Part shown: in pieces, positions 1 through 14,236 of the stretch
Position numbering within the stretch: the stretch's first letter is position 1
How the letters are laid out: each line of letters opens with the position of its first letter
From: a virus
IMG/VR virus record: IMGVR_UViG_3300045116_000511
Length of the DNA: 14,236 nucleotides
Reading direction: 5' to 3' (one strand)
The notes under the pieces: generated by a model
Databases searched by the model: none
Told to the model about the DNA's origin: nothing
What the model saw: the letters and a program-made list of their open reading frames with translations, nothing else
Made by a program: the position numbers and the translations under genes

Positions 1-1261
1 TATACCTCGCAGCAGGGGAATTCCTCGGGATGTGGAAATCATGATTAGTTCTGTCTATAAACAGAGGATCGCCACTCGTAGAAAAGGCATCTGTTGTAGT
101 AGCGCCGTTGGTGTCCCCCGATGTGTTATTGTAAAAGTGATTGGAATCCATCGAGATTGCCCCATTGCCTGTAGAACACTGAATACCATAGGTTGAGCTG
201 TTGCTAATAATACATTTACTGACCATTATAGATTGATTGTTGGCACCGTAATTTACACGAATACCAACCCCGCATCCATCGATAGTGCAATTTTGAATAA
301 TCGTGGGGGTAGTACTGGCGCTTACCATGCCAATTAAAATGCCCTGTTCGTCGGCATATCCATGAACCAAACAATTAGAGATGAGCGCGCCAGTGGAAGT
401 TGTCCAGAAACCATAAGCTTGCACCGACGAGCCCGTCAGTATCGACTGGCAGCGGATAAAGTTGCCTCGCCCGTAAAAGCCAGTGTAAGACGTGCCTCCA
501 CCTATAATGTTCAGAGCGATACAGTCTATAAATGTACTTGGGCTACTGCCATTCGCAAAACCGCCGTCACATGCTTCTACTTTACAATGTGTAACTATCC
601 AACCACTGCCAGTGTAAAATTCTTGCCCGCCCATCCCTGTAAGATTGTACAAATGTAAATCTTGAACTTTATAATAAGCATAGGCAGAGGTAGTGAAACC
701 CCATGCTGACGTGCTGCCAGTATCTTCCAGCATTGCATAACCACTGCCGTCATACGGGGTTCCTGAAGCATTACAGCCTTTAATTACAATAGGAGCATAA
801 CTATTAGTGGCCGAACGAACAACATCAATGCCACTGACCGCGCCATCTAATCTAATTGAGTCAACGCCCGATGTATCACCGGCACAGAAACGAACCTCCT
901 CTGACCCGTCAGCATTTACTACGCTCAAAGCACGAGCAGGTGTGGTAAAGCTACCCCCAATCGCCCATGTCACTCCTGAGGCTGTACCAGGAGTGGTACT
1001 GACTGTAACAGTTTTAGTAACGTTGTCGTGTCCAGTGATCTTATAAACATCGCTTGAATAAAGACCTGTCGTTTGACCGTTCAGACGGATCGTATCCTGG
1101 TTGTCAACAACACCTGAAAGATCAGGGCTGTCACCTGACAGGGTTACTGTGGTGGTGCTGTTTAAGGAACCGTTTGTCCCCGATGCATAGGCGGTCGTAC
1201 TAACGCGCGAACCACTGTTATTGTTACTACCGCCACGAGTTACATACCAGGTGATCGCCAT
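1..1261 (-). CDS. Right-handed parallel beta-helix (pectin-lyase-fold) repeat protein, N-terminal ~420 aa; the 3' end lies beyond the window. Tail-spike/depolymerase-like.
   Basis: Own translation of the minus strand from ATG (plus-strand 'cat' at 1259-1261) is open to position 1: MAITWYVTRGGSNNNSGSRVSTTAYASGTNG...NCTIDGCGVGIRV...ISNCLVHGYADEQG...IVTHCKVEACDGG...CIISNSSTYGIQCS. The periodic Cys/Gly/Ile/Val/Asn rungs and Ser/Thr/Gly/Asn richness are typical of beta-helix proteins. The start lies 5 nt after the stop of the upstream 71-aa gene. It is absent from the ORF track because there is no stop in the window. Confidence 0.7.
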   Translation of the reverse strand, partial: MAITWYVTRGGSNNNSGSRVSTTAYASGTNGSLNSTTTVTLSGDSPDLSGVVDNQDTIRLNGQTTGLYSSDVYKITGHDNVTKTVTVSTTPGTASGVTWAIGGSFTTPARALSVVNADGSEEVRFCAGDTSGVDSIRLDGAVSGIDVVRSATNSYAPIVIKGCNASGTPYDGSGYAMLEDTGSTSAWGFTTSAYAYYKVQDLHLYNLTGMGGQEFYTGSGWIVTHCKVEACDGGFANGSSPSTFIDCIALNIIGGGTSYTGFYGRGNFIRCQSILTGSSVQAYGFWTTSTGALISNCLVHGYADEQGILIGMVSASTTPTIIQNCTIDGCGVGIRVNYGANNQSIMVSKCIISNSSTYGIQCSTGNGAISMDSNHFYNNTSGDTNGATTTDAFSTSGDPLFIDRTNHDFHIPRNSPAARY

Positions 1262-1265
1262 ACAT

Positions 1266-1481
1266 TTACATGCCCAATGTTACTTCCAGGGATCGAACGC
1301 AAGCTTTATTAACAACATCCATAGCATATTGTGCCTGTAAAACAGCGAGCAATTCGTTAATCCGATTCATGAGTGTGTATACGTCTGCTCCAGTCAAGAT
1401 ATTAACGTAATCTCGTTCATCATAAATCGTCTCTTCTACGCTGCTGGTAACCAACGAAGAGATGAGATTCAGAGACATCAT
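1266..1481 (-). CDS. Hypothetical 71-aa protein, start-coupled to the downstream beta-helix gene.
   Basis: ORF track, ATGATG start with a GGAAG Shine-Dalgarno (SD) upstream, and TAA stop at 1266-1268. No recognisable motif. Confidence 0.5.
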   Translation of the reverse strand: MMSLNLISSLVTSSVEETIYDERDYVNILTGADVYTLMNRINELLAVLQAQYAMDVVNKACVRSLEVTLGM

Positions 1482-1587
1482 CTTCCATTAGAACCTTTAA
1501 AGCCATAATGATTTCTGCTCTTCGTCGGAGCCTCTCTTTTACGAAAGCAACTACCTGGCCGTTATTGTTGACTGCCACTGCTTACTC

Positions 1588-1791
1588 CTAATAATGCACA
1601 TTAAGTCTCCGAGACAGAGACACCGCACAGACTCCGTTGTAAACAAAAGACAAAAACATGTAAGATAATGCGAAAGCGAGCAAGCTAAACACCAGTTGCT
1701 CAACTGATGTGTTATACCACATACATGCTCCAGTCCAACCCACGCCAAACGCCATTGCCACACCACGTCCGGGCAACATTTCTTTCGCCAT
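1588..1791 (-). CDS. Small membrane protein with two predicted TM segments (holin-like, class II topology).
   Basis: 67 aa: MAKEMLPGRGVAMAFGVGWTGACMWY...LVFSLLAFALSYMFLSFVY. Strong SD (AGGAGAgcgaaATG). The overlapping ORF 1551-1766 in another frame is judged spurious. Confidence 0.55.
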   Translation of the reverse strand: MAKEMLPGRGVAMAFGVGWTGACMWYNTSVEQLVFSLLAFALSYMFLSFVYNGVCAVSLSRRLNVHY

Positions 1792-1842
1792 TTCGCTCTC
1801 CTGTTAAAAGTGAACAGTGGTCCTGTGGTTCTACTACTTCAA

Positions 1843-2109
1843 TCAGTTTCTTTGGTCCTTAGACCAATGCTGCAAATGTGATACAATTTCCTCTAAATTT
1901 TTAAACTGATTCAGGAGCGATCCCGGCAACTTACGTATTTCAGGTGTTTTCTTCAACTCACGAATAATCGCGAGAACTTGTTCGACCAATTTTTGCACAG
2001 ATGGATCGTGCATGGGTACACCCGTAATGGCATGTTCCCATACGATTTTTTTAGGCGTGAGCCCTGCTTCGCAATTCGTCGGGGGTAACCAAATGAACTC
2101 CGAACTCAT
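1843..2109 (-). CDS. Hypothetical protein (88 aa from ATG 2109; alternative ATG 2013 gives 56 aa).
   Basis: ORF track. ATG at 2109 has no SD and overlaps the upstream gene by 59 nt. The internal ATG at 2013 has a GGGTG SD-like element and no overlap. The start is ambiguous. Confidence 0.35.
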   Translation of the reverse strand: MSSEFIWLPPTNCEAGLTPKKIVWEHAITGVPMHDPSVQKLVEQVLAIIRELKKTPEIRKLPGSLLNQFKNLEEIVSHLQHWSKDQRN

Positions 2110-2260
2110 TTGCCCAGAGCTTTAATTCTTGATATGACCGAAAATCAAGACCTACCCGCATCATCGACTTGTATTGAGGATCGTAGATATAAAGTGCATA
2201 TCCCCCTGTGTTGATGTTACGCAGTGGGATATGCAGCCGCTCTCGATGAGACTCGGTCAT
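2051..2260 (-). CDS. Hypothetical 69-aa protein (MTESHRERLHIPL...).
   Basis: ATG at 2260 ('cat' 2258-2260) lies 2 nt after the TAA (2263-2265) of the upstream gene. The track's longer form from 2305 would overlap the upstream gene by 43 nt. Confidence 0.4.
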   Translation of the reverse strand: MTESHRERLHIPLRNINTGGYALYIYDPQYKSMMRVGLDFRSYQELKLWANEFGVHLVTPDELRSRAHA

Positions 2261-2262
2261 AG

Positions 2263-2559
2263 TTACTCGCTCAGATAACCATGTTCTTTGGCCCAAGCAA
2301 GCCATGCGACAGTCATTTTCTCTAAATCACCCCTGTCGTCTGCTGACACTGGGTTCTCACGAGTGATCAAATTCAGCGCCATAAACCAGAGGTCTGGTCC
2401 ATGCTCCTGCAAGTCTGCGAAGATATGCGGCAAAGCGTTCTTGCCGGCTGCGATGATTTGTCGGTAAGCCGGCGAGTTACCTGCAATCACAGGAGAACGG
2501 CCAGCAGAGGTTTCGTCCTTCCACTGCTTCTTCAGTTTGGCAAATTCTTTCGCATCCAT
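2263..2559 (-). CDS. Hypothetical ~98-aa protein (MDAKEFAKLKKQWKDE...); the alternative TTG start at 2637 gives 124 aa.
   Basis: ORF track 2263-2637. The codon at 2637 is TTG and would overlap the upstream gene by 44 nt. The first ATG at 2559 lies 31 nt after the upstream TGA (2591-2593) but lacks a clear SD. Confidence 0.45.
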   Translation of the reverse strand: MDAKEFAKLKKQWKDETSAGRSPVIAGNSPAYRQIIAAGKNALPHIFADLQEHGPDLWFMALNLITRENPVSADDRGDLEKMTVAWLAWAKEHGYLSE

Positions 2560-2593
2560 GTTTGTACTATACAATAATTCGAGAAAAAAATCA

Positions 2594-3067
2594 ATCTTCA
2601 ACCACCGAATAGCCGAAAGGTATTTTGCCGTCCACAATCGATTGCCAATGGTCAGTCACCTCAGTATGAGCATCATTATGTTCGTCCAGAGATTGCTTGG
2701 CCTGCTTTTGTAACCATTCCCAGGTTCCCGACGTGATCGTATTAAATTTACGTCCCATCTGTGGAAACAACATGTCCTCGTAGTCCACCAGCCGCATTGG
2801 TTTGTTCTCTTTTCGCATCCAATGAGAGATAAACTCCCACATGATGCAACCAGCCTGAAAGCCAGTTATCCCACCACTGAGCCCACGGTCAAAGGCTCTG
2901 GCGGCTTGGACTGCCGACGCCGCAATCGCGTGACAAATCGTACCGTAGTCGTGACCATACCCTGCCAGCTCCTGCATAAAAGCGGGCAGTGACTCCATTG
3001 TAACCTCGCGACGATACCATTCGTTGATGATATCCCTGTCTTTCTCTTCCGAAAGCACCTGAGCCAT
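2594..3067 (-). CDS. Hypothetical 157-aa protein (MAQVLSEEKDRDIINEWYRRE...).
   Basis: ATG 3067 with SD GGAGAAtagaaATG. The TAG stop of the upstream gene (3070-3072) sits inside the SD-start spacer. The track's longer form 2591-3184 starts upstream in the overlapping region. Confidence 0.6.
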
Positions 3068-3069
3068 TT

Positions 3070-3597
3070 CTATTCTCCAAACAAACTGTCCATGCGCGGT
3101 GGTACCTTGCGAGCGGCGCAGATGCGCAACCACTCGTCTCGTCCCGCATCCCGAAAAAGAGCCCGCGCGTACTCTTCTTCCCAATCAGCGAGAGTTGGCG
3201 CGTGCGCCCGCCCCGCCCGGCGCGCAGGGCCTCGGACAGTCGGCATGCGCGCCGTTTCGTTGCCGCGCTTCATCAAATCCTCAAGCCAGCCCGTCACTCG
3301 CCGCGCCGCGCGCGCCTCGTTTGTGTGGCGGAACAGCTCTACGGCTGAACGAGCCGGATTTTCCTTGGTCCGCGCGTACCAAGCCTCGGTGAATGCTTGT
3401 CCTTCCAAGACTTCACTCATCAGTGATGTGTCGTCACTCGACACCTGCGCCTCGACGCGCCGGACCACGTCGTCTGCCTGGCTGTTCACAAAACCGGAAG
3501 CGCACACTCGCTTGGTCTCCCACAACCAATTGATTGGCTGGTCTGTAGAGTTCTCGCCATTTTGAAGTCTTCCAGCCACTGAGCCTTGCCATCTCAT
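3070..3597 (-). CDS. Arg/Ala-rich hypothetical 175-aa protein encoded in a ~65% GC island.
   Basis: ATG 3597 overlaps the TGA of the upstream gene (ATGA), with SD AAGGtaaggcATG. The TAG stop is coupled to the next gene's SD. The antisense ORFs 3092-3565 and 3099-3392 are typical artefacts of high-GC DNA. Confidence 0.6.
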   Translation of the reverse strand: MRWQGSVAGRLQNGENSTDQPINWLWETKRVCASGFVNSQADDVVRRVEAQVSSDDTSLMSEVLEGQAFTEAWYARTKENPARSAVELFRHTNEARAARRVTGWLEDLMKRGNETARMPTVRGPARRAGRAHAPTLADWEEEYARALFRDAGRDEWLRICAARKVPPRMDSLFGE

Positions 3598-3968
3598 GCC
3601 TTACCTTTAGTTCTCAGGTAAGTCTCATTCACGATGTTTACCTGCCGGTTGAATTCTTCCAAGGCTTCGTTGTCACCGTGCAGATTCCGAAGCAAAGGGC
3701 TGTCAGTCCCAAAGAGGAAGGCTTTGGCTTCCATCGAATCAGGCCCATGCTTACAAACAATGTTCATATACGCTCCCAGCAAGTCTTTCGCCAGGAGAGT
3801 ACCGGAGCGCAGATTCTCTAACCGATGCTCCTCTTTGTCAATGGCTTCTTTGATCTTTTCTCTCGTATTGTCACGCGCAAAGATGGACATTACGATCAGC
3901 CAGCCAAGATAGACCAGCAAAAATACTGCGCCAAACAAAATCAAAATTCTCAGTTCCACTTGAATCAT
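3594..3968 (-). CDS. Membrane-anchored 124-aa protein (N-terminal TM helix, charged helical C-terminal part).
   Basis: MIQVELRILILFGAVFLLVYLGWLIVMSIF then ARDNTREKIKEAIDKEEHRLENLR...; SD GGAG 6 nt upstream of ATG 3968. It lies immediately downstream of the SPFH gene. Confidence 0.6.
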   Translation of the reverse strand: MIQVELRILILFGAVFLLVYLGWLIVMSIFARDNTREKIKEAIDKEEHRLENLRSGTLLAKDLLGAYMNIVCKHGPDSMEAKAFLFGTDSPLLRNLHGDNEALEEFNRQVNIVNETYLRTKGKA

Positions 3969-4049
3969 AATGATCTCCGTTTCAATCCTCTCACATAGCT
4001 AGAGCATCAAAGTAGCCTGGTTGCCCCGACCACTCAGCGGAACTTATTT

Positions 4050-5417
4050 CTACTTCACAGCAGAGGCTACTGGAGTCACAGGCGCAACCGGGCCGGCGGC
4101 TGGTACATCTCGGACAATGCCCATACTCCGCATGAGCCACATGCTCACCAGATTGCCCATCCAATCTTGTTGCCCACCGCTGCCGCCACCCAACATGAGG
4201 GTCTGTGGGGCTTGAATGGCAGCCAGTTTGGCGGCGACCTCCACATCGCGCTTTGCGGCGATCTCAGCAAGCGTTCGTTCCTTCTCAGTGATAGCACCAC
4301 CTTTGGCGATTTTCTCTGATTGTGCCTCAGCAAGTACTCGGATGGCCTTTGCCTCAGCTTCGGCCGTTTGGACTTTGACTTCAGCAGCTTTCTTTTCCAA
4401 TTCGGCAACGGATAGCGCCTGCTGGGCTTTGGTCTCAGCCTCTTTCTTCCCCTGATCAGCAACAGCAACTTTCTGCTGGGCTTCGAGCGTTGCCACTTCC
4501 TTCTGCCGCTGAGCGTTGGTCACAGCAGTCACCTTTTCGACATTCGCTGCGGCTTCTGATTCCGCTGCCTGTCGCTTGCCTTTTTCAACCACCATTAAAC
4601 GCTGTTGCACTTCTTGCTCACGATCTGCCTTGGCTTGCTCGGCCTTCTGGAAAGACTCTTTCTTTGTGGCAAATCGTTCTAAAGTCTGTTTGTCGTAGTT
4701 GGTTGAAGTCACGCTGAATTGCAGCACTTCAAAACCGTATTCTTTCAGTGGGCTGATCTGACCGATCTTGGGTTTGCCCTTTTCGTCACGAATGATTTCT
4801 GTAGCAAAAACCGTGATTGGGTTCCCTTTCTCATCAGTCGCATCATGGAAGGTCTTCTCAATATGTCGCATCTCGTAAATGCCGTTACGCAACATGTCTT
4901 CGACAATCTGGGTAAATTCGGCTTTACGAGCGGATTGATGCTCTGATGAGGACATAAGTGGAGCGGCGGCCTTGCAGCAATTAATCATGTGCGCATGGAC
5001 TGCTGCTGCCATGTTATCCACGCTGCCGCTGAATTCGCGGTGAGCTTTTAGCCTCAATTCTTCAGTGCGAGGTGTGGCAAAGCGGATCATCGTTCCGAGG
5101 CCAGCAGTACCACCATCATTGAAGGTCACACGGTTGGTAGGATCACCTTCCTCCGCATGTCCCTTCTCACCCCCAAATTCATGTTGTACCGCACGTGGAT
5201 AAGTCCAGACATGGGCAAACATCTTCATGTACCAGCCTGGCTCATCCCTTACAGAAACGCTACCAGTTACCGACTGAATAATCTGCCAATCTTGGGCGTT
5301 ATTCAGTCCAAACCCACCAGTCACAAGGACTATCAGGACAATCAGCACAAAGATGCCGAGTCCTCCATAGAAAATGTGCCGCTTGCCAAGTCGAAACTCG
5401 CCAGTGTCTCTTGTCAT
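4050..5417 (-). CDS. SPFH/band-7 domain protein, flotillin-like (N-terminal TM, SPFH core, long Ala/Glu/Lys/Gln coiled coil).
   Basis: From ATG 5417 (SD AAGGAActaagATG): MTRDTGEFRLGKRHIFYGGLGIFVLIVLIVLVTGGFG (TM), then an SPFH-like core, then EA-rich heptads (...AEAEAKAIRVLAEAQSEKIAKGG...) as in flotillin/YqiK-type proteins. TAG stop at 4050-4052. The track's longer form from ATG 5474 adds FCMKGT x2 encoded by the tandem repeat. Confidence 0.85.
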   Translation of the reverse strand: MTRDTGEFRLGKRHIFYGGLGIFVLIVLIVLVTGGFGLNNAQDWQIIQSVTGSVSVRDEPGWYMKMFAHVWTYPRAVQHEFGGEKGHAEEGDPTNRVTFNDGGTAGLGTMIRFATPRTEELRLKAHREFSGSVDNMAAAVHAHMINCCKAAAPLMSSSEHQSARKAEFTQIVEDMLRNGIYEMRHIEKTFHDATDEKGNPITVFATEIIRDEKGKPKIGQISPLKEYGFEVLQFSVTSTNYDKQTLERFATKKESFQKAEQAKADREQEVQQRLMVVEKGKRQAAESEAAANVEKVTAVTNAQRQKEVATLEAQQKVAVADQGKKEAETKAQQALSVAELEKKAAEVKVQTAEAEAKAIRVLAEAQSEKIAKGGAITEKERTLAEIAAKRDVEVAAKLAAIQAPQTLMLGGGSGGQQDWMGNLVSMWLMRSMGIVRDVPAAGPVAPVTPVASAVK

Positions 5418-5421
5418 CTTA

Positions 5422-5457
5422 GTTCCTTTCATGCAGAATGTTCCTTTCATGCAGAAT
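5422..5457. repeat. Perfect tandem direct repeat, 2 x 18 bp (gttcctttcatgcagaat), in the SPFH gene leader.
   Basis: Read directly: 5422-5439 is identical to 5440-5457. On the minus strand each unit reads ATTCTGCATGAAAGGAAC, so it carries an in-frame ATG and an AAGGAA SD-like element. Confidence 0.9.
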
Positions 5458-5482
5458 ATCACACCATGTGACATTACTCTAA

Positions 5483-5513
5483 ATTATAAGAGCGAAGGAA
5501 GACCATATTACAA
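5483..5513 (-). promoter_or_regulatory. Candidate sigma70-type promoter for the SPFH gene (TTGTAA, 19-bp spacer, TATAAT).
   Basis: On the minus strand: TTGTAA (5513..5508), then tatggtcttccttcgctct, then TATAAT (5488..5483). The -10 is perfect but the spacer is long (19). The predicted TSS is near 5475, next to ATG 5474. Confidence 0.35.
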
Positions 5514-5531
5514 TCCGCCGAGAAGTTTGGG

Positions 5532-6032
5532 CTATTTGTCTTTAACGCAATTGACTAACACGTTGGCAGCCTTCGTTCTCTGATCACTCCACCCACCACT
5601 TGATGGGATTTCTTCCAGGATGGCTTGCAGTTGTTCTCCAGTTAGTTTCGGCCAGTCAGCAAAGTTTTTCGTTGCCTTTGCACGATCAGCGATCAGGTCC
5701 ACTTTGTCTTGATCTCTCACCGCAGCCACGGCGGCGTATAGAGCAGCCCACTCACCGGGCATCGTTTGAGCAATCGCCTGCCGTTTCGCTTTAGCCTCAT
5801 CAGAAGCAGCAAGCACGTTGCTTATGGCCGGAGCAATCACATAGATGGACATCAGAACCAGAAACGCAGCTCCGGTCACAATCCAGATTGCTTCGATGGG
5901 TACATAAAGGGCAAAGGGAAACACGGGCACCAGAATTGTACGATGCCCGCAGGCAGGACAGTAAGTTCCCCCGCTTTTCAGCTTAAGACCATGCTTCTCG
6001 CAAACTGGATTATTACACTTTTTGCTACGCAT
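5532..6032 (-). CDS. Zinc-ribbon (CxxC-x15-CxxC) protein with two TM helices and a cytoplasmic C-terminal domain, 166 aa.
   Basis: MRSKKCNNPVCEKHGLKLKSGGTYCPACGHRT, then TILVPVFPFALYVPIEAIWIVTGAAFLVLMSIYVIAPAI. ATG 6032 overlaps the end of the upstream ORF by 8 nt. Confidence 0.65.
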   Translation of the reverse strand: MRSKKCNNPVCEKHGLKLKSGGTYCPACGHRTILVPVFPFALYVPIEAIWIVTGAAFLVLMSIYVIAPAISNVLAASDEAKAKRQAIAQTMPGEWAALYAAVAAVRDQDKVDLIADRAKATKNFADWPKLTGEQLQAILEEIPSSGGWSDQRTKAANVLVNCVKDK

Positions 6033-6531
6033 GCGAATTCATGATCTCTTCTTCCGTTGTTCGGCGGACGATAAGGCGGAAGCCTTCAATGACAATAGGC
6101 GTCTTTTCCCATTGACAATCCGATTGTGCTCGCAACTCCACAAACTTCCTGGCTCGTTCTTGTAGCGTTTTGATCTCAGCCTCGGTCGGTTTGGCGTCAA
6201 AGAAGATCGCAACGCTATTATAAGCTGGCCACTGATGTTTTACTTTCTTGGCTTTCGGATCGGTTTCTCGGTAATGTTGGCCGTTACCGTCATTGACCCA
6301 ACCCGGAGTGGCCCAAAGACTATACGGCAACGGACCATATTCGCCATACAGCGACACGAGATGTTCGTTGGGTTCGTCGTCCTCCCCAACTTTGTTTTCC
6401 TTGCGATACCGCTTGATCCATTCATCCTCGCCTTCTTCATTGTCGTAACCATTAAAACCGACAACGAAACCGCACATCTCGCGCTCGAAGTTACCGGCAT
6501 AACTGTCGGTATCGATGATAAAGACATACAA
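6025..6531 (-). CDS. Hypothetical acidic protein (C-terminal 168 codons as listed); the true N-terminus is unresolved.
   Basis: The track start at 6531 is TTG. The first ATG is at 6477. The frame stays open upstream to 6762 and encodes a zinc ribbon. Confidence 0.5.
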   Translation of the reverse strand: MYVFIIDTDSYAGNFEREMCGFVVGFNGYDNEEGEDEWIKRYRKENKVGEDDEPNEHLVSLYGEYGPLPYSLWATPGWVNDGNGQHYRETDPKAKKVKHQWPAYNSVAIFFDAKPTEAEIKTLQERARKFVELRAQSDCQWEKTPIVIEGFRLIVRRTTEEEIMNSHA

Positions 6532-6789
6532 TTCATCAGGCGGTAAATCTACTGAGTAAGTCCCTGGATATTTTTGATTGACCGCGGCCGTAATGGCATC
6601 ATCGCTGTCATTACCGAACGAAACCTCGCCACAGTTTCGGCATTTAGAAATCGGAACTTCTGGAACTGTGATGTCAACCAGCTCGCCTTTTACTCGAACT
6701 TTGAGGGCATAGTTTTCCAGCGTAGCCGGATAAACTTCTTGCTTCAGGCAAGTAACACAACGCTAGGGATACGGCTTCGACTTAGGCAT
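6532..6789 (-). other. In-frame upstream extension of the 6025-6531 ORF encoding a CxxC-x28-CxxC zinc ribbon with no canonical start; an upstream in-frame ATG (6789..6787) is separated from it by an amber TAG (6763-6765).
   Basis: Own translation: ATG CCT AAG TCG AAG CCG TAT CCC TAG | CGT TGT GTT ACT TGC ... reads MPKSKPYP*RCVTCLKQEVYPATLENYALKVRVKGELVDITVPEVPISKCRNCGEVSFGNDSDDAITAAVNQKYPGTYSVDLPPDE-LYVFIIDTD. Between the TAG and the TTG at 6531 there are 77 stop-free codons and no ATG/GTG/TTG. Confidence 0.5.
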
Positions 6790-7786
6790 CTTTCTCAAGA
6801 TAAGAGTCAGATACGATCTTGAGCATCACGCGCCCAATCTCCGCATCATTGCGTTCTTTCTCTGGGATGATCACGCAGCCTTCCCGGACATGATCAGCAC
6901 CGGGCCAGGTACTGCGCCCTTCCGAGAGTGAAAGAGCAATCTTGGCGTCAAACGGCCCTTTGTAGAGCAGAGGCACCCATGCCACTTTCGGGGTGACCAT
7001 CGCATAGGCTTCGTCAAAATCCAACCACTGATTCTGTTTCAGAACAGCAAAAGCGGCAAAAAAGACATCGTTCCTTTTTGCCCCGTACTTGAGCTTCTGG
7101 ACCTGCCCAAAAACTTCGCCGTACAGAATCAGAGTCGGGTGTTCCTTGCACCACTCTCCAATAGCTGGATTTCGGTGGAATGCCATCCACCAGTAGTTCT
7201 TGTCATCTTCAGCCAGCCAGTTGGTCCGCGAGCCGCAGAACTGTTTCCATTCCCCATCCTTGTCCTGGGCGTAGGTATATCTGGCGTTAGCTCCATGAAT
7301 CTTCTCGGTGATTACAACGGGCTCGCCAGCCGTAAACATCTGGAAGTAGCGCTGGTAGCATTCGACATCGAACTTAGGACAATACAGACCCGAAGGCCCA
7401 CCAACAAATAGCCCACCCGAAGACATGGGCAGCGGGGGCTCATATCGCTCAATGCCAAGTTCGGCAATGACGTTAGCGCCCACGGATCGATCCAGCAATT
7501 CCGGGGGCACCGGGATTAGCAGTCCCTGACTGAGCGCCCCCTTGAATCGACGGACTCGAATGCGTTCCTGCGGTTTACCATCTTCGCGCTTCAGAAACGC
7601 AAAAGATGGATTAGAAATTGGCACGAGATAATCCGGTGGGATATAGATCGCCAGATCACCCTCTTTGAAGTCGTCTTTGCCGATACAGCACTGCCAACCC
7701 CAGATGCGGGTAATTGCAAGCCGATCAGCGTTGGCGTGAGGCTCAATTTTACCGATTTGGACAATTTCAATTCGATGTTCGCTCAT
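6782..7786 (-). CDS. ATP-dependent RNA ligase, Rnl2-like nucleotidyltransferase with an N-terminal OB-like domain (Rnl5-type domain order), 334 aa.
   Basis: From ATG 7786 (GGAG 9 nt upstream); the codon at the track start 7807 is TTG. Motif I VVITEKIHGANARY (KxHGxN as in T4 Rnl2), motif III-like LILYGEVFGQ, motif IV-like DVFFAAFAV, motif V-like EGCVIIPEKE. N-terminal RIEIVQIGKIEPHANADRLAITRIWGWQCCIGKDDFKEGDLAIYIPPD resembles a tRNA-binding OB fold. Confidence 0.8.
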   Translation of the reverse strand: MSEHRIEIVQIGKIEPHANADRLAITRIWGWQCCIGKDDFKEGDLAIYIPPDYLVPISNPSFAFLKREDGKPQERIRVRRFKGALSQGLLIPVPPELLDRSVGANVIAELGIERYEPPLPMSSGGLFVGGPSGLYCPKFDVECYQRYFQMFTAGEPVVITEKIHGANARYTYAQDKDGEWKQFCGSRTNWLAEDDKNYWWMAFHRNPAIGEWCKEHPTLILYGEVFGQVQKLKYGAKRNDVFFAAFAVLKQNQWLDFDEAYAMVTPKVAWVPLLYKGPFDAKIALSLSEGRSTWPGADHVREGCVIIPEKERNDAEIGRVMLKIVSDSYLEKDA

Positions 7787-8217
7787 GCGGCATTGCTCCG
7801 TTTCCAAACAACAAACTCATAAAACTGCTGTCTGTTATTAAACTTCCAGCCGAACTTTTTATGAAAACTGATATGACATTTTCGGCACAAGCAAACTCCA
7901 TTGTCTAAGTCCACTCTCAAAGAGGGATTGGCGTGGTAGCTTTCAAGGTGGTGACTCGCTAACTCACCGCCGTGTTTGTTGCATACGACACATCTAAAAC
8001 CATCTCTTTCCTTTATCGCGATTCTCCATGCGCGGAACTCTTCTCTAATACGCCGATCCTGTCTCTCTGAATCGGTGAGTCGCGAATTCCAGGCTGGATT
8101 CTTATCTCCCGTCTGAGATTTCAGTCTTTCGTAATTCCAGCAACCACATGACTGAGTCGTTCCGCCTATAAGCGAATTGCGGAAAACAACGCATACGTTA
8201 CCACATTCTCGCCGACG
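7783..8217 (-). CDS. HNH endonuclease (His-Me finger). The open frame runs from the in-frame TAA at 8218-8220 to a TGA overlapping the RNA-ligase ATG, with no ATG/GTG/TTG before the catalytic core. Candidate ATT start at 8049 with an AGGA SD.
   Basis: Own translation: ...FRAWRIAIKERDGFRCVVCNKHGGELASHHLESYHANPSLRVDLDNGVCLCRKCHISFHKKFGW... (CxxC..HH..N..CxC..CH..H). It is not in the ORF track. The first canonical in-frame start, TTG, lies after the HH dyad. ATT (8049..8047) is preceded by AGGA with 7-nt spacing. A frame-1 ATG at 8194 plus a 1-nt change in the T4 run 8183-8186 would also give a full ORF. Confidence 0.55.
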   Translation of the reverse strand, partial: RRRECGNVCVVFRNSLIGGTTQSCGCWNYERLKSQTGDKNPAWNSRLTDSERQDRRIREEFRAWRIAIKERDGFRCVVCNKHGGELASHHLESYHANPSLRVDLDNGVCLCRKCHISFHKKFGWKFNNRQQFYEFVVWKRSNAA

Positions 8218-8230
8218 TTACGCGCTGTCA

Positions 8231-8497
8231 TCATGGCATCTTGCCCTGCTGAAATTCAGCATAGGTTACCGAGCCACCAGTCGGGCCGACCCCAGTAACA
8301 ATGAAGTTACCAGCCGAGCGACGGATGGTATGAACACCACGCTTACCCTTACGTCGCTCAAAGGGTTTGTACCGAATCTCCTGGCAGCCGCTCCCGTTAC
8401 ATTGGAGGCAGACTACACCAACGCCTGGTGGCTCGGCAAAGCCGCGGTAAATGCCACTTCCCTCACAAGCACCACACTCTGCTTTAACCGTTTCCAT
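8231..8497 (-). CDS. DnaJ-type zinc-finger protein (two CxxCxGxG repeats, one predicted Zn centre), 88 aa.
   Basis: METVKAECGACEGSGIYRGFAEPPGVGVVCLQCNGSGCQEIRY. SD GAGGcggaacATG. Ends in a double stop TGATGA. Confidence 0.65.
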   Translation of the reverse strand: METVKAECGACEGSGIYRGFAEPPGVGVVCLQCNGSGCQEIRYKPFERRKGKRGVHTIRRSAGNFIVTGVGPTGGSVTYAEFQQGKMP

Positions 8498-8900
8498 GTT
8501 CCGCCTCGATTAGCATGCGGCGCTTTAATCGACTCGCGGCAATTGCCCGTTCAAATTGCAATTTGGCCATCACGGTCGGCCCATCGTGGCATGCCTTGTT
8601 GTAGGCGGTCCACAGAGCCGTCCGCAGGTCACGACCCTCAACCTTTGCAACCGCCGCTTCAAATGCCCATCGGCGGCCGAAGGCGCGGAAAAAACTGTCA
8701 CCACCGCCACATTGGGCGCGATGCTCGGCAATCACATCGTATTGCCCATTGCCGACTTCATGGAGAATCTTAACCTCGGTAAACGGCTTTTCGTCCTTGA
8801 CGGACAAAACCTGTGCCGAAATTTTCTTCGGCACATGCGCTGGGTTAGAGTGAAAGACCTTGATACAAAACGATTGACCGCCGTGATTCAACCGGATCAT
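8484..8900 (-). CDS. Hypothetical 138-aa protein.
   Basis: ATG 8900 with an excellent SD (AAGGAGcaaccATG). TAA 8484-8486. No motif recognised. Confidence 0.6.
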   Translation of the reverse strand: MIRLNHGGQSFCIKVFHSNPAHVPKKISAQVLSVKDEKPFTEVKILHEVGNGQYDVIAEHRAQCGGGDSFFRAFGRRWAFEAAVAKVEGRDLRTALWTAYNKACHDGPTVMAKLQFERAIAASRLKRRMLIEAEHGNG

Positions 8901-8909
8901 GGTTGCTCC

Positions 8910-9245
8910 TTATTTCTTCAACACAGTATACGCTGCAATAATCCGTTTGGCTCTTTCATTGGACTCTTTGGTATTGCCACATCTATCTGGGTGGAATCGG
9001 AGCATCAGCATGCGATACGCATGCTTGATTTCGTCCTGAGTCGCATTCGGGCTAACACCAAGAATCACCCACGGTGAATCTGGTTGGCCGGAAAGAATCT
9101 CTTCGGCTTCTTCTCGGCCCATCGCCTCAGAGAAAGCTTGACGCCACTGAGCGGCGCTCCCGGCCGGGCCGACGTAAGTACCGTATGGCGACTGGTCAGT
9201 CCAGACGTTACGCTTTGGTTTATTGGGATCGCGCTGTCGAGGCAT
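8910..9245 (-). CDS. J-domain (DnaJ N-terminal domain) protein, 111 aa, with the J-domain at the C-terminus.
   Basis: WVILGVSPNATQDEIKHAYRMLMLRFHPDRCGNTKESNERAKRIIAAYTVLKK carries the HPD tripeptide and flanking helices. SD GGTGG. First gene downstream of a consensus promoter. Confidence 0.85.
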   Translation of the reverse strand: MPRQRDPNKPKRNVWTDQSPYGTYVGPAGSAAQWRQAFSEAMGREEAEEILSGQPDSPWVILGVSPNATQDEIKHAYRMLMLRFHPDRCGNTKESNERAKRIIAAYTVLKK

Positions 9246-9271
9246 CGTACCACCAATTAGCCGTCATGCGT

Positions 9272-9300
9272 ATAATACCGATTACTGGAAGAATTGTCAA
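9272..9300 (-). promoter_or_regulatory. Consensus sigma70-type promoter (TTGACA, 17-bp spacer, TATTAT) driving the minus-strand cluster that begins with the J-domain gene.
   Basis: Plus-strand tgtcaa at 9295-9300 and ataata at 9272-9277 read on the minus strand as TTGACA-17-TATTAT. The predicted TSS is near 9265 and the start codon is at 9245. Confidence 0.5.
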
Positions 9301-9361
9301 CCACGAATGATAGTAGTGCAGCCAAAGAAAAAAATTTCCCTGAATTTTTCAGAGGGCTGAA

Positions 9362-9390
9362 TTGACAGCACGTAGAATATGTCATATTCT
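9362..9390 (+). promoter_or_regulatory. Divergent plus-strand promoter (TTGACA, 17-bp spacer, TATTCT) whose -10 is embedded in a 17-bp perfect palindrome AGAATAT-gtc-ATATTCT (9374-9390). Operator-like.
   Basis: Read directly: TTGACA 9362-9367, a 17-nt spacer, TATTCT 9385-9390. The inverted repeat has 7-bp arms. An A-tract at 9325-9340 lies between the divergent promoters. Confidence 0.45.
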
Positions 9391-9499
9391 TCCATCGGCG
9401 TGGTAGGATCAACTCGTCGTTGATGCTGCCTTTGTCCTGTCACAAGACAGGCCGGGCTAAGCCCGCAGTGAGTGGAATCCCGACTGTAAAAGGAGAACG

Positions 9500-9616
9500 A
9501 TGATGTGGTTTGTTAATTTTTTTAGCTGGTTCAGCACCGCTGGTACGTTTATTGAGGGAGTCCAGAACTTCTTCGCATGGCTCACCTCGATTTTCAACCA
9601 GATCACCACTGCGTAG
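9500..9616 (+). CDS. Small hydrophobic 38-aa peptide (MMWFVNFFSWFSTAGTFIEGVQNFFAWLTSIFNQITTA). Membrane peptide or type I toxin-like.
   Basis: Strong SD AAGGAG 4 nt before ATG 9500. Double stop TAGTAA. A ~100-nt leader with three hairpins (9408-9424, 9436-9451, 9453-9465). Followed by a strong intrinsic terminator. Below the ORF-track size cutoff. Confidence 0.5.
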   Translation: MMWFVNFFSWFSTAGTFIEGVQNFFAWLTSIFNQITTA

Positions 9617-9628
9617 TAACAGCTGAGC

Positions 9629-9661
9629 AAAAAGGAAGGGCTCAATGCCCTTCCTTTTTCG
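9629..9661. terminator. Bidirectional rho-independent terminator (stem aaaggaagggc / gcccttccttt, loop tcaat, A-run before and T-run after).
   Basis: 9631-9657 forms an 11-bp perfect stem, followed by TTTTT on the plus strand and preceded by AAAAA, so it is also a terminator on the minus strand. Confidence 0.7.
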
Positions 9662-9869
9662 TTCCGTCAAACAAATCATCAGGCCATAGTATCTGCTTAT
9701 CACGCAGCGCGACTACGTCTCGGTAGAGAGACTTTAGAATCTTCACTCTTTCAAGGGCAAGGCCGTCGTGGTTCTTTAGAAGATCAGGTCGCAGAATTAG
9801 AAGTGTTTCGACACTCAGCAAAATTTCGACATTATGAATGCAAGTGGCGAATACGTCGAGTTTATTCAT
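9642..9869 (-). CDS. Hypothetical 75-aa protein whose stop lies inside the terminator hairpin.
   Basis: ORF track with ATG at 9869 and a weak SD. Protein-like composition (MNKLDVFATCIHNVEILLSVETLLILRPDLLKNHDG...). Confidence 0.4.
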   Translation of the reverse strand: MNKLDVFATCIHNVEILLSVETLLILRPDLLKNHDGLALERVKILKSLYRDVVALRDKQILWPDDLFDGTKKEGH

Positions 9870-10021
9870 CTTTTTCGAGCGAAAGAAACCTCGAAATCTT
9901 TAGTTTCTGGTAGAAATTCGCTCAACTCCTATTGTATAATAACACTGTTCTTTGACAACTACAAAAGAGAGCTATTGAGGAGCAAGCTCTGAAGTCTTTA
10001 GCTTCGGAGCAGTTGACTGAG

Positions 10022-10819
10022 TTAGTCCCAATCCGATCCTTGCTCAGTGGGCTTCCGGTCACGCAGCCACCGCTCGTAATCCCAAACATAAATCCCAAGC
10101 TCCCCGGATTTATTCACCATGCCAGTTTGACCTTCAAACCATTTCGAGAACCGCTTCACTTCCTCCGCTGAGTGATGCTCATCCAGCATCGCTTTTGTGA
10201 TGAATTTGATACCAGACTCGGTTTTGTAGAGTTTCTGAGGAATCCTACTCCCAGCAACGATGACCGGTTTTGACTTTTCCTCGCCGTATTTGTACTGGAA
10301 ACTGGGAGAACTCAATCGATCCGGGTCTTCCTTAAATCGAAGCGCCTGCTGCTTCAAAGCGTCGAGCAATTCCGTCTGATGCCCCGGATACAAATGAATC
10401 ACTGCCGGATGCCCATTCTGCGGGATGAAGACCATCGAGGTGCCCCAATATTCCCGAGCACTCTCGCAGGGAATCAGGACCAGCCTCGATCCGCACGCGC
10501 AGTCATCATCACAGCGGGTGATTAACACCGTAGGATGCTTCTTCGCCCACTTGGTCACTTCTTGGATAAGTTCGTGACCTTCCCACTTCCACTGACGACC
10601 AGCGGCTCCACAGGGACAAAACTTTTCAAGGAATCCATGCCAAATCTTGAACAGCTTCAGAGAATTGGCATTCATGCGCTTGCCACGCTCTCGAATAATC
10701 TTGCACTCCGACGCCAGACCAGGCCGGGATACTTGCTCCCCACAGTTACAGCGGAAGGCCATTTCCTTCCCATCTCCGCTGTATGAGCAGAGATTAAACT
10801 GATGTACATGCTTTTTCAT
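10022..10819 (-). CDS. Cys-rich hypothetical 265-aa protein with several CxC/CxxC clusters.
   Basis: FRCNCGE, FCPCGAAG, RCDDDCACGSRLVLIPC. ATG 10819 with an AGAGAGAA SD-like element. Followed 15 nt downstream by the hairpin 9985-10010. Confidence 0.65.
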   Translation of the reverse strand: MKKHVHQFNLCSYSGDGKEMAFRCNCGEQVSRPGLASECKIIRERGKRMNANSLKLFKIWHGFLEKFCPCGAAGRQWKWEGHELIQEVTKWAKKHPTVLITRCDDDCACGSRLVLIPCESAREYWGTSMVFIPQNGHPAVIHLYPGHQTELLDALKQQALRFKEDPDRLSSPSFQYKYGEEKSKPVIVAGSRIPQKLYKTESGIKFITKAMLDEHHSAEEVKRFSKWFEGQTGMVNKSGELGIYVWDYERWLRDRKPTEQGSDWD

Positions 10820-11270
10820 CGGTTCTCTCTGGCATCACTCCGCAGGCAATCCATTCCATCGCCGCATGCAAGGCCGCCTCACTGCTGGGCCAACCGCAGC
10901 CAAGAAACAGATCGCCTTGCCACTTGTGCTGGAGCTTCTCCATATCATAATCGTTGATACACAACCCCCAGGACTTTCGATCATGCTGGTTCAGATAAGC
11001 GTGGGCAGTTCGGTGGTTTTGTGGAACAACACTGCCCAAATGGACCGATTCTTTACCGTTGCAGAATTTATTAGCAATCGGCTCACCTTTGTGCCAAGCA
11101 ATGATACTATTCACCGCCAGAAGAAAGTCGCGCATATTGGCAATGTCAATTTGCAACTGATGCATGCGCCGATCAATCTTCTTGCGCTCTGCTTCCATCG
11201 CTGCAAGCTGAGTGCGAAAAGACTTCGGGTCTTTATGACACTTCTTGATCAGACTTTTCGTAACGCGCAT
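10794..11270 (-). CDS. Hypothetical 158-aa protein (MRVTKSLIKKCHKDPKSFRTQLAAMEAERKK...).
   Basis: The track start at 11279 is TTG. The first ATG at 11270 is preceded by AAGGAttGAGGcgtATG. It overlaps the next gene by 26 nt. The antisense ORF 10866-11411 is Leu-rich and judged spurious. Confidence 0.6.
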   Translation of the reverse strand: MRVTKSLIKKCHKDPKSFRTQLAAMEAERKKIDRRMHQLQIDIANMRDFLLAVNSIIAWHKGEPIANKFCNGKESVHLGSVVPQNHRTAHAYLNQHDRKSWGLCINDYDMEKLQHKWQGDLFLGCGWPSSEAALHAAMEWIACGVMPERTDEKACTSV

Positions 11271-11282
11271 ACGCCTCAATCC

Positions 11283-11399
11283 TTACGCTCGCCACTCTCG
11301 CTGGAAAGCCGTCAGTTGCGGGACGTTGCGACCATACTTGCGGCCATGCAGTCCCATGGCGTCCAGATGCTTGCATTGTCCATGCCGGATACAGATCAT
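11283..11399 (-). pseudogene. Remnant or duplicated copy of the SWIM-gene 3' end (38 codons: MICIRHGQCKHLDAMGLHGRKYGRNVPQLTAFQREWRA*).
   Basis: Own translation. It aligns with residues 74-108 of the 12130-12456 protein (NIRHGKCKHLDAMGLKGRAHGRNAEWIKKLGLRGV*). The DNA core 11353-11390 matches 12197-12234 at 34/38 positions. Its TAA (11283-11285) sits 12 nt upstream of ATG 11270, as a native gene junction would. Confidence 0.5.
11353..11390. repeat. Left copy of a 38-bp core direct repeat (34/38 identical to 12197-12234) flanking the plus-strand HNH gene.
   Basis: cccatggcgtccagatgcttgcattgtccatgccggat versus cccatagcgtcgagatgcttgcattttccatgtcggat. Confidence 0.85.
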
Positions 11400-11426
11400 G
11401 CCTGTTTATAGCCGAAGAAAACCAAA

Positions 11427-12158
11427 TTGTCAATGGTTGGGTATGTTCTAACGAAGAGGATTGTGACGAATTTCGCTGCATATATGTTGATGGAAACCAG
11501 AACGTGCAAAACCTGCGGTATTGTCAAGAACATTCGATCATTCCCCGAGAGATACGCAATAAAGGGAGGCAAGAAATACAGGCGTCACCAGTGCAACAGC
11601 TGTCGTTGCCGACGATACAAACCGCGCTATCGAAAAACTTTTAGAGATATCGCGAAACGATGCAGGGCAAAGTACAATGCAAACAAATCTGAGATGAAAA
11701 AGAAACTAATGGCTGCTGTATGGCAAGAAAAGTGCATTATATGTGGGGAGCCAGACCCCGTCATATTGTGCTTCCACCATCGATCAAAGATCGATAAAAA
11801 ATTCTGCGTTTCCTACGGATTCACACACTCTTATGGTTTTGACACTCTACTGGATGAAGCCAAAAAGTGCGATGTAATATGTCATAATTGCCACGCAAAG
11901 AACCACTCAAACCAGTTGCCAAGCCGCCACAAAGATAGGATATTTGAACACATAGGCGACAACAAATGCAAGACATGCGGTGAAAGTGACGCTAGGACAC
12001 TTTGTTTCCATCACCACGACCCGTCAAAAAAAGAGTTCAAACTATCTTGTAGATTTCGGCGCGGCAGATCATGGGAACAGGTATTATCTGAGGCCAGCAA
12101 ATGTATATTGCTATGTGCCAACTGTCATATCAGACTCCACGCAACCCGAGCTTTTTAA
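11427..12158 (+). CDS. Tandem-HNH nuclease (two CxxCG..FHH..KC..C(H/A)NCH modules) with an N-terminal CxxC..CxxC zinc ribbon. Freestanding homing-endonuclease-like, AT-rich, and the only confident plus-strand protein gene.
   Basis: Module 1: CIICGEPDPVILCFHHRSKIDKKF...EAKKCDVICHNCHAKNH. Module 2: CKTCGESDARTLCFHHHDPSKKEF...EASKCILLCANCHIRLH. N-terminus: CKTCG...CNSCRC. The start is ambiguous: the track start 11427 is TTG, and ATGs occur at 11433, 11484 and 11490. The AAGAGGA at 11453-11459 is not well spaced to any of them. TAA 12156-12158 overlaps the convergent SWIM gene by 29 nt. Confidence 0.7.
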   Translation: MSMVGYVLTKRIVTNFAAYMLMETRTCKTCGIVKNIRSFPERYAIKGGKKYRRHQCNSCRCRRYKPRYRKTFRDIAKRCRAKYNANKSEMKKKLMAAVWQEKCIICGEPDPVILCFHHRSKIDKKFCVSYGFTHSYGFDTLLDEAKKCDVICHNCHAKNHSNQLPSRHKDRIFEHIGDNKCKTCGESDARTLCFHHHDPSKKEFKLSCRFRRGRSWEQVLSEASKCILLCANCHIRLHATRAF

Positions 12159-12456
12159 TCCACTCGGCATTTCGTCCATGCGCTCGCCCTTTGAGCCCCA
12201 TAGCGTCGAGATGCTTGCATTTTCCATGTCGGATGTTTCCTCTACAGCTGCATTTCCAATATCCTGCACCTGGAGACGAATCAAACGAAATCCGGTAAAT
12301 GCTATCACTGCTCTCGGATCGGATGTCGAATCGACATTTGTAGCGAGTGTCATCTGGATGCAGGGCAACTGCGGCACGCTGTGCTGATGCTGGAAGCAGT
12401 TGAATAGAGTTCACTTTTTTCTCCTTTGTTTTGGTCTTCCGCTTTGCTTTAGCCAT
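12130..12456 (-). CDS. SWIM-type zinc-finger protein (CxCx9CxH), 108 aa, with a basic N-terminus.
   Basis: MAKAKRKTKTKEKK... then WKCSCRGNIRHGKCKH. SD AGGAGttgaagaATG. A consensus promoter lies immediately upstream. Confidence 0.65.
   Translation of the reverse strand: MAKAKRKTKTKEKKVNSIQLLPASAQRAAVALHPDDTRYKCRFDIRSESSDSIYRISFDSSPGAGYWKCSCRGNIRHGKCKHLDAMGLKGRAHGRNAEWIKKLGLRGV
12197..12234. repeat. Right copy of the 38-bp core repeat, lying inside the SWIM gene.
   Basis: See 11353-11390. Confidence 0.85.
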
Positions 12457-12470
12457 TCTTCAACTCCTGC

Positions 12471-12499
12471 ATTTTACCACAGGGCCGCCGAAATGTCAA
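12471..12499 (-). promoter_or_regulatory. Consensus sigma70-type promoter (TTGACA, 17-bp spacer, TAAAAT) upstream of the SWIM gene.
   Basis: Plus-strand tgtcaa at 12494-12499 and atttta at 12471-12476 read on the minus strand as TTGACA-17-TAAAAT. The predicted TSS falls within or next to the AGGAG SD, implying a very short leader. Confidence 0.5.
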
Positions 12500-12758
12500 A
12501 CGACTTGGACCTTGTAAATTGCTTTTGAGACGGCTGGCATGCCTATCGCCACCACTTTCTCCTGGCTGGAACGGGATAACCTGGCTGCCGCCGATATTGT
12601 ATCGGTCTGGAATGCGTTTACGTCTACCCATTAGCCGTAATTCTAACATTTTGCCGCTGAATGTCATTGAACTACCACACTCACAAGTGGTGGGGATTCC
12701 CAAACTTCTATGCGACCTTTGGTCGCAAGGGTCTCTGGTGAGCCAGATTCAAGTGGCT

Positions 12759-12787
12759 CATTTGTTGAACATCTAGCTCAACAAATG
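12759..12787. other. Perfect 10-bp stem hairpin (catttgttga / tcaacaaatg, 9-nt loop), one of a cluster of hairpins in a non-coding region.
   Basis: Read directly. Neighbouring hairpins: 12736-12756 (gagcca...tggctc) and 12800-12818 (gctgtctc aaa gagacagc, 8-bp perfect stem). Confidence 0.5.
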
Positions 12788-12913
12788 TTTCGTGACCCTG
12801 CTGTCTCAAAGAGACAGCCAACTGGTCCGAGTGGTTCTCCCTGAATCACGGAAACACGTTTGGATGAGAACATGTAGGAAACCAGTTATGTTATTATACA
12901 CGCTCGCATTCAT

Positions 12914-12940
12914 CCCCGCCCATAAAGGGCGGGGTTTTCT
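12914..12940 (+). terminator. Rho-independent terminator oriented for plus-strand transcription (ccccgccc ataaa gggcgggg TTTT), with no annotated plus-strand gene upstream.
   Basis: 8-bp GC stem, 5-nt loop, T-run 12935-12938. There is no A-run on the other side, so it is unidirectional. Confidence 0.55.
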
Positions 12941-12953
12941 GCGAGCTATCTAT

Positions 12954-12989
12954 AAAAAAGCCCTGTCCCGGTTTGCGCCGAGACAGGGC
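12954..12989 (-). terminator. Rho-independent terminator for the minus-strand SPFH gene that ends at 13012.
   Basis: On the minus strand: stem gccctgtc / gacagggc (8 bp, 14-nt loop) followed by TTTTTT (the reverse complement of aaaaaa at 12954-12959). It lies 22 nt downstream of the TAA at 13012-13014. Confidence 0.65.
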
Positions 12990-13011
12990 GGGATCAGGAG
13001 GGGGACACGAG

Positions 13012-14236
13012 TTAGTCTGTGTCGCTCTCAGTGGACTGGATGCCAGCGCCGAGCCGGTTTACAATGTTCGCCAACGGAGTCCCGTTAAAGACCTTCGTCA
13101 GCACCTCAACCACGCTCTCGCCGCCAATCAGTGACTGGATCGAAATCGCCTTTGCCGCCTTGGTCAGCACATCGTCGCGATTCAGAGCCAGCAGAGCCTC
13201 TGCCATCTTGCCATCGGCAGCTTTGAAGCGACTGATGGTTGATTCGCTCTCTGCCACAAGTTGCCTCAAAGTCAGCTCCAGACGTTTCTGCTCAACGTCA
13301 TGGTCATGACCGTCTTTCTCCACCACTCGCTTCATGTTGGCGTTGTGACGGATGTCCTCGACTACCTCATTGGCTTGAGCCTGCTTTTGCTGTCCCTCAA
13401 CCTTCTTCATGATGGCTTCGAGATTCTGCGCCTCGACTTCCATTTCCTTACGCAGAATCTCTTGTTCTGTGGACAGCTGCTGTTTGCGGGTATCCGCAGT
13501 CGCCACATTGACTTGCTGGTTCAGTTTCTCCTGCTCCAGCTTGCCCGACACATTACGCCGAGCATTCTGCAAGTCAATGTTGGCTTTCACCGCCGCAAAC
13601 TGCGCCGACATGAGCAGATTTGCGACGTTCTGGTCAGCAATTGTGAAACCCAGGACTTCGACATCCTGGACGATCATGCCGTTTTCCTTGAAAGGCATGC
13701 CCTTGCGGACGCCCTCGACCGAGTGGCCCAGAATGGCGTCACGAATGATCGGGACGTGATTAGCATAGAACTCTTCGATTGTGTGAGTCTTGACCACACC
13801 TTTGAGGACCGAGCGGACGTGATCGCAAAGCAGCTTGACGTAGTTCTCGACTTCAAACCACTTGTCCGGCTCACCGTCGAAGTTAACGAGCAGCGAAATC
13901 TTCACGGAGACCGAAACGTGATCGCTGGTCTCGACATCGATGATGTCAGAAACTTTGTTGTTGCGCGTCCGCAAGTAAACAGTGCGCTCCAACTTGTCGG
14001 TATTCTTCGGCTTGCCTGTTGACAGTTCCAGCACTTCCAGTGACTCGTCGTAGTCAAGCAGAATCGTAGTCGGACCCTGCTCAACGCGCCGACCACCTTT
14101 CTTGTCTACCACCATGACGGCATACCCTGTCCACACGTTGATGGTGGGGACGCCATCATATTTGGTATCCAAGGTGATCGAGCGGGGCTGCGTATACGAC
14201 GTACCACGCTTGATTGTATCTGCTGCGGATAGTTGG
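13012..14236 (-). CDS. Second SPFH/band-7 domain protein (C-terminal >400 aa); the 5' end lies beyond the window.
   Basis: The track 'start' at 14172 is TTG and the frame stays open to the window edge (..QLSAADTIKRGTSYTQPRSITLDTKYDGVPTINVWTGYAVMVVDKKGG..). SPFH-like core (...VPIIRDAILGHSVEGVRKGMPFKENGMIVQDVEVLGFTIADQNVANLLMSAQFAAVKANIDLQNARR...), then a Gln/Glu/Lys-rich coiled coil. TAA at 13012-13014. Confidence 0.8.
   Translation of the reverse strand, partial: QLSAADTIKRGTSYTQPRSITLDTKYDGVPTINVWTGYAVMVVDKKGGRRVEQGPTTILLDYDESLEVLELSTGKPKNTDKLERTVYLRTRNNKVSDIIDVETSDHVSVSVKISLLVNFDGEPDKWFEVENYVKLLCDHVRSVLKGVVKTHTIEEFYANHVPIIRDAILGHSVEGVRKGMPFKENGMIVQDVEVLGFTIADQNVANLLMSAQFAAVKANIDLQNARRNVSGKLEQEKLNQQVNVATADTRKQQLSTEQEILRKEMEVEAQNLEAIMKKVEGQQKQAQANEVVEDIRHNANMKRVVEKDGHDHDVEQKRLELTLRQLVAESESTISRFKAADGKMAEALLALNRDDVLTKAAKAISIQSLIGGESVVEVLTKVFNGTPLANIVNRLGAGIQSTESDTD

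Follow-up and report, generated by a model that had tools for sequence, protein, structure and literature searches.

The DNA analyzed here, the 14,236-nt IMG/VR record IMGVR_UViG_3300045116_000511 (hereafter, the window), carries four open reading frames of interest: genes A, B, and C, and a gene running from position 13,012 onward. All four are encoded by the minus strand and match, exactly or nearly, the positions given in an earlier reading of the same DNA made from its sequence alone. The features discussed below are as follows.

3594..3968, minus strand: gene C, a 124-aa single-pass membrane protein (homologues, AlphaFold2 [AF2] model, charge flanks)
4050..5417, minus strand: gene B, a 455-aa divergent SPFH-superfamily scaffold protein (ORF, ribosome-binding site, phrog_11908, AF2, Foldseek)
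~4125-4163, minus strand: conserved hydrophobic C-terminal helix of B (residues 419-431)
between the two helices listed above and below, minus strand: Gly-rich linker of B
~4308-4691, minus strand: continuous coiled-coil helix of B, 128 residues (residues 243-370; AF2 model)
~4695-5312, minus strand: SPFH alpha/beta region of B (residues ~36-241; AF2 model)
~5304-5372, minus strand: TM segment of B (residues ~16-38)
5422..5457, minus strand: tandem duplication of the 18-nt unit ATTCTGCATGAAAGGAAC (comparison with related locus L004)
5459..5471, minus strand: palindrome TCACATGGTGTGA, just downstream of the -10 hexamer
5483..5488, minus strand: perfect -10 hexamer TATAAT, in the 114-nt gap between A and B (sequence)
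5532..6032, minus strand: gene A, a 166-aa orphan protein (sequence)
13012..14235, minus strand: 5'-truncated homologue of MVP, the major vault protein (Pfam, phmmer)

The phage-like setting proposed by the sequence-only reading is borne out by PHROG matches, by the 34 IMG/VR loci (viral contigs of up to 476 kb) that carry B-family genes, and by the huge-phage matches of the MVP-like gene described below. At least 388 homologues of B were found, mostly on viral contigs of 40-476 kb. Genes around B-family and related loci include those for PARP, NAD synthase, PRPP synthetase, Thy1, and PspA, neighbors that are typical of large phages.

Gene B has a good ribosome-binding site, AGGA, 6 nt ahead of the ATG at 5417. 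By sequence its product is a borderline SPFH protein: the match to Pfam Band_7 (PF01145; 22.3 bits, E = 1.6e-4) falls below the gathering cut-off of 23.6 bits, and a profile of the B family matched no PDB sequence, so that the SPFH call rests on structure. A PF01145 match is precomputed for some family members. PHROG family phrog_11908 matches B over its full length (E = 3e-42), and distant phage relatives (crAss001 gp91, Aeromonas MQM1_057, and Vibrio CHOED_059) carry an SPFH annotation. In the AF2 model (mean pLDDT 77; >85 over residues 20-290, and 40-68, i.e., low confidence, in the C-terminal third), an N-terminal TM helix precedes an alpha/beta SPFH region and then an uninterrupted helix of 128 residues; solved SPFH cages have this layout, with a long wall-forming helix after the SPFH fold. 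Consistently, the 50 matches listed in a Foldseek search of the model against the PDB were exclusively SPFH-cage proteins, with probability 1.00. The best was HflK/C (7vhq, E = 1.2e-8), and prohibitin (8rrh, E = 5e-8), flotillin, stomatin, erlin, QmcA-YbbJ, and MVP were also matched. We conclude that B belongs, by its predicted structure, to the SPFH superfamily.

The membrane anchor of B comprises hydrophobic residues 20-38 (mean Kyte-Doolittle value 2.8), with an AF2 helix at 12-35. The orientations of B and C were predicted by the positive-inside rule alone. Across 37 B-family members the mean net charge is +1.9 on the N-terminal flank of the TM segment and -0.5 on the C-terminal flank, which predicts a type II, N-in/C-out orientation with the large C-terminal domain in the periplasm. 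This is the established topology of HflK/C. The sequence-only reading had given B a flotillin/YqiK architecture, and indeed the TM segment, the SPFH region, and the long coiled coil are all there; the cytoplasmic SPFH domain of that type (N-out/C-in or hairpin anchor, with a flotillin-type C-terminal domain) is not what the charge bias predicts for B, which points to the opposite orientation, and on this prediction we rejected a flotillin/YqiK type. No match to Pfam Flot was obtained for B at E <= 0.1, and the long Glu/Ala-rich helix of the AF2 model is its sole resemblance to flotillin.

The product of gene C had been described as a single-TM helical protein, and its AF2 model (pLDDT 92.5) agrees, being all-helical with one N-terminal TM helix. 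The family motif, Y..MV.KHGPDSEEAKAFRFG, sits in a small helical domain that is predicted to be cytoplasmic. Net charges of the TM flanks (N-flank +0.3, C-flank +3.2; n = 45) predict an N-out/C-in orientation for C, opposite to that of B. No family in Pfam, PHROG, NCBIfam, or PADLOC matched C, and structure search found no fold relatives; the family consists of ~55 unannotated cluster representatives among 1.84 billion proteins. In NfeD (PF01957), a C-terminal OB-fold beta-barrel follows the TM helices. We considered C as an NfeD protein and rejected this assignment, since the model is all-alpha, with a single TM helix and no OB-fold. Pfam NfeD matched neither of the flanking proteins, A or C, at E <= 0.1, in agreement with the earlier view that the partners of B are not the usual NfeD. 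Ordinary NfeD flanks, named by that reading as an outcome that would refute it, were not observed.

The adjacency of B and C is conserved. In four related loci (L004-L007), whose SPFH proteins are 55-93% identical to B (93% in L004), a C-like protein (38-80% identical) is encoded directly downstream of the SPFH gene. An adjacent SPFH gene was also found in 16 of 20 further C-family loci, on the same strand and separated from the C-family gene by -31 to +135 nt, which brings the number of C-family genes directly beside an SPFH gene to 21 of 25. The order of the two genes is reversed in L048/L049, L051, and L053. Two divergent clades supply the SPFH protein next to C: the B family itself, and a second one whose members are genuine Band_7 proteins (56-61 bits). 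In the remaining four of the 25 loci there is no adjacent SPFH gene; a predicted lipoprotein, likewise an exported partner, takes the place of the SPFH protein beside C in three loci, consistent with C partners being located on the periplasmic side. Conversely, 34 IMG/VR B-family loci lack C, and ~19 of these have an unrelated TM plus coiled-coil protein upstream instead, which means that B can work without C. We conclude that the C family consists of conserved, previously undescribed SPFH partners. This is our main result, and it was absent from the sequence-only reading.

Gene A agrees with its earlier description as a zinc-ribbon protein with two TM helices: a four-Cys zinc-ribbon-like motif, Cx4C-x13-CxxC, lies at the N terminus (residues 6-28), followed by a hydrophobic stretch of about 44 residues (33-76), probably a helical hairpin, and a tail rich in Ala, Glu, and Lys. 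The claim that A belongs to the module did not survive comparison. A has no family in Pfam, PHROG, NCBIfam, or PADLOC, forms a singleton cluster, and has no relatives in IMG/VR. Upstream of the SPFH gene in L004, whose product is 93% identical to B, there is no A gene, and in the other three loci of this group (L005-L007) a WGR-PARP gene occupies its position. A, B, and C are not a closed unit: the preceding gene, 6025-6531, ends in an overlap with the start of A (ATGCGTAG), and the following gene begins in an overlap with the stop of C (ATGA). A fixed three-gene module with its own promoter would account for three adjacent, co-directional genes, all encoding membrane proteins, and for the TATAAT at 5483-5488. 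However, A is an orphan missing from every related locus, the hexamer lies downstream of A and so cannot drive the trio, and translational coupling ties A to its upstream neighbor and C to its downstream one. We regard such a module as highly improbable; on these sequence comparisons it is already contradicted, and A is a lineage-specific neighbor outside the module.

Of the promoter attributed to the trio, the perfect TATAAT stands. It lies, however, between A and B, has no -35 element at a spacing of 16-18 nt (a TTGTAA is found 19 nt away), and was not called by a promoter scan. L004 has TTGACT-17-TATTAT at the homologous place, where the window carries a 22-nt deletion. The palindrome TCACATGGTGTGA, a possible operator or 5'-UTR hairpin, is conserved in L004 as TCACATAGTGTGA. 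Duplication of ATTCTGCATGAAAGGAAC, present in a single copy in L004, doubles the ribosome-binding region of B.

The MVP of eukaryotic vaults has nine N-terminal repeats and assembles into a 78-mer barrel. The gene at 13,012, previously taken for a second band-7/SPFH paralogue of B, turned out to encode an MVP homologue consisting of the last vault repeat, the shoulder (SPFH-like) domain, and a cap-helix-like coiled coil. The product matches MVP_shoulder (PF11978; 88.2 bits, 5e-25, cut-off 25) and Vault_3 (PF17795; 34.3 bits, 2.7e-8, cut-off 28.8). A phmmer alignment covers residues 465-715 of rat MVP (E = 5e-16), and the alignment with human MVP reaches residue 796. Comparison of the profiles of B and of this protein gave an hhalign probability of 4.5%, i.e., no similarity. 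The frame is open to the contig end, indicating that the gene is 5'-truncated; its upstream part reads ...DTIKRGTSYTQPRSITLDTKYDG, matching homologues. There are 226 homologues of up to 671 aa, with full-length examples of 505-660 aa among them; full-length homologues taken together span 420-660 aa and have only one to few detectable repeats, the window copy itself being cut by the contig end. Matches include uncultured huge phages of 462-735 kb (LR756500/501/503). No TM helix is visible in the part of the product that is present, and the MVP shoulder has an SPFH-type fold (PMC13347060). The MVP-like gene, 7.5 kb from the module, encodes a separate, soluble member of the SPFH superfamily.

Three kinds of gene lie near the SPFH or MVP genes of different phages. 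PARP genes immediately precede the SPFH gene in L005-L007 and neighbor MVP in L043, TROVE/Ro60 genes are found in crAss001 and L040, and RNA ligase genes are found in the window and in L015, L019, L023, and L048.

We hold, with somewhat better than even confidence, that the window is a fragment of a large phage with a two-gene membrane module, B plus C, forming a cage with a new TM partner. The fragment would derive from a large uncultured phage of the jumbo or huge-phage type, and the module would lie in its auxiliary-gene region. To our knowledge, all structurally characterized SPFH proteins oligomerize into a ring or cage. B is most likely a membrane-anchored cage that would stand on the host inner membrane, with its short N terminus in the cytoplasm and its SPFH wall and long coiled coil in the periplasm, as in HflK/C and prohibitins. 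C, with its TM helix and a cytoplasmic helical domain of ~60 residues, would be oriented the opposite way, filling the operon slot that NfeD has in bacterial SPFH operons. With the soluble domains of B and C predicted to face opposite compartments, contact between the two proteins could involve no more than their TM helices and short flanks. Through its TM helix, C may associate with the membrane patch or TM ring bounded by the B cage, so that a periplasmic cage would gain a handle in the cytoplasm; C would then be a stoichiometric co-subunit or the corralled client. While a large phage goes through its long infection cycle, the pair may reshape or shield the host inner membrane, or sequester one of the host's membrane proteins, for instance FtsH.

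More specific roles can be proposed; the sequence-only reading had put forward FtsH gating, exclusion, and assembly. In line with the first of these, B could be a phage mimic of HflK/C, forming a periplasmic cage around host FtsH and altering how membrane and regulatory proteins of phage or host are degraded; C would be a decoy substrate or an adaptor. HflK/C has the N-in/C-out topology predicted for B, the best structural matches (7vhq, an HflK/C-FtsH structure, and prohibitin) are both partners of FtsH-type AAA proteases, and C, with a TM helix and a cytoplasmic domain, looks like a corralled client. However, flotillin and stomatin trail by a factor of only 10-100 in Foldseek E-value, a ranking that does not discriminate. 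Sequence similarity of B to HflK or HflC is lacking: NCBIfam, with its equivalog models for the two, gave no match at E <= 0.01, and no HflK/C chain of the PDB was hit by phmmer or hmmsearch. The locus here and the related loci each have one SPFH gene instead of an HflK/HflC pair, and neither an FtsH-related gene nor a known FtsH substrate is encoded nearby. We consider a mimic of this kind unlikely.

Control of envelope traffic, i.e., superinfection exclusion, blocked or assisted DNA entry, or timing of lysis with holins and spanins, would fit the predicted periplasmic location of B. In crAss001, the SPFH gene gp91 lies between genes for small TM proteins and the peptidoglycan hydrolase gp89, and behind the SPFH gene of Vibrio phage CHOED come genes for four small membrane proteins; for an SPFH lipoprotein of a Schitoviridae phage, a role in adsorption or DNA entry was speculated by the authors (PMC13239085). 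The crAss001, CHOED, and MQM1 proteins are, however, only 27-29% identical to B and come without C, the nearest loci are flanked by metabolic or counter-defense genes and not by lysis genes, and no lysin, holin, or spanin families were found among the window ORFs scanned; we consider this role decidedly unlikely. We find it similarly doubtful that the module serves membrane maintenance or counter-defense, steadying the inner membrane together with a phage PspA against damage or membrane-depolarizing abortive-infection effectors. L006/L007 have a PspA_IM30 gene at a distance of ~9 kb from the SPFH-C pair, L061 has one as well, and NAD synthase and PRPP synthetase genes recur nearby. In B. subtilis pspA-ydjGHI, PspA is recruited by the SPFH protein YdjI together with two membrane proteins, and the N terminus of YdjG begins with a CPNC motif (PMC8581546), a set superficially like A, B, and C. 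But A is not conserved, YdjI has no TM helix, PspA acts at the cytoplasmic face while B is predicted to be periplasmic, and PspA was not found among the window ORFs scanned.

Returning to the proposed cage of B with C as its partner, a very divergent SPFH protein is regularly paired with an undescribed small membrane protein in place of the usual bacterial partner, NfeD, and the same phage fragment also encodes a truncated homologue of a eukaryotic protein, MVP. Large phages might build two kinds of SPFH-superfamily compartment, a periplasm-facing membrane cage of B, connected with the cytoplasm by C, and a soluble mini-vault of short MVP. The PARP, TROVE/Ro60, and RNA ligase neighbors echo the MVP, vPARP, and TEP1-TROVE of vaults and bacterial Ro60-RtcB RNA-repair loci, so that a vault-like ribonucleoprotein or RNA-repair organelle might exist in phages; we rate this whole picture, compartments included, as very unlikely.

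Compared with eukaryotic MVP and bacterial MVP-like proteins (bioRxiv 10.1101/872010), the gene at 13,012 encodes the same last repeat, shoulder, and cap-helix as rat and human MVP. In contrast to the nine repeats of MVP, the phage homologues have far fewer, and relatives occur in huge phages. B. subtilis pspA-ydjGHI likewise combines an SPFH protein with membrane proteins, one with a Cys-motif start, and PspA is encoded near the L006/L007 pairs; YdjI, however, is soluble and cytoplasmic, the scanned window ORFs include no PspA, and A is not conserved. The annotated phage SPFH proteins (crAss001 gp91, Aeromonas phage MQM1_057, and Vibrio phage CHOED_059) share PHROG 11908 with B at 27-29% identity, whereas the C partner is absent from them and the clade of the window occurs on much larger viral contigs; the reason for an SPFH protein in phages has been called unclear (PMC13239085). 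Bacterial SPFH-NfeD operons (QmcA-YbbJ, YqiK-YqiJ, and FloA/FloT-NfeD; cryo-EM 8z5g) also pair an SPFH protein with a small membrane protein, and in both systems the genes are tightly linked or overlapping, in a lineage-variable order. C differs from NfeD in being all-alpha, with one TM helix and no OB-fold, and is found here on phage contigs; the SPFH domain of QmcA and YqiK is on the membrane face opposite to that predicted for B. HflK/HflC and prohibitins form SPFH cages on the periplasmic or intermembrane-space face, enclosing FtsH-type proteases. Unlike E. coli HflK/HflC and the prohibitins, B is phage-encoded, is the product of a single gene and not half of a heterodimeric pair, and has no detectable sequence similarity to them. 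It nevertheless has the same N-terminal TM anchor, the same predicted N-in/C-out orientation, and the same succession of SPFH domain and long wall-forming helix, with a coiled coil that, at 128 residues, is about twice as long.

The window is an entire JGI metagenome contig (14,236 bp). Densely packed and co-directional, nearly all of its long open reading frames lie on the minus strand. A megablast search of GenBank phages with the whole window gave no match, and a tRNA search of it found none. The sequence-only reading had singled out three adjacent genes, A, B, and C, as a membrane trio with its own candidate promoter.

Genes of the window referred to in the analysis
3594-3968, minus strand: gene C, small transmembrane (TM) protein of 124 aa; GGAG 6 nt ahead of its ATG
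4050-5474 at maximum, minus strand: gene B, divergent SPFH protein; best start ATG at 5417 (455 aa), with AGGA 6 nt ahead of it
5532-6032, minus strand: gene A, zinc-ribbon protein of 166 aa
6025-6531: phrog_23621 protein, directly preceding A
6782-7807: Rnl-type RNA ligase (PF09414 plus a PHA02142 OB domain)
8910-9245, minus strand: small, stand-alone J-domain protein (PF00226, 56 bits), the sole NCBIfam match of the window
13012-14235, minus strand: gene resembling that of major vault protein (MVP)

Pfam Band_7 scored 22.3 bits on B, just under the cut-off of 23.6; B had no match in NCBIfam or PADLOC, and a profile of its family (37 sequences) found nothing at E < 1 among PDB sequences. PHROG 11908, of unknown function, covers B end to end (E = 3e-42). 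AlphaFold2 modeling from the family alignment (pLDDT 77; residues 20-290 above 85) gave, from the N to the C terminus, a TM helix, a beta-rich and then alpha/beta segment (36-241), and a continuous helix (243-370), followed by a shorter helix, then a Gly-rich linker, and at the C-terminal end a hydrophobic helix. When the model was compared with the PDB using Foldseek, the 50 matches listed were SPFH cage proteins only, namely HflK/C-FtsH (7vhq, E = 1.2e-8), prohibitin, flotillin, stomatin, erlin, QmcA-YbbJ, and major vault protein. We conclude that the modeled fold, rather than the sequence, identifies B as a member of the SPFH superfamily; the architecture originally read from the sequence, a TM helix followed by an SPFH domain and a long Glu/Ala-rich coiled coil, is borne out by the model and its matches. 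SPFH cages (HflK/C, prohibitin, flotillin, stomatin, and vault) have recently come to be seen as one universal membrane-compartmentalizing architecture.

At least 388 proteins, at 42-93% identity and almost all unnamed, make up the B family. IMG/VR yielded 34 of its loci, many of them on viral contigs between 100 and 476 kb long. The closest relatives are surrounded by genes for WGR-PARP, NAD synthase, PRPP synthetase, Thy1, radical-SAM, and PspA proteins, which look like large-phage auxiliary regions. More distant relatives (27-29% identity) in crAss001 (gp91), Aeromonas phage MQM1, and Vibrio phage CHOED are labeled "SPFH domain-containing protein," so phage-encoded SPFH proteins have already been annotated. 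Their role has been called unclear (PMC13239085), a large-scale comparison of jumbo phages leaves them unmentioned (PMC7824862), and our full-text literature search returned no paper giving a function to a phage SPFH protein.

The partner that travels with B is C. At the four closest loci (L004-L007), whose SPFH proteins are 55-93% identical to B, a protein 38-80% identical to C is encoded directly downstream of the SPFH gene, and all share with C the invariant core ...VCKHGP.S..AK.F.FGTDS...LH.D.EA..FN.Q. When 1.84 billion representative proteins were searched exhaustively with a profile of C, the family came to only 55 members, nearly all of 105-155 aa and unnamed in every family library searched. 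Beyond these loci and the window, 20 further C loci were collected, in part with a degenerate DNA pattern run against IMG/VR (true C genes in 14 of its 17 matches). In 16 of these 20, C has an SPFH gene beside it on the same strand, -31 to +135 nt away, which brings the loci with an adjacent SPFH gene to 21 of 25. The usual order is SPFH then C, reversed in L048/L049, L051, and L053. The SPFH partner belongs either to the B family or to a separate clade of 381-383 aa, bona fide Band_7 proteins (56-61 bits) that scarcely match the B profile. Adjacency thus outlasts both inversion of gene order and divergence of the partner, good evidence from gene neighborhoods that B and C are a functional pair. 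Among the exceptions, three loci (L055, 2673-3248; L062, 1080-1628; L064, 3365-3889) have C followed by a predicted lipoprotein of ~180 aa, not by an SPFH gene; this protein carries a lipobox (...PGC/MGC) and has no Pfam family. In the fourth, L060, a short contig, C lies beside neither.

An AlphaFold2 model of C from 45 sequences (pLDDT 92.5) is wholly helical, with a long helix (2-74) forming the TM segment and a stalk, and three short helices (79-88, 91-97, and 100-120). C as modeled is hence not NfeD, the usual OB-fold partner in bacterial SPFH operons, and the suggestion that the genes flanking B are not ordinary NfeD-family members stands.

C was absent from the 34 IMG/VR B-family loci and from crAss001, MQM1, and CHOED. 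In about 19 of the 34 (range L008-L036), another candidate partner family is encoded directly upstream of the SPFH gene; its proteins (80-113 aa) begin with a TM helix and also carry a juxtamembrane S..F..F-like motif and a charged coiled coil. In B-family clades more distant from the window, this family appears to stand in for C. The idea that C or A is this upstream partner relocated was dropped, since hhalign showed neither to be related to it.

The case of A is different. It is a singleton among ~15 billion proteins, no relatives were found in IMG/VR, it is absent from L004 (whose SPFH protein is 93% identical to B), and in L005-L007 a WGR-PARP gene occupies its position. The proposed A-B-C module is therefore not supported, and A is best restated, on these comparisons, as an incidental neighbor. 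Nor does the sequence delimit the three genes as a unit: A starts at the tail of the preceding gene, 6025-6531, overlapping its stop (ATGCGTAG), the stop of C likewise runs into the start of the next gene (3070-3597; ATGA), and intergenic sequence is confined to 114 nt between A and B and 81 nt between B and C. The gene 3070-3597, translationally coupled to C through this overlap, is a 175-aa orphan in a GC-rich patch (0.61 vs ~0.47 on either side); it had no family-library match, and its adjacency to C is not conserved elsewhere.

The promoter claim stood only in part. The perfect -10 is present (TATAAT, 5483-5488), but it lies downstream of A and so could serve B and C only; no -35 was found at 16-18 nt from it, and the promoter scan did not report the site. 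In the homologous region of L004 there is TTGACT-17-TATTAT, exactly where the window carries a 22-nt deletion. A palindrome (TCACAnnnTGTGA, 5459-5471) is common to both. It sits just upstream of an 18-nt tandem duplication (5422-5457; ATTCTGCATGAAAGGAAC x2) that doubles the ribosome-binding region of B and is present as one copy in L004. Large phages frequently use promoters of their own type, and a transcription start near TATAAT is a plausible candidate.

The gene from 13012 onward had been taken for a second SPFH paralogue. Its product matches Pfam MVP_shoulder (88 bits) and Vault_3 (34 bits), aligns with rat MVP residues 465-715 (phmmer E = 5e-16) across the last repeat, the shoulder, and the cap-helix, and is annotated by JGI as "major vault protein." The shoulder of MVP and the SPFH domain are considered homologous (PMC13347060). 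The earlier assignment is thus right at the superfamily level, but the protein is an MVP homologue; a sequence paralogy with B was rejected, as hhalign finds no detectable relationship between the two. The frame (13012-14235) is open to the last contig base, and its upstream translation matches homologues, indicating that the gene is 5'-truncated and the TTG start at 14172 an artifact. Full-length relatives have 420-660 aa and few repeats, and some also exceed the Band_7 threshold. The only PADLOC match, of PbeC to this protein (E about 1e-3), was set aside as a coiled-coil match. Relatives occur on phage-like contigs (L042 and L043), and the closest GenBank phage matches (49-52% identity) are in uncultured huge phages of 735 kb and 462 kb (LR756501/503 and LR756500). 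Bacterial MVP-like proteins have already been described (bioRxiv 10.1101/872010); the full-text literature search found no paper describing phage MVP genes.

In the 555-nt gap that follows the MVP-like gene (12457-13011, minus strand), near-perfect hairpins come one after another, beginning with a canonical intrinsic terminator (12-bp GC stem plus U6); the gap as a whole folds at z = -8.3 vs shuffles. The sole Rfam match of the window, HgcC (27 bits vs a cut-off of 50), sits on these GC-rich hairpins and is probably spurious. Beyond the gap, 12130-12456 (minus strand) encodes a 108-aa protein whose CxC...CxH pattern (CSCRGNIRHGKCKH) recalls a SWIM zinc finger, with no Pfam match at E <= 0.01. 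The only long plus-strand frame, 11427-12158 (243 aa), is Cys/His-rich, and its repeated C..C ... H..H/C..C.H blocks are possibly tandem HNH or zinc-finger-like modules; it had no match in Pfam or PADLOC.

Genes reminiscent of vaults and Ro-RNPs recur near phage SPFH and MVP genes (L005-L007, L043, crAss001, L040, L048/L049, and the window at 6782-7807). WGR-PARP is encoded directly upstream of the SPFH gene in L005-L007 and near MVP in L043, where there is also a J-domain-kinase fusion; TROVE/Ro60 is found in crAss001 (gp96) and L040; RtcB or Rnl RNA ligases are likewise recurrent. In P. aeruginosa, the SPFH gene PaFlo8 is reported to lie inside the rtc RNA-repair locus (PMC13086221). The recurrence could be coincidence within auxiliary-gene regions.

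The residues flanking the TM segments differ between B and C. Mean net charge in the B family (n = 37) is +1.9 over the 15 residues before the TM helix and -0.5 over the 15 after it; in the C family (n = 45) the values are +0.3 and +3.2. By the positive-inside rule, B would be N-in/C-out with its bulk periplasmic, and C N-out/C-in with its helical domain cytoplasmic. The lipoprotein that is C's alternative partner, also predicted to be exported, is consistent with this topology. To our knowledge, every solved SPFH protein oligomerizes into a membrane-anchored cage, and by analogy B probably does so too. The TM helix of C would then join the TM ring of B or the membrane patch it encloses, so that C might serve as a cytoplasmic handle or itself be the corralled client, the two working at the host inner membrane in infection.

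What such a complex would do admits several readings. The predicted topology of B and its top structural match hint, if weakly, at sequestration of FtsH. Membrane maintenance together with phage PspA is a candidate, for which the pspA-ydjGHI genes of B. subtilis offer a precedent (PMC8581546), although PspA works on the opposite membrane face. Exclusion or DNA entry may also be considered, as may lysis timing, but the latter is suggested by the crAss001 and CHOED contexts only.

The original reading holds up in part, both in what it observed and in how this was interpreted. It is better put as a large-phage SPFH scaffold paired with a new, non-NfeD TM partner, and a separate MVP homologue of huge-phage type on the same contig. 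The latter extends the known spread of vault-type proteins to huge phages and bears on the debated origin of vaults. The B-C pairing makes phage SPFH function experimentally approachable, offering a testable, conserved two-gene phage module with a new small TM protein in place of NfeD. Should B and C form a complex, communication of an SPFH cage across the membrane could be studied in a compact system, which would also reveal what a large phage requires of the host envelope. As for the proposed flotillin/YqiK type of B, the TM-SPFH-coiled-coil architecture stands, but the predicted orientation does not agree with it: QmcA, YqiK, and flotillin are oriented differently, whereas the N-in/C-out orientation predicted for B, with a periplasmic SPFH domain, is that shared by HflK/C and prohibitin.

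Follow-up and report, generated by a model that had tools for sequence, protein, structure and literature searches.

An early in-frame amber codon in a phage gene that joins a YgiT/MqsA-type zinc ribbon to a phrog_23621 domain

Why should the reading frame of a phage gene be closed by an amber codon after eight codons, when the frame beyond it goes on to encode a zinc ribbon and a second domain? The locus lies on the minus strand, at 6025–6789 of a 14,236-bp stretch of viral DNA, the whole of which was analysed and is called the window here. The automatic gene call at the locus (JGI) is a protein of 168 aa started at TTG 6531. However, the minus strand read from 6789 is ATG CCT AAG TCG AAG CCG TAT CCC TAG CGT TGT GTT ACT TGC. 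Thus, an ATG (6787–6789) and the leader codons PKSKPYP (6766–6786) give the eight codons MPKSKPYP, and these are followed at codon 9 by an in-frame TAG (6763–6765), two residues ahead of the first Cys of the ribbon. After the TAG, 231 nt, or 77 codons, are open (6762–6532) and encode RCVTC…CRNCGE; they comprise the zinc ribbon (6559–6762) and a short junction, YSVDLPPDE (6532–6558). No ATG, GTG, or TTG is in frame within 6762–6532. Downstream, the frame has the TTG of the automatic call (6529–6531) and an ATG (6477–6475), and it ends at a second TAG (6025–6027). The C-terminal domain, which counts 168 codons from TTG 6531 and occupies 6028–6528 after it, contains the motif FIIDTDSYAGNFERE and belongs to phrog_23621, a family of unknown function. 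An earlier note, made from the letters of this DNA, had given these positions and the start-free 77 codons, and had called the product acidic; the sequence agrees on each point, and the conceptual product has a pI of ~4.95. The two Cys pairs that it described are also present, but they are spaced as CVTC-x35-CRNC and not with the x28 that it gave.

Both ends of the gene overlap their neighbors in the same way. The upstream gene (6782–7786, minus strand) encodes an RNA ligase, with matches to Pfam RNA_ligase (2e-23), the PHA02142 OB domain (1.7e-17), and phrog_968 (1.5e-45). Its stop (TAA 6784–6782) begins 2 nt past ATG 6789, so that the two genes overlap by 8 nt; the earlier note had also read an overlap here. 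The same 8-nt ‘ATGnnTAx’ overlap is repeated at the next junction, where the ATG of the following gene (6032) overlaps the terminal TAG, ATGCGTAG at 6032–6025. If ATG 6789 is the ancestral start of a two-domain gene, as we argue below, the gene would be translationally coupled to the RNA-ligase gene. By comparison, a Shine–Dalgarno-like sequence is absent before TTG 6531, while many genes in the window have GGAG or AAGGAG. A product started at this TTG, which is a possible internal start or restart, would read M-YVFIIDTD…, with the predicted N-terminal peptide (M)YVFIIDTDSYAGNFER; the homologous proteins P0034 and P0045 begin MYIFVIDTD.

Is the stretch beyond the TAG a real zinc ribbon, and is it coding? 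The ribbon Cys residues are Cys-11, Cys-14, Cys-50, and Cys-53 of the conceptual product, and the span from the first to the last is 43 residues, compared to 42–43 in nearly all homologues. The NCBIfam YgiT-type model TIGR03831 is passed marginally, with 20.6 bits where the cutoff is 20.2 (E = 4.1e-4; positions 1–41 of the 46 in the model). The MqsA family model TIGR03830 is matched with E = 9.5e-5 over model positions 1–57 of 127, at 22.2 bits, far below its cutoff of 61.8. When 1.84 billion representative proteins were searched exhaustively with phmmer, a query that started after the TAG gave 93 homologues at E ≤ 1e-3, the best with E = 2.4e-9 and 45% identity. The four Cys columns are invariant in the ribbon alignment. 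Of 34 aligned members, 23 match TIGR03831 and all 34 match TIGR03830. The homologues are of two types. The first consists of stand-alone zinc-ribbon proteins of 70–100 aa, one of which is named ‘YgiT-type zinc finger domain-containing protein’ by JGI. In the second, of 200–300 aa, the ribbon is followed by an XRE-type HTH (Pfam MqsA_antitoxin, HTH_3); a further homologue, P0130, has an HD domain in place of the HTH. Single-sequence and profile searches of the PDB with the ribbon found only generic zinc ribbons, all with E ≥ 0.007, and MqsA was not among them. No candidates came from a word-indexed search of proteins with the ribbon as query.

Codon usage was scored with a log-odds model trained on 13 genes elsewhere in the window. 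In its own frame, the ribbon segment reaches 0.20 bits/codon; all five remaining frames give negative scores. For reference, in-frame windows of 77 codons from the training genes have a mean of 0.29 ± 0.13 bits/codon, and the off-frame maximum is 0.005. Homology and codon usage identify the zinc ribbon as a true YgiT/MqsA-type finger and the stretch past the TAG as real coding sequence.

The residues upstream of the TAG belong to the same family as those downstream of it. The ribbon homologues carry an N-terminal leader that ends in (K/R)-P-(F/Y)-P-x-R-C-x-x-C, for example MKSKPFPWRC (P0149), MPRTKPFPWRC (P0138), MTTKPKPYPRHC (P0152), and MGDKPYPWRC (P0195). In the window, M-P-K-S-K-P-Y-P-TAG-R-C-V-T-C fits this leader on both sides of the TAG, with the PKSKPYP codons supplying the (K/R)P(F/Y)P motif. 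Since the leader was outside the phmmer query, its match is independent of that query. The leader in the window is 10 residues long, a length that falls inside the family range (compare P0149), and the family median is 13 residues ahead of the first Cys. The presence of the leader motif upstream of the TAG shows that those codons are part of the same gene and that ATG 6789 is its native start. These results bear out the proposal of the earlier note that an amber codon separates the zinc-ribbon N-terminus from the ATG at which it truly starts.

The position of the TAG is occupied in 85 homologues by Trp (41), Arg (14), Ile (9), Ser (6), and Leu (3), with other residues found once or twice. A change of TGG to TAG requires one G→A transition, at 6764, where the plus strand would change from C to T. 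Most simply, then, the ancestral residue at codon 9 would have been Trp, the most parsimonious choice from relatives that are 30–48% identical. Because no close relative was found in any collection searched, we infer this ancestral codon and do not observe it.

The C-terminal domain matches the phrog_23621 profile with E = 5.2e-24, residues 2–162 aligning with profile positions 7–166 of 177, and Thr-85, Gly-90, Phe-92, and Arg-94 are invariant across 77 phrog_23621 sequences. A protein database of 5.8 billion clusters holds 141 homologues of this domain. Among the matches listed (120), all start 2–15 residues before (F/V)IDTDSYAGNFERE or have an extension that is not a ribbon. A zinc ribbon was found on none of the phrog_23621 homologues in these 120 matches, in 13 GenBank phage records, or in 54 IMG/VR loci, and the phrog_23621 motif was found in none of the 93 ribbon homologues. 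Among the proteins and loci retrieved, the fusion of a ribbon to phrog_23621 is thus seen only here. By the standards of the phrog_23621 family, the product started at TTG 6531 would be a complete domain. C-terminal homologues that begin near the TTG and lack the ribbon are one of two outcomes that the earlier note had named as evidence against its reading, the other being a lack of coding signal in the ribbon stretch. The former were found and the latter was not; the ribbon has a coding signal and homologues of its own, so the finding stands despite the ribbonless homologues of the C-terminal domain.

The closest stand-alone relative among the matches listed, P0002 (52% identity), is informative about both ends of the domain. 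Its N-terminus, MSVRLPPDKLY, aligns with YSVDLPPDELY of the window, so the homology runs 10 residues upstream of the TTG, through the junction, and the start Met of P0002 corresponds to a Tyr (TAC) in the window. With a Tyr codon at the position of the relative's Met and a TTG that has no Shine–Dalgarno-like sequence, the gene looks built for reading from ATG 6789. At the other end, P0002 stops within two residues of the terminal TAG at 6025–6027, and since it ends at the equivalent position, this TAG is a genuine terminator.

The gene stands in a minus-strand block with the order DnaJ-domain protein, two unknowns, RNA ligase, the interrupted gene, a 166-aa zinc-ribbon/membrane protein, and a Band-7-like protein. 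No toxin family was detected in the RNA ligase or the 166-aa neighbor (Pfam, E ≤ 1). Two phages with a ligase 66% identical to that of the window, L064 and L065, have unrelated genes downstream of it, which indicates that the interrupted gene is a variable accessory gene; null alleles can survive in genes of this kind. A DnaJ-domain gene is located upstream of the ligase in L064 and not in L065. The 54 phrog_23621 loci in IMG/VR are mostly from phages of 100–500 kb, and the 14-kb window is probably part of a much larger phage genome.

How is TAG used in the rest of the window? The stops of 17 likely genes are TAA in 9, TGA in 5, and TAG in 3. The three TAG stops end consecutive genes, at 6025, 5532, and 4050, the last being the stop of the gene at 4050–5474, and the interrupted gene is the only one of the 17 with an in-frame TAG. 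Global recoding of TAG (code 15) is rejected on these grounds, in agreement with the earlier note, which had pointed to genuine TAG stops elsewhere and thought reassignment unlikely. One interrupted gene in 17, with TAG as a normal terminator, is the pattern of a point mutation and not of a genetic code. A second apparent TAG-joined reading frame, on the plus strand (10866–11411 and 11427–12158), was discarded: a better gene on the minus strand overlaps its first part, and homologues were found only for its second part, an HNH endonuclease. An impression that the genes ended by TAG have unusually close back-up stops vanished when all 17 genes were tabulated.

The window was also searched for elements that could allow the TAG to be decoded. 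ARAGORN found no tRNA in the 14,236 bp of the window. No Rfam family matched the window at gathering thresholds. The predicted RNA fold of 6800–6650 is no more stable than that of shuffled sequence (z = −0.14). A signature of programmed readthrough was accordingly not seen in the window, with neither a stimulatory fold around the TAG nor an Rfam element. The stop stands in the context CCC-UAG-C, with a Pro codon before it and a C after it; contexts of this type give weak termination in E. coli.

The TAG itself was found in two assemblies, the first being the JGI contig, of which the window is the entire length. A Logan contig of 4318 bp (L006, from SRR35384393) is 100% identical to 5724–10041 of the window, the TAG included. 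Another Logan contig, from SRR35384741, shows 100% identity across 942 bp, and a JGI contig (3300045117) differs at 1 position in 1477 bp; both end short of the TAG. Exact-protein look-ups gave three further sightings of the phage (L001, L004, and L005/L006), of which only L006 covers the TAG. The agreement of two assemblies at this codon makes an assembly artefact unlikely, although both may derive from the same reads. No full-length sense allele (~254 aa) was found in the protein database, where the full-length query returned only a cluster of 150/168 aa with 99% identity. Megablast against GenBank phages gave no match. The 245-aa product was also run against metagenome_contigs, genome_contigs, and viral_contigs, and no relative of the fusion gene was obtained; the sole hit, L003, is unrelated DNA that matches CVTCLKQE by chance.

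We suggest that the TAG is probably a recent amber nonsense allele (W9→amber) of a real accessory gene with two domains. In the ancestral gene, the N-terminal YgiT/MqsA-type ribbon would have been fused directly to the phrog_23621 domain, with ATG 6789 as the native start, and a single G→A change may have converted codon 9 from TGG to TAG. This change would be recent, since 77 open codons and four intact Cys fit a young mutation. In a nonsuppressing host, ribosomes starting at the ATG would release a peptide of 8 residues. The zinc ribbon would not be made because there is no canonical in-frame start for it past the TAG, and the C-terminal domain would at best be made alone, and poorly, from the weak TTG at 6531. 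A point against the nonsense allele is that the site is covered by two assemblies only, perhaps from the same reads.

The earlier note had listed a nonsense allele among several options, together with a sequencing error, suppression or readthrough, and a non-canonical start downstream. We favor the nonsense allele, consider an error less likely and a downstream start unlikely as the native arrangement, and retain suppression or readthrough at a lower probability. An intact ribbon fits continued translation by suppression equally well as it fits a recent mutation. If the TAG were decoded, by a suppressor tRNA of the phage or host or by near-cognate readthrough in the CCC-UAG-C context, the full-length fusion would be made, possibly at low level or conditionally. 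The coding-like frame past the TAG and a gene that looks built for ATG 6789 both suit this explanation, and since just 14 kb of the genome is visible, a phage suppressor tRNA could lie elsewhere. In recoded phages, however, genes seldom end in TAG, and a suppressor tRNA is usually encoded. In the window, TAG terminates three genes, including the interrupted one itself, a single gene is interrupted, as expected for mutation, and neither a tRNA, an Rfam element, nor a stimulatory RNA structure is present. Phages that decode TAG are documented (bioRxiv 10.1101/2021.08.26.457843; PMC9523058). Many in-frame TAGs are present in recoded phages, reportedly enriched in late genes (bioRxiv 10.1101/2021.08.26.457843). 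The interrupted gene shares with the code 15 phages, in which TAG is read as Gln, a TAG within the frame where homologues carry a sense codon, but this is the only one in 17 genes. On balance, we regard decoding of this TAG as rather unlikely. Expression of this single gene gated by its stop, with the TAG read through to give a low or conditional amount of fusion protein while TAG otherwise terminates, is decidedly unlikely. It would constitute gene-specific amber gating in a standard-code phage, and nothing that was found points there.

What of the possibility that the C-terminal domain, started at TTG 6531, is the whole functional gene, and that the ribbon is the decaying remnant of a separate upstream gene? 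The JGI call uses this start, and the homologues among the 120 matches listed, the 13 cultured-phage records, and the 54 viral loci are ribbonless and start near the position of the TTG. However, a long-dead stretch should have lost its 77 open codons, its four Cys, its similarity at E = 2.4e-9, and its native codon usage, and there is no stop between the ribbon and the domain. The upstream homology to P0002, with Tyr for Met, and the poor context of the TTG also speak against a remnant, which we therefore consider improbable. This reading differs from the nonsense allele in age only, and the two describe the same event if the mutation is recent. An error of sequencing, assembly, or consensus, with the sense codon TGG present at 6765–6763 in the population, would involve one base, at a site covered by two assemblies that are possibly from one library. 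Nevertheless, the JGI and Logan assembly efforts agree at 4318 of 4318 bases, and substitution errors are rare in a short-read consensus at normal coverage, so such an error is quite improbable. Finally, the ribbon might be translated from a non-canonical codon past the TAG, such as CTG 6748–6746 or an AUU or AUC, with the TAG closing a short upstream reading frame. Non-AUG initiation does occur in bacteria, and 6762–6532 offers no canonical start. Such a start, however, falls after the first Cys pair and breaks the invariant four-Cys site, no Shine–Dalgarno-like element lies ahead of these codons, and it is the leader ahead of the TAG that shares homology with the family N-terminus. We find this explanation very hard to credit.

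The nonsense allele can be compared with known systems. Classical amber (‘am’) mutants of phages are well known, for example lambda Sam7. As in these alleles, there is a single early TAG in a gene that is otherwise intact, TAG is an ordinary terminator, and expression would need a suppressor host; the ‘am’ mutants were selected in the laboratory, whereas the present allele is from an environmental metagenome. The event, an early amber codon in an accessory gene of a phage, is thus of a known kind, and the domain fusion is new but incidental. Like the YgiT/MqsA proteins (TIGR03831, TIGR03830, PF15731), the gene has an N-terminal ribbon whose two CxxC pairs are separated by about 35 residues, with ‘CGE’ conserved behind the third Cys and a short basic leader, (K/R)P(F/Y)PxRC, in front; the C-terminal domains of the family are varied. 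Unlike the MqsA-family antitoxins, which have an XRE-type HTH and an adjacent MqsR-type toxin, it has phrog_23621 in place of the HTH, without an HTH match in Pfam or NCBIfam, and no such toxin is adjacent; its score also lies far below the TIGR03830 cutoff for MqsA, and the gene is broken by the TAG at codon 9. No literature combining YgiT, zinc ribbon, and phage was found. The C-terminal domain resembles other members of phrog_23621, such as gp257 of Escherichia phage 4MG (YP_008857308.1), in its near end-to-end match to the profile and in its (F/V)IDTDSYAGNFERE motif. Both are found in phage genomes or phage-like contigs, many of them large, but the other members are seen stand-alone or with a non-ribbon extension, and only the present gene has the ribbon.

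The main value of these results is for annotation: the gene model is corrected, and the allele can be tested. The automatic call of 168 aa hides a two-domain gene and its architecture of a YgiT ribbon joined to phrog_23621. The pairing of these two modules could be a clue to the function of phrog_23621, which is widespread in phages. A scan of the 54 viral loci for a ribbon and phrog_23621 as neighbors gave one weak case, in phage L014, where a YgiT-like reading frame is coupled to the end of the phrog_23621 gene. Together with the fusion described here, this arrangement is a weak hint that the ribbon and phrog_23621 modules work together.

Among 54 IMG/VR viral loci carrying a gene of the phage family phrog_23621, one phage locus (L014) has a YgiT-like zinc-ribbon ORF of 77 aa (MAEKKSNDFKCPTCGG…; 2540–2773, plus strand) beside that gene. 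The profile match is weak (E = 8.6e-4), and the ORF and the stop of the phrog_23621 gene overlap by ATGA. The order of the ribbon and phrog_23621 modules in this phage is the reverse of that in the fusion gene of the window (6025–6789, minus strand). A scan of the other 53 loci showed no comparable neighbour.

The next gene downstream of the fusion gene, a zinc-ribbon/membrane gene (5532–6032, minus strand), has an ATG that shares 8 nt with the TAG stop of the fusion gene. Like the fusion protein, its product has a small zinc ribbon at the N-terminus, here CNNPVC…CPAC, and after it a hydrophobic segment that is probably membrane-spanning. A family match was looked for with this product, and none was found.

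An in-frame TTG (6796–6798, minus strand) lies three codons 5′ of the ATG of the fusion gene at 6789 (…TTG AGA AAG ATG…). This TTG could be an alternative start, adding MRK to the leader that precedes the first Cys of the ribbon, and the conclusion on this gene is unaltered by it.

The RNA ligase encoded directly upstream (6782–7786, minus strand) has many relatives, with 55–67% identity, on phage-like contigs reaching hundreds of kb (protein match list, entry P0272). NCBI labels the source of one relative as a Planctomycetota MAG, which is only a hint as to which hosts this group of phages infects.

The sole clear plus-strand gene within the minus-strand block (11427–12158; phrog_2255, 9.8e-38) encodes an HNH endonuclease that is rich in Cys and contains two HNH-like modules. 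Such an arrangement is typical where a free-standing homing endonuclease has inserted. Upstream of this gene, an in-frame plus-strand ORF that ends in TAG (10866–11411) looks spurious, because a better minus-strand gene overlaps it. Finally, an ORF running off the contig end (13012–14235, minus strand) resembles the major vault protein (Pfam MVP_shoulder, 5.1e-25; Vault_3, 2.7e-8), a family that is unexpected on a phage-like contig.

What the first reader, a model, noticed from the sequence alone, without database searches (positions are those of the whole stretch)
7783..8262. Unannotated HNH endonuclease gene with no canonical start codon between DnaJ-zinc-finger gene and RNA ligase
A 145-codon open frame carries an unmistakable HNH core (RDGFRCVVCNKHGGELASHHLESYHANPSLRVDLDNGVCLCRKCHISFH) and ends in a TGA that overlaps the ligase ATG. 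It is missed by the ORF track because no ATG, GTG or TTG occurs before the catalytic HH. Three candidate explanations follow. (a) An ATT start at 8049 with AGGA placed 7 nt upstream would give an 88-aa minimal HNH. (b) An ATG at 8194 in the neighbouring frame opens a 31-codon ORF, and a 1-nt change in the T4/A4 run at 8183-8186 would fuse it in frame, pointing to an indel, a pseudogene or slippage. (c) An in-frame ATG at 8262 is followed 14 codons later by TAA (8218-8220), the same ATG-short-peptide-stop-body pattern seen at the neighbouring zinc-ribbon gene. Two adjacent genes with this pattern are unlikely to be coincidence and may reflect nonsense alleles or an unusual initiation or recoding mechanism.
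Basis: partly seen in the sequence, partly recalled or inferred. Interest (0 to 1): 0.7.

Follow-up and report, generated by a model that had tools for sequence, protein, structure and literature searches.

The report
Truncated phage HNH endonuclease gene remnant
The start-less HNH reading frame is real, but it is the leftover 3' part of a mobile phage homing-endonuclease gene that has lost its first ~94 codons, start codon included, which is a common and ordinary fate of such genes.

Summary
On the minus strand a 144-codon frame (8217-7786, TGA 7785-7783 overlapping the RNA-ligase ATG) encodes an intact HNH nuclease domain. It has no ATG, GTG or TTG before the catalytic His-His.

The full-length relatives are P0001 (248 aa, 58% identical, also directly upstream of an RNA ligase) and P0002 (229 aa). 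In a library search that found 24,249 related proteins, the listed matches mostly have the same layout. They carry 1-4 N-terminal zinc-knuckle modules (GxLxV...WxCxCxCG...SCGC) ahead of the HNH domain.

Homology to the window begins at P0001 residue 94/95, in the middle of the second module. It stops at the TAA (8220-8218), 10 nt after the stop of an intact upstream gene. The gene is therefore 5'-truncated: start, ribosome-binding site and most of the presumed DNA-binding region are gone.

The T4 run lies inside gapless in-frame homology, so there is no indel at that spot. The neighbouring zinc-ribbon gene is a normal 88-codon ATG gene.

HNH genes of two families are present in some ligase relatives and absent in others, as homing endonuclease genes are. 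The retained domain shows no decay, so weak expression from ATT 8049 cannot be excluded. Overall this is ordinary.

The parts
7783..8217 (-). HNH remnant: a 144-codon open frame plus TGA. It corresponds to residues 94/95-236 of the 248-aa homologue P0001.
   Evidence: 58% identity, no gaps, E = 3e-60; every family column conserved at 90% or more is retained.
8218..8220 (-). In-frame TAA that closes the frame upstream. It sits at or next to the limit of homology (P0001 has AAA, Lys93, here).
8221..8230 (-). 10-nt junction (TGACAGCGCG) between the zinc-ribbon gene stop and the TAA. The deletion or recombination breakpoint lies here or within a few codons downstream.
   Evidence: Codon matches to P0001 are 0-1 of 3 upstream of 8220 and mostly 1-3 of 3 downstream.
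8140..8208 (-). Half of a zinc-knuckle module (ECG...SCGC). The first half (GxLxV...WxCxC) is missing, and the two expected Cys positions read Arg.
   Evidence: AF2 gives pLDDT below 50 for residues 1-36. In P0001 the module is a three-strand plus helix unit and the cut falls in strand 2.
7810..8085 (-). Intact HNH (beta-beta-alpha-metal) nuclease domain: CVVC, HH, N, CxxCH and FH motifs all present.
   Evidence: AF2 block-mean pLDDT is about 79-95 from residue ~51 (67 for residues 41-50). Nearest solved folds are the GVE2 HNH (5H0M), Cas5-HNH, McrA and Gme HNH.
8047..8060 (-). Candidate non-canonical start: AGGA (8060-8057), a 7-nt spacer, then in-frame ATT (8049-8047). It would give an 88-aa product.
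   Evidence: duplex with the anti-SD, -4.3 kcal/mol. Expression not shown.
8166..8234 (-). 22-codon ORF in another frame (MMTARNVGENVVTYALFSAIRL*). Its ATG overlaps the zinc-ribbon gene stop as ATGA. This is a relic coupling start that arises from the conserved ...Met-Pro-stop (ATG CCA TGA) gene end.
   Evidence: In L014 the same ATGA starts the downstream gene.
8183..8186 (-). T4 run proposed as an indel or slippage site. It lies inside gapless in-frame homology, so it is native sequence.
8231..8497 (-). Upstream neighbour: an intact 88-aa zinc-ribbon (CxxC x2) protein gene with a normal ATG start.
   Evidence: 29 homologues, mostly 87-93 aa, covering 94-100% of it.
6782..7786 (-). Downstream neighbour: RNA ligase (TIGR02306 / PF09414 + PF21189). 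Its GGAG ribosome-binding site (7799-7796) lies inside the 3' end of the HNH remnant.
   Evidence: M1, S2 and H4 invariant in homologues.

Best explanation
Positions 8217-7783 are the 3' two-thirds of a free-standing HNH homing-endonuclease gene. The family has 1-4 N-terminal zinc-knuckle modules, presumed to bind DNA, followed by a C-terminal HNH nuclease domain.

Such a gene once sat between the zinc-ribbon gene and the RNA ligase, a position where relatives carry HNH genes sporadically. A deletion or illegitimate recombination then removed about 94 codons. Lost with them were the start codon, the ribosome-binding site, one whole knuckle module and the first half of the second. The rest was joined 10 nt behind the stop of the upstream gene.

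What remains is co-transcribed with its neighbours (inferred from the same-strand, overlapping gene layout). It has no efficient way to be translated. It most likely makes little or no protein and no site-specific homing enzyme. It persists because the event is recent and/or because its 3' end carries the ligase ribosome-binding site.

Shown: the truncation, the intact catalytic domain, the intact neighbours and the patchy distribution. Inferred: the homing function of the ancestor, the DNA-binding role of the knuckles and the lack of expression.
For: 1. **Family architecture.**
   - P0001 (248 aa) and P0002 (229 aa) each have two knuckle modules plus the HNH domain.
   - An exhaustive HMMER search found 24,249 related representatives.
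   - Nearly all of the 150 listed place the match in the C-terminal part of 157-391-aa proteins. Where the match starts at query residues 2-5, at least 33 residues precede it. The two shortest, P0202 (114 aa) and P0273 (143 aa), instead begin at query residue 37.
   - 137 of 152 have at least one complete CxCxC...SCGC module by a strict pattern.
2. **Boundary of homology.** It starts at 8214-8220, which is P0001 residue 94/95, and nothing upstream matches. No N-terminal fragment is found elsewhere in the 14-kb contig.
3. **The cut falls inside a folded unit.** In the P0001 model each module is three strands plus a helix, and the window keeps only the last strand and the helix. In the window model this part has pLDDT below 50, while the HNH domain block means are about 79-95.
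4. **Both neighbours are intact.** The zinc-ribbon protein is 88 aa, in line with its homologues. The ligase N-terminus MSxH is conserved.
5. **Mobile-element distribution.**
   - Among close ligase relatives, an HNH gene lies directly upstream in L001 (same family, plus a second HNH_5-type gene), in L005 (HNH_5 fused to the ligase) and in L077 (HNH_5).
   - None is present in L004, L006 or L078.
   - In 58 more distant viral ligase loci, searches with these two HNH types found none directly upstream of the ligase. Three loci have knuckle-type matches about 2 kb upstream and one has an HNH_5-type match just downstream.
   - G+C dips to 0.42-0.49 against 0.53-0.58 in the flanks.
   - Cultured-phage relatives are annotated as free-standing HNH homing endonucleases.
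6. **Precedent.** 56 of 268 HNH endonuclease genes in Skunavirus genomes are partially deleted remnants (PMC12724721).
7. **Reproducibility.** The sequence is reproduced 100% over 4,318 bp in a Logan assembly.
Against: - The retained 144 codons show no decay at all: no stop, no frameshift, and every highly conserved residue is kept. That fits a very recent truncation but equally fits continued selection for an expressed product.
- An in-frame ATT with a plausibly spaced AGGA exists, and stand-alone minimal HNH proteins of about 100-140 aa occur naturally (P0004, P0273).
- No close relative (more than 70% identical) of this genome was found, so neither the timing of the event nor the conservation of the truncated form could be tested.
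- Homing activity has not been shown for any member of this particular family here.
Confidence: 0.72

Rival explanations
1. The remnant is still expressed as a minimal, knuckle-less HNH nuclease from a near-cognate start. Candidates are ATT 8049 with AGGA (88 aa), CTG 8124, or ATA 8169, which overlaps the TAG of the 22-codon coupling ORF as ATAG (re-initiation). It would be a domesticated or low-dose nuclease.
For: - The catalytic domain is fully intact and confidently folded.
- The SD-like AGGA lies 7 nt before the ATT, with -4.3 kcal/mol, inside the range of real genes in the window.
- Natural minimal members exist (P0004 101 aa, P0273 143 aa).
- Near-cognate codons do initiate in E. coli (bioRxiv 10.1101/063800).
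Against: - Near-cognate starts give only 1-2% of AUG, and only two AUU-initiated genes are confirmed in E. coli.
- ATA 8169 has no SD (+1.5 kcal/mol) and CTG 8124 a weak one.
- The product would lack every complete DNA-binding module.
- No conservation data are available. The truncation edge inside a fold looks accidental rather than designed.
Confidence: 0.15
2. Programmed frameshifting or polymerase slippage at the T4 run joins an upstream ATG to the HNH frame. This would be ATG 8234/8231 by a -1 shift (or T4 to T5), or ATG 8194 by a +1 shift (or T4 to T3).
For: - ATG 8234 is in a classic ATGA coupling overlap with the upstream stop.
- A one-base change in the T-run would fuse either ATG to the HNH frame.
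- A UUU-to-UUC +1 re-pairing is possible on paper.
Against: - There is no X XXY YYZ heptamer. The -1 re-pairing of UUU onto GUU is poor. No stop or rare codon follows for a +1 shift (sequence).
- T4 is too short for efficient transcriptional slippage (established knowledge).
- The ATGA is a by-product of the conserved Met-Pro-stop end of the zinc-ribbon gene.
- Frame-A homology already covers the region upstream of the T-run.
- No homologue has a two-frame layout.
Confidence: 0.04
3. Assembly or sequencing artefact: a chimeric join or a collapsed region near 8221-8230 hides an intact 5' part.
For: The source is a metagenome contig and only one genome carries this form. The breakpoint is abrupt.
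Against: - A second assembly (Logan, SRR35384393) is 100% identical over window 5724-10041.
- The flanking genes are intact and in normal operon spacing.
- Truncated HNH genes are common in isolate genomes.
- Whether the two assemblies used independent reads is unknown.
Confidence: 0.04
4. The HNH is not a selfish homing gene but a functional partner of the RNA ligase, a nuclease-ligase pair. The start-less copy would then be translated by coupling.
For: An HNH gene lies immediately upstream of the ligase in 4 of 7 close loci. It is fused in frame once (P0055) and overlaps as ATGA in the window and in L077.
Against: - Two HNH types with different N-terminal architecture and different Pfam matches occupy the site, and both occur in tandem in L001.
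- No HNH gene is present in L004, L006 and L078, and neither of these two HNH types lies directly upstream of the ligase in 58 distant loci.
- A different ligase in L014 carries a LAGLIDADG domain instead.
- The same HNH family sits next to unrelated genes in Bacillus and Staphylococcus phages.
Confidence: 0.05

Closest known systems
Free-standing phage HNH homing endonucleases with N-terminal repeated zinc-knuckle modules (PHROG 374/119/5104 type; for example Bacillus phage Staley 'HNH homing endonuclease III' and Kayvirus HNH endonucleases)
   Same: The C-terminal HNH domain is homologous at 35-41% identity over 83-94% of the remnant. The last half-knuckle and linker motifs (SCGC, NPxWN, LTDxER) match. 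The position between conserved phage genes is also similar.
   Different: The window copy lacks the start codon and every complete knuckle module. The annotated members examined are 240-306 aa with normal starts.
Partially deleted HNH endonuclease gene remnants in lactococcal Skunavirus genomes (PMC12724721)
   Same: [quoted passage not shown] They vary in presence and number between genomes and cluster at insertion hot spots.
   Different: [quoted passage not shown] Those remnants were still called as genes, whereas this one has no canonical start at all.
ICP1 gp115-gp116, a homing endonuclease gene (HEG) inactivated by a frameshift (PMC10448857)
   Same: It is a nuclease plus DNA-binding-domain HEG disrupted so that the two parts are no longer one protein. 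The same paper reports that HEGs sit next to conserved genes and that repeated Zn-finger DNA-binding 'beads on a string' are typical.
   Different: There the lesion is a frameshift and both halves are still present. Here the DNA-binding half is deleted. The CapR/DUF723 Zn-finger profiles were not matched by the knuckle modules.
AUU-initiated genes infC and pcnB of E. coli
   Same: An in-frame ATT preceded by a Shine-Dalgarno-like AGGA at 7 nt.
   Different: There is no evidence of use or of conservation. In infC the AUU is a conserved autoregulatory feature. Here it is an internal Ile codon of a truncated gene, and aligned homologues have Asn at that position.

Membership tests
HNH (beta-beta-alpha-metal) nuclease superfamily | Catalytic His-(His)...Asn...His motif | tested here: met
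   H89, H90, N106, H115 and H119 are present and 99-100% conserved in 152 relatives.
HNH (beta-beta-alpha-metal) nuclease superfamily | Two CxxC pairs for structural zinc | tested here: met
   C76/C79 and C111/C114 are present.
HNH (beta-beta-alpha-metal) nuclease superfamily | Profile match at the curated threshold | tested here: inconclusive
   Pfam PF01844 scores 21.3 bits against a cutoff of 21.4. PHROG HNH families reach E = 6e-12 and there are 6,755 library relatives at E <= 1e-10.
HNH (beta-beta-alpha-metal) nuclease superfamily | Beta-beta-alpha fold | tested here: met
   The AF2 model has strands at 86-90 and 107-111 and a helix at 112-122, with block-mean pLDDT 84-95. The best Foldseek PDB matches are nearly all HNH nucleases (5H0M, 8YB6, 6GHC, 4H9D), although E-values are weak at 6e-3 or worse.
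Knuckle-HNH free-standing endonuclease family (P0001-like) | At least one complete N-terminal GxLxV...WxCxCxCG...SCGC module | tested here: not met
   Only the second half (ECG...SCGC) is present, whereas 137 of 152 relatives have 1-4 complete modules.
Knuckle-HNH free-standing endonuclease family (P0001-like) | A complete ORF with a canonical start and a ribosome-binding site | tested here: not met
   There is no ATG, GTG or TTG in frame between TAA 8220 and TTG 7920.
Knuckle-HNH free-standing endonuclease family (P0001-like) | Homologous C-terminal linker plus HNH domain | tested here: met
   58% identity to P0001 over 142 aa without gaps.
Homing endonuclease gene (functional class) | Sporadic presence or absence at one site among related genomes | tested here: met
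   An HNH gene lies upstream of the ligase in the window, L001, L005 and L077. None is present in L004, L006 and L078, and neither of the two HNH types searched lies directly upstream of the ligase in 58 distant loci.
Homing endonuclease gene (functional class) | Cleaves the HEG-less allele and is copied into it by repair | not testable with these tools
   This needs co-infection or in vitro cleavage assays.
Programmed ribosomal frameshift gene | A slippery site with a stimulator, and a two-frame layout conserved in homologues | tested here: not met
   There is no X XXY YYZ heptamer in 8234-8166, and the homologues are single-frame ORFs.
Non-AUG (AUU) initiated gene | A near-cognate codon with a correctly spaced SD | tested here: met
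   AGGA, 7 nt, ATT; -4.3 kcal/mol.
Non-AUG (AUU) initiated gene | Evidence that the codon is used (a mapped N-terminus, or conservation as a start) | not testable with these tools
   No close relatives were found and there are no expression data.

The most novel reading that the evidence does not exclude
The truncated gene is not dead. It would be kept as a knuckle-less minimal HNH nuclease, made at a low level from the ATT at 8049 or by re-initiation after the 22-codon coupling ORF. That would be a natural case of a homing endonuclease domesticated by losing its DNA-binding modules and its canonical start.
Probability: 0.15. Interest if true: 0.35.

Novelty: new member of a known kind. Interest (0 to 1): 0.15.

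Why it matters
Mostly for annotation. The 444-nt 'intergenic' gap between the zinc-ribbon gene and the RNA ligase is a decaying mobile-element remnant. It should be labelled as a truncated HNH pseudogene rather than as a gene with an exotic start or recoding.

It also marks the 5' edge of this RNA-ligase gene as a recurrent landing site for homing endonucleases in a group of uncultured large phages. That is useful for reading mosaicism in these genomes. No open question becomes testable because of it.

Tried and rejected
- **Close relatives of the genome.** I looked for them to see the ancestral state of the site. Megablast against phages found nothing. Viral-contig scans with the HNH and with the ligase gave one distant locus and none. 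The metagenome scan with the HNH gave six loci at 46% identity or less. The best ligase relatives are 67% identical. The timing of the truncation and any selection on the remnant therefore could not be tested.
- **Nonsense or readthrough from ATG 8262: rejected.** There is no homology upstream of the TAA, and that stretch is the 3' end of the zinc-ribbon gene in another frame.
- **Fusion to the zinc-ribbon protein by frameshift: rejected.** The gene ends in a double stop (TGA TGA), and frame A has the TAA just downstream.
- **Alternative genetic code: rejected.** TAA, TAG and TGA all end well-supported genes in the window.
- **Intron or ribozyme context: rejected.** There are no Rfam matches in the window and both flanking genes are complete.
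- **Split gene with the N-terminal half elsewhere on the contig:** no match.
- **Knuckle modules as CapR/DUF723/DUF4397-type Zn fingers:** hmmscan of the N-terminal halves at E <= 10 did not report these families, so the DNA-binding role is only an analogy.
- **Own promoter or terminator in the remnant:** nothing above shuffle expectation.
- **dN/dS against P0001:** not attempted, because at 58% amino-acid identity synonymous sites are saturated and would say nothing about the period since the truncation.
Full report
**1. What is in the sequence**

All genes in this part of the window run on the minus strand. Reading 8262 to 7783 gives MLNFSRARCHDDSA*, then a 144-codon open frame, RRRECGNVCVVFRNSLIGGTTQSCGCW...HHLESYHAN...NGVCLCRKCHISFHKKFGW...SNAA*. 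Its TGA (7785-7783) overlaps the ATG (7786-7784) of an RNA ligase as ATGA.

The ligase belongs to TIGR02306 and PF09414 plus PF21189. Its N-terminus MSxH is invariant among 24 homologues. In the HNH frame the only ORF with a canonical start is a 45-codon TTG ORF that begins after the catalytic His-His.

The nuclease identity is solid:
- Pfam HNH scores 21.3 bits, just below the 21.4 cutoff.
- PHROG HNH families reach E = 6e-12.
- tblastn of the full-length homologue P0001 against the window gives E = 3e-60.

An independent gene call on an identical Logan contig leaves the interval empty.

One detail is not. The neighbouring zinc-ribbon gene (8497-8231) is a plain 88-codon ATG ORF. Its 29 homologues are mostly 87-93 aa, ten of them exactly 88 aa, and cover 94-100% of it. 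There are therefore not two adjacent genes with an odd start.

**2. What it is**

The word-indexed protein search returned four relatives. The two long ones, P0001 (248 aa, 58% identity) and P0002 (229 aa), share one architecture. They have two copies of a module GxLTV...WxCxCxCG...(8-22 residues)...SCGC, then a linker (NPxWNPxLTDxER) and the HNH domain.

An exhaustive HMMER search of 1.84 billion representatives found 24,249 relatives at E <= 1e-3. Nearly all of the 150 listed are 157-391 aa with the match in their C-terminal part. Where the match starts at query residues 2-5, at least 33 residues precede it; the two shortest (P0202, P0273) begin at query residue 37. By a strict pattern, 137 of 152 have one to four complete modules.

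The alignment of P0001 to the window starts at P0001 residue 95 (window 8214) and runs to the end without a gap. Codon by codon, identity to the P0001 gene is mostly 1-3 of 3 bases from 8220 downstream and 0-1 of 3 upstream. The window keeps only the second half of the last module. The two cysteines that should precede it read Arg, and the preceding codon is the TAA.

No fragment of the missing 94 residues is found anywhere else on the 14-kb contig. The upstream gene ends 10 nt before the TAA and is complete.

Structure predictions agree:
- In P0001 each module is a three-stranded sheet plus a helix, and the cut falls in the second strand.
- In the window protein residues 1-36 have pLDDT below 50. 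The HNH domain block means are about 79-95 from residue ~51.
- Its nearest solved folds are nearly all HNH nucleases, such as the GVE2 HNH 5H0M, Cas5-HNH and McrA, though at weak E-values.

The feature is therefore a 5'-truncated HNH endonuclease gene.

**3. Why the ancestor is taken to be a homing endonuclease gene (inference)**

- In L001 the closest homologue sits in the same place, directly upstream of a ligase that is 63% identical. A second, HNH_5-type HNH gene lies just before it.
- L077 has an HNH_5-type gene overlapping the ligase start, and L005 has one fused in frame to the ligase.
- Equally close ligase relatives L004, L006 and L078 have no HNH gene there.
- In 58 more distant viral ligase loci, searches with these two HNH types found none directly upstream of the ligase.
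- A different ligase in L014/L015 carries a LAGLIDADG domain.
- G+C falls to 0.42-0.49 in the remnant against 0.53-0.58 in the flanks.
- Members of the family in cultured Bacillus and Staphylococcus phages are free-standing genes between unrelated neighbours and are annotated as HNH homing endonucleases.

Patchy presence, several nuclease types at one site and a position next to a conserved gene are the usual marks of free-standing homing endonuclease genes (PMC10448857). Homing itself was not and cannot be tested here.

**4.

(b) Indel at the T-run. The T4 run lies within the gapless frame-A alignment, and P0001 has ATT GTT TTG where the window has GTT GTT TTC. No base is missing or added there.

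The two upstream ATGs in other frames are explained simply. ATG 8234 arises from the conserved end of the zinc-ribbon gene...Met-Pro-stop (ATG CCA TGA). In L014 that ATGA really is the start of the downstream gene. In the window it opens only a 22-codon ORF.

There is no slippery heptamer, and four T are too few for efficient transcriptional slippage (established knowledge).

(c) ATG 8262, 14 codons, then TAA. That stretch is the 3' end of the zinc-ribbon gene read in another frame and has no similarity to the HNH family. All three stop codons terminate good genes in the window, so there is no sign of recoding.

(a) ATT 8049. This cannot be excluded.
- The AGGA spacing is right, and its pairing energy with the anti-SD (-4.3 kcal/mol) falls within the range of the window's genes, +0.5 to -8.5.
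- Natural minimal HNH proteins begin about 10-13 residues upstream of that point (P0273, P0202).
- Near-cognate starts give only 1-2% of AUG in E. coli, and only two AUU genes are confirmed there (bioRxiv 10.1101/063800).

**5. Dead or alive?**

Within the retained 144 codons every family column conserved at 90% or more is kept. The eight departures from columns at 60% or more are mostly conservative, such as F/Y, I/V and S/A. That means either a recent truncation or continued selection, and no close relative exists to decide.

The 99-codon absence of ATG, GTG and TTG looks striking under a naive model (P = 0.002). It is much less so given the facts. Half of the family has no Met in this stretch. 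The neighbouring gene has an 85-codon run of the same kind.

The 3' end of the remnant carries the ligase GGAG (7799-7796). This gives a reason for at least that part to persist. I put about 0.7 on a silent or nearly silent remnant and about 0.15 on a weakly expressed minimal nuclease.

**6. Comparison with what is known, and novelty**

Partially deleted HNH endonuclease genes are common. In 89 Skunavirus genomes, 56 of 268 HNH endonuclease genes are such remnants, concentrated at insertion hot spots (PMC12724721). ICP1 gp115-116 is a homing endonuclease gene inactivated by a frameshift (PMC10448857).

The present case is one more example, in an uncultured phage-like contig that also encodes DnaJ, an RNA ligase and a vault-like protein. 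It fails two membership tests for an intact member of its own family, namely a complete knuckle module and a canonical start. It passes those for the HNH nuclease domain.

**7. Verdict**

The best explanation is a 5'-truncated homing-endonuclease remnant. Interest is low.

Noticed in passing
window 13012-14172 (-): A 386-aa ORF with the Pfam major-vault-protein shoulder domain (E = 5e-25) and a Vault_3 repeat (E = 3e-8). A vault-like protein is unusual on a phage-like contig.
   Followed up: no
window 4050-5474 (-): A 474-aa ORF with a weak SPFH/Band 7 match, 22.3 bits against a cutoff of 23.6. It may be related to the vault-shoulder-like gene above.
   Followed up: no
window 11427-12158 (+): An ORF on the opposite strand to its neighbours, TTG start, 243 aa. 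It carries two tandem HNH-like modules (CIICG...FHH...CHNCHAKNH and CKTCG...FHHH...CANCHIRLH) but has no Pfam hit. It may be a second, duplicated HNH nuclease gene.
   Followed up: partly
L001 5149-6457; L005 3266-4729; L077 600-1034; L014 1289-2851: The 5' edge of the RNA-ligase gene is a recurrent site for homing-endonuclease-like genes in related uncultured phages. L001 has two tandem HNH genes, L005 an HNH_5 domain fused in frame to the ligase (487 aa), and L077 an HNH_5 gene overlapping the ligase start. A different ligase in L014/L015 has an N-terminal LAGLIDADG domain.
   Followed up: partly
L077 2663-2755: A second, short copy of the ligase C-terminus (residues 302-332, 58% identity) lies about 600 nt downstream of the complete ligase gene. 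It looks like a recombination footprint.
   Followed up: no
L017 (Staphylococcus phage Biyabeda-mokiny_2, OP263968) 1818-2902: The family member in this cultured phage is annotated as two overlapping CDS, both called HNH endonuclease (60 aa and 306 aa). This suggests a frameshifted or decaying copy there too.
   Followed up: no
window 8228-8236 and L013/L014 junctions: The conserved ...Gly-Lys/Arg-Met-Pro-stop end of the zinc-ribbon gene builds an ATGA (or TTGA) overlap. The downstream gene uses it in L014 and L013, although the downstream genes differ between genomes.
   Followed up: partly
L002 61-648: A relative of the HNH domain (46% identity) carries a different N-terminal region with repeated helix-turn-helix-like segments instead of zinc knuckles. 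This is an example of DNA-binding-domain swapping in this nuclease family.
   Followed up: no

Follow-up and report, generated by a model that had tools for sequence, protein, structure and literature searches.

A family of short class-C J-domain proteins in phages with a linked SWIM zinc-finger gene, and its CxxCxGxG neighbour in one stretch of viral DNA

The stretch of viral DNA analysed here (14,236 nucleotides, IMG/VR record IMGVR_UViG_3300045116_000511; hereafter the window) encodes a very small J-domain protein, which, in our view, probably acts as a class-C co-chaperone and recruits host DnaK to a partner from the phage, the zinc-finger gene encoded close by being an unrelated accessory. 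Judging from gene neighbourhoods, the partner of this J family is most likely a small SWIM zinc-finger protein encoded alongside. The first-pass annotation had instead taken the J-domain protein and the nearby zinc-finger protein for the two halves of a DnaJ, an interpretation that is not supported, because the two are not co-inherited across relatives and parts of DnaJ are missing.

Phage J-domain proteins are among the few routes for reprogramming the host Hsp70 machine, and to our knowledge Rki is the sole example to have been studied. J-domain proteins such as Rki, and CxxCxGxG modules, have been described from phages before; a split DnaJ would, if true, be a new architecture.

Results

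A three-gene transcription unit

Three consecutive, tightly packed ORFs of 111, 138 and 88 aa appear in the ORF list on the minus strand of the window, with the following features.

9272..9300, minus strand: sigma-70-like promoter, TTGACA-17 nt-TATTAT, matching at 11 of 12 positions and the top match in a scan of 6500-10200
8910..9245, minus strand: 111-aa class-C J-domain protein (Pfam DnaJ, PF00226)
9087-9212, minus strand: N-terminal family motif of the 111-aa protein, residues ~12-53
8913-9074, minus strand: J-domain helices I-III of the 111-aa protein, residues 58-111
8985-8993, minus strand: HPD of the 111-aa protein, residues 85-87, read from the sequence
8484..8900, minus strand: 138-aa ORFan, translationally coupled to both neighbours, its frame favoured by codon usage
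8231..8497, minus strand: 88-aa zinc-finger protein with two CxxCxGxG motifs and a conserved, beta-rich C-terminal half
8453-8476, minus strand: CGACEGSG, first motif of the 88-aa protein, residues 8-15
8387-8410, minus strand: CLQCNGSG, second motif of the 88-aa protein, residues 30-37

The promoter, read from 9300 to 9272 on the minus strand, lies directly upstream of the J gene, and a terminator-like hairpin (9354-9338, same strand) is located just upstream of it. A 9-nt gap containing AGGAG separates the stop codon of the J gene from the start of the 138-aa ORF, which in turn overlaps the 88-aa ORF by 14 nt. The gap, the overlap and the promoter together place the three genes at the head of one transcription unit, thereby bearing out the earlier proposal that they share an operon. 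A codon-usage score, derived from the larger genes in the window, is positive for each of the three ORFs solely in its annotated frame. On balance we take all three for genuine genes of an accessory region in a large phage, transcribed together from a promoter of host type.

The window itself, a JGI contig, is most likely a fragment of such a large phage, probably a jumbo phage. Its RNA ligase is 34% identical to that of LR756511, a 595-kb 'uncultured phage' that carries a member of the J family described below, and an SPFH-like protein, a vault-shoulder-domain protein and HNH genes are encoded in the window as well. A nucleotide search with positions 7800-9500 against 50,697 phage records gave no match.

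The 138-aa protein is an ORFan in every collection that was searched. It has no match in Pfam, PHROG or NCBIfam and no relative in IMG/VR, finds itself alone in an index of 5.8 billion proteins, and among 1.84 billion representatives is joined by one marginal match of 29 residues. A single-sequence AF2 model reached a pLDDT of 44.5 and is unusable.

A minimal J-domain protein and its family

PF00226 is matched by residues 60-110 of the 111-aa protein (56.4 bits, cut-off 27.8; E=3.2e-15). Of the 63 profile positions, 4-54 are aligned, and a single further residue follows before the C-terminus, so that helix IV is absent. The description of this protein as a complete J-domain with HPD consequently holds for the J-domain and its HPD and has to be given up for its completeness. 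In NCBIfam, solely the J-domain portions of the DnaJ, DjlA, CbpA and AtcJ models match, all far under their cut-offs; for AtcJ (NF050028) the score is 34.8 bits against a cut-off of 150, through the J-domain alone, and the protein is not a member. As a genuine stand-alone J-domain with HPD is present, recruitment of an Hsp70, i.e. host DnaK, is a reasonable default.

The protein and its relatives form a family of 28 distinct sequences of ~100-115 aa, in each of which the N-terminal motif precedes a J-domain lacking helix IV. In the alignment of these sequences the motif reads F..GY..Y....G.G....W...F...M....A, and every member ends soon after helix III. HPD is kept in all but one (27 of 28), the exception (L033/L065) having YPE. 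The closest relative (P0033, locus L025) is 79% identical and encoded on a 732-bp contig, with TTGACT-17-TATTAT directly upstream of the J gene; the gene downstream is different from that in the window and begins MKPIVLNDPL. Remoter relatives, from IMG/VR, JGI metagenomes and LR756511, are 35-47% identical and share the N-terminal region. With the J protein as query, tblastn at E≤1e-3 returned 29 of the 50,697 phage records, RB43, RB16 and KP15 not among them. Thus described, these phage class-C J-domain proteins constitute what we believe is a previously undescribed family.

A SWIM zinc-finger protein accompanies the J family

BLAST clustering of the neighbours of J genes revealed a SWIM protein of ~80-90 aa at most loci, encoded on the same strand and 250-900 bp (~1 kb) away. 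Conversely, among 24 IMG/VR loci retrieved independently with the SWIM family as the starting point, 21 carry an adjoining J-family gene. At one locus (L056) SWIM and J are fused into a single ORF of 195 aa, and at another, L043, whose SWIM protein is the closest relative of that in the window (57% identity), the two reading frames overlap at ATGA. Tightly packed same-strand clusters with SWIM and J in either order are found at L028 and L036. No strong match to the SWIM-family HMM was obtained in 415.6 kb of control phage DNA. C69, C71, C80 and H82 are invariant in the family alignment (A4), yielding C-x-C...C-x-H, and Pfam SWIM (PF04434) is matched by 5 of 8 family members, with a best E-value of 1.9e-4. 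Linkage of the SWIM and J genes, and in one case their fusion, are hence features of the family, and no paper in the literature searched concerns a SWIM-J module.

The window contains a SWIM gene of its own, 3.2 kb upstream of the J gene, in the following arrangement.

12130..12456, minus strand: 108-aa putative SWIM-type zinc-finger protein (CSC...CKH), from the family HMM (E=1.6e-32) and neighbour BLAST clustering
11427..12158, plus strand: 243-aa Cys-rich HNH-like ORF with CHNCH and CANCH motifs, from the ORF list and its position
11286..11405, minus strand: 40-codon putative remnant of the 3' end of an older SWIM gene (IRHGQCKHLDAMGLHGRKYGRN), from the family HMM (E=2.2e-5)

The 108-aa protein scores 11.8 bits against PF04434, for which the cut-off is 19.6. 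The segment from 11405 to 11286 repeats the 3' end of the SWIM gene (IRHGQCKHLDAMGLHGRKYGRN vs IRHGKCKHLDAMGLKGRAHGRN), and the HNH-like ORF is situated on the opposite strand, between the SWIM gene and this second 3' end. The ORF has no Pfam match at E≤0.01, so its HNH assignment stems from sequence motifs only. This arrangement indicates that insertion of an HNH cassette replaced the 3' end of the SWIM gene and left the older end behind as a remnant at 11286-11405. Past the remnant follow three ORFans, the promoter and then the J gene. The J gene has thus been separated from SWIM in the lineage of the window, L025 included, which may have changed partner; the new partners could be the operon-mates, i.e. 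the 138-aa protein and the zinc-finger protein.

The same neighbourhoods bear on a reading without any phage partner, in which the J protein would compete with DnaJ, CbpA and DjlA for DnaK, so that early in infection the turnover of sigma-32 and the heat-shock response would change. Rki acts in this manner in RB43 (PMC3486835), and the position of the J gene, first behind a sigma-70-like promoter, fits early expression. However, the conservation of the N-terminal motif in 28 sequences and the tight linkage of the family to SWIM, with one fusion, both favour a specific partner over pure competition; moreover, the protein has no similarity to the C-terminal domain of Rki, RB43 being missing from the tblastn matches at E≤1e-3. 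We therefore regard the competition mechanism as rather unlikely and retain recruitment of DnaK to a partner, which seems to us more plausible than not, as the preferred explanation.

The 88-aa protein belongs to a separate zinc-finger family

The first-pass annotation had noted two CxxCxGxG repeats in the 88-aa protein, sufficient for one Zn centre. The repeats are confirmed as CGACEGSG and CLQCNGSG, the four cysteines of which are invariant and would suffice for one Cys4 site. The protein index returned 30 family members of 87-108 aa, at 47-72% identity except for the query itself. C8, C11, C30, C33, G15 and G35 are invariant in the family alignment and G13 and G37 are kept in at least 90% of the sequences; with four cysteines invariant in 30 homologues, the motifs are not there by chance. 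The C-terminal half is conserved as well, with the pattern Y..PF..RK.R..V.TV.RS.G.F..TGVGPTGG.V.Y.EF..GKMP.

Matches to described zinc-finger domains stay below threshold. The 88-aa protein scores 12.5 bits against a cut-off of 32.7 for Pfam DnaJ_CXXCXGXG (PF00684) and 11 against 32 for Anti-TRAP (PF15777). Family-wide, 28 of 30 members touch PF00684 (best E 0.0027), 25 touch Anti-TRAP and 10 touch BSD2_CRD (PF25436, E≥0.013 only), never better than E~1e-3. A sequence-profile search of the PDB with the family gave chance-level matches only, none of them significant.

With the family alignment as input, AF2 gave a model with a pLDDT of 90, and the best structural matches are DnaJA2, BSD2, DnaJA3 and the CR of E. 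coli DnaJ, while residues 40-88 form a conserved domain without a structural match. In hhalign, the family aligns with motifs 2-3 of a true DnaJ (L041), which have the same 22-residue spacing. The N-terminal 40 residues are accordingly read as a single putative CR-type Cys4 hairpin that corresponds to zinc centre II of DnaJ, and the protein is predicted to bind zinc. Foldseek against BFVD listed 115 viral proteins up to E=10 but none at E≤0.001; alignments of the best-ranked ones span ~35-60 residues, and a few carry the annotation 'DnaJ-like' or 'heat shock protein'. Small proteins with a CR-type hairpin accordingly appear common in phages.

BLAST clustering of the neighbours of this family disclosed no conserved partner, and an SPFH-like protein is encoded within ~3 kb at just four of its loci. 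With the 88-aa protein as query, tblastn against the 50,697 phage records, LR756511 among them, recovered one other phage, weakly (E=6e-3). The 88-aa protein represents a separate, widespread family of small phage proteins.

The J and zinc-finger genes are not linked across relatives

The J-domain protein and the CxxCxGxG protein could still assemble as a split DnaJ, with the 138-aa protein perhaps as client or bridge, and retarget host DnaK. Several observations are in line with this: the genes are co-transcribed and translationally coupled, this J lineage no longer adjoins SWIM, and the 22-residue spacing in the finger is that of DnaJ motifs 2-3, i.e. zinc centre II, in agreement with hhalign. 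Zinc centre II of DnaJ is needed for DnaK-dependent activity, which we count in favour of the interpretation.

The gene neighbourhoods of relatives speak against it. Loci of the zinc-finger family were collected from assemblies, IMG/VR (20 loci on contigs of 10-488 kb) and species genomes (5 MAG contigs), and scanned for J-domains in two ways, by phmmer using four J-domain queries and by an HMM of nine J-domain sequences run with filters off. In 30 loci other than that of the window, on contigs of up to 527 kb, no J-domain was detected within 6-10 kb on each side, and conversely the loci of the 27 other J-family sequences contain no gene of the zinc-finger family, although locus scans by pattern may miss divergent family members. 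The two families thus lack mutual linkage, so that the adjacency of J and zinc-finger genes in the window is idiosyncratic, and already the 79%-identical J gene precedes a different gene. An enrichment of CR-type ORFs around J genes was also considered and rejected, since two-motif CxxCxGxG ORFs occur at the control rate (2 in 393 kb of J/SWIM loci vs 1 in 416 kb of control); another CR-type ORF is present at L043, 2 kb from the SWIM-J pair.

The components of a DnaJ are incomplete, too. The translations of the three ORFs contain no G/F-rich stretch, and no match to DnaJ_C (CTD I/II) was found in the three proteins at E≤1. The zinc-finger protein has two CxxCxGxG motifs with four cysteines, as opposed to four motifs with spacings of 17, 22 and 14 in the DnaJ at L041, so that one of two zinc centres is represented. 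Finally, CR-type fingers that occur on their own, such as anti-TRAP and BSD2, function independently of Hsp70. A split DnaJ is accordingly quite improbable; as the comparative data make J and zinc finger neighbours by accident, we do not carry this claim forward.

Discussion

The J-domain protein and the CxxCxGxG protein of the window belong to two families. By analogy with Rki and AtcJ, and in keeping with established J-domain biology, the J-domain would dock on ATP-bound DnaK, of the host or phage-encoded if there is any, and trigger ATP hydrolysis. The N-terminal motif would meanwhile hold a specific partner, across the family most likely the SWIM protein, as suggested by the conserved adjacency and the gene fusion and modelled on AtcJ. 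The 88-aa protein is most likely an independent zinc-stabilised binding module comparable to anti-TRAP and BSD2, and its gene would have come to lie beside the J gene through an accident of gene shuffling.

Extending this, we tentatively put forward, as an idea with somewhat less than an even chance, that SWIM and the minimal J-domain protein make up an undescribed two-gene module of large phages, usually with translational coupling and in one contig with fusion of the two, an adaptor handing a phage- or host-specified target to DnaK, and that the J protein of the window has been uncoupled from SWIM and sits in an operon with an ORFan and a CR-type finger, a possible partner swap.

A role in counter-defence, in which DnaJ-dependent phage sensors would be blinded because the J protein drives host DnaJ off DnaK or its clients, would suit the wealth of anti-defence genes in accessory regions of large phages and the requirement of host DnaJ for phage sensing by bNACHT25 (PMC12169576, cited in PMC12619734), but it leaves the SWIM linkage unexplained and is highly improbable.

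What remains is a defined large-phage family of very small J proteins with a consistently linked, once fused, SWIM partner. The pair offers a testable route to the clients that phages deliver to DnaK, and the SWIM-J module is the part worth follow-up. The 88-aa family provides a clean, well-conserved example of small CR-type zinc proteins, many of which in phages are still unexplained.

Comparison with known systems

Like the CR of DnaJ, anti-TRAP and BSD2, the 88-aa protein has CxxCxGxG motifs that form a pair, with zinc predicted to be held via four cysteines. Anti-TRAP has one zinc site per chain, and the same is predicted for the 88-aa protein, whereas DnaJ has four motifs, rather than two, and two zinc centres inserted in CTD I. 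HMO-2011-type marine phages contain a partial DnaJ central domain with two CxxCxGxG motifs inserted in the DNA polymerase (PMC9038755). This is likewise a phage half-CR module with exactly two motifs outside DnaJ; there it is an insert in a polymerase, whereas here it is part of a free-standing protein of 88 aa with its own C-terminal domain and without a conserved neighbour.

Among phage chaperone genes, DnaJ and DnaK genes of moraphages are known (PMC12619734). The J-protein gene of PA5oct adjoins a ClpA-like gene. Rki (gp057w) of the T4-like phage RB43 was the first phage J-domain protein to be characterised; it comprises 237 aa with an N-terminal J-domain, binds DnaK and stabilises sigma-32 (PMC3486835). 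It resembles the protein described here as a stand-alone class-C (type III) J protein of a phage with HPD and a helix IV that is poorly conserved or absent, in that its gene heads a small cluster of unknown genes, and in its presumed action on host DnaK. The architectures differ, however, since in Rki the N-terminal J-domain is followed by a C-terminal domain of 160 aa, while in the 111-aa protein a motif of 40 residues precedes a C-terminal J-domain. There is no detectable similarity beyond the J-domain, and linkage to a SWIM protein distinguishes the family described here.

AtcJ of Shewanella oneidensis, encoded in atcJABC, is a J protein of 94 aa with a 21-residue extension that binds the operon-encoded AtcC and links it to DnaK (PMC6715715). 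It is bacterial, its extension of 21 aa is C-terminal, its J-domain has four helices and its partners are unrelated to those considered here. [quoted passage not shown]

Pairing of SWIM and J-domain genes

Gene-fusion evidence suggests that the small SWIM zinc-finger proteins and the small phage J-domain proteins act together, since members of the two families are fused as one 195-aa open reading frame in locus L056 (5905-6492). In L033 (9974-10366; same contig as L065), the HPD of the J-family member is replaced by YPE and about 10 extra residues are inserted following helix I; a SWIM gene still adjoins its gene. This protein may be J-like with Hsp70 activation lost. The SWIM-family match of L047 (1981-6342) lies within a stop-free stretch of 1454 codons and may represent a domain of a large multidomain protein; no J-family gene was found near it.

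The locus with the closest SWIM relative, L043, encodes the following product 2 kb upstream of its SWIM-J pair:

L043 3454-4083, 209-aa protein with two CxxCxGxG motifs at 31-residue spacing

This protein falls outside the 88-aa zinc-finger family, and two-motif CxxCxGxG reading frames occur at background rate over all loci.

HNH-like genes and probable homing-endonuclease insertions

Two copies of the SWIM gene 3' end are present in window 11286-12456, IRHGKCKHLDAMGLKGRAHGRN in the intact gene and IRHGQCKHLDAMGLHGRKYGRN in a remnant, flanking an HNH-like gene:

11427-12158, strand opposite to the SWIM gene, HNH-like gene between both 3'-end copies

The arrangement looks like a homing-endonuclease cassette inserted into the SWIM gene, carrying a substitute 3' end. 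Another HNH-type feature lies upstream of the RNA ligase gene of the window:

7783-8234 (-), HNH-endonuclease-like open reading frame, PHROG HNH matches in the last 45 aa

Its stop codon shares nucleotides with the likely start codon of the RNA ligase gene, in the sequence ATGA. The frame is open for 145 codons, with ATG, GTG or TTG absent before codon ~100, and its codon-usage score is negative; the ATGATG at 8229-8234 lies in a different frame, which reaches a stop after 22 codons. Either the gene is a pseudogene carrying a frameshift or the assembly is wrong here. The RNA ligase genes at L002 3289-4851 and L003 3232-4851, which lie near the zinc-finger homologues, encode a LAGLIDADG domain in the same product, which suggests that a homing endonuclease or intein has invaded them. 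An HSP20 gene is located 5 kb from the zinc-finger gene in these two loci.

Vault-type and SPFH-like genes

Two further genes of the window have domain matches:

13012-14172 (-), 386-aa protein matching the shoulder domain of the Major Vault Protein (E=5e-25) and also a vault repeat domain (E=2.7e-8)
4050-5474 (-), 474-aa protein, weak SPFH/Band-7 match

The latter contains a long coiled region rich in Ala, Glu and Lys, and its homologues in L012, L014 and L016 have a zinc-finger gene within ~3 kb.

Comparison with phage PA5oct

The jumbo phage PA5oct combines its J-domain gene with a different partner:

Pseudomonas phage PA5oct (L029, MK797984.1) 192924-195842, J-domain gene and ClpA-like AAA+ ATPase gene

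Here, the J-domain protein comprises 229 aa and is annotated as 'chaperone protein DnaJ', and the ATPase gene follows directly downstream, a pairing that differs from the SWIM-J arrangement.

Follow-up and report, generated by a model that had tools for sequence, protein, structure and literature searches.

A small phage gene with its own promoter and terminator, divergent from a J-domain gene: anatomy, conservation and possible function

Small genes are systematically missed in phages, and many of the small early proteins of phages act as inhibitors or adaptors of host proteins. Bacteria possess small inner-membrane regulatory proteins, among them AcrZ, MgrB, MgtS, KdpF and CydX, and staphylococci form delta-toxin and the phenol-soluble modulins (PSMs), cytolytic amphipathic helices of which the beta-type PSMs are anionic and about 44 aa long. 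The concept of the moron, which goes back to Hendrix and Juhala, denotes a gene that sits between phage genes, often in the opposite orientation to them, and is transcribed independently from a promoter of its own to its own terminator; in temperate phages and prophages, where the term was defined, such genes are recognized by being present in one close relative and absent from another, and often also by a deviant composition. In attenuators of the pheL and trpL type, a promoter is followed by a leader, a short ORF and then a terminator. Catalogues of small ORFs from phages and microbiomes contain many predicted transmembrane small proteins (e.g. PMC11364881). For rki, a J-domain gene of phage RB43, early transcription from a promoter of the TTGACA type has been described (PMC3486835).

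The locus described here, which encodes a 38-aa peptide, resembles each of several known systems in part. The type I toxins Hok, Ldr/Fst, TisB, Ibs, ShoB, ZorO, BsrG and YonT (PMC2887945) are likewise shorter than 60 aa, rich in hydrophobic residues and preceded by a structured 5' UTR, and in the par locus of pAD1 the convergent Fst and RNA II units end at a common bidirectional terminator (PMC7472228), an arrangement also found here. Unlike the type I systems, the locus has no antisense promoter, no masking of the Shine-Dalgarno sequence (SD), no DRa/DRb repeats, no charged C-terminus and no sequence similarity to any known family. With the AcrZ class the peptide shares a length of 30-50 aa, a single helix, an abundance of aromatic residues, a strong SD and the fate of usually being missed by gene callers, and its conserved polar or acidic helix residue fits binding to a larger membrane protein; however, it is not homologous to these proteins, is less hydrophobic and lacks the flanking basic residues that fix their topology. 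Delta-toxin and the PSMs are also unprocessed, continuous amphipathic helices of 35-45 aa with a net negative charge, but they belong to other organisms and another context, show no similarity to the peptide and have a polar face of Lys/Asp/Glu where the peptide has uncharged Ser/Thr/Asn/Gln. As in morons, one small gene has a sigma-70 promoter and an intrinsic terminator to itself and is oriented against nearly all other genes of the window; unlike morons, the cassette is also present in the only close relative, its GC content (0.47-0.49) is only slightly below that of the leftward flank (0.51-0.55), and the phage is one without lysogeny genes in 14 kb. Like Rki of RB43, the product of the divergent neighbor is a phage-encoded J-domain protein behind a TTGACA-type promoter for the host polymerase, but Rki has 237 aa and an N-terminal J domain, in contrast to 111 aa and a C-terminal J domain here, and no small divergent peptide gene has been described for rki (PMC3486835).

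The contig, its relatives and the divergent promoters

The window, that is, the whole stretch of 14,236 nucleotides that was analyzed, is a 14.2-kb contig of a JGI metagenome. Its source is a rare, large, uncultured phage that is probably lytic; no lysogeny genes were seen in the 14 kb of phage sequence, and a tRNA search found none. Neither the hub nor the whole window matched anything in E. coli genomes or GenBank phages at the nucleotide level, and an exact search of IMG/VR for the promoter together with the palindrome was also negative. The J protein matched, apart from itself, L002 (a Logan contig identical to the window), L003 (79% identity) and L052 (43%). The genome of the distant relative L052 is not collinear and has no peptide cassette beside its J gene. 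Another contig, L001, was rejected as a syntenic relative, a J-domain fragment being all that is common to both. No relatives of the 138-aa and 265-aa neighbor proteins were found in searches. The locus is covered by a single relative, the 732-bp ENA contig L003, so that all statements on conservation represent one pairwise comparison.

The elements retained in L003 are the divergent J-gene promoter, a peptide-gene promoter, an SD of the sequence AAGGAGA, the ATG with a 35-aa ORF homologous to the peptide ORF, and a bidirectional terminator that is again perfect; there is no counterpart of the palindrome, of the 61-bp spacer or of the hairpin sequences in the window's leader. Outside the retained elements the intergenic DNA (151 bp in L003 vs 254 bp in the window) cannot be aligned. 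The peptide gene lies on the strand opposite to nearly all genes of the window, and GC skew is positive only across 9200-9650, the minus-strand gene array elsewhere having a negative skew. The J domain was assigned by Pfam (PF00226, DnaJ, E 3e-15) to residues 60-110 of the J protein, the N-terminal part of which is basic. Its gene differs from the L003 orthologue at 18/16/66 nucleotides by codon position, and the divergent linkage of peptide gene and J-domain gene is found in both contigs.

Table 1. Features of the locus (positions in the window)
Feature	Position	Strand	Details
J-domain (DnaJ-domain) protein gene, 111 aa	8910..9245	-	first gene of the leftward unit from the hub
Promoter of the J-domain gene	9272..9300	-	TTGACA (9300..9295)-17-TATTAT (9277..9272), sigma-70-type, 11/12
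Spacer between the two -35 boxes	9301..9361		61 bp, 39% GC (window 50%)
Peptide-gene promoter	9362..9390	+	TTGACA (9362-9367)-17-TATTCT (9385-9390), sigma-70-type, 10/12
Perfect 8-1-8 palindrome AGAATATgtcATATTCT	9374..9390		AGAATATG-T-CATATTCT, overlaps the plus-strand -10 (9385-9390)
5' untranslated leader	about 9397..9499	+	about 103 nt, four hairpins, unpaired SD
SD AAGGAG	9490-9495	+	unpaired in the fold
38-aa peptide gene MMWFVNFFSWFSTAGTFIEGVQNFFAWLTSIFNQITTA	9500..9616	+	ORF; stop TAG, then TAA
Bidirectional intrinsic terminator	9629..9659		AAAAAGGAAGGGC-TCAAT-GCCCTTCCTTTTT, common to the peptide and ORF75 units
Convergent 75-codon ORF (ORF75)	9642..9869	-	TGA stop inside the terminator loop; called on L002
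Promoter-like site of ORF75	9958..9931	-	TTGTCA-16-TACAAT

An earlier note on this DNA had recognized two near-consensus promoters that fire outward from an AT-rich core of about 60 bp, and both elements are present as described (Table 1), as are the other sequence features listed there, at the positions given. The window contains 10 sites that match at least 10 of the 12 consensus positions, as opposed to 1.5 +/- 1.3 in dinucleotide shuffles (an approximately seven-fold enrichment), and two sites that match at least 11, with 0.08 expected from such shuffles. By these counts both promoters lie far above chance, and the locus is a genuine divergent promoter region. The core contains an A/T tract and a weak inverted repeat, CCCTGAA..TTCAGAGGG. 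Transcription of the peptide gene is predicted to start near G9397. In L003 the spacer is absent and the two -35 regions abut (TTGAAAGTCAA); the J-gene promoter is kept as TTGACT-17-TATTAT. At the place equivalent to the peptide-gene promoter, the L003 sequence can be read either as a perfect TATAAT that lacks a good -35 or as TTGAAA-16-AAAAAT, a promoter that is weaker than that of the window or different from it.

The plus-strand -10 is overlapped by a dyad symmetry at 9374-9390, read earlier as a 7-3-7 palindrome; the palindrome is indeed perfect, with arms of 8 bp and a spacer of 1 bp. It is single-copy in the window, where its half-site otherwise occurs only at 5453. Perfect palindromes whose arms span 7 bp or more around a spacer no longer than 6 bp number 15 in the window (some of them nested) vs 7 +/- 3 in shuffled sequences, a count within about 2.5 sd of the shuffles, and two further palindromes with 8-bp arms lie elsewhere in the window. 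None of the 28 window ORFs scanned against Pfam belongs to an HTH or repressor family, and the searches revealed no DNA-binding protein encoded in the window. Conservation of the palindrome in related genomes had been set beforehand as a refuting test, and it is absent from L003, the one covering relative. The proposal of a repressor operator that confers tight repression is unsupported, because the palindrome is missing in L003 and falls within chance expectation and because the window encodes no detectable protein that might bind it. Most likely, the palindrome is incidental or lineage-specific.

Leader, coding frame and terminator

A structured leader of about 100 nt had been proposed, and its length and its structured nature were both borne out, although four hairpins (9402-9430, 9436-9451, 9453-9465 and 9466-9486) rather than three were obtained by RNA folding. 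The fold has a free energy of -40.6 kcal/mol (z = -2.84), and one of 200 shuffles was as stable. The strong SD before the peptide ORF was likewise confirmed; it is free in the MFE and centroid folds of the window's leader and of both L003 leader models. The leader of L003 is shorter (about 58 nt) and forms two different hairpins, the first of which begins at the predicted +1, and in window and L003 alike the hairpin closest to the 5' end lies at the predicted +1 or within about 5 nt of it. Neither the sequence nor the structure of the leader is conserved in L003, the RNA outside the ORF being the least conserved part. An Rfam search matched nothing within 9246-9616 to any family. A sub-threshold match to STnc320 at 9620-9670 on the minus strand (25 bits vs a gathering score of 50, E 0.48) and a second weak sub-threshold match, to HgcC, both coincide with terminator hairpins.

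The use of a second ATG at 9503 as the start would result in a peptide of 37 aa. In L003 the orthologous ORF encodes 35 aa, MDWFVELFTWISNLGGFLDGIANFFAWLQVILPPQ. Seventeen of 32 residues are identical between the two peptides, ten of them in spite of silent changes, and the nucleotide differences by codon position (11/8/21) show an excess at the third position. Permutation of the sense frame yielded P = 5e-5 for the identity, and the BLOSUM score was never matched in 20,000 permutations. Amino acid conservation of the peptide ORF, on which the earlier note had made its case depend, is thus upheld in the one covering relative, and the pattern of substitutions shows purifying selection on the peptide frame. 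The codon-usage score of the ORF, +0.30 bit per codon, is like that of long genes. The small ORF is, on this sequence evidence, a genuine gene, equipped with a promoter and a terminator of its own and with a strong SD.

The perfect bidirectional terminator noted earlier behind the peptide ORF begins 12 nt past the stop codon. Its 13-bp arms (9629-9641 and 9647-9659) pair perfectly and are flanked by A5 and T5, so that the hairpin and the A and T runs of a bidirectional terminator between convergent genes are all present. It is stable on both strands, well above chance, with -26.8 kcal/mol (z -7.2) on the plus strand and -21.6 kcal/mol (z -4.3) on the minus strand, and the whole plus-strand transcript is unusually stable (z -4.98). 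At the same place L003 has a perfect hairpin with a different stem (GGGAAGG/CCTTCCC; -19.5 kcal/mol, z -5.2) and the identical loop TCAAT. An automated terminator scan missed the hairpin at 9629-9659 only because the scan prolonged the stem into the T run. The convergent ORF75, whose transcript would measure about 290 nt, has an ambiguous codon score and no family match in Pfam, PHROGs and other profile searches.

The peptide and the readings of its function

The earlier description of a peptide made almost only of hydrophobic and aromatic residues was overstated: 22 of the 38 residues are hydrophobic or aromatic, 13 are uncharged polar residues (N, S, T, Q), two are Gly and one is Glu. Eleven residues (29%) are aromatic, namely 8 Phe and 3 Trp, whereas Lys and Arg are absent from both the window and the L003 peptide. 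This mixed composition, together with a GRAVY of 0.71, indicates an amphipathic peptide. A single-sequence AF2 model, which for a helix is weak evidence, predicts one helix of residues 2-37 (pLDDT 92.9). The hydrophobic moment is significant (P = 0.012) and best at 105-110 degrees, and the uncharged polar residues form a stripe with a heptad-like 3-4-3-4 spacing. An acid in the middle of the helix (E19/D19) and two glycines are kept in L003, and the conserved positions include Gly, Asn, Ala and Ser besides aromatics. The best 19-residue Kyte-Doolittle window scores 0.92 here and 1.46 in L003, compared with the classical transmembrane threshold of 1.6. By the proxy of Fozo (at least 10 of I/V/L/F/C/M/A in 15 residues; PMC2887945), counted by hand, the window peptide fails with a maximum of 8 and the L003 peptide passes with 10. 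The last ten residues, TSIFNQITTA in the window and AWLQVILPPQ in L003, contain no charge in either peptide. Given these hydropathy values and counts and the lack of positive charges to set the topology, membrane insertion proper is uncertain.

Homologues of the peptide were detected neither by a word-index search nor by exhaustive phmmer against 1.84 billion representatives, nor by profile searches of PHROGs, Pfam, NCBIfam and PDB, nor in IMG/VR by a related-locus search with the two-peptide alignment; tblastn against GenBank phages and PLSDB plasmids returned only noise (E of about 8-9). Matches to the DNA pattern WFV...NFFAW (30 in JGI metagenomes, 15 in GTDB, 3 in IMG/VR) all proved random after in-frame translation, and none of 29 IMG/VR matches to the relaxed pattern G..NFFAWL was homologous. 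By these searches the peptide is an orphan, its L003 orthologue being the only detectable homologue.

The small hydrophobic peptide, the long structured 5' UTR and the strong terminator are all in accord with the type I toxin-like peptide suggested earlier, i.e. a membrane-depolarizing product whose translation is blocked by an antisense RNA and/or a self-masking leader, possibly in a variant of the Fst/par kind. The convergent promoters (9362-9390 on the plus strand, 9958..9931 on the minus strand) and the common bidirectional terminator superficially recall par of pAD1 (PMC7472228), and the terminator loop is shared by window and L003 though the stems differ. However, in silico no minus-strand sigma-70-like site of at least 9/12 exists in 9380-9720, and the sole 8/12 site, read along that strand, comes before the terminator. 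Neither leader pairs its SD, and between window and L003 the leader has not been conserved. Direct repeats of the DRa/DRb type are absent from 9390-9960, which contains only a 10-nt pair at chance level at 9623/9814, away from the start site, and the convergent transcript carries a 75-codon ORF. Unlike the toxins of PMC2887945, the peptide has neither Lys/Arg nor a charged C-terminal cluster, and its gene is separated from the upstream gene by 254 nt and shares sequence with the end of the downstream gene, where distances of >400 and >250 nt are typical. The context, probably the early region of a lytic phage, is neither a plasmid nor a prophage. With neither an antisense promoter nor a masked ribosome site nor repeats of the Fst/par type in evidence, a type I toxin is not supported and is distinctly improbable. 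Even less can be said for a Phe/Trp-rich leader peptide of an attenuator, where ribosomes that stall on Phe or Trp codons would decide whether the terminator is read through. The order of elements is that of an attenuator, with 8 Phe and 3 Trp codons and a terminator 12 nt past the stop, but no co-oriented gene follows, and transcription past the terminator would only yield RNA complementary to ORF75 and the 265-aa gene. Instead of forming a run, the Phe codons are dispersed and number only 5 in L003, conservation extends beyond the aromatics, and by eye no upstream complement of the left terminator arm is available for an antiterminator, all of which makes attenuation scarcely credible.

Two further explanations concern what the product is and where it acts. 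According to one, the transcript is a non-coding or regulatory RNA with an incidental 38-codon ORF, or the antisense ORF is the real gene. The stability of the transcript would agree with the former; as to the latter, the gene caller selected the antisense ORF (in a 79-aa version) on L002 and not the peptide ORF, and codon usage could not separate sense from antisense, the best antisense frame scoring +0.29. The conservation of the sense frame with its third-position excess and the conserved SD and ATG argue against both, as do the lack of an Rfam match in 9246-9616 and the poor conservation of the RNA outside the ORF. The frame of the 87-aa antisense ORF (9440-9703) carries a stop in L003, and the 62-aa antisense frame, which contains no stop within the aligned block, shows weaker conservation (13/31) and in L003 meets two stops just upstream of the block. 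This explanation is highly improbable; the gene caller annotated the wrong strand on an identical contig, and one short relative was enough to settle the coding strand. In the other explanation, the amphipathic helix docks on a soluble host protein as an inhibitor or adaptor, or it is a partner of the phage J-domain protein and DnaK. A hydropathy below the classical transmembrane thresholds, the lack of a positive-inside signal, the 3-4-3-4 polar spacing and the moment at 105-110 degrees, as in helix-helix packing, and the divergent linkage to the J-domain gene in window and L003 all favor a soluble target. Against it stand 11 aromatics and a single charge in 38 residues, with which a free peptide should dissolve poorly, and Wimley-White partition sums that strongly favor the membrane (-10.3 kcal/mol for the interface, -12.7 kcal/mol for octanol). 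Moreover, the J gene of L052 has no adjoining peptide gene, so that the pair is not obligately linked. A soluble target is rather unlikely.

In the reading that we favor and hold to be reasonably probable, the locus belongs to the early, non-structural region of the phage and is a monocistronic cassette for the early expression of a peptide that associates with the membrane and serves host takeover. Host sigma-70 RNA polymerase would fire leftward into the cluster headed by the J-domain gene, whose product resembles a DnaK co-chaperone, and rightward to form an mRNA of about 265 nt (about 9397-9660). Early activity of the hub promoters is suggested by analogy with the early transcription of RB43 rki. 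The hairpins near the 5' end may stabilize the mRNA against 5'-end-dependent decay, and from the strong, unmasked SD the peptide of 37 or 38 residues would be translated. The bidirectional terminator would end both the peptide mRNA and the convergent ORF75 unit and so prevent transcriptional collision. As a continuous amphipathic alpha-helix, the peptide would, shortly after infection, partition into the inner membrane of the host or onto its surface, where it might serve as a factor of host takeover or exclusion by associating with itself or with a host membrane protein. The small phage membrane effector offered as one option in the earlier note is retained to the extent that the gene is real and this is the best guess at its function, whereas the hydropathy below the transmembrane threshold and the lack of positive charges do not fit it well. 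Overall, this is a fairly ordinary, though orphan, phage accessory gene that brings a modest gain in annotation and no new mechanism. The gain is one orphan small-peptide family of unusual composition, free of basic residues and 29% aromatic. A host membrane protein as its target, or joint action with the J-domain protein, would make the peptide a useful tool for probing early host takeover.

A bolder extension of the membrane reading, which we regard as improbable, holds that the two peptides represent a new family of amphipathic helices, acidic, free of Lys and Arg and rich in Phe and Trp, that lytic phages make early and that serve as viroporin-like channels or as clamps on host proteins. 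In the channel form, the heptad-spaced Ser/Thr/Asn/Gly stripe and the mid-helix Glu/Asp would line up in an oligomeric membrane channel; in the clamp form, the helix would grip a basic residue that a host membrane protein carries within the membrane. The divergent J-domain protein might act jointly with the peptide by bringing DnaK to the site. In a weaker variant, drawn by analogy with par of pAD1, the complementary terminator hairpins with their TCAAT loop would kiss and thereby couple the two convergent mRNAs.

Conservation of the divergent hub

When homologues of the J protein were sought, the only relative other than the protein itself was P0002 (79% identity), encoded on the 732-bp ENA contig L003. 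This contig reaches 344 bp upstream of its J gene and therefore covers the whole hub. All of the elements listed in the earlier note were found where it had placed them (see table). The two outward-facing promoters are real signals in a promoter-dense window: sites with at least 10 of 12 matches number 10, versus 1.5 ± 1.3 in dinucleotide shuffles, and those with at least 11 number two, versus 0.08 expected from such shuffles. In L003 the J-gene promoter is kept as TTGACT-17-TATTAT. A plus-strand promoter is present there too, in another form: TTGAAA-16-AAAAAT, or a perfect TATAAT whose -35 box matches poorly. Both sequences share the AAGGAGA ribosome site and the ATG start. The bidirectional terminator, described earlier as perfect, folds stably on both strands (-26.8 kcal/mol, z -7.2, plus; -21.6 kcal/mol, z -4.3, minus). 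Its counterpart in L003, a fully paired hairpin flanked by A and T runs (-19.5 kcal/mol, z -5.2), has a different stem, GGGAAGG/CCTTCCC versus GGAAGGGC/GCCCTTCC in the window, where pairing is perfect as well.

Features of the hub and of the surrounding window
Feature	Position	Strand	Remarks
474-aa protein, SPFH/Band-7-like	4050-5474	-	Band_7 match sub-threshold; phrog_11908
RNA ligase	6782-7807	-	
111-aa protein, J domain C-terminal	8910-9245	-	
J-gene promoter TTGACA-17-TATTAT	9300..9272	-	11/12
Peptide-gene promoter TTGACA-17-TATTCT	9362-9390	+	10/12
Perfect 8-1-8 palindrome AGAATATG-T-CATATTCT	9374-9390		
Peptide ORF	9500-9616	+	MMWFVNFFSWFSTAGTFIEGVQNFFAWLTSIFNQITTA; tandem stops TAG TAA
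Intrinsic terminator, arms GGAAGGGC/GCCCTTCC		+ and -	13 bp, perfect; A5/T5 flanks
Promoter-like TAGAAA-18-TATAAT	within 9911-9958	+	overlaps minus site through shared ATTGTATAAT
Promoter-like TTGTCA-16-TACAAT	9958..9931	-	would drive ORF75
HNH homing endonuclease, 243 aa	11427-12158	+	phrog_2255, E 1e-37
Strong promoters	12499..12471; 12667..12640	-	first 11/12 with TG; in 12457-13011
Dyads, 7-8-bp arms	12711; 12800		in 12457-13011
Back-to-back terminators	12914-12934; 12989..12960	+; -	in 12457-13011
386-aa protein, major-vault-protein shoulder and repeat domains	13012-14172	-	E 5e-25

The intergenic region is 151 bp long in L003 versus 254 bp in the window. The 61-bp spacer between the -35 boxes (39% GC versus 50% window-wide) is not kept in L003, where the two -35 regions abut, nor are the sequence and length of the leader. 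The leader has about the length reported earlier (~103 nt), with four hairpins instead of three (z = -2.84), the first of which starts ~5 nt from the predicted +1. The L003 leader forms two hairpins unrelated to these (z -2.73); the first of them starts at the predicted +1. The Shine-Dalgarno sequence, AAGGAG in the window, is single-stranded in both predicted folds. The spacer also holds a weak terminator-like hairpin (9338-9354, minus strand; CTCTGAA-AAA-TTCAGGG followed by AAATTTTTTT), which is missing in L003 and may protect the J promoter against read-through. At the J-gene start, the -10 box TATTAT of L003 (333-347, versus window 9243-9277) lies so close to the ATG, with 6 nt between them, that the J mRNA would be leaderless; an insertion of ~18-20 nt in the window supplies a GGTGGT ribosome site.

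The palindrome over the plus-strand -10 box is indeed a perfect dyad, with 8-1-8 geometry in place of the 7-3-7 first assigned to it. The window has 15 perfect dyads whose arms span 7 bp or more (some nested), versus 7 ± 3 in shuffles, and two dyads besides the palindrome have 8-bp arms, one within the J gene; the palindrome is therefore statistically unremarkable. The proposal that it is a repressor operator is not supported: it is absent from L003, neither repeated nor rare, and the window offers no candidate repressor. Scans of the window detected neither an integrase nor a repressor, nor any other family that binds DNA.

The peptide gene and its product

The peptide ORF is conserved at the amino-acid level, as the earlier note's reading of it presupposed. 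The L003 ORF has 35 codons (MDWFVELFTWISNLGGFLDGIANFFAWLQVILPPQ); 17 of the 32 ungapped codons specify the same residue, 10 of these through different codons, and the nucleotide differences number 11/8/21 at codon positions 1, 2 and 3. When the same 40 differences were placed randomly 20,000 times, a mean of 9.1 identical residues was obtained; 17 was reached with P = 5e-5 and the observed BLOSUM score never. Replacements are mostly conservative (F/L, S/T, F/I, I/L, E/D, V/I). The sense frame scores +0.30 bit per codon in codon usage, similar to the long genes, and GC skew is positive only across the peptide cassette. The comparison also covered two antisense frames. An 87-aa ORF, of which a 79-aa version was annotated by a gene caller on the Logan contig L002 (SRR35384393; 100% identity to window 5724-10041), is interrupted by a stop in L003. 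A 62-aa ORF is open across the aligned block and less conserved (13/31), and L003 has two stops just upstream of that block in its frame. We conclude that the peptide ORF is a genuine gene, conserved in the relative.

The peptide had been described as almost only hydrophobic and aromatic; it is actually amphipathic, 22 of its residues being hydrophobic or aromatic and the others 13 Asn/Ser/Thr/Gln, 2 Gly and 1 Glu. Eleven residues are aromatic (8 Phe, 3 Trp) and none is Lys or Arg; the sole acidic residue, E19, is kept as D19 in L003, and G15 and G20 are conserved too. GRAVY values are 0.71 for the window peptide and 0.78 for its L003 counterpart. AlphaFold2, run on the single sequence, predicts one helix (residues 2-37, pLDDT 92.9). 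The helical hydrophobic moment exceeds that of 98.8% of shuffles, peaking at 105-110 degrees per residue, and polar or small residues form a 3-4-3-4 stripe (6, 9, 13, 16, 20, 23, 30, 34, 37) whose completing slot, position 27, is Trp. Wimley-White sums are -10.3 (interface) and -12.7 kcal/mol (octanol), but Kyte-Doolittle windows stay below 1.6. The modelled properties fit an amphipathic helix associated with the membrane, either across it or on its surface, and the peptide could plausibly bind to itself or to a membrane protein. No further homologue of the peptide was found in any resource searched, and we infer its function from composition alone.

One of the readings offered in the earlier note was a type I toxin-like peptide. 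Such toxins are defined by a charged C-terminal cluster and by spacing from neighbouring genes (PMC2887945), both of which the peptide lacks. The leader is not conserved, the Shine-Dalgarno sequence is not masked, and the promoter scan found no minus-strand promoter of at least 9/12 between 9380 and 9720 for an antisense RNA, so that the reading is not supported. The convergent ORF75 unit, a 75-codon ORF (9642..9869, minus strand) with its own promoter-like site, shares the bidirectional terminator and in this recalls par of pAD1 (PMC7472228). The likeness is superficial: the direct repeats over the start site that define par are absent, and the convergent RNA here is predicted to be a 290-nt, ORF-bearing transcript. 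The plus-strand site overlapping the promoter-like site of ORF75 may be an artefact of an AT-rich dyad. Attenuation is excluded because no co-oriented gene lies downstream.

L052, a distant phage whose J protein is 43% identical, has no peptide cassette; the peptide gene is therefore an accessory gene specific to its lineage and resembles a moron in its anatomy. Its product belongs to an orphan family of two, but the type is well known: small accessory membrane peptides that phages express from a cassette of their own. By analogy with rki, a characterised phage J-domain gene that is early and has a TTGACA-type promoter (PMC3486835), both units would be transcribed by the host RNA polymerase immediately after infection. 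The peptide would be made from a monocistronic mRNA, in which 5'-proximal hairpins probably retard 5'-end-dependent decay and the unpaired Shine-Dalgarno sequence would allow efficient translation; the terminator would insulate the unit from the convergent one. The inner membrane is the most likely destination of the peptide, which would modify a host function.

The surrounding phage genes

The window is an entire metagenome contig: searches with the J-domain protein and with a 265-aa protein each retrieved the query from a JGI record in which the longest contig measures 14,236 bp. It looks like a stretch of early, non-structural genes from a large, rare and probably lytic phage. A nucleotide search of E. 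coli genomes and GenBank phages gave no match; the RNA ligase reaches at most 38% identity in GenBank phages, several of its better matches being very large phages. Sigma-70-type promoters and AGGAG ribosome sites typify the window, and the minus strand carries nearly all of the long ORFs. The HNH homing endonuclease gene, atypical in codon usage (+0.00 bit/codon), is the only other clear plus-strand gene. Two SPFH-related proteins occur within this one 14-kb fragment.

Two genes downstream of the J gene, an 88-aa ORF (8231-8497, minus strand; beginning METVKAECGACEGSGIYRG...VVCLQCNGSGCQE) contains two copies of CXXCXGXG, both exact, the motif that marks the zinc-finger domain of DnaJ (Pfam DnaJ_CXXCXGXG only E 0.18). 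DnaJ may be split in this phage, its J domain and its zinc finger being encoded as two small proteins of a single operon. The ~420-bp gap upstream of the RNA ligase (7783-8230) holds no ORF of at least 50 aa; a 45-codon ORF in it (7783-7920, minus strand) with a CxxCH HNH-like motif (Pfam HNH_2 E 0.005, below cut-off) may be a decayed homing endonuclease. The ~550 bp at 12457-13011 hold no ORF with coding-like codon usage and match Rfam HgcC weakly (27 bits versus a gathering score of 50); they could harbour a non-coding RNA or another regulatory hub. A 67-aa ORF (1588-1791, minus strand) without a family match has an AGGAG ribosome site, two hydrophobic stretches and a GRAVY of 0.69, and is a candidate second small membrane protein.

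Follow-up and report, generated by a model that had tools for sequence, protein, structure and literature searches.

The region between positions 10794 and 12456 of the window (by which we mean the whole analysed stretch of 14,236 nucleotides) raises the question of how a gene for a putative HNH endonuclease came to lie, in antisense, between two copies of the 3′ end of a SWIM-like zinc-finger gene. The locus consists, in this order, of a 158-aa gene, a SWIM 3′ remnant (copy A), the antisense HNH gene, and an intact SWIM-like gene whose end forms the second copy (copy B). This arrangement, described in an earlier note on the same DNA, is present in the sequence, with open reading frames at 11427-12158 (+), 12130-12456 (−), 11283-11399 (−), and 10794-11279 (−); the translations that the note gave for the HNH gene, the SWIM gene, copy A, and the downstream gene agree with the computed ones. 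Furthermore, a contig assembled independently from another sample (L117) is 100% identical to the window over 10940-12180. The megablast search of window positions 10000-13000 against 50,697 phage records returned no match, and neither Rfam nor the tRNA scan gave a hit in the window. The note had called the HNH gene the only plus-strand protein gene; the two ORFs at the left end of the window, 362-658 (+) and 807-1046 (+), had no family match that would speak for or against this.

The intact SWIM-like gene (12130..12456, minus strand) encodes a protein of 108 aa, and its last ~36 codons (12130-12240) are copy B. The protein has 31 homologues, with identity up to 70%, on phage contigs of 100-500 kb, the nearest being P0001 (70% identity); the look-up of its exact sequence gave no record. 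Within the motif C69-S-C71-x8-C80-K-H82, no variation is seen at C80 and H82 among 33 sequences, in which C69 and C71 are at least 90% conserved. The CxCx8CxH motif thus agrees with the name SWIM used in the earlier note, but the Pfam gathering threshold is missed: the score of the window protein against SWIM (PF04434) is 11.8 bits (E = 0.18), below the cut-off of 19.6. No other Pfam family gives sub-threshold matches as often as SWIM in this group (16/33 members, best E = 0.0032), and from the sequences we consider “SWIM-like” a safe label. The predicted model of the protein (pLDDT 88.6) has no PDB match at E < 1. A candidate sigma-70-like promoter (TTGACA-17-TAAAAT with an extended TG; 12471..12499, minus strand), found by a consensus scan with 11/12 matches and to be read as a pattern match only, lies 15 nt upstream of the start codon.

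Copy A comprises 36 codons (CIRHGQCKHL...REWRA) and a TAA stop. Its homology with the SWIM family begins at the Cys codon 11391-11393, and on translation, tblastn, and family alignment the putative resident 3′ remnant therefore spans 11283..11393 on the minus strand. It had been described as a 38-codon remnant at 11283-11399; the remnant stands, but not this extent, since the ATG at 11397-11399 is junction sequence. This fortuitous ATG is preceded by an in-frame TAA three codons upstream, and copy A is probably untranslated. Aligned with the C-terminal core of the family, copy A retains every family-invariant residue, and the best tblastn match of the family proteins to this region is that of P0027 (residues 59-90, 66% identity, E = 6.5e-11). 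Its codon composition (GC3 0.66, A3 0.17) is typical of the genes of the contig.

On the downstream side of copy A, the native junction reported previously was confirmed: the TAA is followed by the 12-nt spacer GGATTGAGGCGT (11271..11282, minus strand, read directly from the sequence), which includes a GAGG Shine-Dalgarno, and then by the ATG at 11270 of the 158-aa gene (10794..11270, minus strand). This ORFan gene marks the resident side of the junction. Its sole homologue among 5.8 billion proteins is itself, no relative is found in viral contigs, and it has no Pfam, PHROG, or NCBIfam match; the 265-aa gene is without a Pfam or NCBIfam match.

On the other side, SWIM homology stops at 11393, and the stretch 11394..11489 (plus strand) holds the joint between remnant and cassette and the HNH 5′ flank. 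The ORF begins at 11427 (the JGI start call is 11433) and was previously taken as a gene of 11427-12158. The ORF is real, but not that start: as in the homologues (METRTCK), the start is most likely ATG 11490, which gives a free-standing gene of 222 aa (11490..12158, plus strand). A degenerate SD-like box, AAGAGGATT, lies at 11453-11461, 28 nt upstream of this ATG, and three related loci (L009, L010, and L039) carry AAAAAGGAGGA at an equal distance from their start codons. L009 and L010 present an SD-plus-hairpin leader in which the start codon is sequestered; this conserved hairpin is absent from the 5′ flank in the window, which has no significant fold (z = +0.84).

The HNH protein contains a predicted N-terminal Cys4 zinc ribbon (aa 6-38; 11505-11603, +) and two tandem HNH modules, at aa 82-139 (11733-11906, +) and aa 160-217 (11967-12140, +). 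Both modules read C-x2-C ... C-F-H-H ... C-x2-C-H-x3-H, with an Asn before the CH, and C82, C85, C94, F95, H96, H97, C127, C131, N133, C134, H135, and H139 are invariant in the alignment (A3). The HNH catalytic motif is thus present, with the His that acts as general base (in FHH), the Asn, and the distal His framed by the CxxC...CxxC zinc ligands, and the protein would be an active nuclease. PHROG matches are found to families 2255 “HNH endonuclease” (E = 9.8e-38), 3106 (E = 1.5e-26), and 35854 (E = 1.8e-15), and weak ones to the “endonuclease VII” families (E about 1e-5). Pfam and NCBIfam gave no match for either the HNH or the SWIM protein of the window, and one of nine HNH relatives touches PF01844 (E = 0.023). 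Against PDB sequences the HNH protein gave chance matches only, the Foldseek search of the predicted HNH and SWIM models against the PDB nothing significant, and the scan of viral contigs with the HNH alignment no hit. The nearest relatives share 38-50% identity with the window protein. As the note had observed, the gene is AT-rich (GC 0.44 vs 0.49-0.54 in the neighbouring genes) and overlaps the SWIM gene in antisense by 29 nt (12130..12158, from the SWIM stop at 12130-12132 to the HNH stop at 12156-12158), so that the last HNH codons read through the SWIM tail.

The two SWIM ends form a repeat of 65 nt (11326-11390 vs 12170-12234) with 77% identity and a spacing of 844; the identity of 34/38 claimed before holds for its last 38 nt. 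In the codon-aligned core, 50/66 nt are identical (about 76%), against a mean of 29.7 (sd 1.4, maximum 34) in 200 shuffles, and the repeat is far beyond chance. Among the 22 core codons, 10 have synonymous differences only and 4 have non-synonymous ones (omega 0.08; Fisher p = 6.7e-5), a pattern pointing to divergence under purifying selection. The C-terminal tails have no similarity to each other, that of copy A aligns with the tail of P0027, and the copies group with different SWIM clades.

The discordance of ancestry extends beyond the repeat: the P0001-like intact SWIM gene contrasts with a copy A and a DnaJ gene that are P0027-like, with modest margins. The window DnaJ is closest to that of the P0027 phage (105 bits vs 87). 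Across the family, the similarity of the N-terminal part correlates with that of copy B (rho 0.63, p = 3e-5) and hardly with that of copy A (rho 0.09). The intact SWIM gene (A3 0.28-0.29) and the HNH gene (0.31) have in common an A-ending, lower-GC codon bias, with A3 of 0.12-0.23 in the other genes of the contig, and both lie inside a 1.5-kb lower-GC island, where GC is 0.42-0.50 across 11400-12900 vs 0.51-0.58 on both sides. The codon-composition and DnaJ arguments concern short sequences (35-108 codons) with modest margins; they suggest that the island (approx. 11394..12900 from the GC profile and codon statistics, its right-hand limit being imprecise), which takes in the HNH gene, the SWIM gene, and the non-coding DNA upstream of the latter, may be an imported segment. 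The whole intact SWIM gene, not merely its last 35 codons, was probably imported with the HNH gene, which fits the earlier proposal of a variant allele derived from a related phage.

The association of the two genes recurs in other phages. In six other lineages carrying the HNH gene (L008, L009, L010-13, L037, L039/41, and L044; hereafter HEG-plus, for homing endonuclease gene), it is antisense to a SWIM homologue and overlaps its 3′ end by 11-78 nt, and the gene on the HNH 5′ side is different in each locus. The SWIM-linked nearest HNH relatives are P0034-36 and the metagenome hits ranked 1, 3, 5, and 8, and a more distant relative (L038/L040) has a like antisense overlap, but at a different gene. 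In total, seven HEG-plus lineages stand against about 25 SWIM loci without the HNH gene (HEG-minus), and all five sampled members of the window’s own SWIM clade (P0001, P0003, P0004, P0005, and P0013) are HEG-minus. These genes form a previously undescribed HNH lineage, tied to one small zinc-finger gene of uncultured huge phages. Two features used to recognize HEGs, a fixed target gene across divergent genomes and a presence/absence polymorphism at one locus, are seen here. This same antisense position and the ~25 HNH-free loci support the homing-endonuclease footprint that the note had read at the SWIM 3′ end.

The note had also proposed a search for HEG-minus alleles in which the SWIM gene abuts the 10794-11270 gene: HNH-free related loci exist, but that exact allele was not found, the 10794-11270 gene having no homologue except itself. 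Neither the HEG-minus allele of the window phage nor a donor was found, and since all sampled members of the window clade are HEG-minus, a donor with a P0001-like SWIM gene and this HNH gene is hypothetical. The tblastn search for additional SWIM remnants at the six other HEG-plus loci gave none, thus the duplication is a one-off. A 38-aa ORF between SWIM and DnaJ in L006/L007 was considered as another remnant and rejected, being an unrelated hydrophobic peptide.

Our best reading of the sequences is that the HNH gene belongs to a lineage of free-standing HEGs living at the 3′ end of SWIM-like genes in large uncultured phages, always in antisense. On balance, we favour as probable that such a HEG invaded the locus, importing a foreign SWIM allele and leaving the resident 3′ end behind. 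In the ancestor, a resident P0027-like SWIM allele, coupled directly to the 158-aa gene, would have suffered a break, for which the most plausible agent is the HNH enzyme of a relative that carried the HEG and infected the same cell. Judged from where homology ends, the break would have separated the CxC half of the conserved zinc-finger core from the CxH half, close to codon G73/N74. Repair would then have copied in the donor SWIM allele and the HNH gene, the transfer running from this relative into the window’s ancestor. The donor would have had no homology to the downstream ORFan genes and its SWIM 3′ end is only ~76% identical; thus, the far end may have been joined illegitimately. The resident 3′ end (copy A, 11283-11393) would have been stranded beside the HNH 5′ flank, while the donor’s gene replaced the 5′ part of the resident SWIM gene. 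The foreign-ancestry SWIM DNA that flanks the HEG appears to be a co-conversion tract.

A different origin, which we consider unlikely, is that divergent phages recombined illegitimately without any homing, the joint falling by chance inside the SWIM gene of one parent and the HNH gene being a passenger and not the breaker, a moron-like cassette that had long accompanied SWIM in the other parent. Across this phage group, the interval between SWIM and DnaJ is mosaic and hypervariable, with 0-2.6 kb of unrelated genes, the lineage discordance shows recombination and not its cause, and the other HEG-plus loci have no remnant; all this agrees with such an event. However, the joint lies ~100 nt from the HNH start, inside a gene tied to the HNH lineage in seven lineages, and in the most conserved segment of that gene. 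This position is expected from a site-specific break and would be a coincidence under random illegitimate recombination.

Rather improbable is that the copies descend from ancient tandem SWIM paralogues, with the HNH gene entering behind the first and a deletion removing the 5′ two-thirds of the second. The low omega would likewise be expected of old paralogues, but no second SWIM gene occurs in any of about 35 other loci, and the extra deletion needed would have ended by chance in the conserved core. Furthermore, long residence should have equalised the codon composition, yet copy A and the intact gene differ. Phage L028 does have two SWIM modules in tandem, and this pair was examined as support for paralogues and rejected: the modules are fused in one ORF, are near-identical, and come from a distant subfamily.

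The earlier note had offered, as one of two alternatives, a duplication in situ, in which about 117 bp of target was doubled and has since diverged. This version, with ~110 bp of the SWIM 3′ end doubled at the HNH insertion and the unused copy left to drift, is very improbable despite a repeat-insert-repeat geometry that resembles a long target duplication. A decaying copy predicts omega near 0.5 or higher, while 0.08 is observed; in the decay tests, P is 0.03-0.04 for omega 0.5 and 9e-4 for neutrality, and the near saturation of synonymous sites (pS 0.65 between the copies) makes these tests conservative. Copy A also has an uninterrupted frame in which no invariant residue is lost, its tail is dissimilar to that of copy B and matches that of another clade, and the two copies have different nearest relatives. 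Least credible of all is that copy A is an independent functional gene or the arrangement an assembly chimera: an ATG-initiated 38-codon ORF exists, but it has no Shine-Dalgarno before the ATG, has the in-frame stop three codons upstream, takes its first three codons from the junction, and lacks stand-alone homologues, all tblastn matches being C-termini of full-length SWIM genes, while the identity with L117 excludes an assembly artefact for 10940-12180.

Under the favoured invasion by a HEG, the locus is best read from its sequence as a well-preserved but ordinary scar of a mobile nuclease gene. It would be a clean, datable-looking snapshot of a selfish nuclease gene moving between distantly related large phages and, since the old and new ends of the target gene lie side by side, the sequence may reveal the breakpoint and with it the region where cleavage is likely. 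The HNH-SWIM association offers a concrete and testable pair of putative nuclease and target, and it suggests that mosaic boundaries in the genomes of huge phages can be nuclease-driven. A further idea, which we regard as doubtful, is that the strictly conserved convergent overlap did not arise by accident when the gene inserted but serves the HNH lineage as an adaptation. In the seven SWIM-linked lineages, the HNH gene stops within the coding end of the target, at a depth of 11-78 nt, and in L038/L040 it does so within a different gene. Two benefits are imaginable: a 3′ end anchored in the target coding sequence, so that precise loss of the element damages the host gene, and antisense transcription that couples the expression of nuclease and target. 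If true, the overlap and the SD-plus-hairpin leader of L009/L010 would set apart, among the free-standing HEGs of huge phages, a style that could be called “antisense-anchored”.

Among phages, a close comparison is with free-standing homing endonucleases and their “intronless homing”, as in T4 SegF/SegG (reviewed in PMC2988022) and the HNH-type MobE (PMC2790892; scheme of intronless homing in PMC12724721). In both cases, a stand-alone nuclease gene sits between phage genes or at their ends, and at its fixed locus it occurs sporadically among relatives; the HEG-less allele is expected to be cut near the insertion, and the element to spread by repair with co-conversion of the flanks, as the flanking SWIM allele appears to have been co-converted here. 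Mob and Seg proteins differ in having no sequence relationship with the window protein, which combines a zinc ribbon with two tandem Cys4-type HNH modules. Unlike Mob/Seg, the HNH gene runs antisense to its neighbours and, at each of the seven loci, terminates within the target gene; in the window it has also left behind a remnant of the target gene. With F-CphI (endonuclease VII-motif/HNH homing enzymes, PMC6083498), the likeness of the protein comes from PHROG labels only; both are phage free-standing ββα-Me nucleases with a conserved gene as target, putatively so in the window. The “HEG islands” of ICP1 and other phages, in which nuclease genes lie at boundaries of genetic exchange (PMC10448857), likewise place a HEG precisely where genome segments of differing ancestry meet; they exceed 10 kb and have HEGs of two families, T5orf172 and IPA-HNH, on their flanks, whereas the window has ~1.5 kb and a single HNH gene. 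Two other papers (PMC4162613 and PMC2248197) had no bearing on 3′-end duplication by HEGs.

A published precedent with the same architecture is given by the mobile ORFs (mORFs) of fungal mitochondria, which swap gene C-termini (PMC3630166), with cases in Allomyces macrogynus atp6, Glomus sp. atp6, atp9, cox2, and nad3, Rhizopus atp9, and Mortierella cox2; there, the copies share 64-81% nucleotide identity and differ mostly at synonymous positions (PMC3630166). The window presents the same order of gene core, foreign C-terminus, endonuclease ORF, and remnant of the native C-terminus, and in both systems the native remnant groups with the relatives of the host and the inserted copy elsewhere (here with 76% identity and omega 0.08). 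The mORFs encode LAGLIDADG or GIY-YIG enzymes in the orientation of the host gene, often in frame, whereas the window has an antisense HNH gene in a phage; furthermore, mORFs swap the C-terminus only, while here the whole gene was seemingly replaced. The window element thus works like the mORF family and is not a member of it. No concept is changed by this locus, since its mechanism is that of established phage intronless homing and of the C-terminal swaps by mitochondrial mobile ORFs.

The window is a complete metagenomic contig of 14,236 bp, and nearly all of its long ORFs lie on the minus strand. On this strand, the intact 108-aa gene (12456-12130), a 38-codon ORF containing the remnant copy A (11399-11283) and a 158-aa gene (11270-10794) follow one another; a 12-nt spacer, GGATTGAGGCGT, read from the sequence, separates the 38-codon ORF from the ATG of the 158-aa gene. 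The plus-strand ORF encoding the HNH protein (11427-12158) is antisense to its neighbours, converges on the 108-aa gene with a 29-nt overlap and has a GC content of 0.44, against 0.49-0.54 for the neighbours. A repeat search of the window recovered a direct repeat of 65 nt (11326-11390 and 12170-12234; 77% identity, spacing 844 nt). In the codon-aligned core IRHG(Q/K)CKHLDAMGL(H/K)GR(KY/AH)GRN, copy A and copy B, the end of the intact gene, share 50/66 nt, while shuffling one copy gives 29.7 ± 1.4 identities (maximum 34). The ORFs, repeat, overlap and lower HNH GC described in the earlier note are thus real. Indeed, L117, a 1,241-bp contig from a different sequencing run, is 100% identical to positions 10940-12180, so the joint between the 158-aa gene, the remnant and the HNH gene is no assembly artefact.

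Two boundaries had to be moved. The remnant does carry a SWIM-homologous end, but its first homologous codon is Cys 11391-11393 (CIRHGQCKHL, as in the family members P0008, P0025 and P0027) and not ATG 11397-11399, which is junction sequence with an in-frame TAA three codons upstream. Similarly, the plus-strand gene is present, but its homologues begin METRTCK, which corresponds to the ATG at 11490 rather than to a start at 11427. It could not be confirmed as the sole plus-strand gene, because ORFs 362-658 (98 aa) and 807-1046 (79 aa) lie on the same strand at the left end (1-1266), a region without long minus-strand ORFs; neither ORF had family matches.

The plus-strand protein matches PHROG 2255 "HNH endonuclease" in two stretches (E = 9.8e-38), as well as several other HNH and endonuclease VII PHROGs. 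An N-terminal Cys4 ribbon precedes two modules, each with the pattern CxxC...CFHH...CxxCH...H, whose positions are invariant among the closest relatives. By tblastn, homologues at 28-45% identity occur in 280 isolated phage genomes from many host groups, mostly annotated as HNH endonuclease or endonuclease VII. The 108-aa protein belongs to a family of ~90-110 aa found on uncultured phage contigs of 100-500 kb; its sole match in the annotated phage collection is an uncultured 595-kb phage. The signature C-x-C-x8-C-x-H is invariant in the family, and Pfam SWIM is the commonest sub-threshold match (16/33 members, best E = 0.0032; 11.8 bits for the window protein, cut-off 19.6). Its confident model (pLDDT 88.6) had no match in the PDB, and "SWIM-like" is the right name. 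On a 332-kb phage contig, one protein carries two very similar tandem SWIM-like modules (L028:2560-3300).

The three nearest HNH proteins in a set of 5.8 billion proteins were P0034 (tandem modules, 38% identity) and, with a single module and 47-48% identity, P0035 and P0036; all three genes run antisense to those around them and extend into the 3' end of a SWIM homologue. The same arrangement was found at ranks 1, 3, 5 and 8 of a metagenome scan (L037, L039/L041, L044), for a total of seven lineages with overlaps of 11-78 nt. Identity between their SWIM proteins is as low as 35-57%, and what lies on the HNH 5' side changes from locus to locus (DnaJ, various ORFans or, in the window, copy A). 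HNH-free loci also exist: in about 25 SWIM loci without HNH, including all five members sampled from the SWIM clade of the window, DnaJ directly follows SWIM or is separated from it by 0.1-2.6 kb of unrelated genes. A fixed site combined with this sporadic presence is what marks a site-specific mobile nuclease gene. A more distant tandem-HNH relative (35% identical; L038:739-1431, L040:2986-3678), antisense to its neighbours, shares 32 nt with the 3' end of an unrelated 270-aa gene converging on it, the same habit at another target.

In three HNH leaders (L009:4955-5015, L010:1115-1175, L039:2955-3015), a perfect SD-like AAAAAGGAGGA stands 26-27 nt before the ATG, which has no SD adjoining it. 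In L009 and L010, AUUUCCA just past this box pairs with the start-codon region AUGGAAA; the inner stem differs in sequence with pairing maintained (L009 z = -2.46), and this arrangement may act as a split RBS or gate translation of the nuclease. The window leader has only a degenerate box (11453-11461), and its fold is not significant. Unrelated HNH genes occur at HEG-minus loci 1.3 kb upstream of SWIM (L002/L003:4383-4736; PF01844/PF14279) and immediately after DnaJ (L006:6730-7029, L007:1029-1328; PF13392, HNH_3); the SWIM neighbourhood seems to attract nuclease genes.

The two SWIM ends are discordant in their affinities. The best database match of copy A is P0027 (66% over 32 residues, E = 6.5e-11), to whose tail, LPEYRSLKRTK, the copy A tail VPQLTAFQREWRA aligns; the intact gene best matches P0001 (70%), and the copy B tail AEWIKKLGLRGV agrees with the majority "EW..KL" family tail. 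Across 37 family members, similarity to the N-terminal 73 residues of the window SWIM protein tracks how closely a member resembles copy B (Spearman 0.63, p = 3e-5), with no such correlation for copy A (0.09); therefore, the intact gene is a single coherent lineage and no hybrid at the repeat boundary. In GC3 and A3, copy A (0.66 and 0.17) resembles the other contig genes (0.49-0.68 and 0.12-0.23). An A-ending codon bias is common to the SWIM N-terminal part (0.43/0.29), copy B (0.53/0.28) and the HNH gene (0.48/0.31), and the SWIM and HNH genes sit within a 1.5-kb lower-GC island (11400-12900). The window DnaJ is closest to that of L118/L119, the phage carrying P0027 (105 bits, versus 87 for the P0001 phage). 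The correlation, the composition and the DnaJ affinity are three independent lines, individually modest and concordant on residency; moreover, the stop-SD-ATG junction of copy A with the downstream ORFan gene looks native. We conclude from sequence comparison that copy A is probably the stranded end of the resident SWIM gene, and that the intact gene probably arrived together with the HNH gene. The import of a variant allele, one of two readings in the earlier note, is thereby favoured, with the whole SWIM gene read as imported.

Intronless homing with one-sided homology accounts for the observations best. A co-infecting relative with SWIM and HNH would have been the source of the enzyme, a predicted nuclease that would cut the resident SWIM gene in the conserved zinc-finger core; the remnant homology starts between the CxC and CxH halves of the finger. 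The donor's SWIM allele and HNH gene would then have been copied during repair. Because this donor would have lacked the downstream ORFan genes and the SWIM 3' ends are only ~76% identical, the far side would have been joined without homology, stranding the resident 3' end; on the near side, the whole SWIM gene, and probably the upstream non-coding stretch, would have been replaced. Recurrence of the arrangement, its presence/absence polymorphism, the discordant alleles and the pattern of substitutions are observed; that the HNH protein is active, where it cut and which way the transfer went are inferred.

Illegitimate recombination, with no causal role for the HNH enzyme, would also yield such a joint, but the joint falls at the conserved core of the HNH lineage's own target gene, and we consider this explanation unlikely. 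An ancient tandem paralogue pair followed by partial deletion is somewhat less probable still: the double module is found in L028 only, where it is fused, near-identical and distant, and copies A and B are unlike in composition.

In-situ duplication followed by decay is very improbable. The 22 core codons include 10 synonymous-only and 4 non-synonymous differences (Nei-Gojobori: Sd 10/15.3 sites, Nd 6/50.7 sites; pS 0.65, pN 0.12, omega 0.08; Fisher p = 6.7e-5), while free drift of copy A would give omega of ~0.5 or more. With omega at 0.5, a split like the one seen has P = 0.03-0.04, and with neutrality P = 9e-4; both values are conservative because synonymous sites are near saturation. Copy A keeps all invariant and nearly invariant family residues, and the tails have no similarity past codon 22. 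Coherently with the different best matches, the copies appear to be different alleles and no decayed duplication, against the earlier proposal of a target duplicated and since diverged. Least credible are a functional mini-gene, whose ATG is junction sequence behind a stop, and an assembly chimera, given L117.

Around this locus, the SWIM-to-DnaJ interval is a hypervariable hotspot that contains, in different phages, between 0 and 2.6 kb of unrelated genes, most of them ORFans (window 9246-11282; L014, L019-L024, L122, L123). The window version comprises the 158-aa and a 265-aa ORFan as well as a 75-aa ORF (9642-9869), which has a promoter-like TTGTCA...TATTAT of its own and, at about 9625-9655, a hairpin resembling a terminator, GGAAGGGCATTGAGCCCTTCCTTTTT. 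The DnaJ J-domain protein (8910-9245, minus) is a conserved partner downstream of SWIM across the phage group. Upstream of SWIM, 12457-13011 comprises 555 bp without convincing ORFs or any Rfam family match, with two minus-strand sigma-70-like promoter matches (12499-12471, 12667-12640) and back-to-back terminator-like hairpins (12914-12934, plus; 12989-12960, minus); its lower GC suggests that it is part of the imported island. Other minus-strand genes encode a 386-aa protein with a Major Vault Protein shoulder (PF11978, E = 5e-25) and vault repeat (PF17795) at 13012-14172, a 474-aa protein that matches SPFH/Band 7 weakly and also matches PHROG 11908 (4050-5474), an RNA ligase (6782-7807; PF09414 and PHA02142 OB fold) and an 88-aa CxxC-rich protein with weak PHROG matches (8231-8497). 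The vault-domain and SPFH/Band 7-like proteins are unusual cargo on a phage contig.

The locus is real and is best read as a well-preserved scar of HEG invasion; what it chiefly offers is a defined candidate enzyme-target pair and a readable breakpoint in uncultured huge phages. The mechanism proposed here is the one described for free-standing HEGs of phages (intronless homing by T4 SegF/SegG/MobE; PMC2988022, PMC2790892, PMC12724721), and HEGs are documented at the edges of exchanged segments in ICP1 and other phages (PMC10448857). A full-text search of the phage literature, of incomplete coverage, found no paper on a comparable target-end remnant. The same anatomy of foreign gene end, endonuclease ORF and native gene-end remnant is known from mobile endonuclease ORFs of fungal mitochondria (Allomyces atp6; Glomus atp6, atp9, cox2 and nad3), where the two copies are 64-81% identical, differ mostly at synonymous positions, and the native one clusters with relatives of the host (PMC3630166). 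The window locus differs from these known systems in its tandem-module HNH enzyme, in the antisense orientation of the HNH gene, whose stop codon lies within the target gene, and in the apparent replacement of the entire target gene.
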